The translations under genes were made by a program, and so were the position numbers. A stretch of DNA of 64,000 nt from Tubulanus polymorphus (lineage: Eukaryota > Animalia > Nemertea): contig NC_134030.1 of assembly GCF_964204645.1 (NCBI RefSeq), positions 6,118,778 through 6,182,777 of the forward strand. The letters run 5' to 3'. Below the pieces are notes generated by a model. It saw nothing but the letters and a program-made list of their open reading frames with translations, had not been told where the DNA came from and did not search any database. Positions within the stretch are counted from its first letter, which is position 1. Every line of letters starts with the position of its first letter. Shown one piece after another: positions 1 to 64,000 of this stretch.

Positions 1-82
1 TGTGTAACTGGCCTCTGATACTATATGTGATATCCAGATTTTCAAATGAGATAAGACATTAGGAAAATATATCATCAAATAC

Positions 83-3000
83 CTGTTGCGTTACGTTCTC
101 GGACTTCTAAATAATCGCCGGTGCAGTTTGCCTTTGAATTCATCTTCAAACTGACGAACGATAATGTAAGATAATGTCCCGTTAAACCTTCAACGAACCA
201 CTCGCAGTCGGTGTTCACTGGATAATTGTTCGGATAGTTTGGACTGCTTATAACACCTCGAGATGCTCGAACTAAGCCTCCGCAAACACCTACGCATTAG
301 AAATACAATTATTACGACTGTGTCTTAATTAACCAGGGTGGCCACTTTTATTTGACTTGCTTTTTCCCTAACTTTCCTGACATGTATGTTGTTTTTTTCC
401 CTGACTTGATCTGCTAATCGATTAACACAGTCAAATATGTAAGACATGACAGAAACTGTTTGATATTACGCACGCACGATCTAGCGATCTCAACAAATTA
501 CTTTTTCCCAATTCATAGCTTTTTTACAAAATTCCCTGACTTTTTAAAGAAATGAAATTCCCTGACTTTTCCCCTGAATTTCCAGGTAAGTGGCGTCACC
601 CTGTAACCAGTCTTGAGCCCCTAGATGACTTTCTCTTACCCATACGATACGTGGCCTTGAATCCTTTATGAACGACGCTGCTATCCGTGCGGAACTTCAC
701 AAACATTACATTGCCCCTGGAGATGCGGGTGCCCGGGGCCGTCGCGCCGCAAAATCTACCCAACAATCGTGAATTCCACGTTCCTCCGTCGCGCACCTCG
801 ACGTAATCGAATTTACATCTGAAAATATCGAAACTACGTGACATAATTGTGAGTATGAATTAGTAAGTTTCTATCGGAGACCCTTTTAGCATACATACTC
901 TCTTGGATGAGTCTCGATTTGGAATTCGTTGTCGAAATCGATTTGTATTCGTTCGGTCGCCGGCGCTGTTATCGTCCAGATACATTCCACATTATGCGGA
1001 TATTTTTCGGGATAATTCGGCGATTTAATCACACCCGACGATACGCTATCGGAGAGGTACATCGTTCCGCCGCACGCGACCGAAAGCTCGCGATACGTCA
1101 GGCGAAATCCGGGACGTCCGATGCTGCCTTCAGCCGAGACGAACTGCACAGTCAAACTGTTACTCGATGATCCGATACTACCGACTGGAATCGTGTTGCC
1201 GCAGTATTTATCACCGAGTGTCGGAGAAGTCAGCGAATCGCCGTTATAAAACTGGATTACAAATTCAAACATGTATACAGTGAATAATATACATCCCAGT
1301 ATTAGTGTTCGGATCCACAGGCAAATTTTGAAGGACTTGTCACATCCAAAAAGGGCACAAAGCACAAAAAAACCCACAGATGATGATTTAACGATGTATT
1401 TTCTGACAGTTTTTCATTTCTCCGATGATGAGGTTTAGTCAAAACTTCGAAATTGTCAGAAAATTAATAGTAACATCATCAACTGTGGGTGGGTTCATCA
1501 ACTCAATTCAGTATCCCGGTACCCGGTTTGTGTATTTCATGTTTTCCCTATTTTTGAGCTAGTGGAAACAAACCTGTATATAGTCATTCTGACATTCACT
1601 TGTAGCTAGAATATCCAATGATTCAAATGTGATGTTTACAGTTCGACCGGGTGTTACAGTTATCGTCCACGTACAGTTCGATTCCGGAGGATAGTTCTGC
1701 GGTTGGTTTGGACTTTGAATTTCGCCAACAGGACTAGTGAATTGGCCACCACAAGCTGAAATGAAATTCCATCAGTCCATAACATTTATGAATTAACGAA
1801 GCTGCCAGTTAAAATGAGATGAGACGCATATAGAAAATTGTACCTGTTTTGAAAAGAGCCATGAATCCAGTTCCGTTGATACTGTGATCCGATTTGAAGC
1901 GAACAGTTAAATCTTTTGTACTGGAGAAAAATGAATCTAAAGGTGGGTACCGGCCACAGAAAGTACCTAATTTTGATGCTGATATGCTATTGCCTAAAAT
2001 AAGAAATCAAAGAGAGTAGTGAGACAAGAGGACAAACTGGTTGAGGAATGGACTTCAAATAGAGATCCTAAAATGAATTCTGACGATGGACATACCATCA
2101 TAAATCTCAACACGATCGAAATTACAAAGTCGATGTCCTTCCGTAAAAACTTCCGTTACGTTCAAAAAAACTCGAAAGCCTTCATTCGCGACGATGTTCC
2201 AGATGCATTCCAAGCTTGGACCATAACCGTAGGGATAACCGGGTGAGGTAAAATTAGACAGTTCATCACGAGCAAATAACGTTCCACCGCAACCTACGTC
2301 CAAAACAAAAACAAGCCCGTTTTAAAGAACAGTTTTAACTTAAACTATAGGATTGATTCAACTGTTAGTCAACGGGTGAATTAGTACCAGTCACGTTCAG
2401 CAGTGGTTGCCCTGATGGAGGGACAGTAGCTGGTAGAACATCAATCGCTTTCCATTCTAACAAAAATCCGTCACCTTCTACGCTGACATCCGAGTAGAAT
2501 TTGATCGCCATCTGACTACCTGTACTGACAACAGGTTCGGGAATTTTGTCTCCACAAACTGTTTTCAAGACCGGTGAATCTGTATCACCACCATCGTAAA
2601 ACTACAAAACAACCGAGCAATTGTATCAAGGGCCTAATTCAGCTTAGATTCTACATTATCCAGACCAAATAGCATAGTTATATAGTTTCCATATCAAGAC
2701 GGGATGAAATTTCCATGGGTTACAATTGATACTGTTATATAATAGCTCATTCTAGTGCGATATTTACCTTAAGGTAATCATAACAATTATCACTGAATAC
2801 AGTATAAGCGACACCAAACGGTTCTGTTTCCAAAGTCAATATTCGAGCGCGAATACGTTTATTCATATCCACAGTTATCGTCCATGTTACATCCATTTTA
2901 TTCGGGTAATTATGTGGATATTCGGGTGATGCAATTTCACCATACGTTCCTTGTAATTGTCCACCATAAACTGCAAATGATTAGCAATTTAGAGATCAAG

Positions 3001-6000
3001 TTGTCGTCTAGGCAAAAATGAAAGTTTGGAACTCCCCAAACATCTCAGATCATCATCGAAGATGATGTAAAAAACACACAATTATTCTTTAAATCAGAAC
3101 TTGAATCAAAAGTACTGGTGACTTACTTATAGCGTAGTTGATGTAGAAACCGGTAGCTGTGCCACTACCGTCAGATCGGAATCGAATCCACAACTCATTT
3201 TCTGAGAACGTTAAATTTTTCGACGATATTTCCGAGCCGCAGAATCGACGCACGTCGCGACTACGTTCTCCGCCGTTACGAATTTCGAGAAAGTCTAACG
3301 CGCAATGTTCGTCAGTTTGTACATCGAACGAACTAGAATATAAGACCGCAATTTCTGAATCATGCACATGTTCGTGGAAAAATCGGGAAGAAAACCCTAT
3401 TAGTGACAAAATCGTACCTAACATCAAGTTGTATATGGTTTCCTTTTGGTGCGGTGATAGTCCAAACGCATTCATAATCTGGAGGATAGGCATCAGGATA
3501 ACTGGGACTGACGAATGTCCCTTGAATGGATGTCATTTTACCTCCACAAGCTGTCAATAAATAAGATTCGATGTTTACTCATAGGAATAGTACAAGTAAC
3601 TATGCCACGGTGACTTTTTTTGTGACGTGACATTTTCTGTCACCCCGCCCTACCTTCGTAAACACTCTTCTACACATTTCACATTCGTACTAACCTCGTG
3701 AGAATGTTGTATACACAGCACGGAAACCGTGATTCGACCGAGGTGATTGTTTACGGGACGACTGAGGAAACGTCGCCTGGAAAACTATCGTCATTTTCGA
3801 ACTCAACGAAACGATAGATGCTGGAACTGAATACCCGCAGTACCGGCCGTACGGTTCGGCACCGCTGTCAACCATGTCAGCTCCGCCCATATATATCGAT
3901 ACGCTATCGTACATACAATTATCATCGGCGCTCATATCTATATAGGTGAACGTGAAGGTTATCTTTGAAGCTGAAATGACAAGAAATGAATTCAGCAACT
4001 CTCGATCTAACACTACAATGTAACACTACTTCTACTCTTCAATTTTCTAAACCCTCTACACCATGTATATCTTTTCACCTAATAGAACTAGCGCAACACT
4101 ATTCAACTATGGAACCGGCGCTAGATTAGTAAACTTACCCGGGTCACCAGCATTTAAAGTCCAAATACAAGTTCCATTTTTGTGATATTCATCTGGATAA
4201 TTCGGTGAAAATATCTGTCCATCTTCACTAGCATCGCGTACACCACCACAAACTACACGAAAATATATCATAATATTGCTTAATCTTTGGAGCTATTTCT
4301 CGTTAAAATCAGTTACACGAAATCTAGGGTACTTACCCGTACGATAAGATGCTTTGAACCCACGCGCGCTGACTGAGCCATCAGAAGCCATTCGAAACAT
4401 CACTTCATTATTAGTTGCTGTATACACCGTCTGATTAGGCATTTTATTACCACAATGTTTCAATAGGGAAGGTGCAGTGATCGAGTTTCCATCAAATATC
4501 TGGAAGAATTATCATCAAAAACTGTTAAAACTGTTTCATGCACAAATTAATTCAGAAATTCATCGACGAATTCCATCACCCTCAACTTACCTGCAGGTAG
4601 TCATAGTTGCAGTTGTCATGGGTACCTTCGATGTCGAAATCTTCGATTGTTATCTGAACGACGTAATTTTCGTCGACTGTAACCTTCCATTCGCAGTCGA
4701 TATTGTGTCCGTAGTTACCGGGGTAACCTTGAGACGTAATAGTTCCAGACTTTGCCGTGAAGTTTCCACCACAACCTTCCAAAAGGAGGAAATCAATGCA
4801 ATTGTTTATTCAACAACTCGCAATACCTACTAATTGTTGAATTCTTTCGGATTTTTGAAACTGCCAAAAAACTCAGCAGTATAGTAGCAATATGATGTTT
4901 TTTCAAATTATCATCAGACATTTAACTTTATGTGATACCTAATACATGGAATAAGATATACAGTGAACAATACAATTACATATAATATCACCCAGCCCAT
5001 TTAGGACTTACAAATCATGGAGACTACAAAAATTAAATGATAATGGAAAAATGTCAAAATTATGTTATTCACTTATTGAATGAATAATTATGTCTTATAA
5101 CCCCTAAGCGTTGTATAAATGCTGTAAGTATGATATTTTCATACATTAGATTAACTGTCTTTAACTAATGATAAAGATAGAATACCTCCATCTATAACTT
5201 GATACGTGGCCTTGAAACCTTTTCCCGACTGCGAACGATCGCTCTTGAAACGAACGTACATATTATTCCCCGACGTCATGATCATTTGGCTTTGCGTCGT
5301 TTTGTGACAGAGTTTTGATATCAGAGGTGACGTCATATCCGGGCCTCCAAATATCTGAAATCGATGAAGAAATTCCAGCTTTCAAAGCGATCTCACATTT
5401 CTAGACCTGACTACCTTAGTATCTAACTTCGTGAGTAGTTTTTACCATAGTTTGATATCTAAAATAGTAGTTTAATTGAAAAACCATTCTGATTTTGAGC
5501 ATACTTCGATATTTCTTGGAGTAGAGTTCTTAAAAGGATAGTAACTACTCTCAAATAGTAATAGTGAAGTCGTAATAATTACCTCAATAAAGTCGTACTT
5601 GCATTCGGCGTTGTTTTCCAAATCAAGACCAAGTAAAGTGAGTTCAATTCTGCGTCCGAGTGATGTAGCAACGGTCCAAACACATTCGTGATAACTGGGA
5701 TAATAATCCGGATAACCAGGCGTCATGAACGTGCCCGAGTCACTCGTAAAATGACCTCCGCATCCTGAAATATTACGTATCAGTCAGGTCAATGAAAAGA
5801 TCGTAATCCAGGCGTAATTAATTAAGAACATACCATCAGTGATCCATTCTAAGCGGAATCCTCGATCAGCCACAGAACGATCCGATTTAAAATGAACCCA
5901 CAGTTTTTCGCCTTTCGAAGCGAACGGCGACGGCAAACTTCTGCCGCAATATTTTCCGATCAAGGCTCCATCACTTGAACCTTCTTTCAGCTATAAAAAA

Positions 6001-9000
6001 TATCCGTTCTCACAACATGAACAACATAAATTTCTAATACCACATGCACACGACTGATAGAAACAGAATAACATAGAGTCAAATATGTTTCATCTCAGAA
6101 ATAATGTTTAATTCTCGTAAATGCACAATGAACAGGGAAAATGCTCGGAAACATGTTTCTATCTTCTGTTTCCATGTTTCCCTGTGTCGTACATAATGCT
6201 CCTTCTTACCTCGAGATAATCCATATCGCAATCGCCGGTTTCGAGGGCGAAATGCGAGAACGATACGTTTAATTTGTTACCGAGCGTCGTTTGAATTTCC
6301 CACGTACATTCTATATTCGGTGGATACGGATTTGGAAATTCCAGACTTTCAATGACTCCGTAATAACTCGTCAGTTCGTGATTACAATCTGAAGATAAAA
6401 AGAACAATTTTTATGAGCTTATTACATTCATTTTGAGATAATAATCACTAATATCAATTCATATCGATTTATACCGGCGTGGTAGACGGCGTGGAAACCG
6501 CGACCGTTGTTAGATCCATCGGTAAAGAATTTCACCCACATTCGATTTGTTTTAGATGTAATAGGTTGAGGAGGGCTCGATCCGCAGGCTCTCTTCAGGA
6601 GTATGCCGTGAGCATTTGTATCGCGCACCTAAATTGCAAAAAGTTATCGCTTGAAATGTTTGTTAGTTTAATTTGATAGCACAATTTCTTTTAAAAGCCA
6701 TTGATAAAACACTCTGTCCATCTAGTCATAATATAAATACCACACTAAGAATGAGAATGAGTCCCAAATGTTTCCTTGATGAAGTTTCGCCCAGATGCTG
6801 GCCTCAAGAAAATTTGAGCATGCGTTACAAAAGAGTCACTCATTCATTACACTTTTTGATTCATCTTTGTCTAAAATATGCATATGATTCCATAATAACT
6901 TGCCAAATTGTCGAAGTTGCGAAATTCCTCCACTTTGCAACTAATTTTCAAAAACATAGCAACTTTACAAAAAGTTCCACTCTCAAACCCCCTCAAAGAA
7001 ATGGCTAGCTATGGGCTTGTTTTCACTGAAGGTCTACTCAATTTTTCATTATCATTGTGGGATTATGCACATTAATATAAGCTCTATCAAAATATATCTT
7101 GATATCTTGAAGTATTTGTAAACGTCTACCTCGATGTGGTCGTATTTGCAAGTTGATGAATCTTCTAAATCCATATCCGAGAATATCAGTTTAATACGGC
7201 TTCCGCGAGCGACCTGTATGTTCCAGAAGCATTCGGTAGAATGGCTGTACGGTAACGGGTAATTCGGGGATACGAATGTACCGGTAGACGAGGTAAGATC
7301 AGCACCGCAACCGGTCGACGCGCCGTCGTAGTGAATACGAAATCCTTTCGCCGAGTTCGAATTGTCTGATTTGAATTTGATATAAAGACGGTTGCTATGC
7401 GATAGAATCTGCGAATCGATCTTAGTGCCGCAATACCGTCCAATCAGCGGCGACGATGGGTAACCTCCGTTTCTAAAATAATGTACACAATCATTAATGA
7501 ATTTTGATAAGATAAAAACCCACTATTTACAAATTATAAGAATTCTAAAATCGAGAATTTATTTATTGCTACAATCTAAAATATAAGGACACAATGTTTC
7601 GATCTCATCCTAAGGATCATCGTCAGGTGTGAGATATAGACTACAAACAGGGGTATATAAACAGAAGAGAATACACCCGACGATGATCTCTAGGGCGAGA
7701 TCGAAATGTCGTGTCCTTATATTTTAGATTGTATCAATAAATAAATTCTCGATTTTAGAATTCTTTTAATTTGTAAATAGTGGGTTTTTATCTTATCATC
7801 TGTTCACCACGTTTGAGTGTGGTTGTCGTGCTATTATTGAATTTTGTTGATGTTTTCCTTAATACTAAACTGAACAATAGAAAACTACCTGATTTCTACG
7901 TAATCATATCTACAATTAGAATGACTCTCCATCCCAAAGTCAGTGATATTCAAAACAATCTGGTGACTGCTGGGCAACACTATCGTCCAGACGCATTCCC
8001 GGGTATGCGGATAATTGGAGGGATAATTCGGACTGGTGATTTCTCCGACCAAAGTTTGTAATTGTCCTCCGCACACTATACAACGGAAAAACAAACTTAC
8101 AATTTCAATAATGCCCCTCAGTCAAGCTCAGTGGGTCGAGGTATTTTAGGCTAGTGTTATACTTACAAAGAGTAGCATTAAGAGCCACGTATGACGCAGA
8201 GAATCCACCATAGGCTACAGTTCGATCAGATGCAAACTGTAAAGTCATTGTATTCTCAGTAGATGTCATCGATGGAGGTAAACCACTACCACAATATCTG
8301 TATTTAAAAAACAATAAAATAAGTTCTGATACATAATTATCGTTATCATTCTAATATCATTCCGGATCTTCAAAATATCTAAGATATATCCTTTAGTATA
8401 CCGGTATATGACACATCGATTATACAGGGTGGCCCCTTTGTGTCCATTTACAAATCTCCTGAGTTTTTCCTGATTTTTCTATGCGATTACACCAAATTCC
8501 ATTAGTGAATCTTGAGAAATTTCTCAAATTCATTCATTTGTCAGTGAATCATATACTGATAAAGGAACGCATGGTCAGCAGCATTATCCAAATTTCCTGA
8601 GTTTTCCAGGTTTTTGGTAAAATTTGTCAAATTCCATTAGTTATCCCTGATTTTGTCTAGATTCCCTGAGTTTTCCAAGTCACTGGCCACCCTGTAATAT
8701 GTCTCTTCTTATCTATTTTTCTATCCAGCACATGAGAAAACAGTTTGAAACTTGTGGGATCGTCCCGGTTGGAAGGTGTAAAGAATTGAGTAATTACCTG
8801 CCAATTACTCCACCAGTGTCCGTGAACGTAGAATTATCCATCACCAACACATAATCGTATTTACAGTTTCGATTTTTTTCGATGCTGAACGTGTGGAATG
8901 TAAGTTGTATGATCAGCCCCTCGTCGACGTGAATGCGCCACTCGCAGAACGCTCCATGCGGGTAAACCTTCGGGAATCCAGGACTGCTGACTGTTCCATA

Positions 9001-12000
9001 TGGAGCCGTCAGTGTACCACCACAATCTGCGCAGAGTATCAGAACAATGTACGAAGTGTATCATTTCAGTTAGCTTACTATAACATCTATCACTTAACAC
9101 TCATTCCACTCATCTACCAAAACTACTATGCATTAGTAGTGAAAGCTCATATAAACTCAAATAAAATAGCTAACCTATAAAGTACTGTCTCTATATTTTA
9201 CTGATATAACATCTGTTGAAAGAATAGGAAATTGTAAACATCGCATCTAAAATGCCACATTATACTTTTTTGGAGCTCTTAAAATTGAGGCCAAGTTAAA
9301 AGTTGTCTATAAAACTGGTTCCAGTAAATTAATTCAAACAAAATCAGTTTAAAAGAAATAATCAAGATGATTGTGGCAATTGTACAGGGTGGCCAGTTTA
9401 GATTAACTTTGTTTACCTGACTTGATCTACTAAGATTCCAATCCATTAACACAGTCAAATACGTAAGACATTGACATAACTGTTTGATTTTACGCATGAT
9501 GTACCGGTAGCAATCTCAACATATTTCTATCACTTTTCCCTGATTTTTCTGCTTTTTTTTGTACAAAATTCCCTGGTAAGTGGCCACCCTCTGTTGCAAT
9601 ATCATTGATAAGATTCCACATACCCCCAGTACTGCTAGTTGTTGTGTATTTAACTTTGAATCCTCTGTTTTCAGTGCTGCCGTCCGTTTTGAATTTCATA
9701 TATAATCTATGGGTACTGGAGTCGATCGCGCCAGGCATTTCACCTCCGCACAATCGTTTCAACATCGGAGAATTCGAAGAACCTCCATCACGAACCTTTA
9801 AATATAAACATGGCATTATTTCCGCATGCAAATCACCGGTAGATAAAGATACACGTAATGCCTAATAATAATCACAATCTAATCAGTGTTTAATAGCATA
9901 TTGACAATGCTACTGGGGCAGGATTCAAGAATAATCCGCCAGGGTCAATAGCGGTTACTGGATTACGACGCTTCTACATTTCAATTAAATTCAACTTCTC
10001 TCATTAGTAGATGAATTTTTATTGAAATCTATACCATAGAATGAGAATGTGAATCTCATATCTATCTGATGTCTGGTGATTTTCGGTTTTAGAACCCTAA
10101 AAGTCAAGTTCAAATCTAATTTAAAATGAACTAATTGTTACTATGAGGCAGTGAATTTTTGCACCATCTCGCGTGTGCAGTACCCTATTGCATAAATATA
10201 ACTTCTACTTTCAGCAGTCAAGTGATAAGTTGCGCGCCCAATTTCTCAAAGAAAGGTTATGAATGATTTCCAGGGGTAGTTAGGGTTGCAATTGCTCAAA
10301 GAAAGGTAAGGGTTGATTTCCAATCACTCCGCTGTTGTCACTTTACCTCAAGATAGTCGAATTCACAATCTACATCGCCTTCGACGTCGAATGCTTCAAA
10401 TGTGAGAGTAATACGAGACCCGATTTCTTGTTCGATTAGATATACACACTCAGTGTTGCTAGGATACGATTCGGGATAATACACCGACTGAATCACTCCT
10501 GTAGGATTTCTATAAGTTCCGCCACAAGCTACGAATAAAAAAAAGTTCTTAATTTCTTCAAACAAATCTATCGGCCCATCGAAAAAATAAGAAACTGGAT
10601 TTTAAATGGTGCTCACCTGTTGTGTAATGGATTTTGAAACCTTGACCTTCTGTCGATTCATCCGCGCGGAAGCGAATAAGTACGTTGTTACTGGTCGACA
10701 TGAATGGTGCGGGTTCTTCATTACCGCAATAACGACCAACAAATGGAGAAGATCCTAATTCTCCATCTCTCACCTGAAAAAACACATATTTCAGACCTTT
10801 CACTCAACTGTTCAACTGTTCCTTAATTATCTACAGGGCAGTGATAAGACTAAGCAAAAGTTTGATTTTTCTTATCGGCTGAAGCAGTATCATTTCGAGT
10901 TGCGAGTGTTGGGAAATTTTATAGCGAGTCCCTTTACAGCTTACAGATTATTATCCATCTTAAAAAATCTATTTATTGCGTGTGTAGCTCGCAGAGTCTC
11001 TTCAATTGTTGGAAAATGTCCAAGAATTTACAATAGATAGATGCATCCAGATATATGACTAACTGCAATCATCAAAATTTCTTAAATGATTAACAGCCAG
11101 GGACTCATGAATCTCTATCATTTAGTCATTTAGATATAAATTTCGAGTTAAAATACTCATGGTGACATCTTGCAGGGCCATTCATAAATATCAAGTCAAT
11201 TTAGCAATGCATGTGTGAATATACACACTCTGATGATTCCTTCAGTTGTAAATTTTGCCCGTTCCAGATACGGACCAAAATTAGTTACTAGTGGTATAGT
11301 GAATGCAGCTATTACAATTATTATCTTTGCAGAAAATAAGCCTAAATGACATCCCTGTATCTGACGCAAGTCTAGGTGATCTTTATAGAACTTAGAAAGA
11401 AATGGTAAAATCATCTACCTCGATGTAATCCCATATACAATCAGCATGGCCTTCTATATCAACGTCTACGAACGTGATGTTAACTCTTTCACCGACCGGT
11501 GCCGTAATCACCCATTCGCAGAATATCTGTCTCGTGTAACCTTGAGGATATCCGGGAGATGTAACGGTACCGGTGTCAGCGGTTACACGTCCTCCGCAGT
11601 TCGTTCCAGCTACAAAAAACGTTCAGATTTATAACAGGCTAGCACGGTGGCCATTTTCCCCTGATTTTTACATATGGTTTCATAAAATTACCCGAGTGAA
11701 TGTAAACAAAATGTTGAAATTTCATATCATTGAATCACATACTAGTGAAGAAACAAGATCAATAGCATTATCCAAATTTTCCAGGTGTTTGGTAAAATTT
11801 CCTGAGTTTTCTCTGATTTTTCTGATTCCCGAAGTTTTCCAGTTCAGTGGCCACCCTGGTTAGTGAAAGGCCAAGGTTCGAGAGCTAATAATGAGGGCAA
11901 GTAGGGTTTTAATTACCAGACACAGCCGCATAAGTGATCATAAATCCGCGATCAGAAGCGTTAGCATCCGAATGAAATTTGAGCCATGCAGTTTTTCCCG

Positions 12001-15000
12001 AAGTTGATATCGGCAATACTGTTCTCGTACCACAGAATTTTCCCAGCAAATTACTAGAAGCTTCTCCACCATCACGAATCTGAAATCATGATGACATAAT
12101 CCATTTGCATGCAGTGATTACTATTTTCATGATTATCGTTATCATTATTCATTATTTTGTTAAGGGAGTTATATACATATTGTACCAGTGATTTGGCTAT
12201 GTAATGTTGTACTCATTGCTTTTATTACGGCACTAATTATCTCCAATTAGGACCAGTATTGTATAACATATTTGTGCATATATATCACACATCATTATTC
12301 ATATAATCAAACTTCTGTATAAAAAGAATTACCTCAAGATAGTCATTCGTACAATTATTCTGTGAGAGTTCGATATGAAGCGATGCAAAAGTGAATAAAA
12401 ATTTTTTTCCAGGGTCGGCATTGAAGAGCCAAACGCAGTCAGAATTGTGAGGATAATTTGAGGGATATCCAGGACTCATCACCGTACCAGAATTCGATAC
12501 GAACGACCCCCCGCAGCCTGAAAATATCAACAATTATCGACCAACTTCAACAGATTGTGATTGAACATGAGATTAACCTACAGAGAATCCCAAAATATTA
12601 ACAAAAATATTTTACAGCTGGAAAATGTTTCCTTGAGGCAATAGTATTTTATTAGTTTGGTTTAGTAGTTTATCACTAGCAGTTTATCATCAAGGAAACA
12701 TTATCGGACTTACATAAATAATGATACCATAAAAATTGATACCTTATTTCTCCTAATCACGTGGAACATTCTGTAAAGTGCGATACAATTTGTAATCTGG
12801 TTCATTTCTACAACTGACGGGTCTGTTATGGTAAAATTAACCGTGATTTTTAAAAAAGTAATGTACAGGGTAGATAGGTGGCCGGCTGGGGCAACTTCCA
12901 ACTTCATTTTCATTATCATTGTGGGGTTCTCCATAGATTATCGTAATAACCTGGACTATAGTAGTTCTTATCAATACTTGTCGAACATGAGAACATTTAT
13001 AGATCTCAGAATCATTGAGAATCAACTCGGAAAATTATCTTACCTTCATCGATCGTATTCCAATTGAAAGCGAATCCCTCGTCGCTGGTCGACGAATCAG
13101 ATTCAAACTTGATTCGCATAAAATTCTGCGTCGTGTTGATCGGATTGCCGTTATTCGGTATATCCGTGCCGCAATACTGACCGATTACACGCGAGTTTAC
13201 GGTTGAACCATCGTAAATCTTGATATCGTCGTAGTCGCAATCTACATCATCTTCCAGGGCAAATTTAGTGAATTTCAATTGAATGATCTGTACAATGACA
13301 ATAAAAACAAACAGTTATTTAATAGTGCAACAAAGTAACTGTAATCACACCTGACAATGATCTCTAGGGTGAGAGGGTCGTGTTCTTACATTTTAGATTG
13401 TATCAATAAATAAATTCTCGATTTTAGAATTCTTTTAATTTGTAAATAGTGGGTTTTTATCTTATCATCTGTTCACCACGTTTGAGTGTGGTTATCGTAC
13501 TATTAACTGTAATCAGTATAGAATTTACTCAGGTAAGTGGGTACAAACGGACTGGTTACCACAAAGTGTTTGAGCTGGTAGTTTAATCAAAGTTTTGACT
13601 CTTCCGGAATACTGAGATACAAAAATTGTACAGAATTTGTGAAATGTATATATACATGTGATCCAGAATGACCTAGTTTTATTATTTTCTCATGTTTATT
13701 GTGGGATTCTTGTTATGTTATCGTCTCAACACGGATAGTGTTTTATCAATGGTGAACATTGTCCTTCCCTATATTATTCAATAACTTTTACAAAATGTCG
13801 AATCTTGGGGGCAAGTTGTATCGATTTGTATTTTGACGACAGTTTTTAATCATAGCTGATACACTAATATTGCATTTGAAATGTGACATACATCGGTATA
13901 GGGCGAATAATGCATTGATTTTGGGTCAATTTTGCGATAAACGGATTACAAGCACTGGAACAATTACAGAGTTTTCCAACAGATAAGGTTTTCATACGCT
14001 ACTTGCCATACTGCACGAACAGCATTGAAAATGCTCCAGGTATTCTTATTGCCATATATGGGATTACCATTAATTACTCTATTAATCGGAGTGGTCATAC
14101 TAGTGATACAGAAAAGCTTTTACAAAAGAAATGACGGCATACCAGCAGATATTCTGCGTCGAATGGGTGAGTATGAAAGTGATTGTATCTCATTTAAACA
14201 AACTTCGATTCTTCACGAAAATGCTCACACAATTTGCCGATTGTATTTTCACTTACTCCACAGGTAAAACTGGACGAAAGCTAGGAAAACAAGAACTACT
14301 CTACGTTTATGAAATAGAGTTTGAAAATAATCTTCTTGATAGTAACGCCATATTCCTCGAATCAAAAGTCGAACTAACTGAAAGAATCGTCGTTCGTTCG
14401 TTGGAGTTTCTATGGAAACGACATCCAATGTTACGAATGAAAATCAACAGTTTTGTCAACAACAGATGCCGTGAAGATGTTTACTTTTTTCAAGAAATTG
14501 GTGAAACACCGATTTTAGATTTTGAAACAGAAAACACTAACGATTGGATGCAAGTTCTTTATGATGAATTTAAGAGAAAGTTTGATATAAAAACTGGGCC
14601 ACTGTGGAGAGTGAAAATGTTACCAGGAGCGAAACAGGAGAATGGGAAATTTCAACATATTTTTTTATTTACATTTTTCCATTCAATCATTGATGGCACC
14701 TCAATCATTCACATATATCGAGAATTCATTGAGAATTTAGAAGTTTTATTGAGTGGATCTGAACCAATTGTGAAAAGTCTCCCAACTCTACCGTCAATAG
14801 AGGAAATATTCGCTGATGAGTTACGACCCAGTTTCACTGAAAAACTCATCAGCATTTTTAGGTCTGCAAACAATTACTGTTTCCCGCAACAACCGAGTAA
14901 TAATCAAACCGAAATAAGCAAAGATTTTGTTGACGCGTTTAAAGTGAATAAACCGCGATCAAGTCGGCTTTATCCAATAGAATTTGATGAAAATGAAACA

Positions 15001-18000
15001 GCTTTGATAATCAAGAAAAGTAAGAATATGGGAATACGTATACATTCCATCGCCACAGCAACAGCAGCAGTTGCTTTACGGAGACTGATGAACAAACACA
15101 GCGTCAAAGTTGGACAGAGTTTTAATCTGAAGACCAACAATCCAGTTTCACTAAGGAATGTCCCTCACAAGAGAATCAAAAATGATTCGATTGGATGCAT
15201 GATTCTCCTAGGACTAAATATTAGTGCATCTATACCACTAAATCCTACAGAATCAGATTTCTGGAAATTAGCATCACAGTTTCAAACGAAACTTCAAAAT
15301 GCTATAAATGACGGGGGCCACCTTAGAACGAAAAAACAGATGGATTTATGTAATGTTCTCAGTAAAGAGGCATCAATAGCGGCTCATCAACCTCGAGAAG
15401 ATTGGCAACGTTCAACGGATATAGTCATTTCTAACAGAGGCTCACATGAAGTCGTGCCTAAAAGTTCCGAAGGCAAAAACATAAAATTCCTGAAAACATT
15501 TTACGGAATAGGAACCTGCTACCACGACTACTATTGTTTGATGAGTATGTTTTTGTGTACGATTGATGGCAGACTTTCGTGGACGTTGCAATACCGTTCT
15601 CAACTGATGGCAGAAGATGTAGCAGCTGATTATTGTACAATGATCAAATCAGTAATCGCTGAATATTGTCATCAAAGTTAAATCTAGCACTACTATAATT
15701 ACAATTGCTGCCTGGCTATTCCTCGGCTTTGTTACCTGGCTGCATATGATGAAACTCCAGACTTATAAAGAAAGATTAAGTCGAAACGCTAAGATACATT
15801 GAATTTCATTTTTATCGTGGGATTTATTAGTTGGTAGTTGGTAATTTAGTATTATTAAAGATTTTTAATTTAGATAGTAAGAGGATATTAGATAAAAATT
15901 CTGAAAAGAGATAAAAGATATCTAATTTATATAGTAATATTTAACTAATAACATAATGTATTATAGTTCATATTTCTGATAATGAAATGTATGATTAGTC
16001 ACTTATTTGCAAGTTACTTATCATAATTATTACTTATAATTCATAACTAAACAATTAGCTTATATTATCTGTAAACTGTTTTAATTCTACTCTGATGCAC
16101 GGACGAATAAATACTGATCTGACAACTGTATGTTATTTGAATTTGTCTATTTCTTTAAAGGAGCTAGTTCCCCTCGCTCTGCAGCAAGCAACGGCAAACG
16201 AACACCCCGCACGACACATACCTTGCCGATAGTAGTAGATATTGTCCATACACAATATTTATCAGGTGGATATAAACCATTTAATGGGAATCGCACAGTT
16301 CCACTATTACCAGTCAAAGTACCACCACACGCTACAAATATATGATATTCACTCACATCATGCTCGCGTTTATAACCATTAAGATTATTGCTAATGACCG
16401 GCAATTTCAGCTTAGTTTAGTTTATTTCGCTCAGCAAAAAGACATTTGCTTAGAGCATAGAAAAATATTACAATACATCCGTAAATACATAAATATGTGT
16501 AGGATAGACAATAATATCACTTACATAAACATATATAGACATGGCTACAAGTTATACTATAAATTCAATTCACTTTTCCCATTTGCCCTTTCGGCACTAC
16601 TAGTACAATGAAAGTGTGAAGCTTACTTAAGTAGTAGGCTCGCCTTTTTAAATGAAGCAAATTCATCAATTCATATTAAAAATGTTACACGGAAGATTAT
16701 CGAGTCATTCCAAAAAATAATTTCATGCAATATACCATACTTACATTGTTGTTCTTCTTCGCAGAAGCGTCCGATGTAGTTGTCACGGCACGTGCATAGG
16801 AACGAAGATGAATCTAACGACAGACATGTTCCACCGTTCTGACACGGGTGGCTGTCACACAACAAAACACGCGTTTCACAGCGGTCTCCGGTGAAATGAG
16901 GTTTACATCGACAATAGTAACTAGCTCCGTTGTGCTGTTAAGAAATGAATATCAACACATTGTTTACAGGAAGATCTCGATTATTTTTACTTTGACTACA
17001 CTACACCACCATGGGATTGGACATCTTGTCTCATTTGGCGTGAACGAATGTCTCTATACCTTTGTTTACGTTTTTAATTCACAAATAGCTGCACTTACGA
17101 TACAAGATCCTTGGTTAAGACAAGGACTTATGTTACACTGATTGCTCGGAGCCTGGGTCACACTACCGCCAGTAGATCCACCATCGTGAGGTAAACAACC
17201 GAGCTGGCCTTCGCCATTCCCCACATAACCTGTAGGACACTGACATGATCGTCCAGAAATTCCTGCAAAATCGAATAAACAATGACGGCATTTGCTCAGG
17301 TCCATATTTACTGTTCATGATGACTTAGATAAATCGTTAACTTTGACTTAGAAACCTCCATCAATTATTCTCAACCCTGGAGTCTTATCTTCCGGATAAT
17401 AACACTTTTACTGTACCTGGAGCTTCTCTGCAGGTCGCTCTGGGATGACAACCTCCATTGTTCGTGCGACAAACTCCTTGCCAGATACAACTCTTTCCAT
17501 TACCGCTGAAACCTGCAATTTGTCATCACAACTATTCAACATAAGCTCATACTCTATCAAACTGAGGGATTGAAACTGAAGATAGAGCATCACACATACC
17601 AGGTGGACAATCTCCACATCTGAAAGATCCTATAGTGTTAATACACTCCACTCGGGGCGCTAGCGAGCAACCTCCGTTCATGTTTTCGCATTCGTTGATA
17701 TCGTAACAATGTACTCCGTTACCAGTGTAACCTGTTTTAACGTAGAACATAGCAGATAATAAATAAAACACATTCTCACGATTGTTTAAAGTGCAAATGT
17801 TCGGAGTGCGAACCTGGAGGGCAAGCTGCACAGTGATACGATCCAGGTAAGTTAATGCATTGAACTCGTGGATTCTGCGAACAAGGCGGATGATTAGAGG
17901 AACATTCGTCAACATCTTCAGTACAAGCAGGGCTTCCACTCCTGGTCGTCCATCCAACTTCGCATAAACATTTATATTTTGCCTGAAAGCAACGCCAAAA

Positions 18001-21000
18001 ATTCATTAAGAGTTTGTACATCCTTTTTACGGTAGTTTAGATCAGGGGTTCTGCACTAGCTATTTTTTACCTGTCCTTTGACAATTCGTTTTAGGTTGAT
18101 GCAAGTTCCGTGACCGCACATTTCTGCGTTCGATGATGATGTACAGTCATCATGGGCGGACGTACAGTGAACGCCGAACCAATTAGACGTGCAATCGCAT
18201 CGATACGATCCTGGTAAATTCCTACAGGTGGCGCCATTCTGACAGCCGAGATCGGTGTTTGCGAATCGACCGCATTCGTTGACATCTTGTTCACAATTCT
18301 TTCCCTGAATAAAAGGACAAATTATGGTAAACATTGTGTAAATTGAGACCGGCAAAAAAAGTTACTTACTGAAACAAATTCAACGAAGGAAATAAGAATT
18401 AATATTGAACCTTGCATAAAGGATGTCTTAGTTAATCATATCGGATTGCCTTCAAGGGAGAAAACTAATTTACTGTCGACAGGCAACTGTCGATCATTTG
18501 ACAAATTTTGAACTGTTTATCTATGTCCGAGTAATTTTTCTCTTTTCTTTGGAAATGATAACAATTCGCCCGACTTAGAGAATGGAATCCACTTCATTTT
18601 AGGCATTTTGGGATGAAATATTTGTCAATCCAAAATCAGGAAAATGAATAGAAACTTACGGTCGAGATTCCTTCCTAGCCAATTTTCCGACTTACAGCGA
18701 GTTCTACTGTACATGTTTATTTTTTGAGTAAAATAGATGGAAAATCAAGAGAGTGGAGTTTTATTTACCTCCCAGTTCGGCAGACATTGGCAGACATAAC
18801 CGTTGTAAGAATCGATACACGAACCTCCGTGTTGACACGGCGAACTATTGCATTCATTCTGATTCAACAATGTCCATAATCGAGTCACCTTAGTCTCCAA
18901 CGCATTTATCTAAAATTCGAAAAAATGAATGGCAGTGACCAATACAGATCCAGAAAAAATCACCAACGGATAGAGCATTTTTCACCATGAACCCAAAAAT
19001 TGAAACATGTCATATACATTTAAGCCAATCATATATCGATAACCTTGTATTAAGAAGAGTCTTAGAATAACATAGTACATAGTGCAAATAATAGATGAAG
19101 TGTTATTATCGCCATAATTGTCGAATACAATGTATTTAGGTGTATTGCAATTGTGCAATCAAATTTGCGTGAATGTCAAAAAGAAATTGGGTAAGTAAAA
19201 GTAGTAAAAGTGTAGATTATTTCAATATTTGATTCATCATGATTTACTACATCGATTATAGACTTACCTCTGAAATTCCTTGATTGTTTTACTTTTCAAA
19301 CACTAGATAAATGCTTTAGATGGTCATGCATATTGTCGATATATTATAAACATATGTATTAAAACTCATGCGGTAGATTATATTTGAGAACTATGATGAT
19401 ATACCCTAGATTTCAGCACTCTTATTTTACCACCACCACCAGTAGCGGGTGCAGAAGTTGAGGACACCTGGAAGCAGTATACGGCAAAAATATTTCACAC
19501 TGATTAGAACAAAAAATAATAATAATGCTACATGCCTAGAAAAGTGAAAGAAAACCACAGAAACCTAAAGCAAAGAATTGAATGCGACACAGACAATGAT
19601 TACATGAATTCATCAAACTAGTTGCTCATTTTTAATGGATGGTTGAGGTATTTTCCTCTTTAACCATCCAGTAGGTGTTCGTCATATGCTGGTTTTTTAG
19701 AGGAGCTCCATTCATTCCATATTAGAAAAACATTGTCGAAGCCGGATTTGATCAAAACATTGGAAATAAAGCTTATTTTCAGAACGATCTGCAGCCATTA
19801 CATTAACTTGCTACTGGGAAAAAGCAACAGTCAATATTGATAGAACAGAGACAACAATTCATTAACAGGGATGGCTGAGTAGAGGTAATTGATTTCCAAC
19901 AGGGGTGGATATAAAAACCACTTGCAGAGAACACTGCCCCCTATGTATCAAAGCTTTGACGCTTTCACAGACAGGGGGCAATCTATCAATCAATCTATTA
20001 TCTGCAACTTTGAATATTCAGAGCAACAAGTTTCCGGATAAACTAAAAGTCAACTATCGATGCCGCATAAGAAATAATAACTTACTGCGTTATATTGAAA
20101 TCCTATATGAGCATGAAGATATACACACATACATATATATGTATATATTGTATGTAAATGTTGTTAGGTCAAGATTGATATATGATGAAATTATTGTCAT
20201 TAAATAATTCAGCAAGAAGTTTAACTTATTATGTATAATAGGATGATGATACCTTGTCACTGAGATTATCAGTATTTTCTATTGCAGTCAACTAGACAGA
20301 ACAAGTTCAACAAGAAGCTTTAATGAATTATATTTGATTGGCCTTTACTACGGGAGCAATTATCGCGTAAAATTGCGTACGCTACTGAAAACAGATCATT
20401 TATCGATTCATTTCAAAAGCGGAGTTGGTATTTTTCGAAGAAGGTAGACCTGAAAATTTGAATGGGTACTTATTTCGAAAAGGGCAGATTTGGCAATGTG
20501 AGGGTTGCATCAAAGAATTAAATATGAACTTGAACTTGACCTAGCGAGCAAAAATTGGCGTGGCTTCTAGTAGCCCTCCCATGGAGAGTTTAAGACTAAA
20601 GGGGCTTTTCTGGCCCTCATTACAACCCATTTGGATTTATTCTTTGTCCTTTCAAAATTTTCTTTGCAAAAAAAGTTTCCAGACTTTTTGGAGAGCGCAC
20701 ATTTTTTTAATTTGAAGGGATTGGGAACAGTCCACTCGGCCCCCGCCCTTGCAATTAACAGTATCAGTATATAATGTGTATTTGCTGAAAATGTTTACCT
20801 GGTCTTGAAGAGTTTTGATTTGCGATTTGAGATGTGCTAATTGACTAACGATCTCGTCATTAGGTGGTGGAGTTATTCGTGCCTGTTGTTCCAGCTGCGT
20901 GAGACGACTTTCAAATGATGATTGCTGCAAGTACATTTTTAACAAGACAAACATGTAGTCATTAGAGTACATGATTTCGCCGGTGATTGCGCTTGATTGG

Positions 21001-23881
21001 AAATTAACTTGATCACAAAATGAGTCGACTTACAGCAGTTTTAGTTTCCGAAAGTGTTTTATTGAAGCCTTGTACCTGAAATAGATGATCAATGTCAACT
21101 TTAATTCTTCAATATTATGCTCAGTTAGGTACGCTTAACCATTGGTGACACATGTCCATGTGAAAATATATATATAGAGATAAATAGAGAATCCAGCACA
21201 AATGTAATGAGAAAGATGAAGTCCAATAAGTTTCCTTTGAGCTCATGATTTATAGATTCGACTATAACCTAATAGCAAAAATACATTTGCTACTAGTCAG
21301 AAAAATACATTTGATAACATTCATCTTCGGGAATGAATTGAATACAGTCGAAACTTTTCGGACTTCATCTTCCTCATTATAATTAGTGTGGAATTCTCTG
21401 TACAACACGTTCAGCGTTATAGCACAGATATTTAGAAGAAAGTCACTGGCATCTTAGAAGTAGAACGTTGGCAGAATCAAAAAATTAAGGAACCGAAAGT
21501 GTTTCATCACTACGTCATATTAGTATTATTAAGACGACATAATTTTATTGCGATGTTTACTTGGCAATAACTCATATAGTACTTTGTCATATCCCGCTAG
21601 CTCTGAGCCCATTAAAACCATCTTGAATTCTACGAAATTGTTATCATCCGCTACATTAAAGTAGCTCTCTATACTGCCGCAATAACAATTGACCATTAAA
21701 TAACTGTGTATTCAAGTACTATATACAACAGAAAACTGAAGAGAACTATGACAGCTTTAACGGTACTTTCTTATATAGTCTGCATTCCACGCGAAGTCCT
21801 CTGCAGTTAGTTTGTCAAAGGGAATTTCGCATGCAAAACCCCAAGGTTACTTTCAATACTAAATGTATATTACAAAGAATGGGATTTATGTTTATGTTTT
21901 TCCCACACATATCATTTGAATACTTAACATTTTATATAAATCTTGATTAAAATCGATAACAACTGGGTACGACACTCCAAACTCACACTGAAATAAAACC
22001 TGATTATAAGAGAGTTAGAGAGTCTGTTGATTTCGCTAATCAAAATCTGTAAGCAGTTTCAGTTTAGACTAATTAGTTGTTTGGCCAGTTTATAATCAGT
22101 TTATAATCGGACTTGTAACTGATACTGCCATTCCCTAAATCGCACCACTTCAGCGAGAAATCTAATCTCGCAGAAACAACCAGACCTCTTTATACAACAA
22201 GGGGCTTTGTAATTTTCTACAGAAAACTAAGTATTTACATGGCACTCATATTACAAAACCCTCTTACATAACCGCACATTCAAAATTACCGCATATAGAA
22301 TTATATTTCTTAATATGATATGTCCTTTGTGAAACAATTTCTTACTGAGCTTTGTCTTTCTACACCACATATATACAGGAAAATTCAATAGTTACTGTAT
22401 TTGAAAAAAAGTTAACATAACTTTGTGACGACGGCAGCCAAGGAAAATACCGGTATGCCTGCAAGCTCGCGCATTCTAAATCGGTAAAAACATGTACATC
22501 TATGCTATCACAAACACGGAAAAGGAGAAGGAGCGTCCTGCTTATTAGAGAACCAGAACAGATGTTAATTGCGATAAAGATTGAAATCTGAATTGCTGCA
22601 AGTGACCCGAGTGATTTTCTACTGCATATATACAGCATGCCTTATAGTGGTGTATAATACTACTATCAGATTATTGTTTTCCATACAATAGACACTCACC
22701 AGTATGGAATCAACATACATTCACTACTTTATTCAAAGATAACCGAACATTCTTTATACACTAACAGTTCAATAATTAGCCCAGAACTTACGACTACTGA
22801 TATTGATAAACATCTGATATGAATGTACCAACCGGCATCAATTTTTAAACTTATCCAGACATCTGTATATATTAGTTGTCTGGAAGCAAAACGATTTTAA
22901 AGATGAAGAAAATCTTTCATGAATCACGCTAAGATCATGGTCAATTGTAGAATTTAAGCAGGGGTTCAAGTAAAAAATTTAGCATGAATACAATAGGACT
23001 TACACTTGGTTTCGAAGTAATAATAAAGAAAATCCGAAATAGCAAATTTAGACTAACCTTTATTTTTTGCACAGGGCAAAAATTCATGAAAAATTGTTGA
23101 TTTTTTTATATTTAGTCTAATCTGATGTAATAATTAACTGAAATTAATATAATTTGAATGCGGGTACTAATCCCCTAGGCTAGAAAGAAGACGATGCATC
23201 AAAAATTATTTGTAATGATTTGTTCTTTATAACTACAATTGATTATACTTACAACTGAGATGACATCGTTTAGACTGGTATCATCGATTTTAACTAAACC
23301 TCCTGGTGCTGTTTTGAACACAATGTTGCGATTAGGAACAGTTTGGAATATCACATTTCCATTGCTAGTAACTATCCTTGGTCTGGATGTCAATAAAAAC
23401 AAGAAGTACATTAAGAACTGAATACATGGTTTAACTAAAATATTTGACACTACAAAATTCACTAATTAAATTAAATTAAAGAATTATATCAAGTTACAGT
23501 AACACGCACAGTAAAAGAATTAATTTTTGTTATTTGGAATTTGAAGACATAACAGGTTGTTTTTTATTTCTCAAACTACTGAAAAGAAACAGAATAAATG
23601 AAAGCGCTACAAAACATTGATTTTTTTTCTCATTGTATTCGGTTTATTAGACAAGAACGCAGTGGAAGCGCGAAAATATCAATCCATTCAAAATTAAATG
23701 CGCGCAAATCACGCACACCCCCAGTTTCTGATTTCACTTACGTTTCTGGATCCAGCGATTTTTTCTCACGTGAATTCCTGCGTTGTGCAAAACCCTGATA
23801 ATCAGTGACAATGCACGATAAAACTAACAACACTATTGAAATATGATTGCGAAGGTACGTATACGTCCATCTCCTAGCCAT
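83..23881 (-). CDS. CUBN: Cubilin (multi-exon; 5' part only, gene continues beyond the left edge)
   Basis: ATG at 23881 gives [47 protein letters not shown] (signal peptide plus basic site). The next exon, [34 protein letters not shown], resembles the cubilin N-terminus. Coiled-coil exons (~21076-19388) are followed by 8 EGF repeats (~18910-16746, e.g. [34 protein letters not shown]) and about 16-17 tandem CUB domains (CGG...SPxYP...CxWxI...DYxEVRDG...YCG...FxSD...GF) in GT-AG exons down to 83. Confidence 0.93.
334..603. mobile_element. MITE, CAGGGTGGCC-TIR family, subfamily A
   Basis: Terminal CAGGGTGGCCAC...GTGGCGTCACCCTG with subterminal TTCCCTGA repeats. Internal sequence is shared with the copies at 9385, 51715 and 57576. 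Confidence 0.8.
1417..1462 (+). ncRNA. Decayed type I minimal hammerhead-ribozyme-like motif (second family)
   Basis: TTTCT-CCGATGA-T-GAGGTTT(AGTCA)AAACTTC-GAAA-TTGTC-AGAAA. Stems I and II pair and the core carries a U4>C change. A truncated inverted copy lies at ~1368-1413. Confidence 0.5.
7506..7838. mobile_element. Inverted pair of Penelope-like element terminal fragments, each with a minimal hammerhead-ribozyme-like motif
   Basis: Arms 7506-7630 and 7673-7797 are near-perfect inverted repeats. The arm consensus is ACAC-CTGACGA-T-GATC..GATC-GAAACGTC-GTGT. A third copy is at 13347. Confidence 0.65.
8425..8694. mobile_element. MITE, CAGGGTGGCC-TIR family, subfamily B
   Basis: CAGGGTGGCC...GGCCACCCTG flanked by TA/TA. 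Internal sequence is shared with the copies at 11643 and 49662. Confidence 0.8.
9385..9590. mobile_element. MITE, CAGGGTGGCC family, subfamily A
   Basis: TIRs plus the CTGACTTGATCT..TTAACACAGTCAAATA core. Confidence 0.75.
11643..11858. mobile_element. MITE, CAGGGTGGCC family, subfamily B
   Basis: Degenerate left TIR, GGCCACCCTG right end and the shared AGCATTATCCAAATTT core. Confidence 0.7.
13347..13507 (+). mobile_element. Copy of the same Penelope-like terminal repeat (hammerhead partly deleted)
   Basis: Nearly identical to 7673-7838 (ATTTTAGATTGTATCAATAAATAAATTCTCGATTTTAGAATTC...TTCACCACGTTTGAGTGTGGTT). Confidence 0.7.
14031..15681 (+). CDS. Nested antisense gene: membrane-anchored CoA-dependent acyltransferase (condensation-domain / alcohol acetyltransferase / PapA5-like), ~517 aa, 2 coding exons (14031-14166, 14264-15681)
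   Basis: Exon 1 encodes [28 protein letters not shown] (hydrophobic anchor). The GTGAGT...CACAG intron at 14167-14263 joins it in frame to the long ORF. Motifs RKLGKQE, RHPMLR, PLWRV, catalytic FFHSIIDG (HxxxDG), NPVSLR and ISNRG are present. It lies inside cubilin intron 13288-16221. Confidence 0.85.
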
Positions 23882-24638
23882 GTTTTAGCTACACTAGGAT
23901 TTCCCCCAGCGTCTTAATCGGGTCATTAGTTTGAGCCATTATTCTAGAGGGGTTACAAGTTACGCGCCCTTTAATGAAACAAGTAGAAAAAGTAATTGTG
24001 CCTTGAATTCAGACTCTAGTGCCCTAAACAACAAAGACAAAGGCTATATACAACATTTTGAATTCTTTTAAATTCTTATTTTGATGGAGAATGATTGTGG
24101 TTGGAATGACGTATTACTCTCTGAGGAATAGACTGGTCCCGTTGGTACAGAGCAGTACGACTCGACTGTGTGGACCTTTCTTTAGACGTGACCTTCTTTC
24201 AGTGACAATGCAAGTTGCTGTCGCGTTTATTCCATGTCTTCGCAGTGCGCTCAAGTCCTCTCAACACAAAATTGGACTGAGAGGGTTACACTTGACACTG
24301 ATAACAAAATGTGAACAATAAATTTTTTAGACTATTCAAACCGGGTAGAATCTTTTCGATATTTTAGCCTTTAGTTAGCAACTGATACAAATATGAAAAA
24401 GGCCCACAATCAAATTTCATGAGGACATTCATCGGAACTATAATGAAAATAAATATTTATAAAAATCCCACCAAGAACCTTGGCAGCGTCTGGGATAACA
24501 ACACAAGATCGTAGAGCGACGGGGTGAAATAAAAATAGGTATAACCAAAATTTCATTGAGTTTTTGGTATAACCGATCCAGTTGATTTAAATAAGGACGA
24601 AACCGATCCAGTTGAGATGGATATAATGGATATAATGC

Positions 24639-24644
24639 AAAAAA
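24639..24644 (-). terminator. Pol III oligo-T terminator of tRNA-Val
   Basis: T6 on the minus strand, 3 nt after the tRNA 3' end. Confidence 0.8.
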
Positions 24645-24647
24645 GTG

Positions 24648-24720
24648 AGGTTTCAGCGGGGCTCGAACCCGCGACCTTCTGCGTGTAAAGCAGACGTGAT
24701 AACCACTACACTATGAAACC
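24648..24720 (-). tRNA. tRNA-Val (anticodon TAC)
   Basis: Reverse complement reads GGTTTCA TA GTG TAGTGGTTAT CAC G TCTGC TTTACAC GCAGA AGGTC GCGGG TTCGAGC CCCGC TGAAACC T. All four stems pair and the A/B boxes are intact. Confidence 0.97.
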
Positions 24721-25014
24721 GCGCTGGAATAATCAGTAGAAACAAAATACTATATTGTTCAATTCAACCCAGAAAGACCGGCGATAACGTTGGGCTTTAT
24801 CTTGTCACTTTAGAGTAGAGTCAATTATAACAATTCGTTGATATATTTATCATCTCAAAAGTGTTTTATGTGTGTTTAATGTTACAAATCATGTCACGAT
24901 AATTGGTTAGAAGAAAATATAGTGTTCGTACGTACGGTGCTGACGTCTAGCGACCGTGGACACTTCAAGGAATTCCCTTCTAAGGAAGGGATTTTCCGAG
25001 AAATGATAACGAGG

Positions 25015-25026
25015 CCAAAAATTCAT
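25015..25026 (+). promoter_or_regulatory. YY1-type motif (AAAATGGCGGCG) in the USF3 promoter/5' UTR
   Basis: Consensus match about 80 bp upstream of the USF3 ATG, a typical position for housekeeping promoters. Confidence 0.5.
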
Positions 25027-25098
25027 TTACTGCCAAAATGGCGGCGAAGAAACACTGGGACAGGTCTTCTTTATGTTTGTTTACGCTGATTTAGAGCT

Positions 25099-28000
25099 AT
25101 GGATCACAAAATCAAAGACGGAAGCAAATCTTCCGCGAGTAGAAAGAAAAAGGAAAACAATAACGACGTCCATAAAGACGGTACGGCTTCAGAAAACCGT
25201 AAAAACTACTTGAATGGAAATTCAATTCATCTCCATTTTTTCAACTTTTTTTTTGTGTTGTTTACTCCATATTTTTGAGGTCACTTTATCAAAAGGAAAT
25301 GCTAGTAGCAACGAAGCTACGTATATTTCTTACGGCAATAGTCTTCACGCCGATTATTCGACGTCTTACTGTGTGGCTTATATTGATGTGATGAAGTACT
25401 TACTAACTAACTACACAGGGATCGGCCTGCTTGTGTTTTGTGTTTGATTGACTTAAGGTGTATGGCAGCTTTTTGGGTTTGAATTTTGATGTAGGCAACA
25501 GACGAATTCTAGGAATGAGCTATGTAACATATATGATCAGAAATTATTGATATTTTCATATATGTGGGAGTGACTTGTTTGTATGAAGTCTGTGTGTATA
25601 AAAATAATATGTCAGTTGATTTTGTCTAGTTTCGGCCCCGCACTTCACCAAGAAGTGCCGGCCCTTGTTCACAAAATCGCATGTGCTATTTGTGCAATTG
25701 TCTGCATCCACTGTGGTGGATGAACCCCTTAAAGAATTGTGTATGGTCGAATTGCAGTATCATTATTACTGCATAGTAGACAATTTGAATGAAAATTCTG
25801 TTATATTCACTGTATCAATTCAGGAAAGAAACTACAGAATGGCGAGTCTAAATTGGGTAAAGATCCCTACGCCTGGGAAGATGATCAGTCTCCAGAGTAA
25901 GTAATTCTCACTGTAAGAGGAGTTAATTATCAACTTTTGCTTTTTGATTGTCACTTTAAGAAGTTTCTGCCAATTTCGTCTGTCTCTTTGATGGCAGAAA
26001 CCTTCTACTGAGAAGAGCATCATTATTCCAGATTACTAATGCACCTTATTGAAAATATATTTGGCCTACTAATTTTTCGACTGACGATGTGTTGTAGAAC
26101 TGTTGTTCGGGATGGTGAACTGTAGAATTGATGTTCTGTTTTTTTAGACCGGTGACTTTAATGTCGGAAGACGATCGAAAACGTCATGCAAGAAATAAAC
26201 TCGAAAAACATCGAAAAGATAAAATCCGAGGTTTCGTGAATCAGTTGATCGATTTATTGCCACCAATATTAACGGGGAAAAAGACGCAGGTATTTTGTAT
26301 TCATTGAGTATTCACATGTTTTAAAGGACCAATTCATGCAGATTTTAGGCGACCAAAATATGTCTTTGTTTTTTATGTAATCCAGAGTTCATTGTATCTA
26401 TCATGAAATTGATTAAAAATCTTCCAATTCCAGTCAAATTTTTTGGCCAATGAATTGTTATTTCCAAAGTTATTAGTGTTTACGCTATAGACTTCAATAT
26501 CAAAGATGTAATTTGGATTAAGATGTAACAGTAATGAGTTGTATTGAAATTGATGATCTTAATTTTCATAGAACACAAATGAAGTGTTGGAAAGAACCGT
26601 CAATTACGTGAAAGAATTGAAAGGTCAGAATGAGCAGTTAATGAGAAATAATGGAGATGAAATCCAAGGTATGTAATCGAACTGAATGATTGATGAATTT
26701 GATCTCTATAGGTCTTATAGTTTGTTCATAACCTCGCGTTATTTGTTTCTAGCTCAAGAAATCGCTCAGTTGCGGAGAGATTTGGAGAAAGTTACGAATG
26801 AAAGGGATCATTTGGACAAAATTCTGGAGCAAGCAGGTACGATAGATTAAAACAGACCCGACTACGACTACTTTTTGAGTGGAGGGTAGTTAGCAATGAG
26901 CTCAACTACTCCCGAAAATATTTTAACAGTTCTCAAAATCAGAGTAATTTCTAGTTCATTTTCATAATTACTCTTATTTTGGGATAACTGCTGCAATTAG
27001 AGATATCAAGTGGTTAGATCCATTTAAATATAAAGGCAACAAATAAGATGTTTCGCTTCACTATATTTTCGCTTCGCTATTCGTCATGTTTCAGGAATGG
27101 TTGGACTCAATTCTTCCAACCTGATGTGGCAGAAAAATCGACAATGTTCAATGAACGCGGAACGACTGATGAAAATGGCGTCTGCTCACAAACAAACGGA
27201 CGACGAAGCGAATACGACGAACAACGACGACGTGAAAATCAATAATAAACCGAAACGTAATCGATCGGGCGGGAAAACCCTGAAAACTCACATAAACGAA
27301 TCGCAGCAAAACAGCGATTTCGTATCATTGGCGACGGCGCGTTCGTTAGCCGATCAGATCTCAGTCGTGACGTCGCACGCCGGATTCGAACTGTCCGGTA
27401 ATCCAGCGCTCGTATCGCCGTCGGACAGCGCGTCGAAACTATCGTTCGTCGACTCGAATGGAATGTTGATGGTTTCGCCGACCGCTGCCGCTCAGAGTTT
27501 ATTCTCGAACGTCGAAACGGATTCGACCTCGAAAAACTACGCGAGCAGCACCGGCGAAATCAACGAAGAAATGATGGATGCGACTGCGTGCGATAATAAT
27601 GACACAGCGTTACAGACGTTAGCCTCGTTGGCGACCAGTTCGCAGATTCTCGCCGGTAGTTCGAGTAATTCCGACGTGACGATGATGCCGGGTGCGGCGG
27701 CGGCGTCGATGTCGCAGCAAGGAGCTCCGGTGTCGATAACCGGTACGCAGGTTACTCAATCGGTCGGCATGCCGATCATGTCGACCGATCCTAAGTCGGG
27801 AGAACTGACTTCGGTCGTCGGTAATCTCGGATTCCCCCAGCAGCAGCAGCAGCAGCAGCAATCGGCGCCTGGCATTAATTCAAACATTCCAATTCCGTTG
27901 ATGCAACAAAATACTCAGCAGAACTCGGCCGCATCGAGTTTACAAGGTACGTTGGTTATGCAGAACGGACAGTTATTATTGATCAAAGATCCGGTCATGC

Positions 28001-31000
28001 CTCTACAACAACAACAGCAACAACAACAGATGGTGCCGCCAGACACCGCTGCTACTGATGTTAGTAAAACGGGCGGCAAAGATGAAAAAGACAGTAACGT
28101 GACCGATCAGCTGGTAGCATCCCAGCAGCAGCAGCAGCAGGCTGGGATGATGTTTCCCGGTGGTTTAATACCTCGTCCTCCGCTCGGTCAGTCGATGTTA
28201 AACGCCGCCGGTCAACAGATCGTCCCGCTCAGCAACGGACAGTTCGGCATCGTGAACAACGCGCAACAACAATCGTTACCGCCGACGATCCTCGGCTCGC
28301 ACCTCGGAATACAACCGACCAATCAAATACCGGGCTTGGTTCAGCCGCCCGGTAGTCTGCCGCAGGCGTTGATCTTACCGAACGGACAGGTCGTACCGGT
28401 CGTTACGCAACCGAACTTACTGTTTCCGCATTCGCAATCGGCGAACAACGGAATCATCGTGCCCGGCAATTCCGGCGCGTTGATGCAAATGCCACCAGGT
28501 GGCGCCGGTATGATGCCCGGGATGAATTTACTGCCGTCTGCGTCGAGTATGGCCGGCGGATTGCTAATGACGACGAGCGTAACGACGGTGACGACGTCGA
28601 CGGTCGCTTCGTCGTCGTGTAACTCGTCGATGCAGGTCGTGTCGAGCCACCAGATGGCGCCGATATCGACAGCCGCGCCGTCGCAATCCAACGCCACAAA
28701 CACGGCGACGACGAATTCCAATCGGCTACCGACGACGCCTTCGCAGATGCTGCCACCGATCGGACAACCGATGGTGATGAATCCGGCGACCGGACAGCCG
28801 CAGGTTCTCGTCGGTCAGCCGCAGTTATTGATGAATCAAAATCAGCTGAATCCGATCGGGATGAACGCGTTCGCCGGTCAGAATAATCTCGCGATGCCAA
28901 TCGGTCAATCGGTGGTGCCGTCTAGTGTCAGTACGGGAACCGATCCGAATCGAAAATCGACGCCCGTTTCGACGGTCGCGATGAGTGGGAACTTAGTGAA
29001 CGCTGCTACAGCTTCTACGTCCGTAACGTCGGGAACTCCTCCTGTATCAACTTCTAGCGGACCTACCACTCTCCGTGTCGTCTCTTCTAACGGAACATTC
29101 CTCATCACGTTGCCACCTGGTGTCAACCCGCAGAACTTAATCATCGATCCGAACAATCTGGCCGCGTTGCAGCAGCAGGGAAAACCGGGAATGATTCCGC
29201 AACCGGCTACGACGGTTACCGGGAACGTACCGGTTTCCGGACTCTCCACCGGAGTCGGCGGTAAAAATAAAAAAGGCCAACGCGTATTAATGCCTAAACC
29301 TCCTAATCTCGGAAACGGAGCGTATATCCCTCCGATTACAGTGTGGCCGATGCCGATGCAGCAGCAGCAGCAGCAGCTACAACAACAACAATCTCAGCAA
29401 CAGACCTCAGAAAAACGGACGAACAAATCACGACAGACGACGGACGGTGTTACCGCGGCGACTAAACAGACGGATAAATCGAACGATAAAAAGTCGAACG
29501 AAAGCGGTTCGGGGAGTGTAGCGACGGACGAAACGCTGGAGACCGACGCCAATTCCGATAATACTCCCGTCACCACGGTTACCGAGGATATTCTTGCGAA
29601 AGCGGCCGAATCGATATTCGCGTCGAGCATGTCGGATATTTCACCGACGATTTACGATAACGACGACAACAGTTTATACATCGATACGGCGAGTACGGCT
29701 GCCGTAACGGAGCCACAAACCGACGAGTCGGTCGCCGCTCCGATAGCTGAACCGGTCGAACCACCTGTCGTCGCGACCAGTAAAAAACCGGCCGATAAAT
29801 CGCGTTCGCGTAAGAAGAAATCGAAAGCGTCGAAAGAGAAGTTGAAATGCGATTCAGTCGAGATACCGGCAGCGACGGCGGTCGAAGTGGAAAAATCAGT
29901 CGAAACGATGCCGTGTTTGATATCGGAGCCGGTTTATACGACGCCAGCACCGCTACCTGCGACTGATTGCAGTAAATTAGGAGTGAGTGACGAGAAACAT
30001 GAGAAAATTATTTCACCTTCAAAACAGCAGCAGCAGCAGCAACCGGCACCATCTATGCCCATATTAGTACCAGAAGTAACGAACATTACGAATAAACAAA
30101 TGACGAAGCAGGAGCGTAAAGAAGCTCGTCGTTTGGCTAAAAAGAAAAGAGCCGAAGAAAAACTCGCGGCAGCCGCTGCTGCTGCTGCAAATGCGGCTAC
30201 CGTAGTCACGCCGATGGTTAAGGTGGATGCGGACGCTCCAGTTGCGATGGAGACGGAATCGGACAGCGCTAAAGAGAACAAAAATGAAACGAAAATCGCC
30301 GCGAATGAAGATCCCGGTCAACGGTTAGTGTCCGATGGTTTACCGGATACGATCACGTTTACGGAAAGCGAATTGTGCGACGTTTTAGACCAGGTCGAAA
30401 ATCTCGGACTGACGTTACAACCGGAGGAGCCGTCGCCTCCGAAACCGCCAGCGGTCGTCGCGGACACGACGCCGAATAAGTCACGCGGTCGTAAGAATAA
30501 ATCATCGAATCGCGACGGTCAACCGGTTAGTAAAAAGCGCAAGCATAATAACAAATCGTCGTCGTCATCTGGGGCGGGTGAATTCGACGTCGACGTTCAA
30601 GATGATATTCTACCGAACGATACCGGATTACAAATCGATTTAGATCCTCCGTCGTTAGAGATTAACGAACAATACGCGAGTCCGGGTCACGTCGTCGCTC
30701 CGGGGTCGACGGTGAACGCGTCGCCGCAAATTCCAAAAACCTCGACGACCGAAACGTCGAACGAATCGCCGCAAATCGACCAGCAGACAATCGACGAGGA
30801 CGATTCTGCCGAGAAAGAAAACTCGAACAACGTCGATAGTTTCTTCGATTCGATTTCGGATATGATAAATCCGAGTCCGCCGCCGCTGACGGCGCCGTCG
30901 TTACGAGAAACTCGCGCGTCGTCGACGGACATCGATAAAACGACGGCGTCGGTCGATAATTTAGAAACGTCGTTGAACGAGACGAATTTGAATATTTTGT

Positions 31001-34000
31001 CGAGTATTGCCGCGGAGGCGAGCTCGACGCTGGAGGCGATGGAACAATTGCGAAAATCGACGGAAGATCTGCGTATGCCACCCGACGATAAACAACACGA
31101 TCATCATCACCGGGCGGAATCGCCGATTCATATGAGACCCGATTCGCCAATGCGGATTCCGATGGATACGCCGATGCCGCCCGTCTGTCGGTCTCCGCCG
31201 CCGCGATTGAATTCTCCGCCGCAGCTGCAGTCACATTCCATGGCGATCGATTCACCGTCCGGTTTACCGTCGCCGCCTACGACGCATCACTTACCGAACC
31301 AGAGGCACGATAATAAAATCGTTAAACATTCTCCAGTTCACGCGGCCAATAACACGATGTTGTCGCCACCGACGAGTATAATGTCGCCTCCCGGTCAGAA
31401 TCTCGTGATGAAATCGTCGCCGGCTTCGTCTAGTTACACGAGTATGAACCCGTCGTCGTTGCAGCCCGATTCGCAGTCGCCGATGTCGCAATCGGGAGGA
31501 GATCGACATCGTCACGAGTCGTACGGCAGTCAGAACATGGGACCGTCGAGTATCGATAGCGCGTTATCGTCGCAGCACAGCGTACCGTCGCACGGTACGT
31601 CGAATACGACCGCGTTAAAACATCAATCCGCGCAGCTGGCAACTCATTCCGGTCTGACGGCTCCGTTTCTCAGTCATTCGGCCGAGAGTCTATTCAGTCC
31701 GGCTAGCGCGCCGTCGCATCGTAAAGAACCGATGAAAGCTCAAGAACCGTACATGGACACGGCTGACGTTCCGCCTCAGCAACAATCGGCGGCGCCGTCT
31801 CTACCGCCTTCCGTTACTAAGGCATCGCCGTCGAAATCGCCGGTTCGCTCGTCCGCCGGTAATATCACCGGTAACCATAACAACAATACTAGTGCTAATA
31901 ATAGTAAACATTCGCGCAAACAGCAACAACAATCGGGAGGGTTGCCATCGGCGGCGGCTTCGCAATCGAATTATTATTCCACGGAGAATCTATTAATGTC
32001 TAATCGTCACCCGGATAGCATGCCGCCTGGTGGCGGAATGTTCAACCAACCGCAGGCGCCGCCGCCGACCGCGAGCGCGAATAGTAATATGCAAAACAAT
32101 ACGGCGTGCGGAATGCAACGCGGTGGTAACGAGAATAATTTCAACATGCAATCGTTTATGCCGAATATCGCGTCGGATAGTTCGTGTACGGGACCGTTCA
32201 GTATGGCCTCGACGTTACCGGCGTTCTCGTTCAGTTTATCCGGTACGTCGACGTCGAATCCGAATTCTCTTCCGCCGCAGTTTCCGTTCTATCCGCTTCA
32301 CCCATCGATCTCTCAACAGGGGGAGCCACCGGCGCTTAATATGCCTCCGTTTCCTCCGCAGCAGCAGCAACAACAACAACAACAAGACAACCGTAACTCG
32401 TCGATCGGACCGCCTCCGCCGAGACCGACCAAACAATCGAACGATCCTCATTTCAACAATAGTAACTACGGTAGCACGTCGCCGCGGGATTCGATGAGAA
32501 ACGCGCGGCCGAATCAGTTCATGGAAGCGGTGGCGCCCCCTACTCAAGGAAAAGGCCCGCAGTCGTCTGCTAACGATTTCACGGCGATGAATCATAATCG
32601 TAATGATTTGAATTCGTCGGCTCCTAGTATGAACGCCGCCGGCGGACCACCGCCGTTTATCGATATAAATCAACCGATGATGACCGGTCCGGGAAGTTCG
32701 TCCGGCTCCCGATTGGCTAATGATATGAATAGATTACCAAATCATTACACCGACCTGAGTCACGCTCGTCCCGAAATGAATAGAAATCGTCCTCCTCCGC
32801 AGCAACCGCCCGCTCCGCAGCAGGTCGTGCCACCGCCGAAGAATGCGAGTCGACCGCCGAATATGACTCCACCGGCGAGTCGACCACCCGCGAGTCGACC
32901 AGTTGAGATTAGTTCTAGTCACAGACGCCAGTCCGATAGTGGTCCTCGTCTTACCGAAATTGGCCAATCGCAAGCCAGATTATCCGACATCGGCCAATCG
33001 CAAGGTCCGACGAGGATGGATCTGAATCGATCTCCCGGTCGAGTTCGCGATTCGAGCCAATCGCAGAAGAGATTGACGGAAATCGGACAACCGCCGGCGC
33101 CACCTAGAACTCGCTCTAATCCGACGACGAGTCAGTCACCTCAGATTATAAACAGCATGTTTTATCCACCGTCGTTTCCTAATCAGGTGTCTCCAGCCAA
33201 TCAGATGACCAGCCCGCCTTTACATCATCCAAATCGGCGGCCGGGACATCCCGGTGATAACATGCGGACTAATTGCCCTCCTAACTTCCATCCTCCTCCG
33301 CCTGATTTCAATCCAGTTTTGAACTTCGGCGCCGGAGGTTTCGATCCTCCGGCGTTGGAGTTGAATGTTCGAGATACTCCCGGGAGTGGCGGGCCTTCGT
33401 CGACGACGCAACCGAACTATCATCCGCCGGCGCCACCGCAGGCCAGTCCGCGAACTACGAGTAAAGCGAACCGCGAGGCTAACCGCGCGAAGGGTAACAC
33501 TACGAGTTCGAGTCGACAGAGTCCGGCGAATCCACCGGCTCCGTCGAAAAGTCAAAAGTCGCGTTCGAAATCGAAAAAACAAGCCGCAAATAAACCGTAC
33601 GAGATGGACACTAATTTAGGAAATTCGATCTTCGAATCGGGCCGAAGTATGACGCCGTATTTCCATCTCGGCGGAATGCCTTCCCCGCCGTCGCGAAACA
33701 TACAAGGCGAAGGCCCGACGTATCTGCCGGGGAATCTATTCCCGGGAGGTCCGCGCCCGCTTTCCAACGCGAATTCCGTTCAACATAAAAACTCTGAGAT
33801 GAACATGAATCCGCCGTTCAATTCGTTATTTCAAACTCGGCCGCAAAACGGATTAGGTTTGAATTTCCAGCCCGGATTCGGTATGAATCCGATGCATCCG
33901 AATCACCCGAATTCTCCCTCGATTCCTCCTCATTCGAACAGTCTATCGATGCCGCCTCATCTGTCGAACTTCAATCTGAATATATTCTCCGATATCAGCA

Positions 34001-34296
34001 ACCCCGGCCAGCCGGATTCGATGAACATATCCCCGATTAAATTTCCCCACGGTAACCCGATGATACCCCCGCAGCCGGGTATGGAACACAACGCTTTACA
34101 ACATCACCACCAGGGGGCGATATATCACAATCGATCTCATCCGCAAATGTTACATAATATGGGCCTGTTCGGTCACGGGCACCCGGATTTGACCGGGCGT
34201 TCGATGGGCCCAGCAGGAATTGCTCAATTTCACGGACATGGTTCGGGCCCGGCTTTCGGAATGCCCGGATTAAACTTCAACATGCACGAGCATTAA
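25099..34296 (+). CDS. USF3: USF3 (KIAA2018)-like bHLH-ZIP transcription factor, ~2559 aa
   Basis: Phase-consistent exons 25099-25180, 25824-25896, 26148-26289, 26572-26668, 26753-26836 and 27095-34296. The bHLH-ZIP reads RKRHARNKLEKHRKDKIRGFVNQLIDLLPP...NEVLERTVNYVKELKGQNEQLMRNNGDEIQAQEIAQLRRDLEK. It is followed by one giant Q/P/S-rich exon, the same architecture as vertebrate USF3. Confidence 0.85.
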
Positions 34297-36824
34297 TCAC
34301 GAAATTAGAAACAAAAGAGATGGCTAGTTACAATCATTAAATACGCAATGGGTGCCGTACTGTTTTCAGAGTAGAAATGTTTTTATTCTATCGTACATCT
34401 GCAATTCTGCTTAAGAGATTTGTCGCTGAGTGAAAATGTTATGAATTATTTCAATTTAACTCACAGTAACTCACAGTTGTTAGTGTACATGGGAGATTTC
34501 TGTGTACAGCATTAGGTTACATAGCAGAGTGAAGAGTATTATTATCGTAGTTCCTAAACGCAGAAGATTTTTGAGAGAAACTCGTGGTGCTATCCATATG
34601 CATATCGTTTAGATGATTTTACATATCTCGAGCAATTGATTCGTTTTAAGTAAAAAAACTTGGTTTAATCAACGAGAAGCTGAGCTCTTTTTATTCATAG
34701 CAAATGTCAATAGGGTTATTGTTTTAGCAACGTTTTGGTCAGTTTATTTGTAAGTCCGTTGGTTAAGATTTATTTTATTAAATCATAAGTTCAGTGATTC
34801 TAATGATTGCGCCTGAAATGGTTTTTATTCGAAGCGTTTATCTGAGCCCGGATTGGCGAAGTATTAAGTAATATGATTATAAAATGCCAGATGGCACATA
34901 TGTTTTTATTGCTAGTGCAGTGAGCATTTCTATCCTCAATGGCATAATACGTTATTCAGTTTTAAAGTAAGAATCTCATGAAATAATGTCCATGATTTCA
35001 GAATTTTTGAAGTATGGTAGCAGTTTTGTGTTTCATCACCTGTTTGTACTGTAAACAAAAATAAGTCCATATGTTATTTTGGACTGAACGAATTAGCACA
35101 CAATCAATTTGTGTCGATGTGTAAATTGAATTTCCTAAAAAGCTGTAGAATAGAATTGTATGTGTACTTAACGTTATATACGTCAACTGTTTTAAGCGAT
35201 TAATGTTGTGTGTTTTGAGTAGAAAATCAAATGTATTATTCTTCGTTTTAACAAGCTTTTAGATAAGACAGTTACGTTAAGGCCCATTGCCCGCGATGAA
35301 CTAGAAAGTCGCAGCGATTCTTGCTCCGCGTGTTGCGTTCCCAGATATATATCGCAATGAAATGTTAAAACATTGTATAGCTTGAAATTGATGTCCATAA
35401 TAAGATATTTATATTTTCTATCGGAAAAATCTTTTGGCTTTAGAAGATTGTTACATCGTATGCGTATTTATGTAGTACTTTTTCTGCACTGTATTTACAG
35501 TGTATTAGGTTAACGTACATTGTGTGTATGTATTGTATATTTGAAAATCGTGTCTCGTCGATAGTTGTTGTGTTTAGTTTTTAGGAAGCTCTTGTACTGT
35601 GCAGACTAGAGATCATATTAAAAAATGTGTACTTTTGACGATATACAACTCAAGGTTAAATGAGATTCTGTGTCTGCATAGTATTTAATGTATGTGCCTC
35701 TGTAAATAAACGATTCATTAGCCATTTATTTGTAAATGTCCTTATGATATTACAATTATTATAATTATTATTAATATTATTATTATTAATGCATTTAAAG
35801 CAAAAAACTAAAATTATGGAGACATTTGTTTTATATATTGAATTGTAAATGTATATATTTTTATTAAAAAAAGAAACAATTACTATTTAAATACAAATTT
35901 TACGCGTGTTTTGTTACAGTTTGTATCACAGGTTTTTACTCTAAGAGTGGAACATCTGTATGTTTTGGCCTCGGAACTACTAAGTAATCAACTTTTTTAA
36001 CCCTGTGGTATACCGCCATAATCTCTATTCCAACAGAATCCTAATTTCTAGGATGAGACAACCCAACATCTATGCATCCTCTGATCAGCATCTAAGCCAA
36101 TCAACATCAGTAGACTGGGTTCGAACTACCAAAATTCCAATAGATGGTGAAAAAATCGATATAGAAAATCTCAGGAATCGGCTTTGAACCCGGGACATCC
36201 CTGTTTATCATTTACCAAGACTTCTCAGAATCAGTCCAAAAAGGTTGATACGAATATAGGACACCTAAATTAATCCAGTCCACTCGGCATCAATATTCAA
36301 TAATGCTGTAACTTTTATTGACTACCAATAAAGCATTACCACCTAACATAATGATATTTGGCCATGAACTTTGATCGATTCAGCATCCCAGAGACAACTC
36401 AGAATCGGCATTAATAACTGGATTCAAACCTTGGAAGCTGCTGTCGTCAGTTTCCACACCACACAGAATCCTCCTTTCCAATAGCAACAGAAACCTCTGA
36501 TATTAAATTGATTGTAATTTTATTCAATACAAATAAAACATAATATAAACCACGAATCATCTGCACAGATTGTCTCCCACAGGACACATTATTCAGTTCT
36601 CACATTAATTGCTCTTATAGTAGCATGAAATCTCAAACAGCACGCACATAAAATAAACCCCACCCTTCTTTACACAGACATACAAACAATAGATACGAGT
36701 GATTAATTACCAAACCAAACAAAATTATTACATCACAAACTGTGTTTGATGTACCTTACAAAATAAATACAGTAACAGGTATCATTACAACATTTGAAAA
36801 TAAATTGAACAGTTGCACAGTCGA

Positions 36825-36990
36825 TGGATGTTACTAAAACTACGCGTGACTAAAACGAAGACCTATGTACTGTGTATGCTACCGCCTCTGATGAAGAGCG
36901 TAGGCCATACCAGAAATGAATATGTAAAATAGCCAGTTTTCTGCTGTGCATAAAACTTCGTTTTAGTGTGCATAGTTTTAGTAAAGCCCT
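36825..36990. mobile_element. Palindromic MITE-like element
   Basis: TTACTAAAACTACGCGTGACTAAAACGAAG / CTTCGTTTTAGTGTGCATAGTTTTAGTAA inverted arms. Confidence 0.5.
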
Positions 36991-37299
36991 ACAGTCAACA
37001 CTTACTGACTAATCTAAAACCATTTTTAGCTAGTGCTGATCCAACAAATTGATACTCGTCAAAAGATTCAATTGGAATGTGCAACTAGCTCCAGCAGTGT
37101 TTAGGTCGTAGCTGTCTATGCAAGGCATAAATTCCTACCGGTAGTTCCAATTTAAAGCTGTCACCTTGTTATAACAAACTCACATTATAATATACTGGTA
37201 GCTACACTCGGTAACTGCCAACTTAGATCCGAATAAAAAACTTGAATAATAATCCACTGGATTAGTTAATGGTCTATTAAAATTATCCAAAGCAAATGT

Positions 37300-37672
37300 C
37301 AGGGTTCATAGTGTCCATGACCAATATCATTTAATGACTTTCAAGGACTTTTTTTAATATAATCAGTATAATATACTGATTATATTAAAAAAAGTCCTTG
37401 AAATTGCCATTATATTTGCATTGTCCAGGAACATTTTCATTGGAGTCGGGATTACCTGAATAGTGTGAAGTACACCTCACAATACAATGATCTGATATAA
37501 TGTGCAACGGATAACTTCAAATTATATCCGTGCAGTAAGGCAGATGCCATTCAAGGACCAATGAGAATGATTTAAGGATTTTAGAGGCCGCTCCATGATA
37601 ATCAAGGCCTTGAATTGACCCATTCCAATTCTATAACAGTTTATGACCTTCAAAGGACCACTATGAACCCTG
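37300..37672. mobile_element. MITE with CAGGGTTCATAGTG TIRs in the OS9 3' UTR region
   Basis: CAGGGTTCATAGTG...CACTATGAACCCTG with internal TTCAAGG subrepeats. Confidence 0.75.
37339..37403. repeat. Perfect 32-bp inverted repeat with 1-nt spacer
   Basis: TTTCAAGGACTTTTTTTAATATAATCAGTATA-A-TATACTGATTATATTAAAAAAAGTCCTTGAAA. Confidence 0.95.
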
Positions 37673-37783
37673 AAATGTGGAATACTGAGTAACAAAATAC
37701 ACAAATAACAGTAGATCAGATCAGATCTGAAAAATGCATTATCTACTGCACGATATATATATATATATATATGTATAGAATGA

Positions 37784-40700
37784 CTAAACTTCATCGACTG
37801 TTTTCTCCTCAGACTGTTCCTCATTCACCGACTGTTGACTGTTGGCAGACGTCCATTTGAAATTGTAACCATTTTCTAATTCTTGTTGTCGTTTCAGCTC
37901 TTCCGCTTCATCTTGGTTGCCGCCCTGACAATTGAATATAAGACAATCGAATCACTTTCAAACTATAATGATTAATTCCTGAAAGTCTATATACGACATA
38001 TTCTGTATACTGTTGAGCGTTATCTATCTATGGTTGTTATTTTGTGGCTACTGGACGACGTCACTGCAATCTTATAATCTGGGAATTTGTATAATTCAAT
38101 ACAATAAATCAGAGATTGAGATTTTTGGTCACTTGCTATATGGATTTAAACCAGTAAACTTGTATTGCCGTTATATGTGGAGATTGAAATTAAAGTTATT
38201 CTCTTATTTAGATAGTTTACATGAATTATACGAATTCAATTTTCTATTTGTTTGTAATTAATCGGGCATCCATCTTTGTGACGTTTTAGATAAATGACAG
38301 TAATGATTTCGCCTCGGAACATGAATTCTTCGTATTGATTGAATCTTCATGCAAACCGATGAACAGTTTTTAAAGGTTAAGCCATGAAAAACTTACCAGG
38401 ATCGAAATGATCATTTTATTCAATGCGAGCGAATCGTCGTCGGTGAAAGAGGTGAGTTTATCGTGACCGGCTGGTAGAGTGGAAATCACTTTAATCTGTA
38501 TGTTTTGATCTGTAGACGATAAATTGACAGGATTACATTCATTTCAATATTTTCGAATGAAAAGTCGAGAAGTTATACAATATCCGTGTAAGTGTAGGAT
38601 ACAAGAGGAATCCCAAAATAATTCAGCCAAAGCTTGTGAGTACAAGGCTTATATATTGAGGAACATTTCGGCTTAAGACCATTATTAGGCTTTTGGCTGA
38701 ATCATTGTGGCATTATTTATTGTATATTTTCTAATGAAACTACTGCAGATGAGACTGACTTGCGTTGAATCCAGCTTTTTTCAGTTCCTCTCTAACCGAT
38801 GATTCTAGGCGTTTCCGTTGCTCTTCCTCAATTTCTACATCACCGCCACTGCCGGGAGAACCGTCCGCCTTCGTCGTATCCCGCTGCGGAGCGTCTGGAT
38901 CGGTGTGCTTGATTTTCATCACGCGAACTTTGATCAAATTTGATGAATCTGTAGAAAAGGAAAATATACAAACTTCGTTTTCTGAGACAAAGATTTCAAA
39001 ATTCCTTCACCGGAATGAACTGAAATCAACTGACCGTCCGGATTTGTTAAACTATCTCCATCGACATCTGCGCCATCTGTTGGTGTTATCTGCTGCTGAT
39101 CACCTGATCCTGGTTCAATCTCACTACCACCAGCAGGGGGCGTTGGTTTATCTAATGCATCCTCATCACCCTCAACACTCGGTGGATGAATCCTATGCAA
39201 GGCACTTCTTAATTTTTCGTCAATTTCTTCCAATTCTGCACAACAACAACCAATTGATATAACACATTATCAATATTTCCTTGAGACTTACTATGATCGG
39301 ATCAACAAGAGAATGAATACAAACCTTGGTTTGATCTTTCTAGTTTAACTAATAAGTCGCTTAGAGATGACGCGAGTTGTTTCAACGATTCTTTCTTATC
39401 GAGTAATTCTGGATTGTTTATTCCCTCGACCGCCATCTGGTCTTCAACTTCTTTCATTATATCTCGAAACTGAGCGGTCATCGTGTCTCTCAATTTCGTT
39501 TTCATCATTTCCATTGATTTGTCATCTCGTTTCATCATACTTTCCATACTTTCCTTCAATTCTATCATTAATACGAATGAAACAACATCAACGTTTAAGT
39601 CGTAAAATTTGCTCTATCTAAGCGATGCAAGTTCCACTTACCTCTAGAAAACTGTTTGTCCGATTCATCAACATCTAATTTCTCCGATTCAGAAACCGAC
39701 CGCGAAGACTCTCCCTCTATAGATTCTTTAAGCGAATCTCCAGCTGGTAGCGAATCATCACCTTCAGGTTGCCGAGTTTGCTCACTTTTCTTACTGGATT
39801 TCGATTCTGTTTCGGCATGTGAAATGTCTTCCGCTATCTTCTGCTTTTTTCGTTCTAACGCGGCCTCTTCCTCTTTCTCAAGTAATCGTTTTCTTTTCGC
39901 GATCGTCTCGCGAACTTCTTTCATATAACTGTGCAATTCTTCCGGCGTTCGAATAGTCTTCATTTCAATTTTCACCTTACTCTCGGAATCCTTGTCGGCC
40001 AAGTCTTCTAACTTCTGTTCGGAAGATTCATCCGGAGAAGCACCCGCTGAAAAAGTAGATTCAGGTCAAGGTCCTGCTTCCTTCATTTGACAATTAGCCT
40101 CAGACACTCACCATTTTTCAGTTTCATGGTCTCTTTCAAGCCTTGTTTCAAGCTATGTATCATCGAATCTTTGATATTCTTGTACGGATCCCCAGCATCT
40201 TTTTGATTCTCTTCCATCAACTTCACCCGAGCCTCGTTTGCTTCTAAACCAAAGTTTGATAAAATCGAAAGAGTTTTCCTAAATTCTGAATTTCTAAGGA
40301 ACTGGGTTATATTAGGAACCTGTTATGGAATAGAACTTTAACACTTTGAGCCAATAAAACCTTTTCTTTATTGAGTTAACCCCAGGGTCCCAGTTGCAGA
40401 GTTTTGACTGGAGTCCCAAAGTGGTCATAAATTGTAAAGTTGTTAGATTGATTATAAAACTAACTAAGATGGTCTTAGACTGGTTAATCTAAGCCATGAC
40501 TGTGCCAGTGGCCCTTGGGTTAGTAAAACTAGTCCATATAAATTTTCCCCCACTTCAAATAACCAGAAATTCACCTTTTAAATACTTGTATTTAGCTTCT
40601 CTTAGCTGTTCCATGCGAATTCTTTCAGCTACAGTAGAAATTAACACGTTTTGACGATTTTGAATCCTTATTTTGTTTATTGAAAAATTATAAGCTTCGG

Positions 40701-42756
40701 TTTAGAACTTACCCTCTTTCGCTTTGAGATATTGCTCATATTGCTCGTGTTCTAACATCGGATTACACGTGATGACGAGAACTTTTTTCGTTTTCGATGG
40801 TTTCAAGTACGGATGATGACAGATTTTGGTGGTATGAACGGTGAGGACGTATCCACACGACTCGGGTTCCACTATACTAGCAATATGATCACCTATTCCT
40901 TCCTCGCATTCAAACTATAAAACAATTCCAATAACCGGCCTAATGATGGAATTGAGAAACACACAAATAAATTTGAAATATTACTCGTCGATGAGTTCGT
41001 ACATACCCTGACTTCAGTTCTGCGCGGTTTGCTGTTCAAATCACACATAGAACCATTTACATACTGCTGGCTGTGATAACGATTTAAACGTTCTTTCTTT
41101 TCCTGAAAAATATACACGAAACAACTATCACAAATGAAGACTGAAAAGAACCTAAACAGGAGCTCGTTCTACAGTTCTAAACTGAGTTCAAAAAAGCCGA
41201 CTCATACACAGTAAAGTACATAGCCTATGCAGCGAGTGCTTTAGTGGTTGACAGGAATCAAAAGGCTGTTTCTTGAATGAGGGCCTGAACCCATGGGTCA
41301 ATGAGGAATTAATTTTGTACTAGTAGTCTAATAGTAGAAATGCTCAGCTCTCACCTTGGCAGATTCATCATTATTCCAATCATATTCCGACTCATAAACA
41401 CCGAGTTTGATTATCTGTCCACTCGGTCGTCCATCTAAAACAATAATAATTAAATACAATAATAGCCTCATGATTTACTTCTATCATAGGCCTAATACAT
41501 AATTGTAAGGCCTACTGTTGTGTTGGGTCACCATCTTAGCAAAACTTTACCTTCTAGATGATATTGTTGAACATATCGCCCATAACAGAATTCATACGTC
41601 CACCAGTCTTTTGTCTAAATAAAAACATGCGAAAAAATTACTTTAAGGTAATCCCCACTAGATCTAATTCCTTCCTTAAATATCATTTATCATCATTTTC
41701 ATCCAGGCTTGTTAGTCACTATATAGCTAAATAAAGATGCTTCAGAACTAATGAGACCTTCTAAAATTTGGTTGAAAGAATTGACAAAAATTCCAGTTTT
41801 ACATTAACTTAAGCAATTAACTTACAAATATTAAACAAGGGCCTTGTTCTAATGGTTTCAGTAAGTCTGGTATTCCGAGTTCTTGCGCCAGTTTTTCCTC
41901 TTCTTTCTCTTTTAAATCATTCGTACCCGAATTCGGTAAAATGCATCGGTATTGCTGTCCGTGTTTGGAGGACAACGCAAGTACATCAGGAGAACCTAAT
42001 GGTACCTGAATCAAAATATATCATATCATATCATAGTTAGTCTATATAAGCCCAGCCTGTTCCGGAAACAACCGAAGATCATCTGGTATCCTGACTCTAA
42101 TGCAGTCTAATAGTAATATCATAAATGCGCAGTCATCGTGCCTGTGATAAATGACATCAGTCAGCTTCTGTTGGGGCTATTTCAGTGCATCTTTTAGGTT
42201 ATCATTTTGTCATTAGGGACGAGTTTCAGTATCAATAAAATATCCACTTTCTATCAAAAACTCTCTTACCACAGGGGCCCGACACACAAGGTTTTTGACC
42301 CCAGTATCCTGTGGTACTATAAAAAGACTTTTTTAGATATAGTAGTACCACCAGGATACTGGGGGTCAAAAGCCTTTTGTGTCAGGCCCCTGTCTGTCTC
42401 CAAGTCTAACCGATAAAGCTAAATGCACCTTTACCTTTCCGCTATGTGGTGCTAGTGTTATCGAGGATTTGGGTCATGTTTAGGCTAGGAACATGAACAT
42501 GGGATACAAAGTGCAGCAAATGGACTTCAATAACAGTGTAATAAACTTCAATTTGTTTTGTATTGAATATTTTGACATAAACCAGGAAGTAAATAAGTCA
42601 GAGAGAATTAATGTCTACCTGAGATGAATCGACTGGAACCTTTAACAATTCTATTCCATATTTTAAGTTCTTCAATTCTTCTATGTCCAGAAAGGCGAAA
42701 GACGTGGGAATATCGACTAGAAATAACAAAAACACCGCTAGTCTAGGACACATCAT
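37784..42756 (-). CDS. OS9: Protein OS-9, ER lectin (MRH/PRKCSH domain)
   Basis: MMCPRLAVFLLFLVDIPTSFAFLDIEELKNLKYGIELL (signal peptide plus the OS-9 LEEL..YGIE motif), then SSKHGQQYRCILP, PCLIFTKDWWTYEFCYG, YHSQQYVNGSMCDLNSKPRRTEVRFEC and EPESCGYVLTVHTTKICHHP. Acidic/coiled C-terminal exons end at TAG 37784-37786. Confidence 0.92.
42272..42392. mobile_element. Fold-back palindromic MITE in OS9 intron 1
   Basis: CAGGGGCCCGACACACAAGG..CCCCAGTATCCTG / CAGGATACTGGGG..CCTTTTGTGTCAGGCCCCTG. Confidence 0.65.
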
Positions 42757-42819
42757 GCTAAACTTATCTTTAGTTTCGCTGGAGGCCGCAGAGTGGTGCT
42801 GTCAACTAAGATCGCAGAG

Positions 42820-42830
42820 GGTTCGAATCC
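42820..42830 (+). promoter_or_regulatory. Isolated perfect Pol III B-box (GGTTCGAATCC) just upstream of the OS9 ATG
   Basis: Exact consensus with an A-box-like GGCCGCAGAGTGG at ~42784-42796. No cloverleaf can be folded. Confidence 0.45.
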
Positions 42831-45753
42831 TGATAATTCCTGCGGCAACTTGAGAGAAGTCGAATCCACACCTATTAAAACAGTGTTCTTGGGGCCCAAG
42901 TTCTTTTTAAGTCAGTTCCAGAGTTGTTGGTTAAACAGATAATTAGTTATTGAACAGAACTCAATCACTTCATAGTCAAATTCTGACCACCTTAGATAGA
43001 TCAATCCACCAAGAGACAAGAATCCTTGCGAAAAAAAAGACAACTTGCAATGTTGTGAATATGTTTTTCTTTTTAATATATAAATGCAACATGTTCGTAT
43101 AACATTTATTTAGAGTACCTTTCATTTATAATGAAGCAAGCACCGGAACCTGTCAGAACACAAATGTATCATAACTGCACTAATTCTACTATACAAAATG
43201 ATCAAGGATAGAGAAATGGCAACCTTCTCTATGGGTGAGAGATCCCGGTTATCAGTTACTGATAGTTTTCTCTAAAACTCAAGAATTATCGTCATTAAGC
43301 ACACGCGATTATCAGACCCTAAAGGGGTTTATATGAATTCTACCCTGTTTTACTCCATATCAAGTCAAAACAGCAAAGAACCAACATATAGAAGCTAACT
43401 GGGGACGCGAATTAGAGCCAAATGATGAAAAATTATCTCAATCAACTGTCCTTAGTACCGGTAGTTGTTTAAAGCAAACCAGCCTCTACTTATAATTGCT
43501 ACTCTTTGGTAGACTTTTACTATGAAAGATAACTGCCTCCTGAACCACCTCCCTACAATATCATGAACTTGCTTACTAGTGATCAGATCTACATACTCTT
43601 TCAGAAAATATGGCTGAAAAGATGCGATCAATCAGATGATATTGTAGATTTTTGATATTGGAGACCATCTTTTATGGAAAGGTCCACCAGTTATGCCGGT
43701 CTCAGTCTCTCGAAGGTTCAAGTAATTGAAATAATTTCTTCATGAATTCAATTTCCATATTGTAAACTCAGATTTTTCTGTTTTTTTGTAAAACCTACTG
43801 CTCATCCATAGTGGAGACCGAAAGTCTTTAGACTGTAAACCTACGAGTTTCAAGCCCATTGCAAATGACACATATCTACAGAACAGCAGAATAATCACCT
43901 TTGCAAGCTTCGTTAATTAGATTCAACTGTTTTAGACAATTCCAATTGTAGTTCAACAAAGATATACAAAAGAAAGAAAAACCAATCGTATTCAGCTCGC
44001 AGCGCAGAGTAGGGCTGAGCCGACACAAGATTCCTGCTGTATACAGTTTGTAACAAAATGAGCATATTTCACTTATTTACGTACAAAATTCAATACACGC
44101 GCGTACAAACTTGACCGTATATGTATATGTATAGATGTATATACACACTAGGGGGCGTTGCTATACTGGTACTCTTCGCGTCGTCGATATTCGCAGAGAA
44201 CGGCGACCTAAAATTCACATCTGAACAAATGAACAAACAAACATCATCATATCACAATAATTTGAGAAATAAACTTCGCATTATATATAAAGAACCATTT
44301 TTTTCGTTTTTGTCTATACGTAAATAATCAAAAAATGTTAAGAACTACATACACACACACGCACGGCATAAATTCAAGAATATCGTTTCCCCTGGACATA
44401 ACATCTGACTAAGTACGAGGGAAAGTTTAAGTATAAAATATTTTTTTGATTAATGCAGATAGTTTTCTGCTGGGCTGTGGTGATCACTGATGATAATATT
44501 CTCATAAAAAGCGTACGATGGACAACAGACAGAAGGACATTTTGTATATATGTAGCAAATTTACTAAAAAGACTTCTTAATATATCATATATAAACGTAT
44601 TAGTGATTTCTCTAAAATTTCATCTTTGTAAAGCAATTTTTGTTCTTCTAAGAAAGCAGATTTTTTTTTTAGATTAAACAATCTGGCCGTTAAGTCCTTT
44701 TGATGAAAATACTCCCAAGAACATCAAAACATACAGATCAAAGTTCGATCTTTTGTTTGATCTGATACTCGTGAAAACGGAAAAATTTTTTACCCCCCCC
44801 CCCCCCCCCCGCGATTCAACGTTCTTTGTGGCATCAGTCGCTTCAGAAAAACAACGAACTCATAAAAATAATTCTTCAAAGACGTCCAAACAAATCGATT
44901 CAGTCAGATAGAACAGCTTACAGTTTAAAAAAAAAAATCACTAATCCTACAACAAATTCATATGATCATGTTACAGTATACCAGCAATAATCGTAGTCAA
45001 ATATTCAACAAATTTTACGATGAAATCAGTTTATAGTAATAACAAATTATTTTCTCGTTCAGATTTTTGACAGATTTTGCACAATATTCAACTGTTTTTC
45101 TGACTTATAACACACACACATATATAAAATATGCAGTGCAGTAAATAAGAGTATTCCACTGTATGCATTTATCCAATGATCAGTCTACCTAAAAACTATC
45201 ATCAGCGCAATATATTCACAAACAGGGAAGCATGTCCCCTATCCAGGGGTAGCCCGGACCAGAGGCAAATATTTATAAAATATTTCGCCCGATGATGGCC
45301 ACCATCGTGGGTTAAAGCATTCACACAGAATATAAATTCATGACGACCTGAGGCGAACAGCTGGCCCCGGTCTGGACTTATCGAATTGTCCCGGATCAAT
45401 TCCAATCATGAGGTAAGTAAGCCGGGGTGAGGAGAATTACCTATGTATATAATAACATGTTTGTGACTGTTCAGAAGTGGCCAGATTGAACTACTACGCT
45501 TATCAAACATACAACAAAATACTTCAAGCATACCCAGTAATCGGCCTAAAGCTTTCATTACTCATCGCAGATATAAATTACTACACTACAATATTACAAG
45601 TTATTATTATCATTATTATTATTAATCATCATTTATTCAATTATATATATATATATATATATCATCTTCTTAAATAACTATAAACAACATGAGTAATAGT
45701 CAGTTTTCGGTATGAACGAACGCTATCTCATATGAAGTTACGGTTTGTGGAAC

Positions 45754-58036
<12,283 letters not shown>

Positions 58037-58307
58037 CGTGGCGCTTGAGTAGTTACTTCAAGCTGAAAATATACAATTTGTCAATTTTACAAAAAAACCT
58101 TCCACCTACCAAAAAAGAACAGCTTCACAAAATATAATCCACATTTATAAATAAGCTCGTGAACATCTTTTTCACATAATTAATTTTCATCCTAAAATCA
58201 TTTTCAAAAGAATTGTTTTCTTCTGTCAATCTTTAATAGCAAAAATACATTAGATTTACTGCTTCTTATAGCAGTAAGTCTGACTTAATCTCTTCCGCCT
58301 GCTTGTA

Positions 58308-58800
58308 CCAGTTTGCAGACAATGTCTGAGAACTCTGAGAGTGGTACATGTCTCTATCACGTTCACCAGTTTCCAGACAGAGTTTGAGAACTCTTGACAG
58401 TTGTACATGTCTCTACCGGGTTCTCCAGTTTCCAGACAAGAGTTTGAGAACTCTTGACAGTTGTACATGTCTCTACCGGGTTCTCCAGTTTCCAGACAGA
58501 GTTTGAGAACTCTTGACAGTTGTACATGTCTCTACCGGGTTCACCAGTTTCCAGACAGAGTTTGAGAACTCTTGACAGTTGTACATGTCTCTACCGGGTT
58601 CTCCAGTTTCCAGACAGAGTTTGAGAACTCTTGACAGTTGTACATGTCTCCACGTTCACCAGTTTGCAGTCAATGTCTGAGAACTCTGAGAGTGGTACAT
58701 GTCTCCACGTTCACCAGTTTCCAGACAGAGTTTGAGAACTCTGACAGTTGTACACGTCTCTACCGCGTTCACCAGTTTCTGGACACCAACTTCACCAGTT
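58308..58800. repeat. ~59-bp minisatellite, about 8 copies
   Basis: Unit CCAGTTTCCAGACAGAGTTTGAGAACTCTTGACAGTTGTACATGTCTCTACCGGGTTCT in tandem. Confidence 0.95.
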
Positions 58801-59229
58801 CGCGTATTCTAGATAGATAATCATTGATGATGACACAGAAATTGCTGTTGGCCTCTGTTTACTATAAAGAAGTTTAAAAACACGTCGGCAGGATTGTGTG
58901 TAGTAGTAGAATGCGATCACCGACAAAAACCGAAGAAATAAGAGAATTGATTTGCTCGGAGCGATCGTAATGAATATACACTGTGACTGAGAATGGTGAT
59001 CGATTGAGCTGTAGAACCTCAGGGTTCTTCAAATCAGTTGAAATGCATATATGTACGCACACGCACGCGTGGTATATTCTATCTGATAGGCTAAAACAAA
59101 GCTAAACCGTGAAAAAGAGGGCGACGAAAGGAATAAATATTGTTGGAGAGAATAAAAGCATAACATGATGCGCCACCAACAGAGATAAAATCCGCCAGAA
59201 ATTACATTTGTAATGATGCACGGTACTTA

Positions 59230-59445
59230 CGGGTTCCCGATTTCATTTTCAATAACTTTTCCATACCCAGATTAAAGCATAAAGCCTAAAATTCAAAAAA
59301 CACCGAAGGAAAATTTTATTTTGAGACCATTTTCAGATTTTCCATAGCCATAGACAAAAAAAACAAAATTTCCATAGCTTTTACAGGACAAAAATTCCCA
59401 TTTTCCAAAACTATCGAAGACTTTCCGAAACCCATAAGAACCCTG
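59230..59445. mobile_element. Degenerate MITE, (CA)GGGTTC-TIR type
   Basis: CGGGTTCC...GAACCCTG with TTTTCCATA subrepeats. Confidence 0.5.
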
Positions 59446-59995
59446 AGGATGTACTTTCAAGACTAGACACTGAATGCTGACTTAGTGTCTAATACAAGGA
59501 TCCAATGGATCAGCGATCATTAAATCCGTAAAGTGACCCGCCAGACAATCAGGTCTCATCAATTTTATCCATCTTTTAATCAGAATCGTTCTGGTGAAGA
59601 CGAACACCAATAAATACCCGACTCATCGAGACGTTTTAACAAAAGAACTGCAGTCATCGTAACCGAAAAAATGCTAATCCAGTCAGTACATCTGGATTGA
59701 TTGAAAAAGCACTTTAAAAAGGTTGACAGTAGACACCACTAATAATTCTGATTGGGAGCGAGTGGAACACAGCAGACTTCTCGGCCGTATACCATCAGCT
59801 AAGCCTTCATCTTTCTGATCATTTTCAGATTCGGAAGCCTAAAAACTGACTGAAAAAAATAGGCTTTTCGGACTATTGGCACTAATCTGTGATTGATTTA
59901 GGTAATACAAAATATTTGGGCCTGAGGATATTCAATAGGAGAGACAGATCATTAACCTAGGAATGGATTGAGATAACCTTGATTAACATCACTGA

Positions 59996-60013
59996 CAGCA
60001 GTAGCAGCAGCAT

Positions 60014-60049
<36 letters not shown>
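59996..60049. repeat. (CAG)n microsatellite, interrupted
   Basis: Directly visible. Confidence 0.95.
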
Positions 60050-60050
<1 letters not shown>

Positions 60051-60150
60051 GTGGCTATACTGCACACGTCTTTTGATACCATCGATCCAAAGATGCCCGG
60101 TTCCAAGAAAAATGCAATCCTATGAAATTTCCCAATGATATATCATCATC

Positions 60151-60152
60151 CA

Positions 60153-60201
<49 letters not shown>
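60151..60201. repeat. (CAG)n microsatellite
   Basis: Directly visible. Confidence 0.95.
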
Positions 60202-63200
60202 CGTATTAATTCATCAATTGACGTCAGTCGTTATTTGCGTTGACATGCACGAAGGTCAAATTCAAGGTCGACAAAACCTAGATTTCAACTAAGAGAGAGA
60301 AGAGAGTACACGGACGTAGATGAACTCCGGTAATAAACTGAAGTGCGCTCTTACAGCAACCGATGATGATGATGAGTGTGAGAGAGGAAACAGGCGGCTG
60401 AATGCTTAAGTGTTTAGAAGAGCGAAAATTTGATTCAAAAATGAAACATTAATCTCCAAATACGACAACAATGATCTACTTTCAAAATGGTCTTTAAATT
60501 CAAGACCGATCTTATGCCAACTTCTATTAGGCCTAGCACTTAGATCTATCATAACCACATAGGCCCCTATGATACTCGTCTAGATTTACTTGTCTATACT
60601 CGGATGTTTTAATTGCTAAATCTTTAAAACAGATTAAGTATAATTATATTGTATCACATCTCTTAGATAAGTAGAATAAAATGCCAATGCACAGACCTAG
60701 CGAGGGCCGTCTTTTTCATCTTAAAATAGGGATTGACCCTGTTATCTATTTGATTGGTAGATTTAGTGAGTCCCTTACAAACCCACCACACCTGCCGGGA
60801 GCGAAACAGGGGTTTGATTGGGCTGTTTTTAGCTCTAAGACGGCTCCGACGTGAAAAGAGAGAAAAGAGTGAAGGGAAAGAGAGCGAGAGAGAGAGAGGT
60901 AAGAAGAGAGATGAGAGGAGAAACAGATATTATACTGACGTCATATTTCCCACAGTGAGAACAGCCTGTAACCAACTACTATTGATCCAAGCATCTATCC
61001 AACCAATATACACATCGTATTAACGTTTATTTAGTAAATAAACGCTATAAAGAATATATGAGAAAACAGCGCCAACACACACACACACACACACAGATAT
61101 ATGGATTATATTTCTGTCAATTACGTCAGTTCATATTCCGATGATTTACTTAGTTTATATTTTCCTACACGAATCGAGAATACGTACAAGAAAATGAAAT
61201 ACGCAGAAATTGAGGTTTGGGGAAAGGGGTTAGAGAGGGGATCTGGTGATAAAGGTAATGACGTAATCAGCGTTCTCCATATCCTGGATTTTCAAAGGGG
61301 CTGCATTCATAGTTAAGTGTAATATAGTATGACATTGAGGCTGCTCAAGTAGCAAGGCTTCCGATCCCCCAGAAAATACAGAAAATTAAACTACATTTCA
61401 TTTCAGTGTAATCATCTATTTTTCACCTAAGCCTAATACATTTCAAAGCATTTATCAGCATTGATAGAATATTGACATCCATCCTGGTGGGGGCTGCAGA
61501 TATTTCATAAGATGTTGCTGATTTTCAAAGGGGTAGATGTAAAAATGAAAGGGAAGGCCGCCCCTCTTAAACCTGTTGCGGAGAACACGGCCTCCAATTA
61601 CCTGGTAATAACTGGCAGTCGCGGGTGACCCGATAATCGGGTTCAAAACCATGTGAACCCTAAGAAATATAGCAATACTACATTAGAAGACGATCAGAAG
61701 TGAAAAACATGAAATTGGAATAGATTCGAGCCCCGCTAACATCTGTACTATATAAGGTAAAAATGAAACTGAAATCTTACTAAATATTGAAACGATTTTC
61801 TTCAGCGCTAATGTCTTATACAGAGGCAACACGTGACAGCCACGATCTCGCGGCAATCTTTAAAACAGCATCACATCCAATAGGCCTAGCCCCTTTTACT
61901 GATTTACTCACATGTTGTTATCTATGATCGATATATATTATGATATGTATCCATCATTTATCCCCTTCACCGCTCTGAATGCCTCTGTTCGTTCTGTTCT
62001 TTCTCTCTCATACAGGTCCGCTCACAGCCAACGCACTGATTTCGTTTTAGATCAAGGCTGGTCGGTGATAGTTATATCACGTTCTGCTCGTCACTGTGTC
62101 GCGGACGCCGCTACCGCTGCTGCTGCTGTTCTCAGTAGATTTCTCCTCGCAGCGTGTGAATGCATGTCGCATGAGTAGTGCACTGTGCCAGTAGGAGACG
62201 CATAACTACCCCAGTTACCATAGTAACCGAGAACAAACTAAATCCGTACTCCAGGAAATGCGATAGTCTTCGAGAAAACTGACGATTCTCCTCTTTATCG
62301 TCGTCGGCGGAAACAGCGATCGGCGATGGCGACCGTTTATTAAACGAAAAATTTCGCCGAGTATAAAACGACTTAGAGCGAAAATCAAACCCGAAATTTC
62401 ACTAGACCGGATTTCTTCGGGTTTTTAGCGAGACGATGCTCTCCGTTTAACCAAATTAAGGAGAAAAGGTTTATAATCGAAAAATATCACGCAAAACGAT
62501 AAAACAACCGAGTTACCTGGCAGCATCGCAACGAATGAGTCATCATTGTGACAAGTTTCCGTGTAGGTGTATACGCGCGCACGTCGATTACACCACCCTT
62601 GAGAGGCCACCAAACGCTAAACTACCCACATTTAACTCGTATAATTTAGTAAATAAAGCTACTGGAACGTATTTCGTTTTCGACATTATCATCGCCCCGA
62701 AGATATTCGCCCGCACTTGATTAATTTTTCATGCATACGATATTTGTTTATTACGGAAATCCCTTTAATCGGGGAATGTTCAATTCTCTCCCACACTACG
62801 TACCGGTTAACAATAGACAGACAGCACCGCGCATTTCCACGAAATCGCTAAGCTTCGGCAATAAAGAAAATGACTTGCCGAGAGTGAACTTATCATCCAT
62901 TAACGAAACCCACAATATTCTACATACACGGTGGTAGATCGTTGTTGTTTTTTCTTCTCTGAATGAATCATAGTTTTGATGATTATGATATAGAAACATC
63001 ACGCCTGACGGCTGGACGCAAAAGTAATAACTTTCACCAAATTGATATTGAAAAAAAAAAGAGAAGAATTTCATCCCACGACGTTGGATGAGTGTATTTA
63101 ATGAAGACCGAAAGTTCGCATGAGATTAGAGAACGTGTGCGGTGAAGATGTGGGGGTTGAAATCAACGAGTAGGCGTAGTTGAACAGATAATTATCCCGC

Positions 63201-64000
63201 TTGTCTCTCTCTTCTCTCTCTCTAGGCCTAAACCTTTCTTAAATTAATAGAAACGCAGTAAGAAAAAATATCGAAGAAAGCCTCTTTTGAATAGACGATT
63301 ACGCGCCTATTCGTTAATACACAAGACCGGTTAGATAAGAACAACACGAATTTGTCTCCGAGGAAAACTTTTCTACACAGAAAATGTCAATCGAGGAACC
63401 GCCAAATCTGGATTCAGAATGAAAAAAAATTAACCACTCGTAACATCATCATGGTACTAAAAGAGCGCGGGTCAATTTCAACGTACCAGAAGCACTTTTC
63501 TTAGATTTTGGCAAGTGTGCTTCCACCCAGTAATATGATAGCATTTAGGCAACAAGGTGCGCATGATCGATGACAGCAAAACAACTAGGTCTATGGGTTC
63601 ACAAAAACCAATCACGAACCAGTAATTCACTTAAGTTTCCGACGATAAACTCGATTCCTACCAGTATTCAGAAGCGAATAAAAACAAATCTTATTCCGTA
63701 GTCTCGCTACCTAAAAACATGGCATATTTAACGCGAAGAAAATTCCCTTACAAATTGTTCACGATCAAACACCGATGATTTATAAACTGTTAGGTTGTAG
63801 GCTTTCTGACAGAGATTAATAATATAAGAGAACGAAAATCGTTTACAAAACATTCGAAGAAGAACGCAAAGGTAAAACTGTATGGTACACGATGTTTGTA
63901 TCAGTTAAGCGTGCCTTACCTGAACCACCGAGTTAAAGAGATATAGTATCTCAATCTTCCTACATCATTCCGGCATCCTACTTCAGTAGATACAGAACTG

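What the first reader, a model, noticed from the sequence alone, without database searches (positions are those of the whole stretch)
14031..15681. Membrane-anchored condensation/AATase-type acyltransferase gene nested antisense inside cubilin
Seen: the two overlapping ORFs in the track (14025 and 14131) join into one gene through a canonical phase-1 intron (14167-14263). The product is ~517 aa, with an N-terminal hydrophobic anchor and an intact HSIIDG catalytic motif plus RxLGxxE, RHPMLR, PLWRV, PVSLR and SNxG. It sits on the opposite strand within the 2.9-kb intron that splits cubilin CUB1. Known: HxxxDG CAT-fold enzymes (NRPS C domains, yeast Atf1/Sli1, mycobacterial PapA5/WS-DGAT) are characterised mainly in microbes, fungi and plants. 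Inference: this is an uncharacterised animal small-molecule or lipid acyltransferase, possibly of horizontal origin, which may be co-regulated with the absorptive or excretory epithelium that expresses cubilin (uptake coupled to acylation or detoxification).
Basis: partly seen in the sequence, partly recalled or inferred. Interest (0 to 1): 0.8.

Follow-up and report, generated by a model that had tools for sequence, protein, structure and literature searches.

The report
Membrane-anchored acyltransferase gene inside cubilin intron
This is a real, spliced and transcribed ribbon-worm gene for a membrane-anchored acyl-transfer enzyme, but it is one of at least 16 copies of an old, little-studied family shared with corals, acorn worms and a brachiopod, not a recent bacterial import.

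Summary
Exon 1 (14031-14166), a GT..AG phase-1 intron (14167-14263) and exon 2 (14264-15681) encode a 517-aa protein. It is identical to NCBI's uncharacterized LOC141907891 of Tubulanus polymorphus. One assembled contig of a public run skips exactly those 97 bases, so the splice is real.

The protein has an N-terminal hydrophobic helix, passes the Pfam thresholds for AATase and Condensation, keeps HSIIDG, and folds as a condensation-domain (chloramphenicol-acetyltransferase-like) enzyme. It lies antisense in the ~2.9-kb intron that splits a cubilin-like CUB domain.

- The genome carries at least 16 intact paralogues, all with HxxxDG. dN/dS is 0.25-0.35 in the nine pairs where dS could be estimated.
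- Full-length relatives occur in three hemichordates, stony corals, an octocoral (Erythropodium 'AT2') and Lingula.
- In a rooted tree all Tubulanus copies form one clade inside a bilaterian group.
- So a nemertean-specific horizontal transfer is not supported. A very old bacterial origin of the whole family stays open.
- The sister paralogue is not in cubilin, and nothing links the gene functionally to cubilin.

The scan had already flagged this family elsewhere in this genome (s1-492869). Verdict: a new member of a known but biochemically uncharacterised kind.

The parts
13992..14030 (+). Minimum 5' untranslated region. It holds no ATG before 14031.
   Evidence: The spliced contig of run X2 begins at 13992; sequence read.
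14031..14166 (+). Exon 1 coding part: residues 1-45 plus the first base of Gly46. It encodes the N-terminal hydrophobic anchor (about residues 2-27, 14034-14111) followed by K28/K32/R33.
   Evidence: hydropathy; model helix 2-35.
14167..14263 (+). Phase-1 spliceosomal intron, 97 nt, GTGAGT...CAG.
   Evidence: Sequence. Skipped by one X2 contig with GT..AG ends and retained in DNA run X1. The same intron position occurs in paralogues P0002, P0018, P0032 and P0088.
14264..15681 (+). Exon 2 coding part: residues 46-517 plus the TAA stop. This is the whole catalytic two-lobe domain.
   Evidence: Pfam AATase 50 bits (cut-off 22) and Condensation 39.4 bits (cut-off 30.6). AlphaFold2 model pLDDT 83, pTM 0.85. 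Foldseek matches to condensation and epimerization domains, E down to 8e-25.
14680..14697 (+). HSIIDG, the HxxxDG catalytic motif (His185, Asp189).
   Evidence: Codons read. H185 and D189 are invariant in the 16-sequence family alignment A1. HxxxDG is kept in all 16 Tubulanus paralogues.
15430..15441 (+). SNRG motif (Asn436, Gly438) in the C-terminal lobe.
   Evidence: N436 and G438 are invariant in alignment A1.
13012..13278 (-). Open frame holding the host-gene exon for the C-terminal half of a CUB domain (cubilin-like). Splice sites not mapped.
   Evidence: Pfam CUB 4.6e-15, profile positions 41-109. Best solved match is cubilin 3kq4 at 2.6e-28.
16147..16404 (-). Open frame holding the host-gene exon for the N-terminal part of the same CUB domain (CGG...[11 protein letters not shown]). 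Splice sites not mapped.
   Evidence: PDB search: start of PCPE-1 CUB at 3.4e-07 and cubilin at 0.0017. EGF exons at 16671-16865 and 17547-17957 lie upstream on the minus strand.

Best explanation
The locus is a functional two-exon gene of the ribbon worm Tubulanus polymorphus. It encodes a 517-aa single-pass membrane-anchored, stand-alone enzyme of the condensation-domain (chloramphenicol-acetyltransferase-like) fold. Shown: the gene model, the splice, transcription, the fold, the intact HxxxDG motif, family membership, and purifying selection on the family's younger duplicates. Inferred from the chemistry established for this superfamily (NRPS condensation domains, PapA5, yeast Atf1): His185 acts as general base on a hydroxyl or amine acceptor, which attacks an acyl thioester to give an ester or amide. 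The donor is most likely acyl-CoA, because no carrier-protein partner is in sight. Also inferred: the N-terminal helix followed by Lys/Arg residues would place the catalytic domain on the cytosolic face of an internal membrane, probably the ER, as for microsomal P450s. That would suit a hydrophobic acceptor such as a terpenoid, sterol or lipid alcohol. The gene belongs to an old animal family with a local expansion to at least 16 copies in this genome, which fits a specialised-metabolism tailoring role. Its position inside a cubilin intron is most likely an accident of where this copy landed.
For: Gene model and splice. First ATG of the transcript contig at 14031. Pfam AATase and Condensation above threshold. 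Model pLDDT 83, pTM 0.85 with N-terminal helix 2-35. Foldseek PDB matches to condensation-fold proteins (AzeD 8e-25, TycB3 E domain, SrfA-C C domain). Nearest Atlas structures are an arthropod AATase/Condensation cluster (TM 0.79), bacterial PapA5-type and fungal AATase clusters. Invariant R50, E56, W160, H185, D189, P222, N436 and G438. At least 16 intact paralogues, all with HxxxDG. dN/dS 0.25-0.35 in nine paralogue pairs. Named relatives in Saccoglossus, Glandiceps, Ptychodera, Porites, Acropora, Erythropodium ('AT2') and Lingula. Full-length alignment to AT2, E 2e-28. Reviews say an acyltransferase gene lies with a terpene cyclase and a P450 in the Erythropodium cluster (PMC10548852, PMC12282579); whether that gene is AT2 I could not check. 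Bacterial relatives sit next to glycosyltransferase, PKS and sulfotransferase genes. Rooted tree with Tubulanus copies as one clade inside a bilaterian group.
Against: No enzyme of this animal family has a demonstrated reaction in the papers I could read, so donor, acceptor and ester-versus-amide are all inferred. The residue before the catalytic His is Phe (FHSIIDG), where the family consensus has HH. Membrane topology and ER location rest only on hydropathy and flanking charge. dS against the nearest paralogue is saturated, so selection on this particular copy was not measured. RNA evidence is one assembled contig from a run whose type is not on record. No biosynthetic partner genes lie near this copy.
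Confidence: 0.8

Rival explanations
1. Recent horizontal transfer: the gene was acquired from a bacterium in the nemertean lineage, as the first reader suggested was possible.
For: In the word-index search the best hit outside Tubulanus was a Candidatus Schekmanbacteria protein (30% identity, E 1e-43) with the same length and N-terminal helix. Most animal members have intron-free coding sequences.
Against: The exhaustive search found about 100 stand-alone relatives, including named proteins of hemichordates, corals and a brachiopod. All 16 Tubulanus copies form one clade (SH-aLRT 99) within a bilaterian group, and the bacterial protein does not group with them. A tree holding all presumed animal rows together is not rejected and scores better (p-AU 0.72). 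GC is 0.35-0.39, equal to the flanks. A spliceosomal intron is shared by the paralogues. The copies are spread over eight chromosome-scale contigs.
Confidence: 0.04
2. Ancient horizontal transfer at family level: a membrane-anchored PapA-like acyltransferase from a bacterial glycolipid or polyketide cluster entered an early animal ancestor. It was then inherited vertically and expanded. This concerns origin only and is compatible with the best explanation.
For: Rooted on NRPS condensation domains, an anchor-less bacterial clade is sister to the clade that holds all animal rows plus the anchored Schekmanbacteria protein. With the animals constrained to one clade, that bacterial protein lies outside them and the likelihood improves. 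Coding sequences are intron-free in Porites, Ptychodera and Lingula. The bacterial genes lie in typical operon-like clusters.
Against: Related stand-alone families exist in arthropods, fungi and plants (Atlas clusters) and were not placed in the tree, so descent from an early eukaryote with losses is not excluded. Only one anchored bacterial member was found, so transfer from animal to bacterium is equally possible. Most tree rows carry no taxon label. A scan of prokaryotic genomes with P0003 found no close relative.
Confidence: 0.3
3. Functional coupling with the host gene: the nested acyltransferase is co-regulated with cubilin and acylates or detoxifies cargo taken up by cubilin-expressing epithelium.
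For: Only the nested antisense position.
Against: The sister paralogue (44% identity) lies on another chromosome beside an astacin-like metalloprotease gene, with no CUB exons seen in the 20 kb inspected by eye. The other 14 copies are also elsewhere. In run X2 the acyltransferase has depth about 21, while the laid part of the neighbouring cubilin exon (16226-16300) has none (contigs show presence, not absence). The predicted cytosol-facing domain would not meet endocytosed cargo directly (inference).
Confidence: 0.08
4. Catalytically dead or decaying copy: a young, redundant member of an expanded family with no activity of its own.
For: The family is large and redundant. The residue before the catalytic His is Phe rather than His. 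dN/dS for this copy could not be measured.
Against: A 517-codon frame stays open in DNA of about 36% GC. All eight invariant family residues are kept. The transcript is spliced and assembled at depth about 21. This copy and its sister are 44% identical, so it is old yet intact.
Confidence: 0.07

Closest known systems
Marine-invertebrate membrane-anchored stand-alone condensation-like acyltransferases, e.g. 'AT2' of the octocoral Erythropodium caribaeorum (P0047) and uncharacterized proteins of Saccoglossus, Glandiceps, Ptychodera, Porites, Acropora and Lingula
   Same: Full-length homology at about 500 aa. N-terminal hydrophobic helix in most members. Shared GRxLGxxE, RHPLLR, GPLWR, HxxxD and SNxG motifs. 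One clade in the rooted tree.
   Different: Only 22-31% identical to members outside Tubulanus. This copy carries an intron after the anchor exon, whereas the Porites, Ptychodera and Lingula genes are intron-free. It is not beside terpene cyclase or P450 genes, unlike the acyltransferase that reviews describe in the Erythropodium cluster. No member has a published reaction that I could read.
Bacterial PapA5/PapA-type polyketide-associated acyltransferases and their relatives, e.g. P0003 in a Candidatus Schekmanbacteria PKS-glycosyltransferase-sulfotransferase cluster
   Same: Stand-alone two-lobe HxxxD enzyme. Predicted-structure TM scores 0.72-0.84 to PapA5-family clusters. P0003 shares the length, the N-terminal helix and 30% identity.
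   Different: The Pfam PapA_C match is below its threshold (22.6 against 30 bits). The gene is eukaryotic, with an intron, and is not in an operon-like cluster. No PKS or carrier-protein partner is evident.
Fungal alcohol acetyltransferases (Pfam AATase PF07247; yeast Atf1/Atf2/Sli1)
   Same: Passes the AATase gathering threshold (50 against 22 bits). Fungal AATase clusters are close by features (0.98) and by structure (TM 0.73-0.82).
   Different: No fungal sequence was placed in the trees here. The Pfam match covers profile positions 117-436 of 500 only. Use of acetyl-CoA is not implied.
NRPS condensation and epimerization domains (Pfam PF00668)
   Same: Same fold and catalytic motif position. 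Foldseek E values of about 1e-20 to the TycB3 epimerization and SrfA-C condensation domains. Condensation match of 39.4 bits against a 30.6 cut-off.
   Different: Not part of a multidomain synthetase and has no adjoining carrier or adenylation domain. It has a membrane anchor instead. NRPS domains form the outgroup in the tree.

Membership tests
Condensation-domain / CAT-like acyltransferase superfamily | Significant profile match to PF00668 or PF07247 above the curated cut-off | tested here: met
   AATase 50 bits (cut-off 22) and Condensation 39.4 bits (cut-off 30.6).
Condensation-domain / CAT-like acyltransferase superfamily | Two-lobe pseudo-dimeric CAT-like fold | tested here: met
   AlphaFold2 pLDDT 83, pTM 0.85. 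285 PDB matches at E <= 0.001; every match listed is an NRPS or PKS condensation-fold domain or protein (C, E or X domain, AzeD, CmnI).
Condensation-domain / CAT-like acyltransferase superfamily | HHxxxDG catalytic motif with the second His and the Asp | tested here: met
   FHSIIDG at 14677-14697. H185 and D189 are invariant in A1. The first His is Phe in this copy.
Condensation-domain / CAT-like acyltransferase superfamily | Acyl transfer from a thioester to a hydroxyl or amine | not testable with these tools
   Needs an enzyme assay.
Animal membrane-anchored stand-alone condensation-like acyltransferases (includes Erythropodium AT2) | Full-length homology and clade membership with named animal proteins | tested here: met
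   Rooted tree. Clade test p-AU 0.72.
Animal membrane-anchored stand-alone condensation-like acyltransferases (includes Erythropodium AT2) | N-terminal hydrophobic anchor before the GRxLGxxE motif | tested here: met
   Best 19-residue hydropathy 2.39 at residue 8. 50 of 89 stand-alone relatives of 470-600 aa reach 1.8 or more; the bacterial anchor-less clade does not.
PapA5 / PapA_C family (PF16911) | Profile match above the curated cut-off | tested here: not met
   22.6 bits against a cut-off of 30, E 7.8e-05. Structural likeness only.
Wax-ester synthase / DGAT (WS_DGAT) | Match to the WS/DGAT profiles | tested here: not met
   No WS/DGAT family among the Pfam hits up to E = 1.
Recent bacterium-to-animal horizontal transfer | Nearest relatives bacterial, to the exclusion of other animals | tested here: not met
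Recent bacterium-to-animal horizontal transfer | Foreign base composition or lack of host gene features | tested here: not met
   GC equals the flanks. Spliceosomal intron confirmed by a spliced contig. 16 dispersed paralogues.
Cubilin (host gene) | EGF repeats followed by a long run of CUB domains, with cubilin as best match | tested here: met
   EGF_CA and EGF exons come before CUB exons on the minus strand. Cubilin 3kq4 is the best solved match at 2.4e-40 and 2.6e-28. The full-length gene was not reconstructed.

The most novel reading that the evidence does not exclude
The marine-invertebrate family descends from a membrane-anchored bacterial PapA-like tailoring enzyme that entered an early animal ancestor. 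Its 16-fold expansion in Tubulanus would then supply ER-anchored acyltransferases for still unknown acylated defensive metabolites, made by the worm itself rather than by symbionts.
Probability: 0.2. Interest if true: 0.6.

Novelty: new member of a known kind. Interest (0 to 1): 0.35.

Why it matters
Animals were long thought to make few specialised small molecules themselves. Work on octocorals has shown animal-encoded terpene clusters that include acyltransferase genes, according to reviews PMC10548852 and PMC12282579. An octocoral protein deposited as AT2 is a full-length homologue of this nemertean gene. The results here show that the same enzyme family occurs in nemerteans, hemichordates, stony corals and a brachiopod, and is strongly expanded in Tubulanus. 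That gives a concrete set of candidate tailoring enzymes to follow when looking for host-made acylated natural products in ribbon worms. The specific claims that made the finding look striking, horizontal origin and coupling to cubilin, do not hold up.

Tried and rejected
- Recent horizontal transfer was rejected on distribution, tree, composition and intron evidence.
- Contamination was rejected. The gene lies on a chromosome-scale contig (window at C6:6.12 Mb), has a spliced intron, and has 15 dispersed paralogues.
- A retrocopy as the source of the intron-less contig was rejected. The genome search found only the two-exon locus at 100% identity, and DNA run X1 shows no joint.
- The search for related loci with the family alignment failed because no stretch was conserved enough. 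With the bacterial protein P0003 it found no relative in the prokaryotic genome collection, so the bacterial range of the anchored form is unknown.
- Scesa et al. 2022 (PMC10262820), which should describe the Erythropodium acyltransferases, is not held. Three further paper searches found no biochemical test of a family member, and a search for the Pfam accession returned only plant and fungal genome papers by title.
- The sponge acyltransferase OroG (PMC12833800) does form amides from acyl-CoA. Its protein family is not stated in the passages of the text or supplement that I searched, so I draw nothing from it.
- dN/dS of this copy against its sister failed because dS is saturated.
- Co-expression with cubilin could not be tested: only one reads call was allowed, and it returned contigs only.
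Exon-wise references were used for Pfam, NCBIfam, PDB and the word search. The full-length steps used the stored database protein P0001.


Full report
**1. Is the thing there?**

Yes. In the sequence the first ATG is at 14031 and exon 1 ends at 14166. The next bases are GTGAGT, the intron ends ...CCACAG at 14263, and exon 2 runs to TAA at 15679-15681. The 97-nt intron is phase 1: G from 14166 plus GT from 14264-14265 makes Gly46.

Exon 2 (window:14266-15678) and exon 1 (window:14031-14165) were searched apart. The word-index search returned a stored protein, P0001, 517 aa, named by NCBI 'uncharacterized protein LOC141907891 [Tubulanus polymorphus]'. All later full-length work used P0001.

**2. 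Is it transcribed and spliced?**

Four public runs of the same organism were laid on 13500-16300.
- Run X1 is contiguous DNA with no joint.
- Run X2 has one 1566-nt contig, depth about 21, covering 13992-14165 and 14263-15654. It skips 97 nt with GT..AG ends. Shifted by one base, which fits equally well, this is 14166/14264.
- X2 has no depth at 13782-13969 or 15662-16037.

The genome search found no intron-less copy. The contig is therefore best read as cDNA of a plus-strand transcript. The run's type is not on record, and contigs cannot give strand or level, so this is good but not final evidence.

**3. What the protein is**

Exon 2 passes the Pfam thresholds for AATase (50 bits, cut-off 22) and Condensation (39.4 bits, cut-off 30.6). 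PapA_C is below its threshold (22.6 against 30).

An AlphaFold2 model built on a 16-sequence family alignment has pLDDT 83 and pTM 0.85. It shows a helix at residues 2-35 followed by a two-lobe alpha/beta domain. Foldseek against the PDB gives 285 matches at E <= 0.001, and every match listed is a condensation-fold domain or protein. The best are AzeD (8e-25), the TycB3 epimerization domain and the SrfA-C condensation domain.

In the ESM Atlas the nearest structures are a 349-member arthropod 'uncharacterized' AATase/Condensation cluster (TM 0.79), bacterial PapA5-type clusters and fungal alcohol acetyltransferases.

The family alignment has invariant R50, E56, W160, H185, D189, P222, N436 and G438. 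HSIIDG lies at 14680-14697. The N-terminus has a 19-residue hydropathy maximum of 2.39 and is followed by K28, K32 and R33.

**4. Surroundings**

On the minus strand, in the host gene's own direction, come:
- EGF_CA (17547-17957) and EGF (16671-16865);
- the start of a CUB domain (16147-16404);
- the rest of a CUB domain (13012-13278);
- further CUB exons (9490-9831, 3089-3493, 886-1377).

Cubilin is the best solved match for two of these exons, at 2.6e-28 and 2.4e-40. The acyltransferase gene thus sits antisense in the roughly 2.9-kb intron that splits a CUB domain of a cubilin-like gene, as stated. GC of the gene (0.35-0.39) equals that of its flanks.

**5. It is not alone**

A six-frame search of the window's own genome found 16 loci on eight contigs. 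There are tandem sets on C11 (three), C5 (three) and C2 (two).
- Every locus has an open frame of 458-524 aa holding the large exon, and every one keeps HxxxDG.
- Where database proteins exist (P0002, P0018, P0032, P0088), the intron sits at the same place, just after the anchor exon. It therefore predates the expansion.
- Nei-Gojobori dN/dS for nine paralogue pairs is 0.25-0.35, which indicates purifying selection.
- Against its sister (44% identity) dS is saturated, so this copy's own constraint was not measured.
- The scan's notebook already holds a note on a tandem trio of the same family elsewhere in this genome (s1-492869).

**6. Who else has it**

The exhaustive profile search found 1256 proteins at E <= 0.001 and 195 at E <= 1e-10. 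About 100 are stand-alone proteins of roughly 500 aa.

Cluster look-ups named members from these animals:
- Saccoglossus kowalevskii (two), Glandiceps talaboti (two) and Ptychodera flava;
- Porites (three species) and Acropora (two species);
- Lingula anatina;
- 'AT2 [Erythropodium caribaeorum]'.

AT2 aligns with P0001 over the full length (E 2e-28) and keeps all the motifs. Two reviews state that in the Erythropodium eunicellane cluster a terpene cyclase is colocalised with a P450 gene and an acyltransferase gene (PMC10548852, PMC12282579). I could not read the primary paper. So I do not know whether AT2 is that clustered gene, or whether any AT was assayed.

Bacterial relatives exist in two forms.
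- P0003, from a Candidatus Schekmanbacteria assembly, has the same length and N-terminal helix. It lies between a sulfotransferase gene and BNR/MFS genes, downstream of PKS, hydrolase and glycosyltransferase genes.
- A clade without the anchor includes P0066, which sits 59 bp after a UDP-glycosyltransferase gene on a compact scaffold.

**7. Origin**

A tree of 71 rows, rooted on three NRPS condensation domains, gives this order:
- the anchor-less bacterial clade branches first;
- next comes a clade (SH-aLRT 93) with all animal rows and P0003;
- inside it are coral groups and a 44-row group (91) with the hemichordate, Lingula and Tubulanus rows;
- all 16 Tubulanus copies fall in one 24-row clade (99), together with unlabelled metagenome proteins.

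Two of those unlabelled proteins come from a single sample, on gene-poor, eukaryote-like contigs. Holding all presumed animal rows in one clade, apart from every bacterial row, improves the likelihood by 9.8 and is not rejected (p-AU 0.72).

This pattern is what vertical descent since at least the cnidarian-bilaterian ancestor predicts. It leaves a much older exchange with bacteria open, in either direction. There are three caveats. Most rows have no taxon label. The trees are quick searches under LG+G4. The arthropod, fungal and plant relatives were not included.

**8. Cubilin coupling**

Nothing supports it beyond position. The sister paralogue lies on another chromosome. Its only recognisable neighbour within 10 kb is an astacin-like metalloprotease gene with a TSP1 repeat (read by eye, no Pfam scan). 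In X2 the laid part of the adjoining cubilin exon has no contig, while the acyltransferase is covered. That is weak evidence, because contigs do not prove absence.

**9. Mechanism and verdict**

By analogy with the superfamily, His185 should deprotonate an acceptor hydroxyl or amine for attack on an acyl thioester. With no carrier-protein partner in sight, acyl-CoA is the likeliest donor. The anchor and its flanking charges suggest a cytosol-facing enzyme on the ER, suited to hydrophobic acceptors. These steps are inferred, not shown.

It is already annotated, as 'uncharacterized', and belongs to a family recognised in corals. It shows no sign of recent horizontal origin or of linkage to cubilin function. 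I rate it a new member of a known but biochemically uncharacterised kind, of moderate interest.

Noticed in passing
G000 C11:3121873-3128277, C5:4933936-4939782, C2:21865568-21873164 (loci L003-L006, L008, L010): Tandem sets of three, three and two paralogues of this acyltransferase. All are intact with HxxxDG, and dN/dS is about 0.3. I did not check whether P450, terpene cyclase or PKS genes lie beside them.
   Followed up: partly
L015:1-15707 (Candidatus Schekmanbacteria contig MGDD01000230.1): The anchored bacterial homologue P0003 lies in a cluster of PKS (KS-AT...ACPS), hydrolase, glycosyltransferase, sulfotransferase, the acyltransferase, then BNR and MFS transporter genes. From memory, this layout recalls mycobacterial sulfolipid loci. 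It is the only anchored bacterial member found, and in the constrained tree it lies outside the animal clade.
   Followed up: partly
L016:950-2503 and L022:1281-2792 (JGI sample 3300040954): Two intron-free family members that fall in the Tubulanus clade lie on gene-poor 3-4 kb contigs of one metagenome sample. This is probably DNA of another invertebrate host, perhaps a nemertean. The sample's identity is unknown to me.
   Followed up: no
window 13680-13760 and 15843-16200: Many short contigs with several mismatches pile up here at high depth in the DNA run, and one joint goes back from 16161 to 15843. These look like interspersed repeat copies flanking the gene inside the cubilin intron.
   Followed up: no
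window 27097-34296 (+): A single uninterrupted 2399-aa open frame. It is very rich in Gln, Pro, Ser and Thr with poly-Q runs and has no obvious domain by eye. It was not searched.
   Followed up: no
L024:5215-7383 (-), G000 C1 about 20.531-20.533 Mb: Next to the sister paralogue lies an astacin-like metalloprotease gene (HELMHTVGFYHEHTRPDRD motif) with a thrombospondin type-1 repeat exon. It was recognised by eye only.
   Followed up: no
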